A stretch of 44,492 nucleotides of DNA from a virus, in the IMG/VR virus record IMGVR_UViG_3300045996_001114, positions 1-44,492 of that record; one strand, 5' to 3'. Below are positions 1-44,492 of the stretch, piece by piece. Made by a program: the position numbers and the translations under genes. The notes under the pieces were generated by a model, which was not told the DNA's origin, searched no databases, and worked only from the letters and a program-made list of their open reading frames with translations. The stretch's first letter is position 1; the number at the start of each line of letters is the position of its first letter.

Positions 1-127
1 AACCGATCTTACAGCGGGTGCCGAAGGCTCGGCTTCCCAACCGATCCCGCTGGAATGCCCGCTGCTGGTCCTCAGCAGAGATCATATGGGGTGTGAAGTA
101 TTCGAGCGGAGGCACAGCAGCCCAAGT
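1..127 (+). repeat. Terminal overlap copy 1 (identical to 44366..44492)
   Basis: Compared base by base with the window end. All 127 nt are identical, and the repeat lies inside a coding gene. Confidence 0.95.
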
Positions 128-238
128 GAGATCGCCCGTCTCAGGATCATACCCAATCACCTGCCGAAGCAAGCCAAGATCGGGGTTGGGCTTCATGCTG
201 CGCTTGAGGCGGTAGAGGGTGATGAGGCGGCGGATCAT
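1..238 (-). CDS. HNH-AP2 endonuclease, N-terminal part (gene crosses the circular junction; 1..127 duplicates 44366..44492)
   Basis: The minus frame from ATG 238 reads MIRRLITLYRLKRSMKPNPDLGLLRQVIGYDPETGDLTWAAVPPLEYF. It is in frame with ORF 43998..44480 across the junction. ATGA overlap with the upstream stop at 235-238. Alternative start at 196. Confidence 0.7.
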   Translation of the reverse strand, partial: MIRRLITLYRLKRSMKPNPDLGLLRQVIGYDPETGDLTWAAVPPLEYFTPHMISAEDQQRAFQRDRLGSRAFGTRCKIG

Positions 239-564
239 GCGACCGGCTCCGGCTGACGGATCGGCTCGAGCAAGCCGGCCTGCGCACAGGTCCACAGCCA
301 CCTGCGGTATCCGTCCATCCTCGCCGCCGGCCAGCCAGCGAAGTCCTCGAGCTTGCCGTTGAGCAGCTTGTGCACGTTGCCCCCGTCCGTGCCGTCGAGC
401 GTGTCGATCTTCTCGATCCCGTCCGACTTCACGACGAAGTACCAGCGATCCATGCGCTCGGTGAGCTTCTTGCGGTTGTTCTCGTCGCACCAGGCCCGGA
501 GGCCTTCGCTGGTCGGCCCGGTCGGAGTTTCCTGCCGGTGCTTGTCGAACGGGTTACTGGTCAT
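235..564 (-). CDS. hypothetical protein
   Basis: 109-aa ORF with ordinary composition (MTSNPFDKHRQE...WYFVVKSDGIEKID). Translationally coupled to both neighbours. Confidence 0.6.
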   Translation of the reverse strand: MTSNPFDKHRQETPTGPTSEGLRAWCDENNRKKLTERMDRWYFVVKSDGIEKIDTLDGTDGGNVHKLLNGKLEDFAGWPAARMDGYRRWLWTCAQAGLLEPIRQPEPVA

Positions 565-1267
565 AGTTTCCCTCGATGATCTTCTGGAAATTGGCTCGCT
601 TCATCACCCAGTCGAAAGTCGCGCCGGTCCACTTGCGCTCGCCGCGGAGGAACGGTGACGACTCCACCTTCCCGAACACCGAGATGAAATCGTCGAGCGA
701 GTATTGAGCGATGCGGGCTTGGCAGAGCTGGCGCCGGGCAGGAGTGAGGTCGCGGATCGCTCGCCGCCCCCAGATACGCAACGCGACCCGGTTCCACTCT
801 TCGACAACATGCGCCGGCTTGAGTGCATCGTCAGATGCACAAGAAGCTTTAGCTTCTAATACTTCTGTATCTGTATCTGTCTCTTGCGCCGTTACAGAAA
901 CGTTGCTGCAACGTTGCAGGCTGTTTCCGCGTTGATTTCGTTGCCGTTTTCTCCAATCGGCGACGCGAGCGGTGCTGTTGTCGCTGCGGAACTGCAATTC
1001 CTCCCAAGCGAGCGGATTCAGGTGCCCATCGATCAGGCTGACGGCCTGCAAGCGGCGCGAGATTTCGTCCAGTTCGCGGAGCTGCACACCGAGCTTCACA
1101 GCCACCCGGCGCTGCTTCAATTCGCTATCAGGCTCGTCGAGCAGGCCCGTCGATTTGAGGCAGCACAGGGCAACGAAATGCCAGCGATCCTCGAAGGCGA
1201 GCAGGCGCAGCTTCTCGTCGTCGATGATGCGGCTGTAGAGCCGGAACCAGGGCAGCGGGGCGCTCAC
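554..1267 (-). CDS. putative replication initiator / replisome-organiser-like protein
   Basis: GTG at 1267 overlaps the upstream stop (GTGA). N-terminus reads PWFRLYSRIIDDEKLRLLAFEDRWHFVALCCLK. An A/T-rich iteron cluster sits in the central linker, as in lambda O. The function call rests on position and architecture. Confidence 0.55.
   Translation of the reverse strand: MSAPLPWFRLYSRIIDDEKLRLLAFEDRWHFVALCCLKSTGLLDEPDSELKQRRVAVKLGVQLRELDEISRRLQAVSLIDGHLNPLAWEELQFRSDNSTARVADWRKRQRNQRGNSLQRCSNVSVTAQETDTDTEVLEAKASCASDDALKPAHVVEEWNRVALRIWGRRAIRDLTPARRQLCQARIAQYSLDDFISVFGKVESSPFLRGERKWTGATFDWVMKRANFQKIIEGNYDQ
842..943. repeat. ori-like repeat cluster inside the replication gene
   Basis: Palindrome AGAAGCT-TT-AGCTTCT (842-857). 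CTGTAT CTGTAT CTGTCT (865-882). AACGTTGC twice (899-906, 910-917), including the palindrome GCAACGTTGC. CGTTG four times (901, 912, 930, 939). Locally A/T-rich. Confidence 0.45.
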
Positions 1268-1662
1268 CCCTCGCCTCCAAAGCCAGGAACGGCGTAGAGT
1301 TCGCGCATGAGGTCGGCGAACGGCGGGTAGTTGGCCTCGAGTTCGAGAGCGCGACGCACCCCATGCACGCAAGTGGTGTGGTCCTTGCGCCGTGTCGCTC
1401 GAGCGATTCCCGAGTATGAATAACCCTGACGGTGGAGGGCGAGCATCGCCGCGAAGCGTGCCTGGGCGAGCCGATCAGTCCGACACGGCGACAGCATCGC
1501 CTGAATGGTGACGCCGAAGCGGGCAGCCGCGCGGTCCAAGATAGCAATCTCGCGGTCTGGCAAACGTGGGGCTCGCGGACTTTTCATCCGTGCATCCACC
1601 TCCGCCAGCGTCCGGTGCGGATAGGGGAAGTAGGGTGGCGAGGCTGTCGGGCGGTCAGCCAA
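1264..1662 (-). CDS. DnaA domain IV-like HTH protein
   Basis: The C-terminal segment RLAQARFAAMLALHRQGYSYSGIARATRRKDHTTCVHGVRRA matches the RDHTT-x-H signature of the DnaA C-terminal DNA-binding domain. Confidence 0.65.
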   Translation of the reverse strand: MADRPTASPPYFPYPHRTLAEVDARMKSPRAPRLPDREIAILDRAAARFGVTIQAMLSPCRTDRLAQARFAAMLALHRQGYSYSGIARATRRKDHTTCVHGVRRALELEANYPPFADLMRELYAVPGFGGEG

Positions 1663-2062
1663 AGCTCACCTCCACCCGCCCCGGCTTCTCGGGATCGGCA
1701 AAAACGTAGTGCGGAGCGAAGTGATGATCGTCCAAGCCGAGCGCATCGGCGATGCCGTCGCGGTAGTGCTTGAACGCTCCGACCATGCCGTCATCATCAC
1801 GGCGGCGAGCGTCGGGCGGGTAGAACGTCACGGACACCGCTATTTTGCCCGTAGCGGCCCGTAGAGCGTGCCGGGCTTCATGCGACAGGGTTTCGGTCGT
1901 CACGCCCCAGGCAAGCTCTCTGGCGGCCTTTATGGCGGGCCGGTAAGCAGACCAGTGCAGCCGGCGCTTGGCATTCGGGGTAAGCTTCGCATCCATCCAC
2001 GGGAGGACGATGCGGCGCCCCTCTGCCTTTTCGGCTTCGGTATCGGGGATAAACGGCATCAC
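1655..2062 (-). CDS. rusA: RusA-family Holliday junction resolvase
   Basis: 135 aa. LTPNAKRRLHW...FYPPDARRRDDDGMVGAFKHYRDGIADALGLDD resembles the RusA fold motifs. Size and position after the replication genes are typical. Confidence 0.7.
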   Translation of the reverse strand: MMPFIPDTEAEKAEGRRIVLPWMDAKLTPNAKRRLHWSAYRPAIKAARELAWGVTTETLSHEARHALRAATGKIAVSVTFYPPDARRRDDDGMVGAFKHYRDGIADALGLDDHHFAPHYVFADPEKPGRVEVSFG

Positions 2063-2568
2063 TCTGCCGTCTCCCGTTCGAACAGGACCGATGCTTCCGG
2101 AAAGCGATGCGACCAGAAGGGCCAGCGGTCGAGCAGGTGGAGGATCGTGGTATGATCCCTCCGCAGAACCTTGCCGATCTGCGATGTCGACCAGCCACGG
2201 TTGCGAAGCACGCGCGCGACAACGGCACGGGCGGCAATGAACTTCCTGCTGCGACCGGAGCCGATCAGTTCGCCGTGCGAGATCTCGAAGGCATTGGCGA
2301 CGCGATCGATCAGGGCGGGCGCAATACCGACCCGCGCCTTGCCCGAGGGGGCCGGCAATTGCGGAATTTCGACAGGCACGCGGACCACGACCGGCGGCGG
2401 CTGCACGATGACGAGCTGCACCGGAGCTTCGGCCTTGCCCGCGATGAACAGGCGGCTCATGGTGCGCGGGTGTTCCCGCCAGAGGGCGCGGTGCAGGTTG
2501 TTGCTGCCCATGACGATGGCGGCGCGGCGGGCCTGCTCGGCAGGCTCGAATGCTGCTTGGGTCGCCAT
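2059..2568 (-). CDS. second DnaA domain IV-like HTH protein
   Basis: The real start is the ATG at 2568 (MATQAAFEP), which overlaps the upstream stop. C-terminus reads GSGRSRKFIAARAVVARVLRNRGWSTSQIGKVLRRDHTTILHLLDR. The upstream 214 codons of track ORF 2059..3210 are shadow frame. Confidence 0.65.
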   Translation of the reverse strand: MATQAAFEPAEQARRAAIVMGSNNLHRALWREHPRTMSRLFIAGKAEAPVQLVIVQPPPVVVRVPVEIPQLPAPSGKARVGIAPALIDRVANAFEISHGELIGSGRSRKFIAARAVVARVLRNRGWSTSQIGKVLRRDHTTILHLLDRWPFWSHRFPEASVLFERETAE

Positions 2569-2849
2569 CACGCGGCCTTCCGCGCGAACTTGCCGCCAGC
2601 GCCGCGCACAGGCTCCTTGGCGCGGTATTCGGCGATAGTGCGGCCCTGATCGCGGAGGCGCGCGTTCGCAGTCGTGAGCGAGTTGGTCAGGCTCTCGTTG
2701 GCAGCAGAAAGCAACTCGTTGGAGCTTTCCAGGCGAACAGCCTTTCGCTCGGCCGCAGTCAACTTCACCGCGGTAACAGCGAAGCCGAGGCCGAACAGCG
2801 CGGTCGTGCCGGTCGTGATTATGGCTATGACAGAGGGGTCTAGCGTCAT
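2568..2849 (-). CDS. hypothetical membrane-anchored coiled-coil protein
   Basis: 93 aa with an N-terminal hydrophobic helix (VIAIITTGTTALFGLGFAVTAV) followed by a heptad-like region. Confidence 0.55.
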   Translation of the reverse strand: MTLDPSVIAIITTGTTALFGLGFAVTAVKLTAAERKAVRLESSNELLSAANESLTNSLTTANARLRDQGRTIAEYRAKEPVRGAGGKFARKAA

Positions 2850-2863
2850 GGGGTGGTCTCCGG

Positions 2864-3625
2864 TTAGGCTGCGTCGATGAAGAGGTCGGATTGGCGCTGA
2901 GCGTCCTCGATCCGGCGAACCGCGATCTCGAAGTAGCGCACCTCGCGCTCGATCCCGATGAACTCGCGGCCCATCTGGACCGCTGCGACACCAGTGGTGC
3001 CCACGCCCATGAATGGGTCGATAATCCTCCGGTCACTGCTCGCTTCGATTGCGCGCGCGGGCAGCGCGAGCGGAAAGCTGGCGGGGTGATCAGCGTCCGA
3101 CACAGGGGCGATGCGCCACACATCCCCGAGCATCGAAGCCGCCTTGTCACGCAGCGCCCAGTCGGGCTTCGCGTAGAGTAGAATCCATTCGCACATGGGA
3201 GCGAAGGCACCGGCCATGGCGTTGAAACCGCTCGCCCGATCCCAGATGATGACTTGCCGAAGTGGCAGTTCGGCGAAGAAAGGGAGCCGGACTTCCCGTT
3301 TCACCACGCGCGGCTTGTGGTTGTAGAAAATCGCTCCCGTGCAGATGCGCCAGCACTGTTCCAACGTGTCGCGCTGCCATCCGCAGTATTCCGGGTACGG
3401 CAGGTTGTCGGCATAGTCGCCGTAGCCATCACGAAGCTTGCGCTGGCCCCACTTGCTGCCGGCGTGCCCGACGCGCAGGCCGCCCTTGTCTTCCATGCCT
3501 TCGCCCAGATTGTACGGCGGCGAAGTGAAGCAGAGGTCGGCGCTACCATCAGGCAGTGTCGGCAAAATCTCGCGGCAATCGCCCAGATACAGCGTCGCCC
3601 GCCCGATGTGCTCCACGCGCGTCAT
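2864..3625 (-). CDS. DNA methyltransferase (beta-class N6-adenine/N4-cytosine)
   Basis: SPPY (motif IV) near the N-terminus and DPFMGVGTTG (motif I) near the C-terminus. No adjacent restriction gene. Confidence 0.85.
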   Translation of the reverse strand: MTRVEHIGRATLYLGDCREILPTLPDGSADLCFTSPPYNLGEGMEDKGGLRVGHAGSKWGQRKLRDGYGDYADNLPYPEYCGWQRDTLEQCWRICTGAIFYNHKPRVVKREVRLPFFAELPLRQVIIWDRASGFNAMAGAFAPMCEWILLYAKPDWALRDKAASMLGDVWRIAPVSDADHPASFPLALPARAIEASSDRRIIDPFMGVGTTGVAAVQMGREFIGIEREVRYFEIAVRRIEDAQRQSDLFIDAA

Positions 3626-4038
3626 GCCGCCTTCACCAGCGCAAGCTTGGACCGCAAGGCGCGATCCTCTGATGGGCCGATCTCGCGCCCAGCCTCGCTC
3701 TCGGGGTGATGCGAAGCGGCCTTGGCGATGAGGAAATCCTGCATCGCGTTGGCCGCCTCGTCGTGGTCGACCTCCGCGGGCACCTGGACAATCACGCGAC
3801 CGTCTGGCAGCAGCAGGGAGAGCAGGTCGTCGGGAACGGCGCCGATCAGGCAGTAGAGCGCCGAGACAGGCATCACCGCCGGCTCGCGCGATCCCTCGGC
3901 GGGGAAGTAGCTGAGCAGCGTCGGGTAAGGGATGCTGCTGTCGAAGCTCACCGCTTTGAGGTGGACACCTCGGCGGTCAAGTTCCCGCCGGATGGCAAGC
4001 TGCCTCTGTCGTATGATCGTATTTACGTCGCGCATCAT
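3622..4038 (-). CDS. hypothetical early regulatory protein (CII-like position)
   Basis: 138-aa ORF with ordinary composition, located downstream of the Cro-like gene. The function is guessed from position only. Confidence 0.5.
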   Translation of the reverse strand: MMRDVNTIIRQRQLAIRRELDRRGVHLKAVSFDSSIPYPTLLSYFPAEGSREPAVMPVSALYCLIGAVPDDLLSLLLPDGRVIVQVPAEVDHDEAANAMQDFLIAKAASHHPESEAGREIGPSEDRALRSKLALVKAA

Positions 4039-4039
4039 C

Positions 4040-4252
4040 CTACGCGCCTCCCGCGCTATTCAGGTCTTCGTGATGAAAGGAACCCTCGCCCCCACGAGCA
4101 CCGGGATCGTTCCGGTGCCGGGCATCTGGAAAGCCGCGACGGAACTCACCGTCAGCGGTCATCGCGCCGGCAAAGGGCGGGTAAAGGAAGGCTTCGCGCC
4201 AGGAGCCGGGCTCGCTGCTGTCGACAGCGACGGTCACGCCGCGCCCCCGCAT
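4040..4252 (-). CDS. possible small protein
   Basis: The only minus-strand ORF in the 250-nt gap between the Cro-like gene and 4038. No clear RBS, and G/R-rich composition. Confidence 0.25.
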   Translation of the reverse strand: MRGRGVTVAVDSSEPGSWREAFLYPPFAGAMTADGEFRRGFPDARHRNDPGARGGEGSFHHEDLNSAGGA

Positions 4253-4289
4253 GGTTTACGGGCGGGAGAGGGCTGGTGATTGGCCGGGT

Positions 4290-4535
4290 TCACGCCGCGG
4301 CCTGCCGAACGGTGCGCTCCGACGATTCCAGATACGCCAGCGCCTCGCGCGAAAGCGACGCTAGCTTCCCTTGGTCCTTGGCGAATTGCAGCACCGCAGA
4401 TCGGCGCCACGGCGGGATTTCGGCGGGGGCTTTTCGGAGCCAGTCATGCACGGTTTGAACAGCGAAGCCGGTCCCGTTCGCGATTGCCGTTGGACCGCCC
4501 AGCTCGTCGAAGATATGCTTGATGATGTCCTGCAT
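4290..4535 (-). CDS. Cro/YdaS-like HTH regulator
   Basis: From ATG 4535: MQDIIKHIFDELGGPTAIANGTGFAVQTVHDWLRK (HTH). Divergent from the CI-like repressor, with an operator between its -35 and -10. Confidence 0.65.
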   Translation of the reverse strand: MQDIIKHIFDELGGPTAIANGTGFAVQTVHDWLRKAPAEIPPWRRSAVLQFAKDQGKLASLSREALAYLESSERTVRQAAA

Positions 4536-4542
4536 GGAGCGC

Positions 4543-4571
4543 AAGTTATCCGAACATCGGATAATGTGCAA
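4543..4571 (-). promoter_or_regulatory. putative Cro-side early promoter (TTGCAC-17-TAACTT), apparently leaderless
   Basis: The minus strand reads TTGCAC attatccgatgttcgga TAACTT gcgctcc ATG. The spacer is the operator palindrome. Confidence 0.45.
4546..4564. promoter_or_regulatory. operator palindrome TTATCCG-N5-CGGATAA
   Basis: Perfect 7+7 inverted repeat in the cro/cI intergenic region. A half-site, CTATCCG, lies at 4580-4586. Confidence 0.6.
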
Positions 4572-4631
4572 GCCCGTTGCTATCCGTTTTGCGTTGATGC
4601 AGTGTCAGACCTGTTATGGCAAAGCGCGCGC

Positions 4632-5207
4632 ATGACAGATTCGGCGTTCGACAAGGATCGGATTATCGCGGCCATGAAGGCTCGCGGCGTCAATCAGACC
4701 GGCATGGCGAAGGTCATGGGCCTGCCGTCGCAGTCGGCGTTCTCGAATATCCTAAAGGACAAACGCAGGGTTACCGCCGAGGAAGCCAAGCGCGCTTACC
4801 AATTCTTAGGAATCAAGGGGGAGCCTTCGATTCAATGGGTTCCGGTGATTGGGATAACCAATGCCGGCCATTGGAGGGAGGCGATTCAAATGCCGCTCGG
4901 TAGTTTACCCGTCCGGCCAGGCAGCGTGAGCGAGGACGCCTTCGCGGTGGAAGTCGTCGGCGACAGCATGGACAAGCTGATCCCGGACGGTGGGCACATA
5001 GTTATCGATCCGCGCCAGAAAGAGCTGCGGGACGGCAAATCCTACCTCATCCAGAACGACCAGGGCGAGACCACGGTAAAGGCGTATTTCCGCAATCCTG
5101 CTCGCTTCGAGCCCGTGTCCGAAAACGACGAGCACACTGGGTGGCTGGTATCCGATCGCGACTTCGTCGTGCTCGGGCGCGTGGTTATGAAAGTCGAGCC
5201 CCTCTAA
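4632..5207 (+). CDS. CI/LexA-like repressor (XRE HTH + S24 peptidase)
   Basis: ATG at 4632. HTH GVNQTGMAKVMGLPSQSAFSNILK. Ala-Gly site in TNAGHW. Ser motif VVGDSMDK and Lys in TTVKAYF, typical of RecA-stimulated self-cleaving repressors. Confidence 0.85.
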   Translation: MTDSAFDKDRIIAAMKARGVNQTGMAKVMGLPSQSAFSNILKDKRRVTAEEAKRAYQFLGIKGEPSIQWVPVIGITNAGHWREAIQMPLGSLPVRPGSVSEDAFAVEVVGDSMDKLIPDGGHIVIDPRQKELRDGKSYLIQNDQGETTVKAYFRNPARFEPVSENDEHTGWLVSDRDFVVLGRVVMKVEPL

Positions 5208-5210
5208 AAA

Positions 5211-5229
5211 TTATCCGAAAACCGGATTG
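5211..5229. promoter_or_regulatory. operator-like palindrome TTATCCG-N5-CGGATTG
   Basis: Same motif family as 4546-4564. Overlaps the -35 of the plus-strand early promoter. Confidence 0.5.
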
Positions 5230-5256
5230 ACAGGCTATCCGCAAATCGGATAGAAG
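5227..5256 (+). promoter_or_regulatory. putative plus-strand early promoter (TTGACA-18-TAGAAG)
   Basis: Consensus -35 TTGACA at 5227-5232 and a -10-like TAGAAG at 5251-5256. Located about 45 nt upstream of the first early gene. Confidence 0.5.
5235..5253. promoter_or_regulatory. operator palindrome CTATCCG-N5-CGGATAG
   Basis: Perfect 7+7 inverted repeat covering the spacer and -10 of the promoter at 5227-5256. Confidence 0.55.
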
Positions 5257-5300
5257 CTTCTCAACGGCAAGGCATCCCGCCGCCGTTGGGGAGTTTACCG

Positions 5301-5516
5301 ATGGCAACCGCGGCCCTCAAGAACGACACCGTCCCGGTCCACGAATGGAACCTGCTCGACGGCACGAGCATCGGCCTCGGCACGGTGCGCGAGTTCAATT
5401 ACTGGAAGAACGTCGGCAAGACGCTGCCTGACGACGCGGTTCTCGGCAGCCATATCGTTGACGAGCCGGCCAGCGAGGATACGCGCCGTGCTGCGCTGTT
5501 GGGCGAGGGCTACTGA
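5301..5516 (+). CDS. hypothetical protein
   Basis: ATG at 5301 preceded by GGGGAG. 71 aa with ordinary composition. Confidence 0.6.
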   Translation: MATAALKNDTVPVHEWNLLDGTSIGLGTVREFNYWKNVGKTLPDDAVLGSHIVDEPASEDTRRAALLGEGY

Positions 5517-5794
5517 TGTCCCTCCATTCCCCCATCACCGCCGCCGAGCAGACGGAGGCCGAATGGCAGCGTCTTCGCGACGAGGTCGAGGCTGAGTTCG
5601 AGGACTGGCAGCGTGCGGACTACGACCGGCGCGAGTTCGAGGACATCGGCAACTGGATCGCCAACAAGGCGCGGTGGAACCGTCCGAACAAGTACGAAGC
5701 CGCGCTCGCTTGGAATGAGCGCCTGCCTGACGCCGAGCTGGTTGCGATCAGTCGCGGTCAGGCTCGCTACAATCGGGAGAACCGTTGTGGGTGA
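5516..5794 (+). CDS. hypothetical protein
   Basis: 92 aa, acidic. TGATG coupling to the upstream gene. Confidence 0.6.
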   Translation: MSLHSPITAAEQTEAEWQRLRDEVEAEFEDWQRADYDRREFEDIGNWIANKARWNRPNKYEAALAWNERLPDAELVAISRGQARYNRENRCG

Positions 5795-6074
5795 GCATAC
5801 GCCGGGACCGTGGGATTGCACTGGCTGCCTGTTCCCCGATGATGGCTTGGGTGGCGTGTATTACCGCCTGCAGGCCGAGGGGATGGACGCCCGCGCCGCC
5901 AACGCCCGCCTGATAGCATCGGCCCCCGATCTGCTGGAGGCGCTGGGTAAAGCCTTCGAAACGCTGACCTACATCAGAGAGGCGAGCGACTGTGAGCAGT
6001 CCCGCGCTGCAGCCAAGGAGGTCGCCCAAGAGATCGACGCCGCCATCGCCCGTGCTCGTGGAGGTGCCGCATGA
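5787..6074 (+). CDS. hypothetical protein, paralog family member 1 (TPGPW ... ANARLIASAPDLLEAL)
   Basis: GTG at 5787 after GGGAGA. Shares the ARLIAAAPDLL-type motif with 6513..7058 and 8083..8403. Confidence 0.55.
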   Translation: MGEHTPGPWDCTGCLFPDDGLGGVYYRLQAEGMDARAANARLIASAPDLLEALGKAFETLTYIREASDCEQSRAAAKEVAQEIDAAIARARGGAA

Positions 6075-6265
6075 GCGCGCTCGAGAACCCTGGGGCGTTC
6101 AAGGCGTTGGGCCTTCCGCGCTCGCTGTTTCGCGACGTGGACACCTGCTGGCGCTGCGGCACCGAGCACATCGCAACCCCGCATTCCCCAGCCTGCGACT
6201 GTCGCTGCCGCTCCTGCGATGCGCGCATGCACCTCGCCACCCGCACCGGGAGCGCCGAGCAATGA
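6071..6265 (+). CDS. hypothetical Cys-rich small protein
   Basis: 64 aa with ATGA coupling at both ends. CWRCG...CDCRCRSCD suggests a zinc-binding peptide. Confidence 0.5.
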   Translation: MSALENPGAFKALGLPRSLFRDVDTCWRCGTEHIATPHSPACDCRCRSCDARMHLATRTGSAEQ

Positions 6266-6513
6266 GCGACCTCGACGCAATGTTCGAAGGCTGGCTGTGG
6301 GACAACCCCGAGACGCGGGACGATCTGCGGCAGACGCGGCCTGGCTTCGGCCCCTGGGTCGAACATCAAGGGCGCGAGTGCGATCCGACCTACCGGCTTG
6401 AGGAGCACATCGCCTCGTTGCGCGACGGTGATCCCGAGAAGTGGGCGCGGCTCAACAAGGACTGGACCGCACCCGGCGCGGATCGCGGGCTTATTTCTGT
6501 GGGAGGAGAGTGA
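6262..6513 (+). CDS. hypothetical protein
   Basis: MSDLDAMFEGWLWDNPETRDDL..., 83 aa. The ATG at 6262 overlaps the upstream TGA. Confidence 0.55.
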   Translation: MSDLDAMFEGWLWDNPETRDDLRQTRPGFGPWVEHQGRECDPTYRLEEHIASLRDGDPEKWARLNKDWTAPGADRGLISVGGE

Positions 6514-7058
6514 TGGAAAACAAGGACTTGGGCGCTCCGGCTGAAGCCGTCGGGCTCTCGCCTTCGGTCGAGCCCGCAAGCGGTCTCGATGGCTCCGCCA
6601 CTTCGATCCCTAGCGCGGGCGACTGGCACTACTGCGGCGCCAACCGCGGCGGGTGCTCGTGCATGACGACAATGTTCCGTGACTACCCGATTTGCAAGGT
6701 GACCAGCGGCGACTGGGGCGACGACTATCCCTCTATCAGGCTCGTGGGCGAAACCAGCTTTGACCTGAAGGCGGAAGCCTACATGGAGCAAATCACCTAC
6801 GGCAGCATCCGCGAGGATCAGGCGAAGGTTCACGCCAATCTGATCGCTGCTGCGCCGGACCTCTATTGGGCTTGCCGGGGCTGGCTCGAGGCTTGGGGTA
6901 ACGAGGCTGCCGAGATCACCGCCATCCGCAAGATGGAGGAAGCCGTCGGTCGGGTCGCGCAAGGGGGTGAAGCCCGAAGGGCGGAGACCGGCACGGGCTC
7001 CGTCGAAGACGAGAGCGCGGTCGCTGAAAGCGATGCGCCCGAAGGTGGTCGGCCATGA
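6513..7058 (+). CDS. hypothetical protein, paralog family member 2 (AKVHANLIAAAPDLYWAC)
   Basis: ATG at 6513 in a TGATG overlap. 181 aa. Confidence 0.6.
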   Translation: MENKDLGAPAEAVGLSPSVEPASGLDGSATSIPSAGDWHYCGANRGGCSCMTTMFRDYPICKVTSGDWGDDYPSIRLVGETSFDLKAEAYMEQITYGSIREDQAKVHANLIAAAPDLYWACRGWLEAWGNEAAEITAIRKMEEAVGRVAQGGEARRAETGTGSVEDESAVAESDAPEGGRP

Positions 7059-7219
7059 CACCTCCCACCTACCGCCCCGCCGCTCAGTTCCCCGAGCGGT
7101 GCAGGCAGGGGGACCGGCTTGCCCCCGGTCGGTCCCCCGTTGCCAGGATGATCGGTGAGATACTGCTCGTGCCGGGGGCGGTCCTGTTTTGGGTGATTTG
7201 TATGGGGGTGTTGTCGTGA
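7055..7219 (+). CDS. possible small membrane protein
   Basis: 54 codons, found by hand because it is below the track cutoff. ATGA overlap with the upstream stop. C-terminal hydrophobic helix ILLVPGAVLFWVICMGVL. Confidence 0.35.
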   Translation: MTPPTYRPAAQFPERCRQGDRLAPGRSPVARMIGEILLVPGAVLFWVICMGVLS

Positions 7220-7325
7220 GCCGGGCGAATGCCTTCGGCACCGCGCTTTCGTGGCCTGCGGCCATCGAGCCCCGTGCCGGGTCTCGCCCCTACGGGCTTC
7301 AATCAACTTTCGCAGGAGAACTACG

Positions 7326-7868
7326 ATGAGCGGCACGTTCACCGCTGACCTGTCCGCAATGAGCCGATGGGCTGAAGGCATCATGGCATCGCGCCCGCCG
7401 GACTTCGTGATCGGCGCCGACTACATGCGACGCTGGTGGGTCATGCCCCGCAACAACTACTGCAACGTCTACCTGCATCACATCCTGCAGAGCGATGACG
7501 ACCGGGCATTCCACGATCACCCGTGGCCGAATACGTCCGTGCTGCTCGCTGGCGGGTATATCGAGCATACGCCCGAAGGATCGTTCAGGCGCTCAGCCGG
7601 CGACGTAATCCAGCGCGAGGCAGAGGCGCTGCATCGGCTTGAGGTGATCCCCGGAGAGCGTGCGATCAGCCTTTTCATGACTGGGCCTGCCGTTCGCGAG
7701 TGGGGTTTTTCCTGCCCGCAAGGTTGGGTCCACTGGCGCGATTTTGTCGACGCCCGCGACACTGGCCAGATCGGGCGCGGCTGCGGCGAGCACGACAACT
7801 TGTCGCCCGTAACCGAGCCTGGCCAGCAGCGCGGCACGCTTCCGCTTCCGTTGGTGCAAGCGGCATGA
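7326..7868 (+). CDS. hypothetical protein (HDHPW motif, possibly cupin-like)
   Basis: ATG at 7326 after AGGAGAA. 180 aa. LHHILQSDDDRAFHDHPW. Confidence 0.6.
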   Translation: MSGTFTADLSAMSRWAEGIMASRPPDFVIGADYMRRWWVMPRNNYCNVYLHHILQSDDDRAFHDHPWPNTSVLLAGGYIEHTPEGSFRRSAGDVIQREAEALHRLEVIPGERAISLFMTGPAVREWGFSCPQGWVHWRDFVDARDTGQIGRGCGEHDNLSPVTEPGQQRGTLPLPLVQAA

Positions 7869-8086
7869 ACGCAATCACCATCATCACCCCCGGCGACACC
7901 GCCGACATCCACCTCAGCGACATCATGCGCTCCGAGAAGATCGTCGGCATCCATTGGGACCCGCTGCTCGACCGCTTCACCGTGCATCTGCGCGATTACT
8001 CGTGCGGCGGGGGAGCGAGCGTCGGTGAGGCGCTGGACAAGGCCAAGCTGCCGGGTGCGGAGAACGTGCGGAGGATTGCGGCATGA
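7865..8086 (+). CDS. hypothetical protein
   Basis: 73 aa with ATGA coupling. Confidence 0.55.
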   Translation: MNAITIITPGDTADIHLSDIMRSEKIVGIHWDPLLDRFTVHLRDYSCGGGASVGEALDKAKLPGAENVRRIAA

Positions 8087-8403
8087 GCGAGATAGCGGCC
8101 ACGAATATGCCTTGGGATTGGGAGGGCACTCCGCAATTCGAGGGCGGCGCCTTCCACTGCTACATCATCGACTGCACCGGGCGGAAGATCGGCACAGTGT
8201 GGGGTCCGAGCCAAGAGAAGATCGAGCGCGCACGGCTCTGGTCTGCTGCTCCCATGCTTCTCGAAGGCGCTAGCGACGCCGTAGAGGCGCTCAAGCTGCT
8301 CCGAGAAGGCATGGCCGGTGAGCCTAAGGCCCTCGAAATGATTGAAGCCCACATCGACGAACTCGAATATGCGATTGCCAAGGCGACAGGCGGTGGCGAA
8401 TGA
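8083..8403 (+). CDS. hypothetical protein, paralog family member 3 (ERARLWSAAPMLLEG)
   Basis: 106 aa with ATGA coupling on both sides. Confidence 0.6.
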   Translation: MSEIAATNMPWDWEGTPQFEGGAFHCYIIDCTGRKIGTVWGPSQEKIERARLWSAAPMLLEGASDAVEALKLLREGMAGEPKALEMIEAHIDELEYAIAKATGGGE

Positions 8404-8897
8404 ACGCCCACTTCGACCTACGCCGCATAGCGCAGACAGCCGCCGAGCTCGACGAGCTTCTCGGAGGCGATGACGAGCGCCTGTTTCACGATATGCTGCT
8501 CGGGTGCAGCGACATCGACCATGTCGTGCTGCGCATCCACGAGCAGATTGCCCGCGATCAGGAAATGCTCGCCGGGATCGCCGAACGCAAGGCAGCGATC
8601 AACGAGCGCCAGGAGCGTATCAAGCGCCGTGCGGAGGCTGGCAAAGCCCTTATCGGCAAGGTGCTGCGTGCCGGCCACCTGACCAAGCTCGAGCTGCCTG
8701 AAGTCACGTATTCCGTTCGTGACGGAAAGCCCTCGCTCAAAGTGGTCGACCCCGAGGCGGTCCCCGAACCCTTCCAGCGGGTTAAGGCCGAACCCGACAA
8801 GACGAAGATCAACGAACACTACGCCGAGGCGAGCGACCTGCCGAACTGGTTGGTTCGGACCCCGCCCGAGGACGTGGTGAGCGCCCGAACCAAGTGA
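8400..8897 (+). CDS. Gp157-family protein (recombination-associated / nuclease-inhibitor-like)
   Basis: 165 aa. The coiled-coil N-terminal half plus ELPEVTYSVRDGKPSLKVVDPEAVPEPF...KAEPDKTKI resembles the siphovirus Gp157 family. Lies directly upstream of the SSB-like gene. Confidence 0.55.
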   Translation: MNAHFDLRRIAQTAAELDELLGGDDERLFHDMLLGCSDIDHVVLRIHEQIARDQEMLAGIAERKAAINERQERIKRRAEAGKALIGKVLRAGHLTKLELPEVTYSVRDGKPSLKVVDPEAVPEPFQRVKAEPDKTKINEHYAEASDLPNWLVRTPPEDVVSARTK

Positions 8898-8918
8898 AGC
8901 GAAGAAAGGAAACGAACG

Positions 8919-9554
8919 ATGGCAATTATTGCGACTGACAGCGGTGGTGGCGGCGATTTCACGCCCGTTCCCGCCGGAACCCATTTCGCGGTGTGCTGCA
9001 TGGTGGCCGATCTCGGCAAGCAGCGCATCGTCTCGCAGATGTTCGGCGAGAGCATCAAGCACCAGGTCTATATCCGCTGGCAGATCCCGGCGGAGCGGGT
9101 CGAGTGGGAGAAGGACGGCGAGAAGCACGAAGGCCCTGCCGTGATCGGCAAGACCTACACGCTTTCCCTCGGCGACAAGGCCAATCTCCGCAAGGACCTG
9201 CAGGCGTGGCGCGGCAAGCAGTTCACGCCCGAGGAGCTGCGCGGCTTCGACATCTCGAAGCTGCTCGGCGTGCCGGCGACCCTGACCGTGACCCACACGG
9301 ACAAGGACGGCAAGACCTACGCGAACGTCGCCAGCCTCGGGGGCATTCCCAAGGGCTTCGACAAGCCTGCGCTGGAAGGTCAGGCCGTCCTCTACGACAG
9401 CGACAATACCGGCGCCTTCGACAGCCTGCCCAAGTGGCTGCAGGAGAAGGTCCAGGGACAGATCGCCGAGCAACAGCAGGGCCACGCCGAACAGTACGGC
9501 GATCCGGGGCCGGGTCCCGAGTACGCCGACCTCGACGACGAAATTCCGTTTTGA
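8919..9554 (+). CDS. DUF669-type single-stranded DNA-binding protein
   Basis: 211 aa. The acidic C-terminal tail ADLDDEIPF is the SSB-type partner-binding tip. The N-terminal FTPVPAGTHFAVC motif is typical of DUF669 phage proteins. Confidence 0.6.
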   Translation: MAIIATDSGGGGDFTPVPAGTHFAVCCMVADLGKQRIVSQMFGESIKHQVYIRWQIPAERVEWEKDGEKHEGPAVIGKTYTLSLGDKANLRKDLQAWRGKQFTPEELRGFDISKLLGVPATLTVTHTDKDGKTYANVASLGGIPKGFDKPALEGQAVLYDSDNTGAFDSLPKWLQEKVQGQIAEQQQGHAEQYGDPGPGPEYADLDDEIPF

Positions 9555-9569
9555 GCCATCCACCAGGGA

Positions 9570-9600
9570 CCCCGGCGGGCCAATAACCTGCCGGGGGAGT
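9570..9600 (+). terminator. hairpin CCCCGGC-N13-GCCGGGG with weak T tract
   Basis: 7-bp perfect stem (9570-9576 / 9590-9596) followed by GAGTTTC. The T tract is poor. Confidence 0.25.
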
Positions 9601-9607
9601 TTCAACA

Positions 9608-9946
9608 GTGCTCCGTGCCGATCCTCGACCCAACAAGCGTAACGCCCCGCGTCCGGCGTGGAAGGTGCAGCGCGCCTTCGGCCAATGGATACGCGGTAGG
9701 CGCTGTGCCTTCGAGGCTCGCGGCGGCTGCTCGGGGCCAATCGAGGCCGCGCATACGCCAGACCCTGCGTCCAAGGCGATGGGCAGCAAGGCAGCGGACC
9801 ACAACATGATCCCGGCCTGCCATGCCCACCACGTGCTGCAGACGGTCAAGGGCTGGTCTGCGGTCGGGCTGACCCGGGAAAGCGCTCAGACGCTCGCTGC
9901 GGACTACTGGCGGCTGTTCCCCGGCGACAAGGGAGATTTGGCATGA
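9608..9946 (+). CDS. YbcO/DUF1364-like putative Zn-dependent nuclease
   Basis: The C-x7-C-x-G-x3-E-AAH ... K-x2-D-x6-C-x2-HH pattern resembles the lambdoid YbcO family. Confidence 0.45.
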   Translation: MLRADPRPNKRNAPRPAWKVQRAFGQWIRGRRCAFEARGGCSGPIEAAHTPDPASKAMGSKAADHNMIPACHAHHVLQTVKGWSAVGLTRESAQTLAADYWRLFPGDKGDLA

Positions 9947-10272
9947 TGGACGACATCGACCGCGCCGTTGACGATGCCGAGCGGCTGTTCGTCGCCGCCG
10001 GACAGGCCCGGGTCAAGGCAGAGGCGATGGATCTGCGCCGCAAGCGCGTCCGCGCGACCCTGTTCGTCAAATACAAGGGCGACGGGAACGCAGCCGGTGC
10101 CAGCGAGCAGATGGCCGAGGCCGATCCCGTTTACGAGCTGGCGTGCGCCGATTGGGAAGCCGCCGCGATGGAATCTGAAACCCTGCGCGCACAGGCCGAG
10201 GCCAAGCGGCTGCGGTTCGAAGCCTGGCGCACTCGTCAATCCACCGAGCGCGCGAAGATGCAGCTCCGGTGA
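9943..10272 (+). CDS. hypothetical coiled-coil protein
   Basis: 109 aa with ATGA coupling. Confidence 0.55.
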   Translation: MMDDIDRAVDDAERLFVAAGQARVKAEAMDLRRKRVRATLFVKYKGDGNAAGASEQMAEADPVYELACADWEAAAMESETLRAQAEAKRLRFEAWRTRQSTERAKMQLR

Positions 10273-10291
10273 AGCCGCTTAACGGGAGGAA

Positions 10292-10549
10292 GTGATGGTT
10301 AGACTTTGGGCCTGCGGTCACGAGCGGACGGAAGCTAATACCAAGCCGGTGGGCTCGGGTCGGTCTGCATGTCGCCAATGCTTCCGACGCCTTGACCGCG
10401 ACTACCGGCGGGCGCGGCGGCAACGGGAGCGCACCGCCCGCGATAGCGATGCGATGCTCGGCACGAAGCCCGAAGGGCTGAACCCCGAAGGGGTCGCAGC
10501 GCGGGCCGAAGGCATCGCCCACCTTCATTCCACATCGGAGGACTCCTGA
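10292..10549 (+). CDS. hypothetical basic protein with C-x-H ... C-x2-C
   Basis: Strong RBS GGGAGGAAG upstream of the ATG. 85 aa. Confidence 0.5.
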   Translation: MMVRLWACGHERTEANTKPVGSGRSACRQCFRRLDRDYRRARRQRERTARDSDAMLGTKPEGLNPEGVAARAEGIAHLHSTSEDS

Positions 10550-10773
10550 TGCAACCCAACCTTCGCCTTGCCTTCGACGCCAGCGATCTACCGCCGGCAG
10601 AAGCAGTGCAGGCCGAACCGCGTGAACCCTACGTCCCGCAGTGGATGCTCGACGAAGGCCATGCGGCCTTCCGGGATCGCCGGGCAGCTCGCAACGTCAG
10701 GATACTCTCTCGCCTTGCAGTAGTGCTGGTGGTGGCAGGGGTGTTCGCTGTGTTGAGGGGGGTGGTGTCGTGA
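10549..10773 (+). CDS. hypothetical protein with C-terminal TM helix
   Basis: TGATG coupling. The C-terminus reads ILSRLAVVLVVAGVFAVL. Confidence 0.5.
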   Translation: MQPNLRLAFDASDLPPAEAVQAEPREPYVPQWMLDEGHAAFRDRRAARNVRILSRLAVVLVVAGVFAVLRGVVS

Positions 10774-10867
10774 AGGGCGGGCGACCCCTTCGGGCCGGGC
10801 TGCTAGCCTACGGCCTCAGCCCGCTACGCGGTCTTCGCGGAGTAGCATCCCTGTCGCGGGGGAGGCA

Positions 10868-11212
10868 GTGATGGCAAATCCCGACCCCGAAATCATTGCG
10901 AAGGAACTGACAGAAGGCCAGCGCTATGCTGTGATCGCCTACATGCCCGAGAGGGGTCGTTGGCGGCGATGCGGGCTTGTCTTCTGGGCGTTAGAACAAC
11001 TTGGCCTCGTTCGCAGGCGCAAGAACCCGGGCGGCTCGGTATCGTGCAGGGCAACCCCGCTTGGCTTGGCCGTGCGCGCAGTTCTTCTCGCGCAAGCGGG
11101 CGTGACCCGAACGGGCGGAGACGGCGAAGCTGGCTCCGTCGCCGAAGGCGATAGCACGCGGTCCGAAGGATGCGCCCCTACTCCCTCACCAAAGGATTCC
11201 CCCCATGACTAA
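10868..11212 (+). CDS. hypothetical protein
   Basis: 114 aa with GGGGGAGG upstream. Confidence 0.5.
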   Translation: MMANPDPEIIAKELTEGQRYAVIAYMPERGRWRRCGLVFWALEQLGLVRRRKNPGGSVSCRATPLGLAVRAVLLAQAGVTRTGGDGEAGSVAEGDSTRSEGCAPTPSPKDSPHD

Positions 11213-12179
11213 CGCAACCCGGCCCACGGACGATGAAGTGCGGGAGGCGCAAAATCGCCGCCGTGAAGCCCTGATCGAACGCATCGGGACGTTTGCCGAC
11301 TTGCTGTGCTCGGAGCCGTTGCCTGGTCCTTCCGGCGATGTCGCTTACGACCTGCTCCGGCAGGCGGCTGCGCAGATTTCAAGTGACCGCCACCGCCTTT
11401 CCCGCCCCGCCCCCGCCAAGCCCATCGCTGCCGAGCCGGGCGAGGTGGAGCGGGTTATGTACGTGCAGGCGTGCGGCGAAACTGTCGACGCAATGCGCGA
11501 GGCCCTTTTGTCCGACGAAACTGGGCGCAAGATTTACAATCGCGGCGACACCGTCCTCGTCTGGATCAACGAGGCTGACTTGCCGTTTCTCTGCACGAGT
11601 TTCGCCACCCTCACCGCTGCCGAACCACGCGCGGCGGGGGAGGGGGCGTTGGCGGATGAGCTAGAGCACCCCGACACGCTTGAATTTCTGGTGCAGTATG
11701 GCGGGCGCTGCCGTGATTGCGCTGACGTTGGTCCGGTTTGCGAAAGCACCGGGATCGGCTGCGGCGAGCGGCGCAAGGCGATGAAGTTCGCACTCGATGC
11801 ACTCGCCTACGGCGTCAGGAACGGCTTTGTGCTCCAAGCCGCCCTCCGCCACCGCTTCGCATCGCCACAGACCGCGGGCGAGGTGGGTGAGCTGGTCGAG
11901 GTGGGCGAGAGGTTGGGACAGGAGCTTGCGGCAACGTATGCCGACCGCGGGCGCCTCACAGACCGCGTTCTCTCCCTTACCGCCGAGCGTGATGCAGCAC
12001 TAGAGAGGTGCGAGGAAGCGGTGCGGGCCGAGCGCGAGGAATGCGCGAAGGTGGCTGATGTGAAGGCCGCCATCGCCCGCGAAATCGTCCCGCACGACCT
12101 ACAGCAAGCGAACATGGCTACGTTCATCGCATCCGCAATCCGTGCCCGCGCAGCCCTCGGTAGTGGGGGTGGCGGGTGA
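11205..12179 (+). CDS. hypothetical protein (324 aa)
   Basis: Long ORF with ordinary composition, a Cys cluster RCRDCADVGPVCESTGIGCG and a C-terminal coiled coil. Confidence 0.6.
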   Translation: MTNATRPTDDEVREAQNRRREALIERIGTFADLLCSEPLPGPSGDVAYDLLRQAAAQISSDRHRLSRPAPAKPIAAEPGEVERVMYVQACGETVDAMREALLSDETGRKIYNRGDTVLVWINEADLPFLCTSFATLTAAEPRAAGEGALADELEHPDTLEFLVQYGGRCRDCADVGPVCESTGIGCGERRKAMKFALDALAYGVRNGFVLQAALRHRFASPQTAGEVGELVEVGERLGQELAATYADRGRLTDRVLSLTAERDAALERCEEAVRAEREECAKVADVKAAIAREIVPHDLQQANMATFIASAIRARAALGSGGGG

Positions 12180-12496
12180 CTGTCCAACGACCATACTCGC
12201 CAGAGACGCTTGCCGACCGTTGGGGTTGCTCGGCGGAGAAGGTGCGCCTTATGTACCGCCACGGGGAACTGTCCGGCTTTAGGCTCGGCAAGTTGATTCG
12301 CATCCCGGCGGCCGAGGTCGAACGCTACGAGTGTCAGAATACACCCTCACCTGGCACCGAGGGAACTACGCCCTCACCTTCCGCGACGGGGATCGACGGC
12401 TACGAATCACGACTGGTACGCCAGACCGCGGGCTTGCCGAATCTCGCGCCCGTGAACTCTGGGCTCGGCGCAATGCGGCGCCAAGCGAGCGAGTAG
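12176..12496 (+). CDS. xis: excisionase-family HTH DNA-binding protein
   Basis: SPETLADRWGCSAEKVRLMYRHGELSGFRLGKLIRIPAAEVERYE is the excisionase/MerR-type HTH. GTGA coupling upstream. The 3' 166 nt overlap the integrase frame. Confidence 0.6.
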   Translation: MTVQRPYSPETLADRWGCSAEKVRLMYRHGELSGFRLGKLIRIPAAEVERYECQNTPSPGTEGTTPSPSATGIDGYESRLVRQTAGLPNLAPVNSGLGAMRRQASE

Positions 12497-13299
12497 CCGA
12501 CCTATGGCCCCTCTACGTCAAGGATCGGATACGGGACGGCGCAAGGGCCGACAGGTTCAAGGCCCATTGGACGGCGCTCGAGCCGCACTTCGGTTCACGC
12601 TTGGGGCGGTCGATCAACAAGGACGACTGCCGGGCCTATTACGAGAGCCGGCGAGAGCAGGAATACGCTCGCAGCACGATCAAGACAGACCTGGAGCTAT
12701 TGCGCGCGTGCCTCCGCTGGCGATACGGCGACCAAGCGCCGCCGCTCTGGGTAGGCCCCGCCTCCCCTGCCCGCGACAACTGGCTGACCAAGGAGCAGGC
12801 GCGGCAGATCGTGGATATGGCCGACACGCCGCACATCAAGCTTTTCGTGACGCTCGGGCTGGCGACGGGCGCGCGTGCCGGCGCGATCCTCGACCTGACA
12901 TGGGATCGGGTCGACTTCGCCCACGGAACGATCGACTTCCGACCAGCAGGGCGTTTGCAGACGAACAAGCGCCGCACGGTCGTCCCGATGAACGCCACAG
13001 CGCGGCAGGCGCTCGAAACAGCCTTTGCAGGGCGTTTGAGCGATCATGTCATCGAGTATGGGGGGAAGCCCGTCCAGTCGGTCAAGAAGGCAATCCAGCG
13101 GCTCGCCGAGCGCGCGGGGATCAAGTTCTCGCCGCACACCCTGCGCCATACGTGCGCGGTCTGGATGGCTCAGGCAGACGTGCCGATGCAGAAGATTTCG
13201 CAATACCTGGGGCACACATCGCTGCGAATGACCGAGCAGGTTTATGCGCGGTACTCGCCCTCGTTTATGAGGGACGCGAGCGGTGCAGCGGAGTTTTGA
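12331..13299 (+). CDS. int: tyrosine integrase
   Basis: ATGARAGAILDLTWDRVDF (Arg box), HTLRHTCAVWMAQ (HxxR) and LGHTSLRMTEQVYARY (catalytic Tyr). GTG start. Confidence 0.9.
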   Translation: MSEYTLTWHRGNYALTFRDGDRRLRITTGTPDRGLAESRARELWARRNAAPSERVADLWPLYVKDRIRDGARADRFKAHWTALEPHFGSRLGRSINKDDCRAYYESRREQEYARSTIKTDLELLRACLRWRYGDQAPPLWVGPASPARDNWLTKEQARQIVDMADTPHIKLFVTLGLATGARAGAILDLTWDRVDFAHGTIDFRPAGRLQTNKRRTVVPMNATARQALETAFAGRLSDHVIEYGGKPVQSVKKAIQRLAERAGIKFSPHTLRHTCAVWMAQADVPMQKISQYLGHTSLRMTEQVYARYSPSFMRDASGAAEF

Positions 13300-13308
13300 G
13301 GCACATTG

Positions 13309-13334
13309 GTACACATGGGGTCTGGCCGTACACA
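13309..13334 (+). repeat. integrase arm-type repeat candidates (GTACACA x2)
   Basis: GTACACA at 13309-13315 and 13328-13334, in the same orientation as the pair at 13498-13512 on the other side of the core. Confidence 0.4.
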
Positions 13335-13355
13335 GCCCTAACCTATTGGAAAATA

Positions 13356-13400
13356 TGGTGGGCGGTGACGGGCTCGAACCGCCGACCCTCTCGGTGTAAA
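13356..13400 (-). other. attP core: 3' 45 nt of a tRNA-Val(UAC)-like gene
   Basis: The minus strand reads TTTACAC CGAGA GGGTC GGCGG TTCGAGC CCGTC ACCGCCC A CCA. That is anticodon loop, 3' anticodon stem, variable loop, T arm, acceptor 3' strand and CCA. The sequence 5' of the loop does not fold as a tRNA. Lies directly downstream of int. Confidence 0.6.
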
Positions 13401-13497
13401 CAGAGGGTGCCCACGGCAAACTGCGGCACACAGGCCCGCTGTCGCTGGCATTTCCCCAATATGTGCCGGTTTCGTTTCGTTTCCGTTCGGCGTTGTG

Positions 13498-13512
13498 GTA
13501 CACAGGTACACA
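13498..13512 (+). repeat. integrase arm-type repeat candidates (GTACACA x2, adjacent)
   Basis: GTACACAGGTACACA. An adjacent GTTTC x3 tract lies at about 13468-13485. Confidence 0.4.
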
Positions 13513-13573
13513 TCGGGCCGGCGGGAGATTGCAGCTCCACACCGGCCCTGACCACAACGCGAGGTGACGCGCC

Positions 13574-14176
13574 GTGAGTGATACCCAAGATAAGCCGTTG
13601 GGCGCTGAAGCCTACCCCCTTCATTGGCCGGCGGGTCAGCCGCGCACCAAGCGCCCGGAAACGAGCCGCTTCGATGTGTCGTTAGCGCGAGCCCGCGACG
13701 CATTGATGGAAGAGCTTCGATTGATGGGCGCGCGCTACCCCGTGCTGTCCACCAACATCGAGCTACGCCGCGATGGGCTTCCCTATGCCAACACGCGCGA
13801 GCCGGAGGATAAGGGTGTCGCTGTGTATTTCCAGTGGAAGGGGAAGCAGATGACGTTCGCCTGCGACCGATGGGATCGGGTGCGCGACAACGTTCGAGCG
13901 ATCGGCAAAACCATAGAGGCGATCCGCGGCATTTCGCGTTGGGGTGCGTCCGACATGATGGAACGCGCGTTCTCGGCCTTCGAGGCTTTGCCCCCGCCCG
14001 GCGGCACCGTCACAGTGTCCTGCTGGGATGTGCTAGGGCTCCAGCCCAACGCGAGCCGCAGCGACGTGACGGCTGCCTACCGCCGGCAAGCGCGCGCCGC
14101 CCATCCCGACCAAGGCGGAACCCGGGAAGAATGGGACCGGCTACAGGCTGCTTACGAACAGGCGCTGGCAGCATGA
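13574..14176 (+). CDS. J-domain-containing protein
   Basis: The C-terminus CWDVLGLQPNASRSDVTAAYRRQARAAHPDQGGTREEWDRLQAAYEQA carries the HPD tripeptide of DnaJ-type J domains. The N-terminal ~130 aa are unassigned. Confidence 0.7.
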   Translation: MSDTQDKPLGAEAYPLHWPAGQPRTKRPETSRFDVSLARARDALMEELRLMGARYPVLSTNIELRRDGLPYANTREPEDKGVAVYFQWKGKQMTFACDRWDRVRDNVRAIGKTIEAIRGISRWGASDMMERAFSAFEALPPPGGTVTVSCWDVLGLQPNASRSDVTAAYRRQARAAHPDQGGTREEWDRLQAAYEQALAA

Positions 14177-14229
14177 CCCGTTCCCCCACCCCACCGCCGA
14201 GCCTATGACCGCGGAGAAGGAGAGACACG

Positions 14230-14394
14230 ATGGATCGCCTTGCTGAGCTTAACGCATGGATCGATGAGCATCGGCAGGAAATCGCCGAATGCCCGGCGAA
14301 CCCGCGCGGTTATCGCCGAGCCGCATCGCTCCAGTGGGGCTTGGCCCGCCTGCTTGAATACCGCCAAAGCGAGTATGGAACCCCCAATGCCTGA
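14230..14394 (+). CDS. small hypothetical protein (54 aa)
   Basis: Found by hand. Strong RBS GGAGAAGGAGAG precedes the ATG at 14230. MDRLAELNAWIDEHRQEIAECPANPRGY... Confidence 0.5.
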   Translation: MDRLAELNAWIDEHRQEIAECPANPRGYRRAASLQWGLARLLEYRQSEYGTPNA

Positions 14395-14527
14395 GTCGTC
14401 GCAGATCCTCGCGTGGGTGCGCTACCTCGAGCGAACCGCGCCGCCGCAAACGAAGGGCGCTTACGGGCTTGTCGCAGACGGGATCGAGCGCGGGGAGTAT
14501 AGGAGATTTGACGATGGACGTAATTGA
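14387..14527 (+). CDS. small hypothetical protein (46 aa)
   Basis: ATG at 14387 overlaps the upstream stop (ATGCCTGA). Alternative ATG at 14375. Confidence 0.4.
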   Translation: MPESSQILAWVRYLERTAPPQTKGAYGLVADGIERGEYRRFDDGRN

Positions 14528-14777
14528 GAAGGCTGCGAGGGCGTTGGCAACTCTGGAATGCGCCACGTGGGACGCGCAGCATTTCGGCGAAACCCCTTGC
14601 GGACAAGAACCGGAGGACATGCGGCGAGGCTACCGCGACCAAGCCCGCGCCGTCCTGCTGGCGATCAGGGAGCCGAGTGAGGGGATGAAGGTCCACGGCT
14701 CCAACTACACCAGCAACGATTACGAGGACGCTGAATGCTGCTGGCAGGCCATGATCGACGCCGCCCTCACCGAGTAA
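14514..14777 (+). CDS. hypothetical protein (87 aa)
   Basis: ATG at 14514 after AGGAGA. MDVIEKAARALATLECATWDAQHFGE... Confidence 0.55.
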   Translation: MDVIEKAARALATLECATWDAQHFGETPCGQEPEDMRRGYRDQARAVLLAIREPSEGMKVHGSNYTSNDYEDAECCWQAMIDAALTE

Positions 14778-14866
14778 TGCGCCCACCGTTCGCCTACTCG
14801 CGCGGAAGCCTTGTCGGGTTCGGTATCGCTGTGGTCGCGCTGGTGGTTTGGATGGTTTTGGGGTAG
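14777..14866 (+). CDS. possible 29-aa membrane peptide
   Basis: TAATG overlap with the upstream stop. Hydrophobic core LVGFGIAVVALVVWMVLG. Confidence 0.3.
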   Translation: MRPPFAYSRGSLVGFGIAVVALVVWMVLG

Positions 14867-14869
14867 GAG

Positions 14870-15073
14870 ATGGGGATGACCGAAGAACGCGCCCTTGAAG
14901 AGCTTGAGCGTATCCGCGCGATGGCCGGAGACGATGAAGCGGCGCACGGTGCCGAGGACGAGTTCCGCGCCGCAATCCTGGCCGAAATTGCCGCCGGCGC
15001 ACCCAATGCGGCTGAGCTGGCAGCTATCGCGCTGCGAACCGACGAGATCGACTTCGCCCGCTGGTGCGCCTAA
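14870..15073 (+). CDS. hypothetical acidic protein (67 aa)
   Basis: RBS GGTAGGAG. MGMTEERALEELERIRAMAGDDEAAHG... Confidence 0.55.
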   Translation: MGMTEERALEELERIRAMAGDDEAAHGAEDEFRAAILAEIAAGAPNAAELAAIALRTDEIDFARWCA

Positions 15074-15210
15074 CTCATCGACTCCCGCATTCCGCCATGC
15101 CACACCTCCCGCATGGCGAAAGCACCTAAACCTCAGAACGCGGGCTGCATGATAGCTGCGGTGGTGATGTTCGTGGGGATATTGGGGTGGTGGTGGGGCG
15201 ATGCTGCGGC

Positions 15211-15306
15211 GGAACTCGGTGGGATTCGAACCCACGGCGATCACGGTTTTCCGGTCCCGTAAACGCTCCCCGCGCGAGGCGCCTTCGTCCACTCAGCCAC
15301 AAGACC
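15211..15306 (-). tRNA. tRNA-like element / probable degenerate class II tRNA (anticodon arm not foldable)
   Basis: Minus strand features: acceptor GGTCTTG/CGAGTTC (6 of 7 pairs), Ser-type D arm GCTGAGTGGACGAAGGC, and a canonical T arm GTGGG-TTCGAAT-CCCAC. The 45-nt middle gives no 5-bp/7-nt anticodon stem-loop. No encoded CCA. Confidence 0.35.
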
Positions 15307-15355
15307 GCCGCAGCCCACTACCCCTAGCAAAACGGGCGGATTCGTCAAGGTTAGA

Positions 15356-15363
15356 GCCCCAGA
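15356..15363 (+). repeat. target-site duplication, left copy (GCCCCAGA)
   Basis: Abuts the left terminal repeat. An identical octamer abuts the right terminal repeat at 20920-20927. Confidence 0.75.
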
Positions 15364-15383
15364 GGTAGTGTCTCAGTTTCAAA
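15364..15383 (+). repeat. left terminal inverted repeat (IRL)
   Basis: GGTAGTGTCTCAGTTTCAAA. Confidence 0.8.
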
Positions 15384-15494
15384 TTTACCCGATCCCTCTC
15401 AGAGGGCGCGCACCGCGTCCAACGCATAATCTCGATTTGACGCCAGCCGCGCGAATCACCATGTTATGCTTAGCGCAAAGCATGGAGGCGAAGC

Positions 15495-15776
15495 GTGTTC
15501 GTGGTTCGAATCATTGCAGATGCCGAGCGGGTGGACTTCAAGGCGTTCGACCAACTCCCCGGCGCCCGCCAGCGGCTCGAGCAGTATCGGCAATACACCG
15601 ACGACGGGGAGCTAGACAGCATCGCCATCTTTGAAGTGCCCGGCGCTACCGACCCGAGAGCCGCAGTCGAAGCGGTGAAAGCTGGCAACAGCGCATTGCT
15701 GCGCTTGGTCGATTTCCACGAGTCCCGAGATATTCGGATCGAACGCCTTGCCCAGAAACTGGAGTTCAAGCTCTGA
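15495..15776 (+). CDS. hypothetical protein (93 aa), IS passenger
   Basis: GTG at 15495 after GGAGG. Ordinary composition. The stop overlaps the next start (TGATG). Confidence 0.55.
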   Translation: MFVVRIIADAERVDFKAFDQLPGARQRLEQYRQYTDDGELDSIAIFEVPGATDPRAAVEAVKAGNSALLRLVDFHESRDIRIERLAQKLEFKL

Positions 15777-16003
15777 TGCCTAAAGGTCCACGCGGAGAGA
15801 AACGACCAGCCGACGCCATTGGGCGCGCGGTGCTGATCGGACGAATCGCTACCGGCGAGGTTGAGGACGAGCGCGAGGCGCTTTCCAGTGCTGCCGCCGA
15901 GCTTGGCCGGAAGGGCGGCAAGAAGCGCGCCGAGAACATGACGCCGGAGCGCCGCCGCGAGATTGCTCAAGCGGCGGCAGCAAAGCGTTGGAGCAAGGCC
16001 TAG
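15776..16003 (+). CDS. small basic protein (75 aa) with KGG-like C-terminal motif, IS passenger
   Basis: MPKGPRGEKRPADAIGRAV...LGRKGGKKRAENMTPERRREIAQAAAAKRW. I recall this pattern as a widespread small alphaproteobacterial protein of unknown function. Confidence 0.6.
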   Translation: MPKGPRGEKRPADAIGRAVLIGRIATGEVEDEREALSSAAAELGRKGGKKRAENMTPERRREIAQAAAAKRWSKA

Positions 16004-17190
16004 CCGTCCTTCCCGAAAATCCGGATCACGTTGGATTCGCCTGACCTGTATTCCTCTTTCAAGGTCGGTTCCGCTCGCAGCTGGGCGGTCTCTGACAGGG
16101 TGCCTGGCTCAAGATCTGCCAACTCTTCGATATCGGACGGGGGGAACGGTAGGGCCTTGAGTATCGCCGATGGCGATTGCACGCCTTCCTCGATCAGCAT
16201 CTCGAAGCTGCGCCGGATCAGGTGAGGCTCTTCCTTGAGCATCTTGCCATCAAGCGGCTCGCCCGTGCGCCAGCCGCGCCGATTGTAATTGATCCAGAGC
16301 CGCCGATATTCGTCGTCATCGATGATATCTAGCGAACGACAACGCATTATCATCGCGCCTACCGACGCGCCCCAACGCTCTTTGAGCGTCAGAAAGCCAT
16401 CAAGGGACGGAGCATAAAGCTCCGCCGAAAACTCGAGTTCGGGCAACAGCATCGCCGACGCGATCTGATCGGCCTGTTTCTCTACGTTCTTGTAATAGGC
16501 GCGATCATTCAGCCGCCGCTGCGGAATGTTGGCGTGGGCAACGATATGGACCAATTCGTGAAGAACATCGAAGCGCTGCCGCGCAGCGCTGGCCTTGTCT
16601 CTCGATAGCATCACGAAGGGAACGCCAAAGCGATCCGACCACTGGGAAAACGCATCCAGCTTGTCGGCGCGAACGTGAATGCGGGACACAAGGATGCCGT
16701 TGGTTTCGAGATACTCGATCGTGTCAGGCATCGGTCCCGGACGGATGCCCCAATGCTCCCGAATCGTGGCTGCCGTACGCTCAACAAAATCGGAGTCAGC
16801 GAAGTCGTCGTCGGGCAATTCGATCTGGGGGATGTTGAGCGCCGGGAGGTCAAAATAGGTGGCGATGTAGTCCACCATTTCTTTCATCCATTCCAGCCGC
16901 ACGTGGGCACGGTCCCGCGCGATGGGAGGGGCCGAAAGACGCGCCCGCCAAAAAATGGGGCGCTCATCCGCAGCTGGGATGGGGCGCAAAAAGTAGTCGT
17001 GAGGAAACTTCAGCTGCGACGCTAGCTTGTGCGCCACGTCAAGCTTGGGACTCTGATGACCGTTTTCGTATTTCGAGATCGATTGCACACTCACGCCAAC
17101 TAGGTCCGCCAGATCGGTCGCACTGATCCCCCGTGCGCGCCGAGCCTCGGTCAACCGAGCACCAACAAAGCCTTGCATCACTACACTCAT
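16000..17190 (-). CDS. XRE-family HTH fused to ImmA/IrrE (M78) zinc metallopeptidase with extra C-terminal domain
   Basis: N-terminal HTH LTEARRARGISATDLADLVGVSVQSISKYENG. HEXXH site FDVLHELVHIVAH. About 110 aa of unassigned C-terminus. The ATG at 17190 overlaps the upstream stop (ATGA). Confidence 0.85.
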   Translation of the reverse strand: MSVVMQGFVGARLTEARRARGISATDLADLVGVSVQSISKYENGHQSPKLDVAHKLASQLKFPHDYFLRPIPAADERPIFWRARLSAPPIARDRAHVRLEWMKEMVDYIATYFDLPALNIPQIELPDDDFADSDFVERTAATIREHWGIRPGPMPDTIEYLETNGILVSRIHVRADKLDAFSQWSDRFGVPFVMLSRDKASAARQRFDVLHELVHIVAHANIPQRRLNDRAYYKNVEKQADQIASAMLLPELEFSAELYAPSLDGFLTLKERWGASVGAMIMRCRSLDIIDDDEYRRLWINYNRRGWRTGEPLDGKMLKEEPHLIRRSFEMLIEEGVQSPSAILKALPFPPSDIEELADLEPGTLSETAQLRAEPTLKEEYRSGESNVIRIFGKDG

Positions 17191-17861
17191 TTGGTCTCGC
17201 CTGTTCCGGTTCCTTCGTCGTCCTTGACCTTCCAGCTGGGCGAACGGCGCGGTTCGACCTTGCGCGGTGCTGCCGGGAATGCCTCAAGAATTTCCGCAAC
17301 CGTTAGTTCGACTGCCCAAGCCTTGCAGTCGGCAGATGGCAGGCAGAACTGGATCGAACCCAGCCGCTGCTCTTCGGGCTTGAAGCGCCGGCCAATGGGG
17401 TTGTGCGCTACCAACCCGTACAACGAGCGCATCTGGAATGCGTCGGGCGGTTCATCACCCAAGTCGAGGCGGGGAAGCCCCACTGTGTTGGCAAGGCGTT
17501 CGCGGAAGCGGGCGGGCTGGGGGAGCGCCCCGATCTCCTGCACATAGGATTGCGTCATGGAGACGCCGCCCTTGAACACGTAGGCGTGGCACCGGTTGTT
17601 CTGGACAATCGCGTTCATGGAAGAGGACAGGCCGTGTTCGTCGGCCAGATCGACCAGGAGTTTCTCCATGCGGAAGTGGCGGCGCTGGAGCAGATCGTCG
17701 ATCTTCTGGTCGGGGTGCACCTTCGTGTCGGCCTTCACTTCCTCGAAGGTGTCCGCGTAGATGATTTGGGAGCGCGCGCGCAGGTCAGTCCAGAAATTCG
17801 CGGGGGTATCCCGGACGATGACGTCGAGAGCAGATGTTCGGAGCTGTTGGTAGGCGTCCAT
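17187..17861 (-). CDS. hypothetical protein (224 aa), first gene of the operon with the HTH-ImmA fusion
   Basis: Ordinary composition with no motif I recognise. GAGGGG lies 12 nt upstream of the ATG. Translationally coupled to the downstream peptidase gene. Confidence 0.65.
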   Translation of the reverse strand: MDAYQQLRTSALDVIVRDTPANFWTDLRARSQIIYADTFEEVKADTKVHPDQKIDDLLQRRHFRMEKLLVDLADEHGLSSSMNAIVQNNRCHAYVFKGGVSMTQSYVQEIGALPQPARFRERLANTVGLPRLDLGDEPPDAFQMRSLYGLVAHNPIGRRFKPEEQRLGSIQFCLPSADCKAWAVELTVAEILEAFPAAPRKVEPRRSPSWKVKDDEGTGTGETK

Positions 17862-17947
17862 GCGATTCTAACCCCTCAACGATTTTCCCGCGTTGCACAT
17901 TTATGCTCATAGCTTAAAGAGTTTCGTCCCGCAAGCGCTGATTGTGC

Positions 17948-17976
17948 TTGACCCTAAGCATAAAAGTTCATATCAA
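17948..17976 (+). promoter_or_regulatory. putative transposase promoter TTGACC-17-TATCAA
   Basis: Near-consensus hexamers with a 17-nt spacer. The ATGs at 17978 and 17984 lie 1-7 nt after the -10, so the transcript may be leaderless. Confidence 0.4.
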
Positions 17977-17977
17977 A

Positions 17978-18865
17978 ATGCGCATGAACAAGCTGCCTCT
18001 CGCCAAGCGCACCCAAATCCTCGCCATGCTGTGCGAGGGTTCGTCCATGCGGTCGATCAGCCGCATCGCGGATGTGTCGATCAACACGGTTGCCAAGCTG
18101 CTGGTCGAGGCCGGGGAAGCCTGCCTTGCCATCCATGACGAGACGGTGCGCAACGTGAAGGCGAGCCGTATCCAGTGCGATGAGATTTGGTCGTTCTGCT
18201 ACGCCAAGCAAAAGAACGTCGCGACCGCGAAGGATGCGCCGGAAGGCGCTGGCGACGTGTGGACCTGGACCGCTCTGGACGCCGACACGAAGCTTATGGT
18301 CGGCTACTTCGTCGGCGACCGCTCAGCTGAGAGTGCGATGATCCTGATGGATGATCTGCAAGCACGCCTCGCCAATCGCGTCCAGCTCACCACTGACGGC
18401 TATCGCCCTTACCTTGAGGCGGTCGAGGGCGCGTTCGGCAATGACGTGGACTATGCGCAGCTCGTGAAGCTTTACAGCGAGCATGGGGGGCTAACCCCGG
18501 AACGTCGCTACAGCCCCGCCCATTGCACCGGCGCCCTCAAGCGCCGGGTGGCGGGGCGTCCGGACCCCAAGCATGTCAGCACCTCGCACGTCGAGCGCAT
18601 GAACCTGTCAATCCGGATGCAGAACCGCCGCTTTACCCGCCTGACGAACGCCTTCTCGAAGAAGCTCGACAACCACATTCACGCGCTGGCGCTCTACTTT
18701 TGCTTCTACAACTTCTGCCGCATCCACAAATCGTTGCGCATAACTCCCGCGATGGCAGCTGGCATCACTGACCGCCTCTGGACGTTGGACGACATTGTTG
18801 CGAAGATCGACGCGCTCGCCCCGGCTCCCAAGCCGCGAGGCCCCTACAAGAAGCACGCGGCGTAA
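17978..18865 (+). CDS. IS1-family-like single-ORF DDE transposase
   Basis: N-terminal HTH RTQILAMLCEGSSMRSISRIADVSINTVAKLL. QCDEIWSF..., TTDGYRPY..., and ERMNLSIRMQNRRFTRLTNAFSKKLDNH...FYNFCRIHKSL, typical of IS1/ISMhu11-type transposases. Confidence 0.75.
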   Translation: MRMNKLPLAKRTQILAMLCEGSSMRSISRIADVSINTVAKLLVEAGEACLAIHDETVRNVKASRIQCDEIWSFCYAKQKNVATAKDAPEGAGDVWTWTALDADTKLMVGYFVGDRSAESAMILMDDLQARLANRVQLTTDGYRPYLEAVEGAFGNDVDYAQLVKLYSEHGGLTPERRYSPAHCTGALKRRVAGRPDPKHVSTSHVERMNLSIRMQNRRFTRLTNAFSKKLDNHIHALALYFCFYNFCRIHKSLRITPAMAAGITDRLWTLDDIVAKIDALAPAPKPRGPYKKHAA

Positions 18866-18924
18866 GTTCTATTTCCGTTCCGCGCAGGCTTCCTATATAG
18901 GGTCAGCGAAAGGAGGAACATCGC

Positions 18925-19443
18925 ATGGCAGACTGGTCGCCAGCCATCGCTAACGAGTTCATCCGGAGGGCGGCAGCTGAAGGCAAGAGCCTGACGCAAA
19001 TGCAGCTCCAGAAACTCGTCTATATCGCGCACGGTTGGAATCTCGCGATCAACGGCGAGCCACTGACTTATGACAAGCCGGAGGCTTGGGATTATGGCCC
19101 CGTTTACAAAGAGCTTAGGCGCGCCCTGCGCGCTTATGGCCGCGAGGCTGTAGGTCGCGAAATTCGGTATTGCGAATTCGTGCCGGGCTCGTTTCATGAT
19201 GAGCCGGAAGATGCAGCGGTGGCCTCCCTCTCAGACGCTGAGCGGGCGCTGATCGACCGTGTCTATCAAGACTACGGTAAGTTCCATGCCTTCCAGCTGT
19301 CAGCCCTGACACATGCCGATGGCACTCCGTGGACGCGGGTTTATGCCAAGGGTGCGGGCAAGTTCGACGACATTCCTGCCGATATGATTAGGGATCATTT
19401 TGTCGACCTCGCCAGAACCCGCCGGGCCGCCGCTAACGCTTGA
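18925..19443 (+). CDS. Panacea-domain (DUF4065, SocA/GepA-like) antitoxin-type protein
   Basis: LTQMQLQKLVYIAHGWNLAINGEPLTYDKPEAWDYGPVYKELRRAL matches the DUF4065 core. Strong RBS AAGGAGGAA. Confidence 0.75.
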   Translation: MADWSPAIANEFIRRAAAEGKSLTQMQLQKLVYIAHGWNLAINGEPLTYDKPEAWDYGPVYKELRRALRAYGREAVGREIRYCEFVPGSFHDEPEDAAVASLSDAERALIDRVYQDYGKFHAFQLSALTHADGTPWTRVYAKGAGKFDDIPADMIRDHFVDLARTRRAAANA

Positions 19444-19807
19444 CGACATCGACACCGGCGTTGCCGTTGTCGAGGACGTCAGTGCCCCCGATCCACGCGA
19501 CTTGCTGGAGCGGGCAGCTGCCGAACGTGCTCGGCTGGAGAACAAGCTTGCGCGCTCCCGCATCAAGAACGTCAAAGCCGACCGGAAGATGCGCAAGACT
19601 TACGCGGGGCGCATCCTGCTATATCTGGAAGCCTATTCGGTAGTCGTTGCCCTAATGGTAATCGCTGCAGGATTCGGGCTTTGGGGATTCACGCTTCCGG
19701 TCGAAATCCTCGCCTCACTTGTCGGCAGCACGGCGATTGCAGCCATCGGCCTAGTGGGTTTTATCGCACGCGGGTTGTTCAAACCGCCGCCAGATAACCC
19801 GCAATAA
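19400..19807 (+). CDS. two-TM small membrane protein (candidate PanT-type toxin)
   Basis: C-terminal RILLYLEAYSVVVALMVIAAGFGLWGF and ILASLVGSTAIAAIGLVGFIARGLF helices. The start is uncertain: TTG 19400, TTG 19502 or ATG 19589. Confidence 0.55.
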   Translation: MSTSPEPAGPPLTLDDIDTGVAVVEDVSAPDPRDLLERAAAERARLENKLARSRIKNVKADRKMRKTYAGRILLYLEAYSVVVALMVIAAGFGLWGFTLPVEILASLVGSTAIAAIGLVGFIARGLFKPPPDNPQ

Positions 19808-19860
19808 TCGACCTTCCCGCTTACCTGGCTCAGCTGGTGGGCGGCCTACAAGAAGCGGCC

Positions 19861-20106
19861 CTAAGCTACAGAATGGCGATTGACGATCAGGTCAAAGAGG
19901 TCGCCGGCAGCCTCGAAAGACGGGGCCTTTGCCAAGATATCGAGGGTTTCAAACATCCCGGACTTGCGAGAGCGCATTACGAAATAACCGTTCCCACCGC
20001 CAAGTGTGTCCTGCTCGAAATGTTCTTCGTATGTTTCTGGCGAAATTGGTGATACGTAGAGCGTGGTCTCGGAATCGATTGCAGCCCTCAGGATGACATC
20101 GTCCAT
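19861..20106 (-). CDS. hypothetical protein (81 aa), IS passenger
   Basis: Acidic, non-repetitive sequence. Its ATG (20106-20104) overlaps the ATG of the divergent 248-aa gene. Confidence 0.5.
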   Translation of the reverse strand: MDDVILRAAIDSETTLYVSPISPETYEEHFEQDTLGGGNGYFVMRSRKSGMFETLDILAKAPSFEAAGDLFDLIVNRHSVA

Positions 20107-20851
20107 GTCAGAAACCCCGAACTATCAGTTCCACCGCAAACCCCGTTTCTCTGCCAATCACGTGGCTGAGTATCTCACCACACAAACAGCGACCCAGCGC
20201 GAGGCTGTGATCCGGAGGGCGAAATTCCCTCGTAAGGTATCCCTCATCGCGTACAGTCAGGCATTACCCGCAATCGGTAAATTTCTATCCACCAACTCCG
20301 GCGACGTGTCGTATTTTGACGACGTCCTGGCGCGCCTTGCGGCCAAGGAACGCCGCGAGCAAGGATATAACCGCGACGAGGCAAAGCGCTGCCAAGCAGC
20401 AATCAATGCATTCATCGACACCTTTCGGGCGTCCTCGCTGCGGAAATGCACGTTTGGCTTAGGGCCGCAGGACGTGGCGTTTCCCATTTCAGGCGTGAGG
20501 ATCAACGTCCGGCTGGACGCCCCGATTCTGGAGCAGACTACGGACGGCCAAGCCTTCTCAGGCGGGTGCGTGTTGATCATGGCCAGCACCGACGATGGGC
20601 GCAAGAACATCGAGGAGCGCAAGAAGCATGTGGCAGCCCTCGTGCACTGGGGGCTGGAGATGACTTCATCCCAAATCGAACCGCATCCGCGGCTTTGCAT
20701 GTCGTTCGACCCGTTCGGGCGGGACATTGTGAGGGCGCCGACGGCAATCGACCGTTTGCGGCGGTCCATCACATCATCGTGCCACGAGGTGGCATCGCGG
20801 TGGGATGATATCGAACCACCATCCGGGTACGACGGGCCGCCTTGGCATTGA
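20105..20851 (+). CDS. hypothetical protein (248 aa), IS passenger
   Basis: ATG at 20105 (MSETPNYQFHRKPRF...). Ordinary composition. Contains D...E-x-K-like residues (VRLDAPILEQ, NIEERKKH), but no secure family call. Confidence 0.6.
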   Translation: MSETPNYQFHRKPRFSANHVAEYLTTQTATQREAVIRRAKFPRKVSLIAYSQALPAIGKFLSTNSGDVSYFDDVLARLAAKERREQGYNRDEAKRCQAAINAFIDTFRASSLRKCTFGLGPQDVAFPISGVRINVRLDAPILEQTTDGQAFSGGCVLIMASTDDGRKNIEERKKHVAALVHWGLEMTSSQIEPHPRLCMSFDPFGRDIVRAPTAIDRLRRSITSSCHEVASRWDDIEPPSGYDGPPWH

Positions 20852-20872
20852 GCCATAATCGCTAAGTCCGAT

Positions 20873-20902
20873 TAGTCCGGCTCGGCTGGCGCGGACTATT
20901 TT
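20873..20902 (+). terminator. rho-independent terminator candidate at the IS right end
   Basis: 7-bp stem TAGTCCG / CGGACTA (20873-20879 / 20892-20898) with a 12-nt loop, followed by TTTT. Confidence 0.45.
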
Positions 20903-20919
20903 CAAAGTGAGACACTACC
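20900..20919 (-). repeat. right terminal inverted repeat (IRR)
   Basis: The reverse complement reads GGTAGTGTCTCACTTTGAAA. It contains the present stop codon of the o-spanin gene. Confidence 0.8.
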
Positions 20920-21238
20920 GCCCCAGAAACCCCCGCCGCGACCGCTTGACGGCCTCGGCGTCGCGAGCCTCGCAGCGCTGCAACAATTCCTTCGCATCGC
21001 GGTAGCGCGCGTCCCCCTTTTCGACCTGTGCGGCCTCGGCAGTTCCGAACCGTATCCACTCCTTGAGCTGGTCGAGCGGGTCAGCAGCTTGAGCGGGCGG
21101 AGGGGCGTGGCCTACGCCTTCATCCCAACTCGACGGCAGAAGGCTCGAGCAAGCGCTACTGGCGGCAAAGATCGGGGGAGATCTGACACAGCCGCTCGCG
21201 GCCAGCAGCGTCGGCACCAGCAGCGTCAGGCGCTTCAT
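20915..21238 (-). CDS. o-spanin (outer-membrane lipoprotein)
   Basis: MKRLTLLVPTLLAASGC is a signal peptide with a lipobox-like Cys. The start is embedded in the 3' part of the i-spanin gene (overlapped architecture). Confidence 0.7.
   Translation of the reverse strand: MKRLTLLVPTLLAASGCVRSPPIFAASSACSSLLPSSWDEGVGHAPPPAQAADPLDQLKEWIRFGTAEAAQVEKGDARYRDAKELLQRCEARDAEAVKRSRRGFLGR
20920..20927 (+). repeat. target-site duplication, right copy (GCCCCAGA)
   Basis: Identical to 15356-15363 and immediately outside IRR. Confidence 0.75.
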
Positions 21239-21479
21239 CAATCTTGCGGGCTGCATCTTCGGTTCCTTTGTCCAGATTACGTTCGCGATCAGCCACCCCG
21301 GAAACAGTCTCAACCACGTCCCTGCCGCTCTGGACAGCCGCCTCGGTGGTGTTCTTGCCTAGCCGCGCCTCTGCCTTCGGTGACGCCGTAACGAAGCTGT
21401 AGAGCCACCATGCGAAGGCGAGCGCGGCGACCAGTGCCAGCAGGCGAAGGCCGAGCTTGAGGCTGAGCCATGCGGGCAT
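21156..21479 (-). CDS. i-spanin
   Basis: N-terminal TM LGLRLLALVAALAFAWWLY followed by a charged periplasmic region. Lies directly after the holin. Confidence 0.65.
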   Translation of the reverse strand: MPAWLSLKLGLRLLALVAALAFAWWLYSFVTASPKAEARLGKNTTEAAVQSGRDVVETVSGVADRERNLDKGTEDAARKIDEAPDAAGADAAGRERLCQISPDLCRQ

Positions 21480-21754
21480 CAGCGCGTCTCCTCGACCGGG
21501 ACAGGGCTATCCGCCGGCTGTTCGATCTGGACTTTCGGGGGCGCTTCGTCCTTCGCCTTCCCGCCCGAGCTCGACCCGAGCCAGAACCCGAAAGCGAGGA
21601 CTGCGAACGACTTCCACGTCCCGATGACATCGCCGGTCATGGTCGCGTCTTTGGCGTAGAACACAGCGTAGCCGGAGAACACGGCATAACCTGCGATGGC
21701 CGCGATGCAGAACGCGACCACGATGGGCAGGTAGGGGATGCGGCCGGAGGTCAT
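21479..21754 (-). CDS. holin (two TM helices)
   Basis: The ATG at 21754 overlaps the endolysin stop (ATGA). Helices IPYLPIVVAFCIAAIAGYAVF and WKSFAVLAFGFWLG, then a charged tail. Confidence 0.65.
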   Translation of the reverse strand: MTSGRIPYLPIVVAFCIAAIAGYAVFSGYAVFYAKDATMTGDVIGTWKSFAVLAFGFWLGSSSGGKAKDEAPPKVQIEQPADSPVPVEETR

Positions 21755-22443
21755 GCCGCTGTCCTCCACGCCGCCGCAATTCGCCCGTCATAGCCCTTTT
21801 GGCCCTTGCCGTTGTATCCACGCGCGAAGGCGAGGCAGTTGGCCGGGTTGCCGTCGATCTTGCGCACAGCACCCACCAGCCCGTTCGCCTCGATGAACCT
21901 GGCGAAGGCGTCGTAGTGCGCGAACTCGTCGCGGCTCAGGGTCCACGCGAAGTCGAGCGCGTGGCTGTAACCGAGCGCTTTCCAGTGCGCGCCCATGATC
22001 TGGAACTTGCCGAACGAGGCGCACTCGAAAGCGGTGCTGGCGCCGAACCGCAGCGATGCGTCCGCCAGCTTCTCCCAACTGTCGTTGATGCCGTCCTTGT
22101 CCGCGTCGACCGTGTAGCCGCCCGGGGAAGGGTTCGACAGGAACGGCACCGCGATCCGAACGCGCCGCCAGAGGTAATGCCGCTCCCAAAGGCACTTGAG
22201 CAGCCCGGCATCATCCCAGCCACCGCCCGCGCTCTCGACCTTGGCGACGGCCTTGATCTGGCGCACCGTGCAGCCGAGACGGGATGCAATGAGGATTAGT
22301 TCCGCCTCTTTCACCGCCGGAGCGGCCTTGTTGCGGAACGTCTCGATGATCGCCGCGCGGGTAGCGGGACCGGGCCTGCCGTCCTCGACCAGCGCCGCGC
22401 CATGCAGGTTGAGCCAGCGCTGAAGCCAAAGCGTGTCGGTCAT
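21751..22443 (-). CDS. endolysin: PG-binding domain + N-acetylmuramidase (DUF3380-like)
   Basis: ATG at 22443. N-terminal LQRWLNLHGAALVEDGRPGPATRAAI (PG_binding_1-like). C-terminal VESAGGGW...ASFGKFQIMGAHWKALGY...ARGYNG. Confidence 0.8.
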   Translation of the reverse strand: MTDTLWLQRWLNLHGAALVEDGRPGPATRAAIIETFRNKAAPAVKEAELILIASRLGCTVRQIKAVAKVESAGGGWDDAGLLKCLWERHYLWRRVRIAVPFLSNPSPGGYTVDADKDGINDSWEKLADASLRFGASTAFECASFGKFQIMGAHWKALGYSHALDFAWTLSRDEFAHYDAFARFIEANGLVGAVRKIDGNPANCLAFARGYNGKGQKGYDGRIAAAWRTAA

Positions 22444-22796
22444 CCGCCGCCCCTTTCGTGGTACTGCTCGAGCCGCCCGATGCGCCGATCCTGGTCGTCG
22501 TCGCGGTCGCTTTGCGCGACACCGCTGGCGCTCATCCGCTCGTCGATCCGCGCCACCGTGACTTGCATTTCGTTCAGCGTGGTCATGCCCCACACCGCCG
22601 TTCCGCCCACGCCTGTTGCCAGCAGCGCCGCGGTGATCCCGCCGGCCCACTTGAGCGGCGCCGGTATCTCGGCCTTGTGCAGCTCGGGATGTTGCGCGAC
22701 GAACTTGGCGACGGCCAACTCGGCCGCGGCTTCGGCAGCGGGTTCGACAATGCGCCGGGTCTGCGCTGCATCGCCAAGGCTCTCAGGCATGGGCAA
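22440..22796 (-). CDS. hypothetical single-TM protein in lysis cluster
   Basis: 118 aa. TM GGITAALLATGVGGTAVWG. The stop overlaps the endolysin start. Confidence 0.55.
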   Translation of the reverse strand: MPMPESLGDAAQTRRIVEPAAEAAAELAVAKFVAQHPELHKAEIPAPLKWAGGITAALLATGVGGTAVWGMTTLNEMQVTVARIDERMSASGVAQSDRDDDQDRRIGRLEQYHERGGG

Positions 22797-23187
22797 CCAA
22801 CCTATCGAAAGGGGGATCGTCGGATTGCGCCAACAGGCCCGCCAGAGCCGTTCTCAGGGCCTCGGCAGGGAAGGTGAGCACCAGTTGCGCCACCACGACC
22901 ACGAACGAGCCCCAGAAGCGCGTATCGGGCGGGAGCAGGTAGAAGCACCACGCCGGAATAAAGAGCGCCAGGATCACGCAATCGGCCTTCGTCATCGTCG
23001 GGCGAATGATCGTCAGCGCAACGGCGAGGTCGATCAGCACCCACACGACGAAGTTGAACGGCACCTCGGCGTAACCGAACCCGAAGCACAGCCCGACGCT
23101 GGCCAGCAGCGCCCATGCCGTGCGGTTGCCGGTCAACGCCGAAACGCAGCCGCACGCCACCGCAAGCCAGAAAACGACGGCGAGCAT
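22783..23187 (-). CDS. hypothetical polytopic membrane protein (about 4 TM)
   Basis: 134 aa, strongly hydrophobic with regularly spaced helices. Confidence 0.6.
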   Translation of the reverse strand: MLAVVFWLAVACGCVSALTGNRTAWALLASVGLCFGFGYAEVPFNFVVWVLIDLAVALTIIRPTMTKADCVILALFIPAWCFYLLPPDTRFWGSFVVVVAQLVLTFPAEALRTALAGLLAQSDDPPFDRLVAHA

Positions 23188-23288
23188 TACCCCTGCGGCT
23201 TCTTCGGGTGCGTGCTCGGCGGCGGCGTCGGAGTCGGGCTCGGCGAAGGGGTAGGCGACGGCGAGGGAGTTTCGGGGGCTAGGGCCAT
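23187..23288 (-). CDS. possible 33-aa proline-rich peptide
   Basis: Found by hand. GGAGG lies 8 nt upstream of the ATG at 23288. MALAPETPSPSPTPSPSPTPTPPPSTHPKKPQG. TAATG overlap with the next gene. Confidence 0.35.
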   Translation of the reverse strand: MALAPETPSPSPTPSPSPTPTPPPSTHPKKPQG

Positions 23289-23348
23289 GTCAAATTCCTC
23301 CAGCAGAAAGCGGGTTACAAAGACGCGGGGACGTGGCATGTTCGCGCA

Positions 23349-23468
23349 ATGAGCAGACGGCACCACGGGAAGAAGTACGGCACGGTTTATCTGCTGGCCG
23401 TCGTCGCGATAATCGTTGGCGCAATCCTGTGGGCAGCAGTCGCGTTTCCGGAGATATCCAGGATATGA
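23349..23468 (+). CDS. possible 39-aa TM peptide
   Basis: MSRRHHGKKYGTVYLLAVVAIIVGAILWAAVAFPEISRI. The stop overlaps the next ATG (ATGA). Confidence 0.35.
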   Translation: MSRRHHGKKYGTVYLLAVVAIIVGAILWAAVAFPEISRI

Positions 23469-23587
23469 CCCGCCTGTTTTCGGCCATCGACAGGTTCTTC
23501 CGCTGGTTGATCGACCTGCACCCCTGTCCCGACTGCGGACACGCGCACGACTGCCCGGAATGCCTCTGGTGGCAGGCGATCAAGTAA
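23465..23587 (+). CDS. possible 40-aa Cys/His-rich peptide
   Basis: MTRLFSAIDRFFRWLIDLHPCPDCGHAHDCPECLWWQAIK. Confidence 0.35.
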   Translation: MTRLFSAIDRFFRWLIDLHPCPDCGHAHDCPECLWWQAIK

Positions 23588-23590
23588 GCA

Positions 23591-23881
23591 CTAGCCATCG
23601 GAAGGTTCGGGGAACATCTCGTCGAGTAGGCGGCGATGCTCCTCCCGCGTGATCGGCACCGCATCCTCGGGAATCTTGCAATCCGGGTTCGGCACCATGT
23701 CGTAGGCGACGCGGTGGCGGACGCGAATGTCGTCCGAGACGACGAGACGTTCCACCGACATCATCCGGGCGCCATGCACGGCCTCGAAGTAGAAGCCGGT
23801 CGGCTTGCCCTCACTGTAGGTCGCATAAATGCCGTTGGCGGGTTGAAGCGCCTCGGTTGCGGTTTCCAAGTTGCTCGGCAT
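23591..23881 (-). CDS. hypothetical protein downstream of tailspike (possible fibre accessory)
   Basis: The ATG at 23881 lies 2 nt after the upstream stop. 96 aa. Confidence 0.55.
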   Translation of the reverse strand: MPSNLETATEALQPANGIYATYSEGKPTGFYFEAVHGARMMSVERLVVSDDIRVRHRVAYDMVPNPDCKIPEDAVPITREEHRRLLDEMFPEPSDG

Positions 23882-23883
23882 CG

Positions 23884-25554
23884 TTATTGCCCGTTCGCCG
23901 TCCACCGCCAGGTCGCAGCGTTGGCCGTCACCGCTCCGGTGGAGATGTTGAGGTTGCCCGCGCGAATGTCGTACTGAGTGAGCGGCGCCGCGGCCGTCTT
24001 AACGACATTGGCCACCGACACGAGGTTCGACGCCGGCATGGTGGCCGGCTGCGCGCTGTATTGGATGTTGCTCGAGGTGAATGCGACCGGCAGCACGTTG
24101 GCCAGCGCTTCGCCGGCAACCGTCGTCACCGGCCCCCACTGGAAGATTTTGCCGCTGCCGTAGATGATATAGCCCGACGTGACGTTGTTGCTCGAATCCA
24201 CGACGGTGCCCGCATAGGTGAACACGAACCCGTCGCCCGCGTTGTTCGTGACGACGCCACCGCCCGGGATCTTCGGGCCGGTCCACATCGTCGCCGTGCA
24301 ATTCGCATCAACGTTGATGCCGAGAACCTGGGGACTGCAGAAAAGGCTCCGCCCGCCGTTGTTGCCGGGGGTGCCGTCTGCGTTGTTGCCGCCCCCGAAC
24401 CAGTTGAGGTTCGCGACCCCGGAAATCATGCCGTGCCACTGCCAGTCGTCGTTGTAGACCTCCGCGTCGCCATCGGTGTCGAGGGCGATTTGACTGGTAG
24501 TGCCGACGCCCGTGCGGGTCAGGAACACGCCCGTCGCGAAGACGTGGTGTGCGCCCTCGATGTGGATAGCGCTAACCGCAGCCCCGAAATACTCGCCGCC
24601 CCTGATCCACAGACCGCGATAGCCGGGGCCGCTGCCCGTCGTGTTCGTCATGCCGTTCACGTAGAGCGAGTGGTTGCAGTATTGGCCGACCGACACGTAA
24701 ACGTCGATCAGGTAGGTGCGCCCATTCGCGGGAGAGGCTTGGGTCAGGATTGCCGAGATGGCAGAGCCCTTTTCGCCAGAGGTAGCGTTGAAAAGGATTT
24801 TGTCGATCGTGAAGCCGTGATCGTTGAACGCGAAGATCCCGCGGTGATCGTCGGTCTCGTTATAGCGCTTGCAGATGATCGTGCCCTGTGCGCCGCGCGC
24901 GCCGATGAGTTCGACCTGGAAGTTCCACTCGGGAATCGCCGCGCCGAGCGTGTAGATCTTCGAGCCGAAGTAAATGCGGGTTGGCTTCACGATGTTGGCG
25001 AGATTCACCATCGCCGTCATCTCGGTATGGCACAGCACCTCGGTGCCGCCGCCACCGCCGCTCGCAGGGTCGTTCGGAATGCCGAACCAGTCGGCTTGCC
25101 ATGTGCTGAACTCGGGAAGCTGGCGCACCCACGCGCCGGTCGAGCCGTCCCCGCCGGTCGGAGGAACATAGATCCCCTGCTGCGTGTCGGCGGCAACCCG
25201 TGTGGCGAGGTTGCTGGTATCCCAGACGAACCAACCCGCACGCCCGCTTTCGGTGAGGTATTGCGGGCGAGCCTTTGCGACGGGCGTAGAGAGCGCGGCG
25301 AGCGTGCTTCGGAGCGGGACGGTAGCGCCAGGCTGTCCGAGCGCGGCGATGGCCTGCGCCACACGAAGCGGGGAGGTCCGCGTGGTGTTGTCCGTGCCTG
25401 CCTCGGCCTGCTCTTGGGTAGCGAGCGGCACGCCGGCATCGACGATTTGCGCCGGGGTCGACTTCAGGACCTCCGAGCCGGTGTCGATCATCACCGCGAC
25501 GGTGTTGGCGACGGTCTCGGCGGGGGTTAGTTCGCTAGGACGAATGAGTGCCAT
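23884..25554 (-). CDS. tailspike / tail fibre with beta-helix-like central domain
   Basis: 556 aa. Gly/Asn/Thr-rich repetitive beta-strand character with a conserved-looking N-terminal adaptor segment. Located after the tail-collar fibre. Confidence 0.65.
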   Translation of the reverse strand: MALIRPSELTPAETVANTVAVMIDTGSEVLKSTPAQIVDAGVPLATQEQAEAGTDNTTRTSPLRVAQAIAALGQPGATVPLRSTLAALSTPVAKARPQYLTESGRAGWFVWDTSNLATRVAADTQQGIYVPPTGGDGSTGAWVRQLPEFSTWQADWFGIPNDPASGGGGGTEVLCHTEMTAMVNLANIVKPTRIYFGSKIYTLGAAIPEWNFQVELIGARGAQGTIICKRYNETDDHRGIFAFNDHGFTIDKILFNATSGEKGSAISAILTQASPANGRTYLIDVYVSVGQYCNHSLYVNGMTNTTGSGPGYRGLWIRGGEYFGAAVSAIHIEGAHHVFATGVFLTRTGVGTTSQIALDTDGDAEVYNDDWQWHGMISGVANLNWFGGGNNADGTPGNNGGRSLFCSPQVLGINVDANCTATMWTGPKIPGGGVVTNNAGDGFVFTYAGTVVDSSNNVTSGYIIYGSGKIFQWGPVTTVAGEALANVLPVAFTSSNIQYSAQPATMPASNLVSVANVVKTAAAPLTQYDIRAGNLNISTGAVTANAATWRWTANGQ

Positions 25555-25555
25555 G

Positions 25556-26377
25556 TCAAATCGCCCTGATTATCTTGTTGCAGACGATGGTGGGCTGCAC
25601 GTTGGCGTGCGCCTGGCTGCTGCCAGCGCTGCCGGTCGTTCCGCTTACCGTATGAGTGTGCGCGCCGTTCGAGCTGGTCGAGGTGGTGGTGATGTTGGGG
25701 GTCGAGCCGCTGAAGCCACCGCCCGGCTCAAATGTGCCATCGGAGGCGGTGACGGTGTGCGTGTGCGCGCCGTTGCTGCTCGTGGTCCCGCTGAAGGCGT
25801 GCGTGTGCGCCGGCATCTGCGCTTCGGTGAGTGTGACGGTCTGCGCCCCGCCGGCAGCGCCAAGCGTAGAGCCCGCCACCCCGCTCCCCGCCGTAGTGAG
25901 CCGGCTTGCCGCCGTTCCTCCCATGTCGTCCTTGCCCGCGCTCGCGCGTCCGCGATAATCGGGCAGGTTGAACGTGGTCGTGCCGTTGCCCGCGCCCGCG
26001 TTCGTGCCGATCACGGCGAACAGCGCGGCATAGGTCGAGCGGGAAATCTCCTGCCCGGCGCAGAGCAGGAAGCCATCGGGAACGGTCGAGCCCCAGAAAT
26101 CAATCACCGCGCCAAGGGGCGTGCTGGTCCCCGAGGTGAGCTGCGCGACGGTGGCAGCGTCGGTCGGATCGACGCCGGGGGCCACGTTTGTGACACGGTT
26201 GCCGCCCATCGGCAGGTTGCCGAGCATCCCGCCTTTGCCCGTTCGGTCGAGCGAATTGGTCAGGGCCTCGCCAATGTCGCCCATCGCCGGGTTGTGCTGC
26301 GAGACGAGCACGGTATCGCCCACGCTGACCAGCGTGCCGAGTGGGAGGGAATAGGTTCCGTTGGAATCCCGGGGCAA
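25556..26377 (-). CDS. tail-collar-domain fibre protein
   Basis: GAVIDFWGSTVPDGFLLCAGQEISRSTYAALFAVIGTNAGAGNGTTTFNLPDYRGR is the phage tail collar motif. Repeated NGAHTHTV motifs. TTG start. Confidence 0.8.
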   Translation of the reverse strand: MPRDSNGTYSLPLGTLVSVGDTVLVSQHNPAMGDIGEALTNSLDRTGKGGMLGNLPMGGNRVTNVAPGVDPTDAATVAQLTSGTSTPLGAVIDFWGSTVPDGFLLCAGQEISRSTYAALFAVIGTNAGAGNGTTTFNLPDYRGRASAGKDDMGGTAASRLTTAGSGVAGSTLGAAGGAQTVTLTEAQMPAHTHAFSGTTSSNGAHTHTVTASDGTFEPGGGFSGSTPNITTTSTSSNGAHTHTVSGTTGSAGSSQAHANVQPTIVCNKIIRAI

Positions 26378-26379
26378 GT

Positions 26380-26427
26380 GGCTGAACTCCGCTGCATCGT
26401 TGGTGCAGCAGGTGAAGGAGTTCAGCC
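26380..26427. promoter_or_regulatory. nested hairpin covering the fibre-gene SD
   Basis: Outer 11-bp perfect stem GGCTGAACTCC / GGAGTTCAGCC enclosing an inner 6-bp stem GCTGCA / TGCAGC. Confidence 0.5.
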
Positions 26428-26478
26428 CTGCGGAATGGGGTGGTTTTACATGACCCGCGCCTGTGTTACAAGGGTGGG

Positions 26479-26694
26479 ATGGACTTGCGCTCAGCAGCGG
26501 TAATCGCCGCTTCCACGTTCCTTCTTGGCATTACCCGCGTTTCGTGGATCGCCTACAAGAAGAACGCCTCTCCCGCGACCCTTGCGACCTTCGCTTTCGC
26601 CAAAGCGCGCGTCGGGGAAGTGTTCATTTTGTGGACCATCCTGATCGCGGGAGCTCTCGTCGCCAAGTGGGCAGGGGTTTGGTCGGGTTTCTAG
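26479..26694 (+). CDS. small two-TM membrane protein on the opposite strand (moron-like)
   Basis: ATG at 26479. MDLRSAAVIAASTFLLGITRVSWIAYKK...VFILWTILIAGALVAKWAGVW. Its 3' end converges on and overlaps the stop of the 855-aa gene. Confidence 0.45.
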   Translation: MDLRSAAVIAASTFLLGITRVSWIAYKKNASPATLATFAFAKARVGEVFILWTILIAGALVAKWAGVWSGF

Positions 26695-29258
26695 TTGCTG
26701 ACTGCCAGGACAGCGGGCGGCGCGGCGAGCAGCCGAGCGATGTCCGCATTGTCCAGCAGGAATTGCCCAGTCCTCTCTACCATTTCGGGACGCTCGGCGA
26801 ACATCAAGCGCTGAAGGCTGTTGCGGGCGGTGGCGGAATAAGGCGCGGCTGCCAGCAACGCGGCGACCGAAGCCGTCGCAGCCGACCCCATGCCGCGGTC
26901 AACGGGCGTGCCGTCCTGCGCCACATAGGAGCCGCCGCCGGCTAGGCTCCCGGCGAGTAGCGGGATCACCACGCGCCCGGCGGTGCCGCTGTCGGGGATG
27001 GACGATGGCAAGACCTCCTGCGCAGCCTGCTGCAGCTCGAAGAACGGCATATCGCCTTCCGCCGCCGCTCGCTTCCCACCGTAGCGGATGGTGTTCGAGC
27101 GGGCGGACTGACCAAGTTGCGCGGGGGTGAAAACACCCCCCTGACCGGACAGCGCCTTCAAAATCGCGTCGTCAGCGACCGAGAAGTTGCGATAGGCTTC
27201 ATCGGCAGCCCGATACGCAGGCATCACCTCGGGAGCCTGACGTTCGAACATGCCGGTCACCGCGCCCTCGGCGCGGCGCATCCCCTCGCTAACCCTATGA
27301 CCGAGCGGGTCCTGCCGGTAGGAACGACCGAGACCGCGAATCTCCTGCACCATCGGCTGCATGTTGACGCCGCTGAGTGTCTGCCCGGTGAAGTATTCGG
27401 GGCTGACCACCTCGGCCAGCGACCCCACCGCCTCGTCTCCGACCCGGGGGACCGAGCGCAGATAGTTCACCGCGTCCAGCAGCGAGTTTTCGAATTGCTC
27501 ATCGGCGACAACCTCCACGCCGCCAAGAGCGTTCTGATAGGCTTGTGACGTAGCGCGATGCCCTACAGCAGCGCCTTGCGCCCCGATCTCGCCGTTCGTG
27601 GTCGCGCCAATGGGCGCCAACGCCTCGTCAAGGACTGCCTGGTTGAAGCCCTCGAAGCCTTCGCGGCGGCGAGCGGTGATCGCATCGCCGACGAGCGGGA
27701 GCCCTGACAAGCGATCCTCCCACCGCTTCGCGCCGCCGCCGAGGATTTGCCCCGGGGTCATCGGCACGCCCGCGCCGTTGAGCAGTTCGCGCGCCACGTC
27801 GGAGACGCCGGCCGCAGCCCGGCCTACGCCACGCGCGCCCAGTTCGCCGAGCTTGCCGCCAGCAGCGCCCGCGCCGCCCCCGAGCAACGCCGCAGCGACC
27901 CGGCTATCCCCGGGATCGTCAGCCGACCCCGCGCCATAGGCGCCGCCGACCAGCGCATTCGCTCCGAGAGCGCTACGTGCCGCGCTGAGACCTCCGCGCG
28001 CAAGGCCCGCCTCGAGGCCGAGACCGCCAGCCAGCCCACCGACGATCTGGCCAGCAAGATAGGCATTCGGGTTCATGTCCGACACGCCGCCCATGACAGC
28101 CCTGGTCAGGTCCGGGTTGCCGGTCATGTTGTCCAGCAAGCCAAACGATGCCACGTCGCCGGCACCGATCGCTGCGGCGCCAATCGGCGACATGCCGATA
28201 TCGCCGAGCGTCTGCGTCACGCCGCTATTCGGCTGCCAGCGCTTCTCGAGGTCGATGTTGACGGGCCGGTCGCCGCCGGGGTTCTGTCGGAAGTAGTTGA
28301 CCGCCTCGTCAATACCGCTGGCGCTGCCCAAGCCGGGCTGCACCGAATTGAGGTAGCCGCGGATTTGCCCGGCGTCCGCGCCGCTTTCGATCATCTCGCG
28401 GACCTTGGCGTTGACGCCGCGAAGGGCCGGCTCGTCAACGAACTTGCCCTCGCTCGTCAGGCCGCCCCCAGGCGTTACGCCATCTTCGCCGCCCGCGACC
28501 ACGGGGAGCGCCGATACGCCGTACTTCTCCGCAACAGCGGCGTCGCGGGGATCTTCGTTGTTCAGAAGCGCAAGGGCGTTGCGATAGTGGCGCTCGACCC
28601 GCGCAAGGTTATCCCGCAGGCTATCGGCGTCCTGGGTCTGCTGGAGCGCGCCAACAGCCGCGGCGAGGCGCTGTGCCTCGCTTTCGGTCAGCGAGCCGTA
28701 TCCCGACGCGCCATTGGCGGACGCAGCCTTGAGCGCCGCCAGCGTGTCGTTGATGATGGCGCCCTGGATGCCGCTGATCGTGGCCGAAAGGTTCGTGCTG
28801 TTCTGGCCGGCCACGGGAACCGCCTGGAATGCGCCCGTGCCGAACACGTTGCCGGTAGACCATCCATCACCGATCTGTTGGCGAGCGGTGTTGATCGCGC
28901 CGAGAACACTATCCGTCTGAAGCGCCCGTTGGATGCGAGACATGCCCGGGTCCGGTGCCGCGGCCTGTTCCTTGATCGTTGCCGCGGCGTCGGCCTGGGC
29001 CTTAGCGGCGTCGGCGATGGCCTTGTCGCGCTGCGCCTGCGCGGTGTCGGCGGCGAAGGGGAGCGCCGCACTATCGAGCGCGTTCTGCGTCTGAGTGTGC
29101 GAGAGGTCGGCCTGCGCTTGGGGAAGCGCGGTCGGGTTCCCCTGCGTCAGGGTCACGGGCGCGGGGCCGCCCTGCGCGGGAACAACGACCCACTGGCCGC
29201 CCCGAAAAACGGCCTTCTGCCCACCCGGGCCGGTTGCGGTCTGGCCTTCGGTCGGCAT
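26691..29258 (-). CDS. large internal virion / ejection protein (855 aa)
   Basis: ATG at 29258 (MPTEGQTATG...). Ala/Gly/Gln-rich, with coiled-coil and Gly-rich segments. Follows the transglycosylase gene. Confidence 0.65.
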   Translation of the reverse strand: MPTEGQTATGPGGQKAVFRGGQWVVVPAQGGPAPVTLTQGNPTALPQAQADLSHTQTQNALDSAALPFAADTAQAQRDKAIADAAKAQADAAATIKEQAAAPDPGMSRIQRALQTDSVLGAINTARQQIGDGWSTGNVFGTGAFQAVPVAGQNSTNLSATISGIQGAIINDTLAALKAASANGASGYGSLTESEAQRLAAAVGALQQTQDADSLRDNLARVERHYRNALALLNNEDPRDAAVAEKYGVSALPVVAGGEDGVTPGGGLTSEGKFVDEPALRGVNAKVREMIESGADAGQIRGYLNSVQPGLGSASGIDEAVNYFRQNPGGDRPVNIDLEKRWQPNSGVTQTLGDIGMSPIGAAAIGAGDVASFGLLDNMTGNPDLTRAVMGGVSDMNPNAYLAGQIVGGLAGGLGLEAGLARGGLSAARSALGANALVGGAYGAGSADDPGDSRVAAALLGGGAGAAGGKLGELGARGVGRAAAGVSDVARELLNGAGVPMTPGQILGGGAKRWEDRLSGLPLVGDAITARRREGFEGFNQAVLDEALAPIGATTNGEIGAQGAAVGHRATSQAYQNALGGVEVVADEQFENSLLDAVNYLRSVPRVGDEAVGSLAEVVSPEYFTGQTLSGVNMQPMVQEIRGLGRSYRQDPLGHRVSEGMRRAEGAVTGMFERQAPEVMPAYRAADEAYRNFSVADDAILKALSGQGGVFTPAQLGQSARSNTIRYGGKRAAAEGDMPFFELQQAAQEVLPSSIPDSGTAGRVVIPLLAGSLAGGGSYVAQDGTPVDRGMGSAATASVAALLAAAPYSATARNSLQRLMFAERPEMVERTGQFLLDNADIARLLAAPPAVLAVSN

Positions 29259-29611
29259 CAGCGTGCTCCTGCCGCGCGAAGATTGCGGCTGACGTAGTTG
29301 CGGGTTTCGGCGGGGGCGTAGCGAAGCCAGTCGTTGCCGTAGCGCTCTATCGCTGCGTCGACGTTGCCCGGCCCCCAGTTGTAGGCGGCCCACATCTTCG
29401 ACAGGTCGCCGCCGTAGCGATCCTGCATGGCAGCACGGTATTCACGCCCAACGCGGGCGTCGTCGGCCTGCGTGCCGTTGCTCGGCCGGATACCGAAGCC
29501 GGGATCACGCGCTGTGCCGGGCATTACCTGCATCAAGCCTCGCGCGCCCTTGGGGCTGACCGCGTTCGGATTGCCGCCGCTTTCGGCCATCATCGTGATT
29601 TGGTCGAGCAC
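29258..29611 (-). CDS. lytic transglycosylase (SLT domain) virion protein
   Basis: MAESGGNPNAVSPKGARGLMQVMPGTA contains the catalytic Glu-Ser motif. The likely start, GTG 29611, lies 2 nt after the upstream TAG. Confidence 0.75.
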   Translation of the reverse strand: MLDQITMMAESGGNPNAVSPKGARGLMQVMPGTARDPGFGIRPSNGTQADDARVGREYRAAMQDRYGGDLSKMWAAYNWGPGNVDAAIERYGNDWLRYAPAETRNYVSRNLRAAGAR

Positions 29612-29612
29612 G

Positions 29613-30269
29613 CTAGGGGCGAAACCCGGCCCCGGACGGAGAACCGCCGGGACCTCCTTCGTCCACAGACCACCCCTCCGGAAGCTCCGAACCGATGACG
29701 TTGGGAGGACCGCCGCCCGCGATCGGCCCGTTCGGGCCAAAGGGAACATATGTCACCGCGCGTGTCACCGGGTCCGTCACCATCTGCCAGTCGATTACCG
29801 GCTTCGGGTTCGGGTCGGCCTGCTCGAACATGATTTCGCCCGTCATCGGGTTGATGCCGATGATCGAGCCGTCGTTGCGGCGCTGGATAGACGGCTCGAC
29901 GGGCTTGGGCGTGCGCGAGGCAAGAACTGTCATCCCAAGCTGCCGCAACTCAGGATCGGCAAGCGCAGCCGCCACAGGGTCAGGCCCGCCCTCAGCCGCC
30001 TGCCCCGCAAGCAGCGCTTCAATCACGCCCTGCTGCGCCGTACGCGCTTCCTCGGCCTGGTTGTCGGCCTGCTGCATACGGAACCCGCCAGCGAGCCCGT
30101 TGGCGACCCGAGCGAGCCCCTGCGTCCAGTGCTGGACCGGCGAGAAGTCGGATCCCGCGAGCATCTGCTGCTGCGCAAGGCGGCGCTCGAGCGAGATATC
30201 CTCAAGCGACCGGCGACGACCGCCGCGACCCCAGATGAAGCCGCTCGTGGTGGGCATCTGGCCGACCAT
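29613..30269 (-). CDS. hypothetical virion protein (218 aa)
   Basis: The ATG at 30269 overlaps the upstream TGA. The N-terminal 171 codons of track ORF 29613..30782 are shadow frame. Confidence 0.55.
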   Translation of the reverse strand: MVGQMPTTSGFIWGRGGRRRSLEDISLERRLAQQQMLAGSDFSPVQHWTQGLARVANGLAGGFRMQQADNQAEEARTAQQGVIEALLAGQAAEGGPDPVAAALADPELRQLGMTVLASRTPKPVEPSIQRRNDGSIIGINPMTGEIMFEQADPNPKPVIDWQMVTDPVTRAVTYVPFGPNGPIAGGGPPNVIGSELPEGWSVDEGGPGGSPSGAGFRP

Positions 30270-31279
30270 CAGTGCAACTCCGCGTAGTTGACCGTGCGCA
30301 GGCCGAACATGGACGGACCAGACGCCTCGGGCTGCATCTGGTCGACCTCCTGCGCCATCGGGCCGAAGCGCGTCTCGCTCTCGCCTTTGTAGTTGTAGCG
30401 GTAGAGAGGGAGGCCGTCGTCGGTCTGGCCGACACGCTCGATGTTCTCCTTGGCGCGCGCATCCGACAGCGCGAAGGGAGCGGCGGCGCCGGCAAGCCCG
30501 AACAAGCCGCCGAGCATGGCGTTGTGCTGCCCGAGCTTGGCCTGGTATTGATCCTGCACGAGCCCGGCATAGTCGACGCCGGCAACGCTGGTCTGCGGCG
30601 TCGGGCCGGACATCTGCGCCGGGTTCGACACCTGCGACCCGGAAAGCAGCGCGGTCAGTTCGTTGAGCGGCTGATTGCGCGTCGCCAGCGCCTCGCCGAA
30701 CGCCTGTCCGCGCCCGGTCAACGCGAGCTGGTTGAGCTGATCGGTGTTGGCGTTCGTCAGCCGCTCCATTTCGCTGTTCCACGCCGCCGATCCGGGGCGC
30801 AGGCCAGAGTTTATCAGCCGGTCGCGGAGTTGCGATTCATTGCGCTGCTGCTGCGGGAGGATGCGGCTCGACGCAAGGTCGAATGCCCAATCCGCCGCAT
30901 CCTGGTTGTTGAACGAGAACGGGTCGGAGAGGGTCTGAGAAACCTGCGCCGACTGCTGGTTGGCGATGTTGGCGAGATTGCCCTCGGCGGCCTGCGTCGA
31001 GTTGAAGATCGCCTGCTGTTCCGGCGAGAGCGTCGTGGTCTGCGTGAAGCGCGGAATCGTGACGTACTTGCCGTTGCTGTCCGTAAATCCCGTGGTGCCG
31101 TTCTGGGCGTAGCTTACGCTACCCCACGGGTTGTTCTGGTCGACCATGTTGAGCAATTGCTCGGTCACGGCGGTGGACTGGTTGACGCCAGCCTGGGCCT
31201 GTGCGGTCTTGACGGGATCGGGCGCCTTGGGGCTCTTCAACGTCGCTTCCTTTCGGGAAGCGCGTGAGGTCAGGTTCAA
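30269..31279 (-). CDS. structural protein with C-terminal S74-type intramolecular chaperone domain
   Basis: ALSDARAKENIERVGQTDDGLPLYRYNYKGE...GPMAQEV matches the SD-x-R-x-K-x-NI autoproteolysis motif of the endosialidase-chaperone domain. Confidence 0.7.
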   Translation of the reverse strand: MNLTSRASRKEATLKSPKAPDPVKTAQAQAGVNQSTAVTEQLLNMVDQNNPWGSVSYAQNGTTGFTDSNGKYVTIPRFTQTTTLSPEQQAIFNSTQAAEGNLANIANQQSAQVSQTLSDPFSFNNQDAADWAFDLASSRILPQQQRNESQLRDRLINSGLRPGSAAWNSEMERLTNANTDQLNQLALTGRGQAFGEALATRNQPLNELTALLSGSQVSNPAQMSGPTPQTSVAGVDYAGLVQDQYQAKLGQHNAMLGGLFGLAGAAAPFALSDARAKENIERVGQTDDGLPLYRYNYKGESETRFGPMAQEVDQMQPEASGPSMFGLRTVNYAELH

Positions 31280-31285
31280 CCGCGC

Positions 31286-31684
31286 CTATTCGAGGGCGAA
31301 CTTACCGAATTTCCACTCCCGACGCAACACCCCGACGATCCACCCGTCGCGGCCCAATCCGAACTGATCCCGCAACGGCCCGCCCTCGATCTGGCCACCG
31401 AGCTTGCAGGCCAGCTTGACCACGGCATCATGCTCGGTCGTTGCCGTCATCCGCAGGCATCCGAGCTGCCCGAACACATACTCGCCCACCGCGCGCATGA
31501 ACCCTGGCGTCCAGCCTGACCCGGCGACCGTGAAGTGGACGTTCGGGCCTTCGAAGCAGTGGAATATCACGCCAGCGACGATTGCACCGTCCCGCTCGAT
31601 GCCGAGACACGTATAGGGCGGACAGACCGCGAACCCGAGCCTTTCCGAGACGAACCGCGCAACCCGTTCGTCGGTGACGATCAA
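31286..31684 (-). CDS. hypothetical protein (132 aa)
   Basis: The TTG at 31684 overlaps the upstream TGA (TTGA). IVTDERVARFVSERLGF... Confidence 0.5.
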   Translation of the reverse strand: MIVTDERVARFVSERLGFAVCPPYTCLGIERDGAIVAGVIFHCFEGPNVHFTVAGSGWTPGFMRAVGEYVFGQLGCLRMTATTEHDAVVKLACKLGGQIEGGPLRDQFGLGRDGWIVGVLRREWKFGKFALE

Positions 31685-33600
31685 CTGACCAACCCCGCTT
31701 GCGTGTGCAGCGTATCGATGGCGATCAGTTCGAGATCCAGAGGCCCGAGCGAGCCGCTGGTGATCTGGTAGCAGGGCGCCAGCGCATATCCCATGCCGCC
31801 GGCCGACCGCCATTTCTGGTTGATGACGCTCGGCGTGACGCTCGACCACACGCTTTGCCCCCAGATGCCTTCGCCCCAGACGTTCGACGCCTCAAATGGC
31901 GTTGCATCGGGCGCGGGCGGCAAGGACGTGACGTTGTAGTCGGTAAGGATATCCACCCGGTCCACCACGTCGAGCGTTGCCCGGGTCAGCGCGCGCACCA
32001 TCGTGCCGATCTTCGCAGAGGCCGGGCTGCCCATGTCCTCGTAGAGCGGAACGACGGTCCCGCTGTATACCGCGCCGTCGTCCAGCCCCCCGGCGTTGGC
32101 TTCGAACACGCGGCCCCCGGGCGACCCGAAATAGAGCTTGCCGCGGAACACCGTCATGCAGAGCGCCTGCCAGCCCGTATAGCGCGCCCATGCCCCGGTT
32201 TCGGTGTTCGAGATGAACATGACCGGCGAGCTCGCGCCCTGAAGGTCCGGCGGCGCGACGATGGCTAGTTTCTGCTCAGGCCAGACACCTGCGCGCCAGT
32301 CCGATGTGCCGCGAATCTGCGTCGCTTCGGTCCACGCATCGGCGATCTTGTAGGACACCGTGGCCACGTTCAGCGCCGTCACGTCGAGCGAGATGGCCTT
32401 CGATAGCGGAACCAGTCCAACCGTCGTCGCAATGGCCAGATCGCCGCCGCCGCGAATAAAGGCGTGCTTACCCAGAGGCCGCCCGATCCGATAGACGCCG
32501 ACCAGCTTCCACGTCGCGGCATCGTCGGGCGAAAGGCCCTGGTAGATCGCCACCTCGCCCTGCGTCGACACGAAGATGTTCTGATCCGACAGGCCGCCTT
32601 CGCCGCCGCTCTCGAGAGACCAGCGCTGCCCGAACAGCAGCGAGCCGCCGAGATCGAACACGCCGATCAGCGGGAACTCGGTCGCGGTGCCACCTACGGA
32701 ATCCGCCTCGAGATACCACACCGACAGGCTGTCGTTCTGCGTGAAGTAAAGCCGCTCGTTGTAGGCCCAGACGTAGGACATATCCTCGCTGCCGAAGTCG
32801 CCGAACTCGACGCCCGGTGCTGCCGTCTCCGGATCACCGGCCGCAGTTGCAGACCCACCGCCGACCGCAGAGATTGTCTCGTTGTCCTGGAACGTGCCCG
32901 TCACGCCGGTCAGCAGCAGATAGCCTTCCCCCGGCGTCTCACTCTCGACCACCCGCCAGACCGTGCCGGAAGCCGAGGACGTGCCACCCGTAACGATCTC
33001 CCCCTCGGTGAACGGCACCGTCTCGGCGTCGTAGCCAATCTGCGTCACGCCACCCTCGATGTACGGGTAGAAGAACGTGCCGTCGTAGATGAAGCCGGGA
33101 TCTACGCCGTTCACTCCGATCAGGTAAACGCCACCCGAGGTCGAGAATTGCGTGACCACCCAGTCGCCGCCGGTGTAGCCCGTGGCCACGTCGAGGCCGA
33201 AGGTGGACTGCCACCCGATCTCGTCACCGTCCTCGGTTGCGATGGTGTCGCCGTCCTCGTCGGTAATCAGCGCGTCCTCGTCAAAGGGCACGTTCGAGAG
33301 GTCGTAGATCGTGTTTTCGTTGGCGCCGAACATCTGCTCGACCACGCCGTTCTTGTAGGTGAACAGCGCGGTCACATCGATCTCGGTATCCTCCATCGTC
33401 GCATAGCGCAGCTTGCCGCGGCGAAGCGCGACCCCGGTTGCCCGGGGAAAGAAGTTGTCGAGCACCGCGGCGCCCGGGCCATCGATCGATTTCGGGCTCG
33501 CAAGGGCGCGATTGGAGACCCAACCGGCGACCGGAGCCGGCCATTGGTGAGGTTGCGCCTGCGCGGGCTTGGGGCGCGTCTGGCGGCGGGCGTAGGCCAT
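31681..33600 (-). CDS. large tail structural protein (tail tubular B-like by position)
   Basis: ATG at 33600 (MAYARRQTRPKP). 639 aa, beta-rich. Follows the adaptor-like gene as in T7-type gene order. Confidence 0.6.
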   Translation of the reverse strand: MAYARRQTRPKPAQAQPHQWPAPVAGWVSNRALASPKSIDGPGAAVLDNFFPRATGVALRRGKLRYATMEDTEIDVTALFTYKNGVVEQMFGANENTIYDLSNVPFDEDALITDEDGDTIATEDGDEIGWQSTFGLDVATGYTGGDWVVTQFSTSGGVYLIGVNGVDPGFIYDGTFFYPYIEGGVTQIGYDAETVPFTEGEIVTGGTSSASGTVWRVVESETPGEGYLLLTGVTGTFQDNETISAVGGGSATAAGDPETAAPGVEFGDFGSEDMSYVWAYNERLYFTQNDSLSVWYLEADSVGGTATEFPLIGVFDLGGSLLFGQRWSLESGGEGGLSDQNIFVSTQGEVAIYQGLSPDDAATWKLVGVYRIGRPLGKHAFIRGGGDLAIATTVGLVPLSKAISLDVTALNVATVSYKIADAWTEATQIRGTSDWRAGVWPEQKLAIVAPPDLQGASSPVMFISNTETGAWARYTGWQALCMTVFRGKLYFGSPGGRVFEANAGGLDDGAVYSGTVVPLYEDMGSPASAKIGTMVRALTRATLDVVDRVDILTDYNVTSLPPAPDATPFEASNVWGEGIWGQSVWSSVTPSVINQKWRSAGGMGYALAPCYQITSGSLGPLDLELIAIDTLHTQAGLVS

Positions 33601-34313
33601 CAGATCGGATAGGTGGCGGGACCAAGCTCCCAGGGCCACGCCGCATAGGTGCCGGGGATGCCCCGCGAGGCGCGGCGGCGAATGACGCGCGGGCCCTTAT
33701 CCTTGGCGCCGTATTCATCCAGCGCCTTGATGAACGCCTCCTGGTCGCCGCTCGCGTCGAGCCCCTTGTCGGCTCGCCAGCGCCAGACCAGCCCAAGGGT
33801 CAGCAGCCGCTCGGGCAGGAGGAACGTGTCGTCGTCGGCGGTGAAGGCCGGCCCGTCCGTGAGAGCAGCCGAACGCGCCCAATTCTTGGTGATGTAGGGG
33901 AACGTCGCGGTCTGGGTATCGCTCGGCACGGGGGAGAACCGCAGCCGGTCGGCGTAGATGATCCAGCCCCCCGGCCAAGCGTTGAAGTCGCGCGCCTCGT
34001 CGAAAAGGAAGGCGGTGATATCGGTGTACGCGCCGAAGCCCCAAAACCAGCTCGACAGGTCCGCTACGTCGGTGTTGACGAGCATCCGGTCGTAGTCGGT
34101 CGGCAGCGGGAACTCGCTTGTCGTGCCGTCGCCCGAGACGGTGCCGATCCTGACCAGCGCCTGCCAGTCCTGATACTTGGCCACGTCCTGCGCAACCTCG
34201 TTGATAAGGTCGCACAGTTCGCGTTCAAGCTGGCTGTTGGCGTTGAAGAACGCGGACGGTTTCTGCCCCGTCAGGCGCAGCGCGGCGCTTTGCAGGGCAG
34301 AAAGGACCGCCAC
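33600..34313 (-). CDS. tail adaptor / tubular A-like structural protein
   Basis: 237 aa. The call rests on position between the head genes and the large tail protein. Confidence 0.5.
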   Translation of the reverse strand: MAVLSALQSAALRLTGQKPSAFFNANSQLERELCDLINEVAQDVAKYQDWQALVRIGTVSGDGTTSEFPLPTDYDRMLVNTDVADLSSWFWGFGAYTDITAFLFDEARDFNAWPGGWIIYADRLRFSPVPSDTQTATFPYITKNWARSAALTDGPAFTADDDTFLLPERLLTLGLVWRWRADKGLDASGDQEAFIKALDEYGAKDKGPRVIRRRASRGIPGTYAAWPWELGPATYPI

Positions 34314-34316
34314 GGG

Positions 34317-35039
34317 TCAGGCGGCTTCCCGCAGTTCGCGCAGGTTCGCCTCGAGCGTCAGGCGCGACGGGTTGCCCAGCGGACGCGAGCCGGTGCGCTC
34401 CTTGATCTCGGCCTTGATTTCCTCGTCGGAAAGGCCGGCGAGCGAGGCGTCCGAAGCCTGCGCGGCCTGGTCGATCTCCTCGGGCGTGGCTTCGGTCGCC
34501 GGAACCTGCGTCGAAGCCGCCTTCAGAGCAGCGATTTCCGCCTTCAGCGCCTCGATCTCCGACATGGCCGCCACGCCGCTGGTGCGCTCGGCGAGGAACT
34601 TGGTCGCCATCGACTTGAGGTCGTTGGCCTTCATGCCCAGCGCCTTGAGCTTGCGGTCCTCGAGGGTCGCCAGCGCTTCGATGCTGTAGATCTTGAGCGC
34701 GCGGCACAGCGAGATATTCTCTTCGGTGGCGCCGTACTTGCGCAGCATCTCAAGCGGGGTTCCGCGAGCTTCCTGCGGGTCGCCTTCCTTGAAGGCCCGG
34801 TACTGCTCCGACCACCGCTCGGCGTAGGTGATCTTGCGGTTGCCCTCGCGCTTCCACATCGCGTCGGTCGGGAAGCACGGCGCGTAATTCTTGTCGCCGG
34901 CAATGCGGACTTCGACCATCTCCACCGTCTTCATGACGAGGTGGCCTTCGCGTTCGCTGGCGTGGATGTCCTCGACCTCGACGACCTTGAAGAAGGGCGT
35001 GATCGAGAGGGGTTCGGTATCGATGACGGCGACGTTCAT
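34317..35039 (-). CDS. hypothetical structural protein with C-terminal coiled coil
   Basis: ATG at 35039 (MNVAVIDTEPL). 240 aa. Confidence 0.55.
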   Translation of the reverse strand: MNVAVIDTEPLSITPFFKVVEVEDIHASEREGHLVMKTVEMVEVRIAGDKNYAPCFPTDAMWKREGNRKITYAERWSEQYRAFKEGDPQEARGTPLEMLRKYGATEENISLCRALKIYSIEALATLEDRKLKALGMKANDLKSMATKFLAERTSGVAAMSEIEALKAEIAALKAASTQVPATEATPEEIDQAAQASDASLAGLSDEEIKAEIKERTGSRPLGNPSRLTLEANLRELREAA

Positions 35040-35109
35040 GTTTCTCAGCTCCACTCGGGGATGAAGGAAAGGTTGCCGGGCGGACGGGAGGAGCCCGCCC
35101 GGCAGTCAT

Positions 35110-35490
35110 TCAGGCGCCGGGGACGGTGCCCTTGGCGGCCCAGAAGCGGTCGCCGGCAAGGATGTCCGTGCCGTAAACCGTGGTCGGCGGCGCGTACCAG
35201 CCACCAGCGCCGGACGCAGCGGTGAACCGGGGGTCCGCCGCAACGCCGTTGTCGGTGATCGACACCTGGGTGCCGGGAGCCGCGGCGTCGGCGATGGTGC
35301 CCGACGCCTCGACCCACATGTAGAGCCGGCCGTCGTCGCCGTTGGCCTGGTCGCCCGTCTGCGGGCTCATGGCCTGCCCGGCACCAGCAGCGCCGCGACC
35401 GGCGCCCTCGTACCAAGCGTCGTCGGCAGTCACGACCTGGTGAAGATCGGGACCCAGCGAGGGGTTCATGCGGTAGGGGGAAGTGGTCAT
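35110..35490 (-). CDS. hypothetical head-associated protein (126 aa)
   Basis: Lies immediately downstream of the capsid gene. Possible decoration protein by position. Confidence 0.5.
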   Translation of the reverse strand: MTTSPYRMNPSLGPDLHQVVTADDAWYEGAGRGAAGAGQAMSPQTGDQANGDDGRLYMWVEASGTIADAAAPGTQVSITDNGVAADPRFTAASGAGGWYAPPTTVYGTDILAGDRFWAAKGTVPGA

Positions 35491-35505
35491 CTCCGTATCT
35501 CCCAG

Positions 35506-36516
35506 TTAGGCCGTGACGACACGGACGGTGAAAAGCGGGTTCTCGAGGACCATCTGGCCGCTCCAGACGATGCCCTGCGCAACCGCGTCCTGGTTGATCG
35601 GCCGCATCCCGTTGCCGGGGTGGAACGGCACGAACTCCTGGCCGGGGAAGGTGTAGATCGCGAGGCCATCGGTATCGATGCCGAACACGGTGTCCGCCGG
35701 CATGACGTTGCCGATGCCGCCCGCCGCCACGATGTCCACCGGACCCGCTGCGGTCTGCAGAACGAGGCTGGTGAAGCCGAGCCGACCCGCGCGCTCGCCG
35801 ACGATGCGCTGATGCGCAACGAACGCCGAGTCGATCGCTTGGTAGCTGTTGGCATCCGCGATCCACAGGTCGGGATACCGGCCGCCACGCGAACGAGCGA
35901 GGGCGATGCGGTTGATGATCGGGCGCACCGTGGTCGCGTCCCACGTCGTATAGCCCGACACGTCGCCGTTCGGGATGTCGTAGGTCGTGGTGCGCCAGTT
36001 CGCCACGTCGCCGCGGTTGATGCCGCCGTAGATGCCGGTGTTGGTCGTCACCGGGATCGCGCCGCCGAAGCCGATCATCTGGCGCCCGCCGTCAGCGGTG
36101 CCGTCTGCGACGATGGCTTCCTCGAACGCTTCCTTGGCGCTCATCTCGGCCGCGTTGATGTAGGTCGTCATCAGGTCGATGACTTCCGCCTCGCCGCGGT
36201 TGTAGAGCAGTTCGGTGCCGGTCAGCGAGAACATCGAGACGACGCGCGACCAGTTGAACACCGCCGAGTTCAGCAGCTCCTTCGGCGTGATCTGGAGCTT
36301 GTCGTAGCCCGTGAACCACTGCGCATCGAGCTTGTCGAACATGATCGGGATGCGAAGCTCGGGACCGCCGGCCGAACGCTCGGCGATGCGGCCCTTCTCG
36401 CGCAGGATGCGCGTGAGCGGGGTGGCGTTGTAGACGATATCCTGGATTGCGCGCGAACGGCGCGCGACGGAGGCAGTGAGTACCTGCCCGTAGTTGCGGT
36501 CGGAATTGATGGCCAT
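35506..36516 (-). CDS. major capsid protein
   Basis: ATG at 36516 (MAINSDRNYGQVL). 336 aa. Located directly after the scaffold gene. Composition is typical of HK97-fold coat proteins. Confidence 0.75.
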   Translation of the reverse strand: MAINSDRNYGQVLTASVARRSRAIQDIVYNATPLTRILREKGRIAERSAGGPELRIPIMFDKLDAQWFTGYDKLQITPKELLNSAVFNWSRVVSMFSLTGTELLYNRGEAEVIDLMTTYINAAEMSAKEAFEEAIVADGTADGGRQMIGFGGAIPVTTNTGIYGGINRGDVANWRTTTYDIPNGDVSGYTTWDATTVRPIINRIALARSRGGRYPDLWIADANSYQAIDSAFVAHQRIVGERAGRLGFTSLVLQTAAGPVDIVAAGGIGNVMPADTVFGIDTDGLAIYTFPGQEFVPFHPGNGMRPINQDAVAQGIVWSGQMVLENPLFTVRVVTA

Positions 36517-36533
36517 TGCCCTGATTCCCTGGT

Positions 36534-37730
36534 TCAGGCCCGCCACTGACGTTTCATCTCGTCAGCGAGCAGCTCCTGGATTGAGCCGCCGCGTTCGGGT
36601 TCCATGTCGTCGGAAACGGACCCTGGCGCGGATTTGATGGATTTCGCCGCTGGAGGATCGTCAACGCGGCGGTCAGGGTCAGGGCGCTCTTGGGCCGAGG
36701 GGGCGTCGGGGACATGTGAGGCCGGATTGATCCGGACAGCCATGTCATATGCCGCCTCAAGCCGCTCGTAGGCGCTCAAGCTGGTCGGAACCTTACCAGA
36801 TTGCAGGAACAATGCAATATCGCCCTTCAGTTCGTCGTAGCGGGGATGATCGCGCTTGAATGGCTCGATCACGCTCGCCGCGACCTGCTGCGCCTGCATC
36901 TGCGCCATCTGGGCCTTGAGCTGCGCAACCTCGCTGTTGTCGTTCTGCGGCTGCTGCTGTTGCTGGGCGCGGGCAACCGTCTGCTGGTAGCCCTGCTGCC
37001 CCATCTGCACGATGGTCTGCGCGACCTCGAACAGCGACACGGGCGACCCGTCAGGCTTGCGGGGGCCGGCGCGGAGAAGGATCTGGTTGAGCGCGGCCAG
37101 CGGGTTCTTGCCCATCAGGTCCTCGAGCTGCGCGACCTCGGCAAGGCTCTCGTGAACCCCCGCGCGGCCCGACTGGCGCGCGGCCTCATCGAACTGCCGC
37201 ACCGCCTCATAGCGCTCGGCGGCCTCGCGGTACTGCGTCACCGCTGCCTCGTGCTCGCGGACCATGTTCTCGACATCGCGTTGCACCGCCCGGGGCGTGT
37301 TGCGCCACGTTTCCTTGGCATCGGGCAGGAACTTGGCCGGCGCCTCGATGTGGCGGCCATTGTCGGGCTTGGCATCGGGCTTGGGCGCATCGGCGGCCGG
37401 CGCGTCGTCCTTCGGCGCTTCCTTGCCCGCGAATTTCCCGTCTGCGCCGCGCTCAGGGGCTTTCGGGGCGTCCTTGGCCTCGGGGGGCTTCTCTTCGCCC
37501 TGCGGCTTCTCAGCCCCCTTTTCCGCCGCCTTCTCGCCCGCGTCCTTGTCAGCGTCCGGATCGGGCTTCGCAGCATCGGCGGGAGGTTCCTCCTTCATGG
37601 CAGCCGAGACGGCATCGCGCACGCTCTCGGGCTTGGCATCGTCGGCGGGAATAACGGGGGCGCCGGCTCCGCTTGCGCCTGTCTCGGCGTGCGGCTCGAG
37701 CACCGTGGAATCGGTGGCAAGGTCGGTCAC
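36534..37730 (-). CDS. scaffolding protein
   Basis: 398 aa. Long low-complexity acidic/Lys-Pro-Ala region, then helical Q/A-rich segments. Lies between the portal-proximal genes and the capsid gene. Confidence 0.6.
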   Translation of the reverse strand: MTDLATDSTVLEPHAETGASGAGAPVIPADDAKPESVRDAVSAAMKEEPPADAAKPDPDADKDAGEKAAEKGAEKPQGEEKPPEAKDAPKAPERGADGKFAGKEAPKDDAPAADAPKPDAKPDNGRHIEAPAKFLPDAKETWRNTPRAVQRDVENMVREHEAAVTQYREAAERYEAVRQFDEAARQSGRAGVHESLAEVAQLEDLMGKNPLAALNQILLRAGPRKPDGSPVSLFEVAQTIVQMGQQGYQQTVARAQQQQQPQNDNSEVAQLKAQMAQMQAQQVAASVIEPFKRDHPRYDELKGDIALFLQSGKVPTSLSAYERLEAAYDMAVRINPASHVPDAPSAQERPDPDRRVDDPPAAKSIKSAPGSVSDDMEPERGGSIQELLADEMKRQWRA

Positions 37731-38110
37731 GGTAGGTCTCCGGTTACGACAGGCGGCACGCGCCCGTTCTTTACGTCCTCGATCCCAGCCTTCACCGCGT
37801 CGGCAATCGCCGCCATGTCGGGCTTGGGGGTTTCGTATTTCGGCATCGGTTCGTTGCCGACTTCGATGAATCTCTCGCCGCGGGGGTTGCCAGCGGGGGT
37901 GAGCGACCGGCGATACGAGGCCATGCTGTCGTGCATCTTGCCGTCAGCGCCCATGATCGGGTCGATCTGGTCTTTGAAAATGCGGGGCGCCGTTATCTGC
38001 CGTTGGGCCGGCGCCCCGCATTCACAGGTCTGCGGCTCCAGGTAGCGAGCGAGAGGCAGCATCCGGTCGAAACCGTGCCCCTCGCCGCACCTGAAGCCGT
38101 ACAATGGCAT
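37727..38110 (-). CDS. zinc-ribbon (FmdB-like CxxC) protein
   Basis: MPLYGFRCGEGHGFD...QTCECGAPAQRQI gives a C-x3-H ... C-x-C pattern. Confidence 0.55.
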   Translation of the reverse strand: MPLYGFRCGEGHGFDRMLPLARYLEPQTCECGAPAQRQITAPRIFKDQIDPIMGADGKMHDSMASYRRSLTPAGNPRGERFIEVGNEPMPKYETPKPDMAAIADAVKAGIEDVKNGRVPPVVTGDLP

Positions 38111-38457
38111 TACTTCTTCGCCTTGCCCTTCGGGGCGCTAGCGGTCTTGGCTTGGCCCCCGGCGTTGTCGCCCGACTGGTCCGCGTTCGGGTTATTCACC
38201 ACGGCATTGTCGAGCGGGCCGGCAGTGCCGCGCTCCTTGTCGGCATCGTCCCACCCGGCGCGCCAGTGCTTCTGCAGCTTGCTGGCCTTGCCGTGCGGGT
38301 CGCTGTCGCGCGGGATCGATACGGCCCGCGCATGGGCGCCCTGGTCGTATGCGGCTTGTTCGGTAGCGTCTCTGGTCATGTCGGTTTCCTTCAAGCTCCC
38401 GCCCATGCGCCCGTCCCCGTCGTGGTCGGTTGTCCCCTTCAGGAAACGGGCGTTCAC
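38110..38457 (-). CDS. hypothetical protein
   Basis: GTG at 38457. An alternative ATG at 38379 is preceded by AAGGAA. Confidence 0.45.
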   Translation of the reverse strand: MNARFLKGTTDHDGDGRMGGSLKETDMTRDATEQAAYDQGAHARAVSIPRDSDPHGKASKLQKHWRAGWDDADKERGTAGPLDNAVVNNPNADQSGDNAGGQAKTASAPKGKAKK

Positions 38458-38462
38458 GATCC

Positions 38463-38729
38463 CTAAGCCTTCAGCGCCGCGATGATCGCGTTGACCTTGG
38501 CCGTCAGCGACGCGAGTTGGTTCGCCAGCGTGGCCTCGGTGTAGCTTCCCGGCACGTCGGCGATGGTATCGCTGGGCGTGCCGCCGCTGCTGTCGGTCAG
38601 CGCCACGAGCGCTGCGATCTCGGCCTTGGCGGCGGTCGCGCCCGCTTCGGCGTCGGCGATCTGCGTCGCCACCTCCGAAGCCAGCGGCGGGACCATGCTC
38701 AGTTCGATCAGTCGGGTTGCATTCGCCAT
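38463..38729 (-). CDS. hypothetical Ala-rich helical protein (88 aa)
   Basis: Ordinary ORF within the head module. Confidence 0.5.
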   Translation of the reverse strand: MANATRLIELSMVPPLASEVATQIADAEAGATAAKAEIAALVALTDSSGGTPSDTIADVPGSYTEATLANQLASLTAKVNAIIAALKA

Positions 38730-38753
38730 TTCACGTCTCCTTGATGTTCGGGG

Positions 38754-39356
38754 TCACTCGTCGAACTCGATCCACTCGATGAAGCCGCACGCCGCGAAGC
38801 CCGCAGTCAGGGCGGCGCCCTTGTAGTTGAGGTTGATGCTCTCAGCCGCGCCGCGCAGGATCACCGGACGGCGGAAGTCGCCGGATATCTGCGGACTCTG
38901 CAGGGTGTTGTTCGTGAAGTTGAGGCCGAGCATCGTCGGCCCGATCGTCAGCGTCGAACTGGCTGCCACGATGGTCTTGAGCGTCCCCGCCGAAGCTCCC
39001 AGCGACGGCGCGGCGGTCCAGATCTTCGCCACCGCAGTCGCTGCGGCCTGCTCGCTGTCGTACAGGACCGGCGTGAGCGTGGTGGCGGTGCCGCCCGTGC
39101 TCGCCGCCGAACGCCGGATCAGGTCAAGCGTCTGCAGCGCCGATGCGGTCGACTGAATGCCGATGGCGAACCCGGTAACGGCGACGGTCTTGGTCGCGCT
39201 GCCGGTGAGCGTCATCAAGTCGGTCGGCGTCGCATAGGCCGCATACGACGAGAAGGCGGCCGAGTAGGTCTGCGCATTCTCGGGGATCGCCATCGACCGG
39301 GGCGGCAGGGCGACATATGCGCCGTCCGTGCCGACCAGTGTGACTGGAGCGCCCAT
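38754..39356 (-). CDS. hypothetical structural protein (200 aa)
   Basis: TAATG overlap with the portal stop. Ser/Thr/Ala-rich beta-type sequence. Confidence 0.55.
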   Translation of the reverse strand: MGAPVTLVGTDGAYVALPPRSMAIPENAQTYSAAFSSYAAYATPTDLMTLTGSATKTVAVTGFAIGIQSTASALQTLDLIRRSAASTGGTATTLTPVLYDSEQAAATAVAKIWTAAPSLGASAGTLKTIVAASSTLTIGPTMLGLNFTNNTLQSPQISGDFRRPVILRGAAESINLNYKGAALTAGFAACGFIEWIEFDE

Positions 39357-41713
39357 TACCGTTCTCCTTCTTGAGTTTCAGCGAATTGCTGTTGGCGATC
39401 AGCCCTGTCCTCGCCGCGATCTGCGCGTTCTTCCCCACGCTCGCGGAACTGCGCATCAGTCTGCTGGCCTTGCGCGGCCATCGCCTGGTCCGTTGCACGG
39501 GCCTGCTGGTCGGCCACGGTGCGGTATTCCTCGAGTTCCTGCTTGCGCACGTCGAGGCCGATGGAGCTGAGGATTTCGGCAGTCTGGGCGCGCAGGTGGT
39601 CGATTTCGGCCAGCGTCTTCTCGAGCTTCGCGTCGCTGTCCTGGGCGGTCTGGCGCAGCTTCTCCGCTTCGGCCTGCCACTTGGCCTGCGCCTCAGCGAA
39701 TTTCTGCTGCTGTTCCATGGCCTTGCGCTCATTCTCGGCCTGTTTGAGCTGCATGTCCGACTGGACCTTGGCCATCGCCGCTTGAGCCTTCATCTGCTCA
39801 GCCTCAGCGAGCTTATTGTTCGCCTCGATCAGCCCCTCGGCATCGCCTCCGCCACCGTTCGCAGCGGCCATCGCCTGGGCCATCTCCGGCGCAGCGTCGA
39901 TGAAAGCGTTGATCGCGCCATCGAGCGAGCGGCCCGCGCGATACGGCGCAAGCTGGAACTTGGTCGCCTCGCCCCACAACTTCACCGCGGGCTCGCCCAT
40001 CGCAATGATGTTCGACAGCCCGGCGATGCTGCCCGTCAGCGTCTCCATGAACTCGTTGCGCGACGCCTTCTCCTGCAACTCGTCGGTCAGGATGGTGGAA
40101 TCGCTCTGGATTTCGAACGTGAACGTGCGCGCCCGGTCATCCCGCAGCAGCGCCATCACGTCCTCTATCGGCACCTGCTGCTGCACCTCGGCGAGCATCG
40201 GCGCGTACTTGGCCAACACCTGCTGCTGCGCCTGCTGGAGCATCTGGCGCGCCTGTGCCGGGTCGGCTTCCTGCGCCTGTGCAGCGGCTTCCTGCGCACG
40301 CTTGGTCAGACCCTTAAGCTCTTCCGCCGCCGCGTCCTCGATCTCCTTGACGCGGGCCTTGAGGTCGGACTTCGATGGAATGTCCATCTGCGACATGTCG
40401 AGCAGGTTCTTTTGCGTGAACTTCTCGGCGATGATCTCGGCGGCGATCTTCACCGCGTCCGCCGCGATGCGCTGCAGCTCGTCGATCTTGCACCGCACCC
40501 GCACCGAGCCGTACTGCGACTTGAGCTGCTGCGCCCCGAGCGTCTCTTCCGCCTCGGTCGCGCCGCGCATGATGTCCGAGATGCCGGAAAGCTCGTAGAA
40601 GTCCGAGATGAGCTGCGAGCGCGCCTCGACCAGCCCCGTGATCGCCTGCGCAAGTTCGGTCAGCGGCAGCCACGCCAGCGATTCCGCGATGTTGGCGATG
40701 CTGTTGACCCGGACCATGATGTCCGTGCTGTCGTCGCCCCACGCATCCTGGATCGCGTCGGCAATATCCCCGCCGCCACCGACGATGCCCATCATGCGCA
40801 CCTGCTCGAGCAGCAGGTAAATCCGCCGCGTCAGTTCGCTGATCTTCTCGAAGTGGTAGGCGTAGCGCTCGTAATCCGGCACAGGCACGAGCGAGCGGCG
40901 GCGCAGCGTGCCATAGGCCGGACGCGGACACGGGAAGAAGCCCGAGAGCTTTACCTCGGGCTCGCTAACGTCGAGGAACACGTCCACGCCCTCGACGACC
41001 CAGTAAACCTTGTTGTTGCCCCTGTGCCAGACCTCCCAGACGCCGGCCTTCTTCTCGGTCGTCTGCTGGTCGCCGTCGTCGCGGTCCTTGCGCGTGGCGT
41101 AGGGCGCGTCCTGATACGCCTTCCCGCTCGTGGGTGAGAACCGCTTGCGCATTTCCTTGCGGGTCAGCCACGAGCGCTTGGCGACCCAGCCCACCTCAGC
41201 CCACTTGCGGGCGGGTTCGTGGCGGAAATCGGTGCGGTCGACGTGCTCGACGCAGACCTGTTGCCCGTCGTCGGTGTCGTAGCGAACCCACATCACGCCG
41301 CGGTTCGTGAAGATCAGGTCGTCGCGGACCTCGATCATCACGTCGTCGATGCCGGTGCGGGCGAATGTGCTGATGGATGCGCGCTCGAGCAGTTCCGCCG
41401 TGGTGTTCTGGAGCGGCTTGTTGTCGTCGAACATCGGCGCGACGGCCGGCTCGGGAGGATGCGCGTAAACCGCCGGCTTCAGGATCTCATACGAGGACCA
41501 GAACAGGTCGAGCTTGGCGTCGGTCCATGCGGTGCCTTCGACAGTCGCGCCGCCGTAGGCCGTGCCGTGACGGCTGTAGACCGCATCGATGTTGTGGCAG
41601 ATGGCCTGCCAGTCGTTGAACTCGCGCTCGGCCTTGGCCAGCGCAGACAGCACAGCCGCGCTCGACTTGGGCTCTGGGCCGGTGAACGGCTCGAGGTCGG
41701 CCTCGTCAACCAC
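39356..41713 (-). CDS. portal protein with long C-terminal coiled-coil extension
   Basis: 785 aa, immediately downstream of TerL. The last ~200 aa are heptad-rich (AEAEQMKAQAAMAKVQSDMQLKQ...). Confidence 0.8.
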   Translation of the reverse strand: MVDEADLEPFTGPEPKSSAAVLSALAKAEREFNDWQAICHNIDAVYSRHGTAYGGATVEGTAWTDAKLDLFWSSYEILKPAVYAHPPEPAVAPMFDDNKPLQNTTAELLERASISTFARTGIDDVMIEVRDDLIFTNRGVMWVRYDTDDGQQVCVEHVDRTDFRHEPARKWAEVGWVAKRSWLTRKEMRKRFSPTSGKAYQDAPYATRKDRDDGDQQTTEKKAGVWEVWHRGNNKVYWVVEGVDVFLDVSEPEVKLSGFFPCPRPAYGTLRRRSLVPVPDYERYAYHFEKISELTRRIYLLLEQVRMMGIVGGGGDIADAIQDAWGDDSTDIMVRVNSIANIAESLAWLPLTELAQAITGLVEARSQLISDFYELSGISDIMRGATEAEETLGAQQLKSQYGSVRVRCKIDELQRIAADAVKIAAEIIAEKFTQKNLLDMSQMDIPSKSDLKARVKEIEDAAAEELKGLTKRAQEAAAQAQEADPAQARQMLQQAQQQVLAKYAPMLAEVQQQVPIEDVMALLRDDRARTFTFEIQSDSTILTDELQEKASRNEFMETLTGSIAGLSNIIAMGEPAVKLWGEATKFQLAPYRAGRSLDGAINAFIDAAPEMAQAMAAANGGGGDAEGLIEANNKLAEAEQMKAQAAMAKVQSDMQLKQAENERKAMEQQQKFAEAQAKWQAEAEKLRQTAQDSDAKLEKTLAEIDHLRAQTAEILSSIGLDVRKQELEEYRTVADQQARATDQAMAAQGQQTDAQFRERGEERADRGEDRADRQQQFAETQEGER

Positions 41714-43272
41714 TAGCGCCTCCGCATCCGTAGCGGCGGAGCAATCACGCCATCCTCGAGCACCTGCGGCACGCGGGCTGCGCGGGTCGTCTCAGCCGGC
41801 TTCTCCCGACCCATGCCGATGCGATCCATGAGCTGCCCCACGAGCCCGAGCGCATCGACCTGGTCGTCATGCACGCCGACAGGGAAGCTCATCAGCTCGG
41901 AGATGAAATCGCTGAGCCACGGCGCGCCAGACGGCACATGCAAGCCCTGCATCGCCATGCGCCCACGGATCGACTGCGCCCGCACCGCCTTGTCGCCGCG
42001 CGTCGGGAACTGCTCGCGGTAGACGAAACTCTCGCTCTCGATCATGCGCTTGACGAGGAACGGGCCGACGCCGGACTTGATCTGCCCGTGCTCCTCGGCC
42101 CACCCGACAGGCTTCCACTTGCGGACCAGTGCGCACAGGGCATCGACCCACACGTCCGAGCTCGCTTGCTGGCGCCACAGGTCGAGCAGGTACATGCGCC
42201 CGATGCTGTCGACGCCGACAACGGCATGAACGGTGTAGTCGCCGCCGTCTGCCGTCACGGCGTAGTCAGACCCGCCGTAGATCATCATCGATTCCTTGGG
42301 CGGAACGTGATCGACGGGGATGATCCACTCGCGCTTGAAGTAGTCGCCAGTGTCGGGCGCGGGGCGCTGCTGGTAGAGCGCTGACCATGTGCGCGGCAGG
42401 CGCTCGAACGTGGCCCAGTGATCGCGCCCGAACCACTCAGGCCAGATGTATTCGCCCGGCAGGCGCCCAAGGGGATCATCCGTCCGCTCGGCCTTGGCCG
42501 GGATGCAGATGACCTCCCACGTCTCGCCGTCGCGGCATTCGATCATGCCGGACTCGCCGGACCAACCCTCGGGCAGAATAGCTCCGGCCAGGTCCGCTTC
42601 GTGCCAGCGGGTCTGCGTAATCATCAGCGACCCGCCGGGCTTCAAGCGGGTCAGCACGTCGTCCTGGTAGGCCTCGAGCGTGCTTTTGCGGGTGAGTTCG
42701 GAATCCGCCTCCTGCCGCCCCTTGATCGGGTCGTCGATCGGGATGAAGTCGGCACGGTTGCCGGTCAGGCCGGACAGGATGCCGCCGCCCATGTATTCGC
42801 TGCCGTTTTCAAGCGCCCACTCCTGCGCAGCGCTGCTCTCTGGGCTTAGCGCGGTGCTGAACAGCAGGCTGAACTTCGGCTGCTTGGCGATGGCGCGCAT
42901 ACGACGACCGAACTTGCGTGCCAGGTCCGACCCGTAACTTACGCCAAGCACCTTGAAGCCGGGCCAGCGGCCCATTGCCCACGTCGGGCTGACAACGGTG
43001 GCGTAGGTCGACTTTGCCGATCCCGGGGGCAGGAACAGCATGGTCCGCCCGCGATGCCGCTCGATGCAGCGCTGCGTGGCGTTGAGGATGATCTCGTGAT
43101 GCTCGGCGAGCACCGTCTCGACCGGGGCGAAGTCCTCGGTGTCTTCCTCATCGGCCAGAGGTGCGCCCGGCACGTCGATGAAGCGGGCGTAGTCCACGAG
43201 GTTGGAGCGTGCACGACGACGGCGCAGCAGCTCACCGGCAGCCACAGCCGGGCTGATGTTTTCCATCAGCAT
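41713..43272 (-). CDS. terL: terminase large subunit
   Basis: Walker A-like LFLPPGSAKST, ADFIPIDDP, and the C-terminal nuclease motif VHDDQVDAL. Confidence 0.9.
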   Translation of the reverse strand: MLMENISPAVAAGELLRRRRARSNLVDYARFIDVPGAPLADEEDTEDFAPVETVLAEHHEIILNATQRCIERHRGRTMLFLPPGSAKSTYATVVSPTWAMGRWPGFKVLGVSYGSDLARKFGRRMRAIAKQPKFSLLFSTALSPESSAAQEWALENGSEYMGGGILSGLTGNRADFIPIDDPIKGRQEADSELTRKSTLEAYQDDVLTRLKPGGSLMITQTRWHEADLAGAILPEGWSGESGMIECRDGETWEVICIPAKAERTDDPLGRLPGEYIWPEWFGRDHWATFERLPRTWSALYQQRPAPDTGDYFKREWIIPVDHVPPKESMMIYGGSDYAVTADGGDYTVHAVVGVDSIGRMYLLDLWRQQASSDVWVDALCALVRKWKPVGWAEEHGQIKSGVGPFLVKRMIESESFVYREQFPTRGDKAVRAQSIRGRMAMQGLHVPSGAPWLSDFISELMSFPVGVHDDQVDALGLVGQLMDRIGMGREKPAETTRAARVPQVLEDGVIAPPLRMRRR

Positions 43273-43610
43273 CAGCGGCGGCCCAAGGCGATTGCTGCGA
43301 GGGCTTCGTCGCTCAGTTCGTGAACATGGCGGATCGGTGCGGTGTCATCGTCGCCGCCAATTGGCTGTGTCGGCTTGCCGTAGGCTCTGTCGAGCAAGGT
43401 GTTCGCAGCGGACACGCGGGCGGCGGCGGGCTGCTCAGCATCCCCCATGATGGCCGCTAGGGTGGAGAGCGCGTTGCCGGTGTACTGGCGGGCAAGTTCC
43501 TTGACTTCGGCGGTCGCTTTGTTAGGCACGCCGGGCTTGCGGCCCGCACCTGGGCGAGCGCCGCCTTTCCTTGAAACAGGCTGATTGTTTTTCGGAGCCA
43601 CCGTTGCCAT
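43272..43610 (-). CDS. terS: terminase small subunit
   Basis: 112 aa. GGARPGAGRKPGVPNK DNA-binding N-terminus. The stop overlaps the TerL start. Confidence 0.6.
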   Translation of the reverse strand: MATVAPKNNQPVSRKGGARPGAGRKPGVPNKATAEVKELARQYTGNALSTLAAIMGDAEQPAAARVSAANTLLDRAYGKPTQPIGGDDDTAPIRHVHELSDEALAAIALGRR

Positions 43611-43654
43611 AGCGCCGAAGCGCTACCACGCGCGCGGCGCCGCAATGGTTGTTG

Positions 43655-43891
43655 TTAAGCGGTCAGCCTGATCCTGCGCACCCGCCCGGCTCCGACCCTA
43701 CGCACGAGGCCGCGGCTCTCGAGGCGCCCCACGACCCGGCAGACCTCTGCGCGATCATTGAACCCGAGCGTCTTGCGAATCTCGGTGTAGCTCGGTGCTT
43801 GGCCGTGGTCTGCGATGGCGAGGCGGATGAACGCGAGCACCTGGGCGCCGCGGTATCCTAGCTCGCGTGGACAGCGACGCTCTGTGCTCAT
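43655..43891 (-). CDS. LexA-N-terminal-like winged-helix DNA-binding protein
   Basis: GAQVLAFIRLAIADHGQAPSYTEIRKTLGFNDRAEVCRVVGRLESRGLVRR resembles the LexA/MarR-type wHTH. Confidence 0.6.
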   Translation of the reverse strand: MSTERRCPRELGYRGAQVLAFIRLAIADHGQAPSYTEIRKTLGFNDRAEVCRVVGRLESRGLVRRVGAGRVRRIRLTA

Positions 43892-44001
43892 TGCGTGTCT
43901 CCGAGAGTGCCGGCGCCCTTAAGCGATCGGACAAGGCGAAGGGTGTCTCCGCTGGACATGCGGAGGATGCACCAGCTACCAAGGTCGAGGGTCTGGTTCA
44001 T
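43888..44001 (-). CDS. 37-aa ORF resembling a truncated NusG-NGN N-terminus
   Basis: MNQTLDLGSWCILRMSSGDTLRLVRSLKGAG. ATGA overlaps at both ends. Confidence 0.35.
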   Translation of the reverse strand: MNQTLDLGSWCILRMSSGDTLRLVRSLKGAGTLGDTQ

Positions 44002-44492
44002 GCTGCCCGCCCGTGATTGGGGTGAAAGCCGAAACGAACCTCGGCTGCCTTGCGCGCCGCAATCGCGTCGTCCTTCTCCAAAAAATTGCCCAAGTAGCGG
44101 CGTCGACCTCCAACCTTGATGTAGGCTGTCCACCGCTTGTCAGACTTGCTCCACGCGACCCCAATATGTCCGCTCGTGTTATTCGCCGGCAGGGGCATGT
44201 TCCGGCTGTTCTCGACTTTGGTCACCTCTCTCAGGTTTGCGATGCGATTGTCAGCCTTGTCGCCATTGATGTGGTCGATCTCGCCCTTGGGCCATGCTCC
44301 AGTGTGTAAAGCCCAAGCGACCCGGTGCGCGTAGTACTCGCGCCCTTGGAAACAGCCCCTGCGATAACCGATCTTACAGCGGGTGCCGAAGGCTCGGCTT
44401 CCCAACCGATCCCGCTGGAATGCCCGCTGCTGGTCCTCAGCAGAGATCATATGGGGTGTGAAGTATTCGAGCGGAGGCACAGCAGCCCAAGT
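43998..44492 (-). CDS. HNH-AP2 endonuclease (C-terminal 164 codons; N-terminus continues at 238..128 on the circle)
   Basis: HRVAWALHTGAWPKGEIDHINGDKADNRIANLREVT is the HNH_3 motif. GVAWSKSDKRWTAYIKVGGRRRYLGNFLEKDDAIAARKAAE is the AP2 domain. The frame is open to the window end. Confidence 0.85.
   Translation of the reverse strand, partial: TWAAVPPLEYFTPHMISAEDQQRAFQRDRLGSRAFGTRCKIGYRRGCFQGREYYAHRVAWALHTGAWPKGEIDHINGDKADNRIANLREVTKVENSRNMPLPANNTSGHIGVAWSKSDKRWTAYIKVGGRRRYLGNFLEKDDAIAARKAAEVRFGFHPNHGRAA
44366..44492 (+). repeat. Terminal overlap copy 2 (identical to 1..127)
   Basis: Same comparison as copy 1. 127 nt is a common assembler k-mer length. Confidence 0.95.

Follow-up and report, generated by a model that had tools for sequence, protein, structure and literature searches.

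The window analysed here is a stretch of 44,492 nucleotides of viral DNA, and it represents the circular 44-kb genome of a temperate phage with a terminase, a portal, a major head protein and an endolysin. A scan of the window against Rfam returned nothing at the gathering thresholds. Two genes on its minus strand form the pair under study: rmrT (17187..17861), encoding a predicted toxin of 224 residues that is assigned to the RmrT family from its ORF and from PADLOC RmrT profiles, and rmrA (16000..17190), encoding a predicted antitoxin of 396 residues. The ORF list agrees with the first-pass annotation, which had described both ORFs and an ATGA overlap between the rmrT stop and the rmrA start (17187-17190). 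They are unlikely to be chance ORFs, as their homologues reach E-values of 1e-147 and 1e-250.

RmrA is predicted to be a fusion of an XRE-type helix-turn-helix (HTH) and an M78 (ImmA/IrrE-type) zinc peptidase, followed by a C-terminal extension. This three-part organization had been read from the sequence before, and both Pfam and the sequence bear it out. The HTH spans residues 10-68 (nt 16987..17163, minus strand) and matches HTH_3 (residues 15-67, E=9e-15), HTH_31 and HTH_19 in Pfam. In Foldseek it resembles C.BclI, the N-terminal domain of CapH, DdrO and SinR, with an rmsd of 1-2 Å for most HTH-only targets. It is also similar to ImmR of ICEBs1. The peptidase core spans residues 164-284 (nt 16339..16701, minus strand; Pfam Peptidase_M78, PF06114, E=1e-16). 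It contains the HELVH motif at residues 211-215 (nt 16546-16560, minus strand), with E237 as the third zinc ligand. H211, E212, H215 and E237 are invariant among 56 aligned RmrA homologues and at least 98% conserved among 116. The AlphaFold2 model of RmrA has a pLDDT of 88.5 and a pTM of 0.85. The top Foldseek matches to the modelled peptidase are CapP (7t5t, E=8e-5) and IrrE/PprI (3dti, 3dte and 8sln), and an ssDNA-bound PprI entry is among the closest structures. At the level of the predicted structure, these matches agree with the likeness to ImmA, IrrE and CapP that had been proposed earlier.

The C-terminal extension of RmrA (residues 285-396, nt 16003..16338, minus strand) is modelled as helical at residues 285-360, with a pLDDT of 88-96 up to residue 360, and ends in a low-confidence tail (residues 361-396, pLDDT 49-74), which is conserved and probably flexible. 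Its invariant residues include Y302, R304, R305, W307, E311, D314, E320, P322, L347, P348 and G363. Pfam has no match to residues ~285-396, and no separate PDB fold for this region is found among the top 50 Foldseek matches; the region is covered by the PADLOC RmrA profiles and by the NCBIfam spr1629-family profile. All 14 PADLOC RmrA profiles match the rmrA product, with E-values from 1e-119 to 1e-35. The best one, PDLC03948 (E=3.8e-119), is a profile of 397 positions and matches residues 1-389. RmrA also matches phrog_2439 (E=2e-97), which PHROGs label "transcriptional regulator". The NCBIfam profile NF052239 (spr1629-family) scores 193.8 bits over residues 8-364, below its cut-off of 335; thus RmrA is a relative of the spr1629 (RipB) family rather than an equivalog or orthologue.

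RmrT had been described as a protein without any motif. This is true of the general libraries only, since no credible match was found in Pfam, NCBIfam or PHROGs but two PADLOC RmrT profiles match: PDLC03934 (E=7.8e-16, residues 12-192 against positions 6-187 of 212) and PDLC03937 (E=5e-11). We note that these profiles were built on genomic association, not on assays. The best RmrT and RmrA models in PADLOC share number offsets (03934/03948 and 03937/03951), from which we infer paired clusters as their source. When searched with RmrT by tblastn, 50,697 phage records gave no match and plasmids gave one remote match. We retrieved 74 homologues, every one unnamed. The family comprises 194 clusters at 50% identity, found mainly in Alphaproteobacteria, and nearly all of its full-length members have 204-253 residues. 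In the AlphaFold2 model (pLDDT 75.5), three helices at the N-terminus are combined with a core of beta-sheet. RmrT is predicted to be a soluble alpha/beta protein of ~25 kDa and lies outside the characterised families. Residues F23, Y35, R61, G98, R120, H153, P175 and W182 are conserved in 110 RmrT representatives. No housekeeping or structural family surfaced for this protein in Pfam, NCBIfam, PHROGs, the PDB or the viral structure library BFVD.

RmrT has no detectable similarity to the verified RmrT of Escherichia coli OLC-716 (239 residues, hhalign probability 0.2%), or to the toxins found beside RmrA in a Hoeflea plasmid and in the locus L061. Since its family is unrelated to these E. coli, Hoeflea and L061 toxins, the toxicity of RmrT in the window is only assumed, from its position and its profile match.

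The two genes stay together across genomes. An RmrA homologue lies directly downstream of the RmrT homologue in 23 of 23 genomic loci, where identity to the window pair is 37-70% for RmrT and 58-83% for RmrA. The same pairing is found on an Agrobacterium plasmid, which carries a remote relative of RmrT (hhalign 98.4%), and on the viral contig L037. The rmrT family is the sole constant neighbour of rmrA in all of these places, and the flanking genes vary. The linkage to an HTH-peptidase gene, which had been named earlier as a check on the proposed module, is thus found in every genomic locus. The 4-nt overlap is retained in L004, L011, L014 and L037 and absent in L003 and L015. In one metagenome-assembled genome (L021), rmrA is split and rmrT is apparently intact. 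Barring an assembly error, an essential antitoxin would not be expected to be broken in this way. We also observed stronger conservation of RmrA than of RmrT in the same loci. The usual pattern of toxin-antitoxin (TA) pairs is the opposite, with the antitoxin less conserved than the toxin. The higher conservation of RmrA is consistent with swapping of toxins around a constant sensor-antidote.

The rmrTA promoter and 5' leader (17862..17934, minus strand) were located by comparison of loci and are conserved in the upstream alignment. The promoter contains a -35 box TTGCGG (17934-17929), a spacer element AAACTCTTTAAG (17924-17913) and a -10 box TATGAG (17911-17906), and the leader contains TGTGC (17899-17895) and the ribosome-binding site GAGGGG (17877-17872), all on the minus strand. 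The CTTTA, TGC and GG.AA columns are invariant among 19 aligned upstream regions of rmrT, and we infer an operator role for these conserved elements. At most rmrT loci the promoter reads TTGAC followed, after a spacer of 17 nt, by TAT..., and the TTGCGG of the window is weaker than that TTGAC. A scanner for consensus promoters and terminators returned no rmrTA promoter and one implausible terminator, located inside rmrA. The promoter of rmrT is divergent from that of the transposase gene described below, and the -35 boxes of the two are 13 nt apart.

Judged by its profiles, the pair is a member of the known RosmerTA toxin-antitoxin and anti-phage family. The antitoxin combines an HTH with an M78 domain and is known to the RmrA profiles (PADLOC, Pfam), the adjacent and co-oriented partner matches RmrT profiles, the peptidase site (HExxH plus a downstream Glu) appears intact, and the two genes are inherited together in the 23 loci, on the plasmid and on L037. 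The earlier suggestion of a TA-like or sensor-effector module rather than a phage regulator is therefore supported, by the RmrT and RmrA profiles, by the 23/23 pairing and by the homologous antitoxins. Its novelty was set too high, because the architecture has already been named and experimentally validated as RosmerTA, and a prediction from 2009 already described Xre-COG2856 fusions accompanied by variable toxins.

Several homologous systems have been characterised. RosmerTA of OLC-716 defends E. coli, and deletion of its rmrA was unobtainable (Millman et al. 2022). Like the pair in the window, it is a toxin-first two-gene operon on a mobile element, with an antitoxin of ~395 residues that combines an XRE HTH with an ImmA-like part; it differs in its unrelated RmrT, and in that the module in the window is carried by an IS1-type transposon which lies in a phage genome. 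In Streptococcus pneumoniae, the toxin of RipA/RipB (Spr1630/Spr1629) is neutralised in trans, ClpX is required, and ripB tolerates deletion only in the absence of ripA. The Rosmer module in a prophage of E. coli E101 renders clpP essential, and in a homologous system rmrA is essential by Tn-seq. The RipA/RipB and E101 systems share with the window an RmrA-type antitoxin with a small upstream partner, and the E101 module is also prophage-borne; in these systems the small partner, whose fold is unknown, is toxic and the antitoxin is essential. RipA acts on the DnaN clamp and needs ClpX, whereas RmrT in the window gives no sign of the same target. Rosmer toxins are diverse, and RmrT(D5)/RmrA(D25) of the Gordonia phage Kita defends against specific coliphages (Ernits et al. 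2023). Like the window pair, the Kita system is phage-borne and combines an orphan toxin with an antitoxin of the protease type. The Kita toxin, however, is membrane-localised through its C-terminus and depolarises the membrane (Ernits et al. 2023), whereas RmrT of the window is modelled with helices and a beta-sheet core, and inspection of its sequence by eye, rather than with a transmembrane predictor, gave no evident hydrophobic helix.

The pairs ImmR/ImmA, DdrO/IrrE and CapH/CapP contain the same two domain types as RmrA, but as separate proteins, of which the protease cleaves the repressor and thereby derepresses a target operon. In RmrA the HTH and the peptidase are fused and a conserved C-terminal region is added, and instead of a conserved regulated operon the neighbour is a toxin-like gene. 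Unlike in these pairs, the fusion implies no cleavage of a separate repressor. By analogy, the three pairs are a likely model for the RmrA peptidase as a signal-triggered switch.

The gene pair had been placed on a mobile element. This proved correct, but the phage carries the pair only indirectly, by way of a transposon inserted in its genome. The element, assigned to the IS1 family, is 5,556 bp long (15364..20919), and its cargo includes rmrTA. It is bounded by inverted repeats of ~21 bp, IRL at 15364-15384 and IRR at 20899-20919 (GGTAGTGTCTCAGTTTCAAAT and the reverse complement of TTTTCAAAGTGAGACACTACC), which are identical at 18 of 21 positions, and it is flanked by an 8-bp target duplication GCCCCAGA present as a direct repeat at 15356-15363 and 20920-20927. 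The GC content is 59.3% in the transposon and 65.3% in the rest of the window. The element resembles the IS1 family in its IS1-annotated DDE transposase, its termini starting with GGTAGTG and its 8-bp duplication. IS1-family ends have the form GGnnnTG.

The transposase gene (17978..18865, plus strand) is divergent from rmrT and has its own promoter (TTGACC at 17948-17953 and TATCAA at 17971-17976, plus strand). Its product scores 25.9 bits against Pfam DDE_Tnp_IS1 (cut-off 24.1, with no single stretch passing alone) and 71 bits against NCBIfam transpos_IS1 (cut-off 100), and its HTH_38 match is below the cut-off. Homologues with 61-65% identity are named "IS1 family transposase" in RefSeq. The gene adjoins rmrT in 10 of 23 genome loci, and the idea of a random IS insertion beside rmrT was dropped on this ground. 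At the other end of the element lies a backbone operon (15495..16003, plus strand) of orf93 (15495-15776) and orf75 (15776-16003). The operon is convergent with rmrA, and the stop codons of orf75 and rmrA overlap in the sequence CTAG. orf75 is present in 10 of 10 loci with the transposase and absent in 13 of 13 without it; its homologues number more than 3,000, and some are named "RNA-binding protein". A palindrome ATGCTTAGCGCAAAGCAT (15466-15483) is located directly upstream of this operon. The palindromes at 15466 and 17944 (ATGCTT-N6-AAGCAT) are promoter-associated sites; they were considered as element ends and dropped, as the true inverted repeats and duplications lie further out. No terminal inverted repeats were found in a search confined to the vicinity of the transposase gene.

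The transposon carries further cargo on the plus strand. A PanA-type antitoxin gene with a SocA/Panacea domain (18925-19443; Pfam SocA_Panacea, E=1e-20; NCBIfam SocA_antitoxin, 94 bits, below the cut-off) overlaps a gene for a 135-residue protein (19400-19807; Phage_holin_3_6, E=0.0017, below the cut-off), and the two (18925..19807), for which there are also PHROG matches, appear from their sequences to be a second TA-like cargo. The gene adjoining IRR, orf262 (20063..20851), has no match in Pfam, PADLOC, NCBIfam or PHROGs. Its weak homologues (22-23% identity) lie near an inverted repeat in two viral loci, at the IRR-proximal end of the element in L029 and in L067, where one inverted repeat was found.

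We delimited 32 related elements of 1.4-5.6 kb, and identical 8-bp flanks are present in 27 of them, the element in the window and 26 others with the same repeats; the target duplication of L014 is 9 bp by eye. The layout is an inverted repeat, orf75, a variable slot, the transposase and the second inverted repeat, and some elements have further cargo beyond the transposase. Further TA and defence cargo of the element family comprises other RmrT families, PD-Lambda-2_B and HEC-09, as well as a methyltransferase, ATPases of the STAND and AbiEii-like types, and Panacea. Compared with classic IS1, these elements are much larger, with the extra gene orf75 at the end opposite the transposase and the variable slot in between. 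Like other TA-carrying transposons, the one in the window has a passenger TA module within its inverted repeats. In the searchable literature, we came across neither an account of these elements nor anything specific on passenger genes of the IS1 family. The cargo-carrying IS1-type transposon is a new observation, and the RosmerTA pair itself is of an already known kind. A search for the empty site with the joined flanks gave no match in phage records, and a megablast search of phages and plasmids with the locus as query returned a transposase fragment only.

Taken together, we consider rmrTA to be a type II TA module of the RosmerTA family, probably with a role in abortive-infection defence, carried as a passenger by an IS1-family transposon in a temperate phage, with a probability of roughly 85%. 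More tentatively, at somewhat worse than even odds, rmrTA may be one interchangeable cassette of an undescribed family of IS1-type "cargo" transposons that shuttles TA and anti-phage modules among alphaproteobacterial phages, plasmids and chromosomes, with RmrA at the back-to-back promoters coupling control of the toxin to expression of the transposase and with a new toxic mechanism for this RmrT family. The observed cargo comprises Rosmer toxins of several unrelated types, PanAT, genes like PD-Lambda-2 and HEC-09, methyltransferases, and STAND and AbiEii-like ATPases.

It is also conceivable, if rather unlikely, that rmrTA serves mainly as an addiction or stabilisation module of the transposon and its carrier phage, not in phage defence, and RmrA at the back-to-back promoters might then couple the TA pair to transposase expression. 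The position of rmrTA inside the inverted repeats and between two backbone genes speaks for this, as do the closely spaced divergent -35 boxes and the RmrA-like cargo in 17 of the 32 elements, and there is a precedent in the TA pairs that are integral to Tn3-family transposition modules (PMC7157771). However, 13 of 23 loci hold rmrTA and its promoter without the transposase or orf75, so rmrTA is independent of the transposon. In addition, the same slot is filled elsewhere with defence-type genes, not TA pairs alone, and Rosmer systems cloned without a transposon still defend against phage. We note that the defence and addiction roles are not mutually exclusive.

As for the mode of action, we think it improbable that RmrT is a nuclease toxin of the PD-(D/E)xK type that degrades DNA or RNA on release. 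This fold is enriched among the top Foldseek matches in two independent libraries, the PDB and BFVD, which include EcoRV (1bua), the Hjc resolvases (1ob8 and 1gef), a tRNA-splicing endonuclease, herpesvirus UL24 and RecB/RecE-like phage nucleases, and the predicted core of RmrT runs in the order helix, three strands, helix, strands. None of these matches is significant, however: nothing was found at E<0.01 in either library, the best E-value is 0.035 and the query-normalised TM-scores are at most 0.3. A profile search of RmrT against PDB sequences was likewise empty apart from a single chance-level match (E=0.29). Since the conserved D...(D/E)xK catalytic motif of the superfamily is absent in the 110 RmrT representatives, the nuclease theme is a lead only.

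It is very unlikely that RmrA is a fused damage-responsive regulator of the ImmR/ImmA or CapH/CapP type acting on the transposase, PanAT or phage genes, with RmrT as a co-regulator or sensor: the structural neighbours of its peptidase (CapP and IrrE/PprI, including the ssDNA-bound form) and of its HTH (CapH, DdrO and ICEBs1 ImmR), the PHROGs label and the more complex regulatory circuit proposed for Xre-COG2856 fusions with swapped toxins (Makarova 2009) would suit such a role, but the RmrT family is the sole constant neighbour, also in the 13 loci without transposase and orf75, the genetics of three homologous systems make the small partner toxic and the fusion its essential antidote, and the phage already owns an S24 CI repressor. 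The first-pass annotation had pointed to this repressor, and it was confirmed at 4632-5207 on the plus strand (Peptidase_S24, E=2e-17), with the S24 motif GDSMDK instead of GxSMxP.

For rmrTA as a RosmerTA module, experiments on homologous Rosmer systems suggest how it would work. RmrT would inhibit growth and RmrA would neutralise it, also in trans, so that rmrA would be essential wherever rmrT is present. A host factor, ClpX as in S. pneumoniae or ClpP as in E. coli E101, may help to restrain the toxin, and the operon would protect against some phages. By analogy with ImmA/ImmR, IrrE/DdrO and CapP/CapH, the HTH of RmrA may repress the rmrTA promoter and the peptidase may act as the switch. 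It could either keep RmrT low, or inactivate the repressor or antitoxin function upon a phage-derived or DNA-damage signal. The freed RmrT would then arrest the cell before the invading phage finishes its cycle. The lysogen would benefit from the exclusion of other phages, and the transposon and the phage from an addiction module.

As a Rosmer system, the pair is little new in kind, and annotation of the DefenseFinder or PADLOC type would already flag it. Its RmrT family, with 194 clusters and a strict tie to RmrA, is a clean candidate for studying how Rosmer toxins act and what the zinc peptidase cleaves. The transposon vehicle is more novel than the TA pair. Located in a complete phage genome and bounded by inverted repeats and target duplications of textbook form, it represents a concrete route for defence and TA genes, and this route links phages, plasmids and chromosomes through an element family with a swappable cargo slot.

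The rmrTA pair lies on the minus strand, with rmrT (224 residues) at 17187-17861 and rmrA (396 residues) at 16000-17190; the TGA stop of rmrT and the ATG start of rmrA share the sequence ATGA. Pfam places an XRE-type helix-turn-helix (HTH) at residues 15-67 of RmrA and a Peptidase_M78 (ImmA/IrrE) domain at residues 164-284, and the zinc motif HELVH is read from the sequence at residues 211-215 (nt 16546-16560, minus strand). RmrT has no match in Pfam, NCBIfam or PHROG. Since the ORFs, their overlap, the domains and the missing library matches were all found, the descriptive statements of the first-pass annotation are correct, and the phage does have its own S24 CI repressor, as that annotation had said (4632-5207, Peptidase_S24 E=2e-17).

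Among the PADLOC defence-system profiles, RmrA matches all 14 RmrA profiles (the best, E=3.8e-119, over its full length), and RmrT matches two RmrT profiles (E=7.8e-16 and 5e-11). By these profile matches, the pair is a RosmerTA system (Millman et al.). The earlier reading of the pair as a toxin-antitoxin-like module is therefore supported, but the family has already been named and experimentally validated. Xre-COG2856 fusions with swapped toxins on phages and plasmids were predicted by Makarova et al. (2009), and Ernits et al. (2023) reported that the ImmA-protease antitoxin node combines with many unrelated toxins and validated a phage-borne Rosmer system.

In a collection of 5.8 billion proteins, RmrT has 74 homologues, all unnamed and none with a Pfam domain, and those with an organism name are mostly from Alphaproteobacteria. 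An exhaustive profile search gives a family of 194 clusters at 50% identity, with nearly all full-length members between 204 and 253 residues. When one genome of each species was scanned, an RmrA homologue begins at, or a few bases from, the RmrT stop in 23 of 23 rmrT loci. A remote relative on an Agrobacterium plasmid (22% identity, hhalign probability 98.4%) is directly followed by a 401-residue XRE-family protein, with AAA-ATPase, HEPN and helicase genes as neighbors. This linkage, present in every locus and on the plasmid, decisively contradicts the possibility that RmrT homologues are never linked to HTH-peptidase genes. Within the same loci the antitoxin is better conserved than the toxin (58-83% versus 37-70% identity). 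We note that rmrT is split over two reading frames in two of the comparison loci (L019 and L023), and that rmrA is split beside an apparently intact rmrT in a third (L021); these splits point to a decaying module or else to misassembly of metagenome-assembled genomes.

Residues His211, Glu212, His215 and Glu237 of RmrA are invariant in 56 aligned homologues and at least 98% conserved in 116 homologues, so the peptidase is presumably active. In the AlphaFold2 model of RmrA (pLDDT 88.5, pTM 0.85), a four/five-helix HTH precedes the peptidase core, after which come a helical extension modelled with confidence (residues 285-360) and a conserved tail of low confidence (residues 361-396). In structure, RmrA comes closest to CapP (7t5t, E=8e-5) and IrrE/PprI (8sln, 3dti and 3dte). 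Next come Mycobacterium tuberculosis entries labelled "transcriptional regulator" (such as 6cyy), which we take to be PrpR. The HTH resembles controller proteins, CapH, DdrO and SinR in structure. The C-terminal domain described as extra is part of the general RmrA architecture, because the PADLOC and NCBIfam profiles span it. No separate fold match was found for this extension, which may bind the toxin or act as a degron.

RmrT belongs to a family of predicted toxins other than that of the experimentally verified RmrT of E. coli OLC-716 (239 residues); profile comparison gives a probability of only 0.2% between the two. A Hoeflea plasmid and the viral contig L061 have other toxins next to RmrA, and RmrT is unrelated to these as well. 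In the AlphaFold2 model (pLDDT 75.5, pTM 0.72), a beta-sheet core follows three long helices at the N terminus. Foldseek found nothing significant for it in the PDB or the viral library. The weak top matches in both libraries are enriched for PD-(D/E)xK nucleases (EcoRV, Hjc and UL24), which would make RmrT a nuclease of this type; however, none of these matches is significant, and the residues conserved among 110 representatives (Phe23, Tyr35, Arg61, Gly98, Arg120, His153, Pro175 and Trp182) lack the catalytic acidic-Lys motif. We consider a nuclease unlikely and treat it as a lead. By inspection, a hydrophobic helix is not evident in the RmrT sequence. Among Rosmer toxins, that of Gordonia phage Kita depolarizes membranes and RipA acts on the DnaN sliding clamp, and therefore no single mechanism can be transferred to the RmrT studied here.

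The rmrTA genes form a co-oriented, translationally coupled operon, and its promoter and leader are conserved across loci. Across loci the promoter pattern is TTGAC, a 17-nt spacer with AAACTCTTTAAG, and a -10 box beginning TAT; TGTGC, CAGGAAAA and the ribosome-binding site follow in the leader. The version of this pattern in the window lies at 17934-17872 (minus strand). In homologous Rosmer systems the small partner is toxic; the fusion protein counteracts it in trans and becomes essential solely in the presence of the toxin, and ClpX or ClpP is required for keeping the toxin harmless. The analogous ImmA, IrrE and CapP suggest that the peptidase would be the signal-responsive element: once a phage infects the cell or DNA is damaged, repression or neutralization would be lost, and RmrT would then arrest the cell. 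No cleavage target of the peptidase was found in the Rosmer literature consulted.

The genome that carries the pair has identical ends (1-127 and 44366-44492, a 127-nt terminal repeat), which shows the contig to be a circular assembly of a complete phage genome of ~44.4 kb. It encodes a terminase (67-69% identity to Brucella phage terminases), portal, major head protein, endolysin and integrase besides the CI repressor. Other phage genes encode a protein that has the C-terminal HTH domain of DnaA (1264-1662), an N6/N4 DNA methyltransferase (2864-3625) and a 200-residue protein that ends in a DnaJ (J) domain (phrog_9210, 13574-14176). The GC content is 58-59% in the ~16-21 kb interval, compared with ~65% elsewhere in the window.

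A probable IS1-family transposon of 5,556 bp (15364-20919; GC 59.3% versus 65.3%) encloses the whole rmrTA pair; its ends were found by tracing sequence conservation at the stop of the transposase gene. Its ~21-bp inverted repeats are GGTAGTGTCTCAGTTTCAAAT on the left (15364-15384) and an imperfect complement of GGTAGTGTCTCAGTTTCAAAT on the right (20899-20919), and the 8-bp direct repeat GCCCCAGA flanks the element as a target duplication (15356-15363 and 20920-20927). IS1-family elements have GGnnnTG ends and 8-9-bp duplications. Just left of the insertion site, ARAGORN calls a 96-nt tRNA-Pro(ggg) (15211-15306, minus strand); Rfam finds no tRNA there at the gathering threshold, which makes the call doubtful; a remnant of an att site or an unusual phage tRNA would be possible explanations.

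From left to right, the transposon contains orf93 (15495-15776), orf75 (15776-16003), rmrA, rmrT, the transposase, a PanA-type antitoxin with a 135-residue partner, an 81-residue ORF and a 262-residue gene. The "IS1 family transposase" (17978-18865) is divergent from rmrT and adjoins it in 10 of the 23 loci. On the far side of rmrA, the 75-residue orf75, whose stop codon overlaps that of the convergent rmrA in the sequence CTAG, is found in the same 10 loci and is missing from the remaining 13. It is a small, highly conserved backbone gene with more than 3,000 homologues, many of them 85-93% identical and some named "RNA-binding protein". The PanA-type antitoxin (SocA_Panacea E=1e-20) and the overlapping 135-residue protein, a weak holin-like match, form a second TA-like module (18925-19807). 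The 81-residue ORF (19861-20106, minus strand) is putative. The 262-residue gene (20063-20851), which adjoins the right inverted repeat, has no library match; weak homologues (22-23% identity) lie near an inverted repeat in two viral loci, at the right-repeat end of the element in L029 and in L067, where only one repeat was found. The near-palindrome ATGCTT-N6-AAGCAT occurs in the orf93/orf75 promoter (15466-15483) and in the transposase promoter (17944-17961), where it overlaps the -35 box. Nearly all loci that have the transposase keep it at the two positions, with a 28-nt stretch 100% identical in locus L003, and it may be a shared operator.

The 21-nt inverted repeat was found in 89 IMG/VR viral contig stretches. 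All fetched DNA together yields at least 32 repeat-delimited elements of 1.37-5.56 kb, 27 of which have identical 8-bp flanks (family loci: L003, L004, L009, L011, L014, L015, L022, L023, L025, L026 and L029-L112). Their layout is inverted repeat, orf75, variable cargo, transposase, inverted repeat. An RmrA-like gene is present in 17 of these 32, in either orientation and with varied toxins, and in ~6 of 20 distinct elements of a set selected solely by the inverted repeat and thus not biased towards Rosmer. Other cargo includes matches to RmrT profiles of other families (several unrelated Rosmer pairs), PD-Lambda-2_B, HEC-09, type II methyltransferase, AbiEii-like and STAND ATPases, NYN, SDH-type protease and Panacea, and two plasmids have the same element frame with different cargo. 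In seven loci (L040, L072, L086, L089, L098, L100 and L102), the same repeats are only ~375-900 bp apart; a transposase fragment is all that some of them enclose, and in others no trace of the transposase was detected. Such short elements resemble non-autonomous, MITE-like derivatives of the IS.

In 13 of the 23 genomic loci, rmrTA and its promoter occur without the transposon, and the TA module is therefore autonomous and was captured by the transposon. No description of this IS1-type cargo element family was found in the searchable literature, and the nearest precedent is TA pairs in Tn3-family transposons (PMC7157771). RosmerTA is already an established family, and the greater novelty lies in the IS1-type cargo transposon that brings rmrTA into the phage genome.
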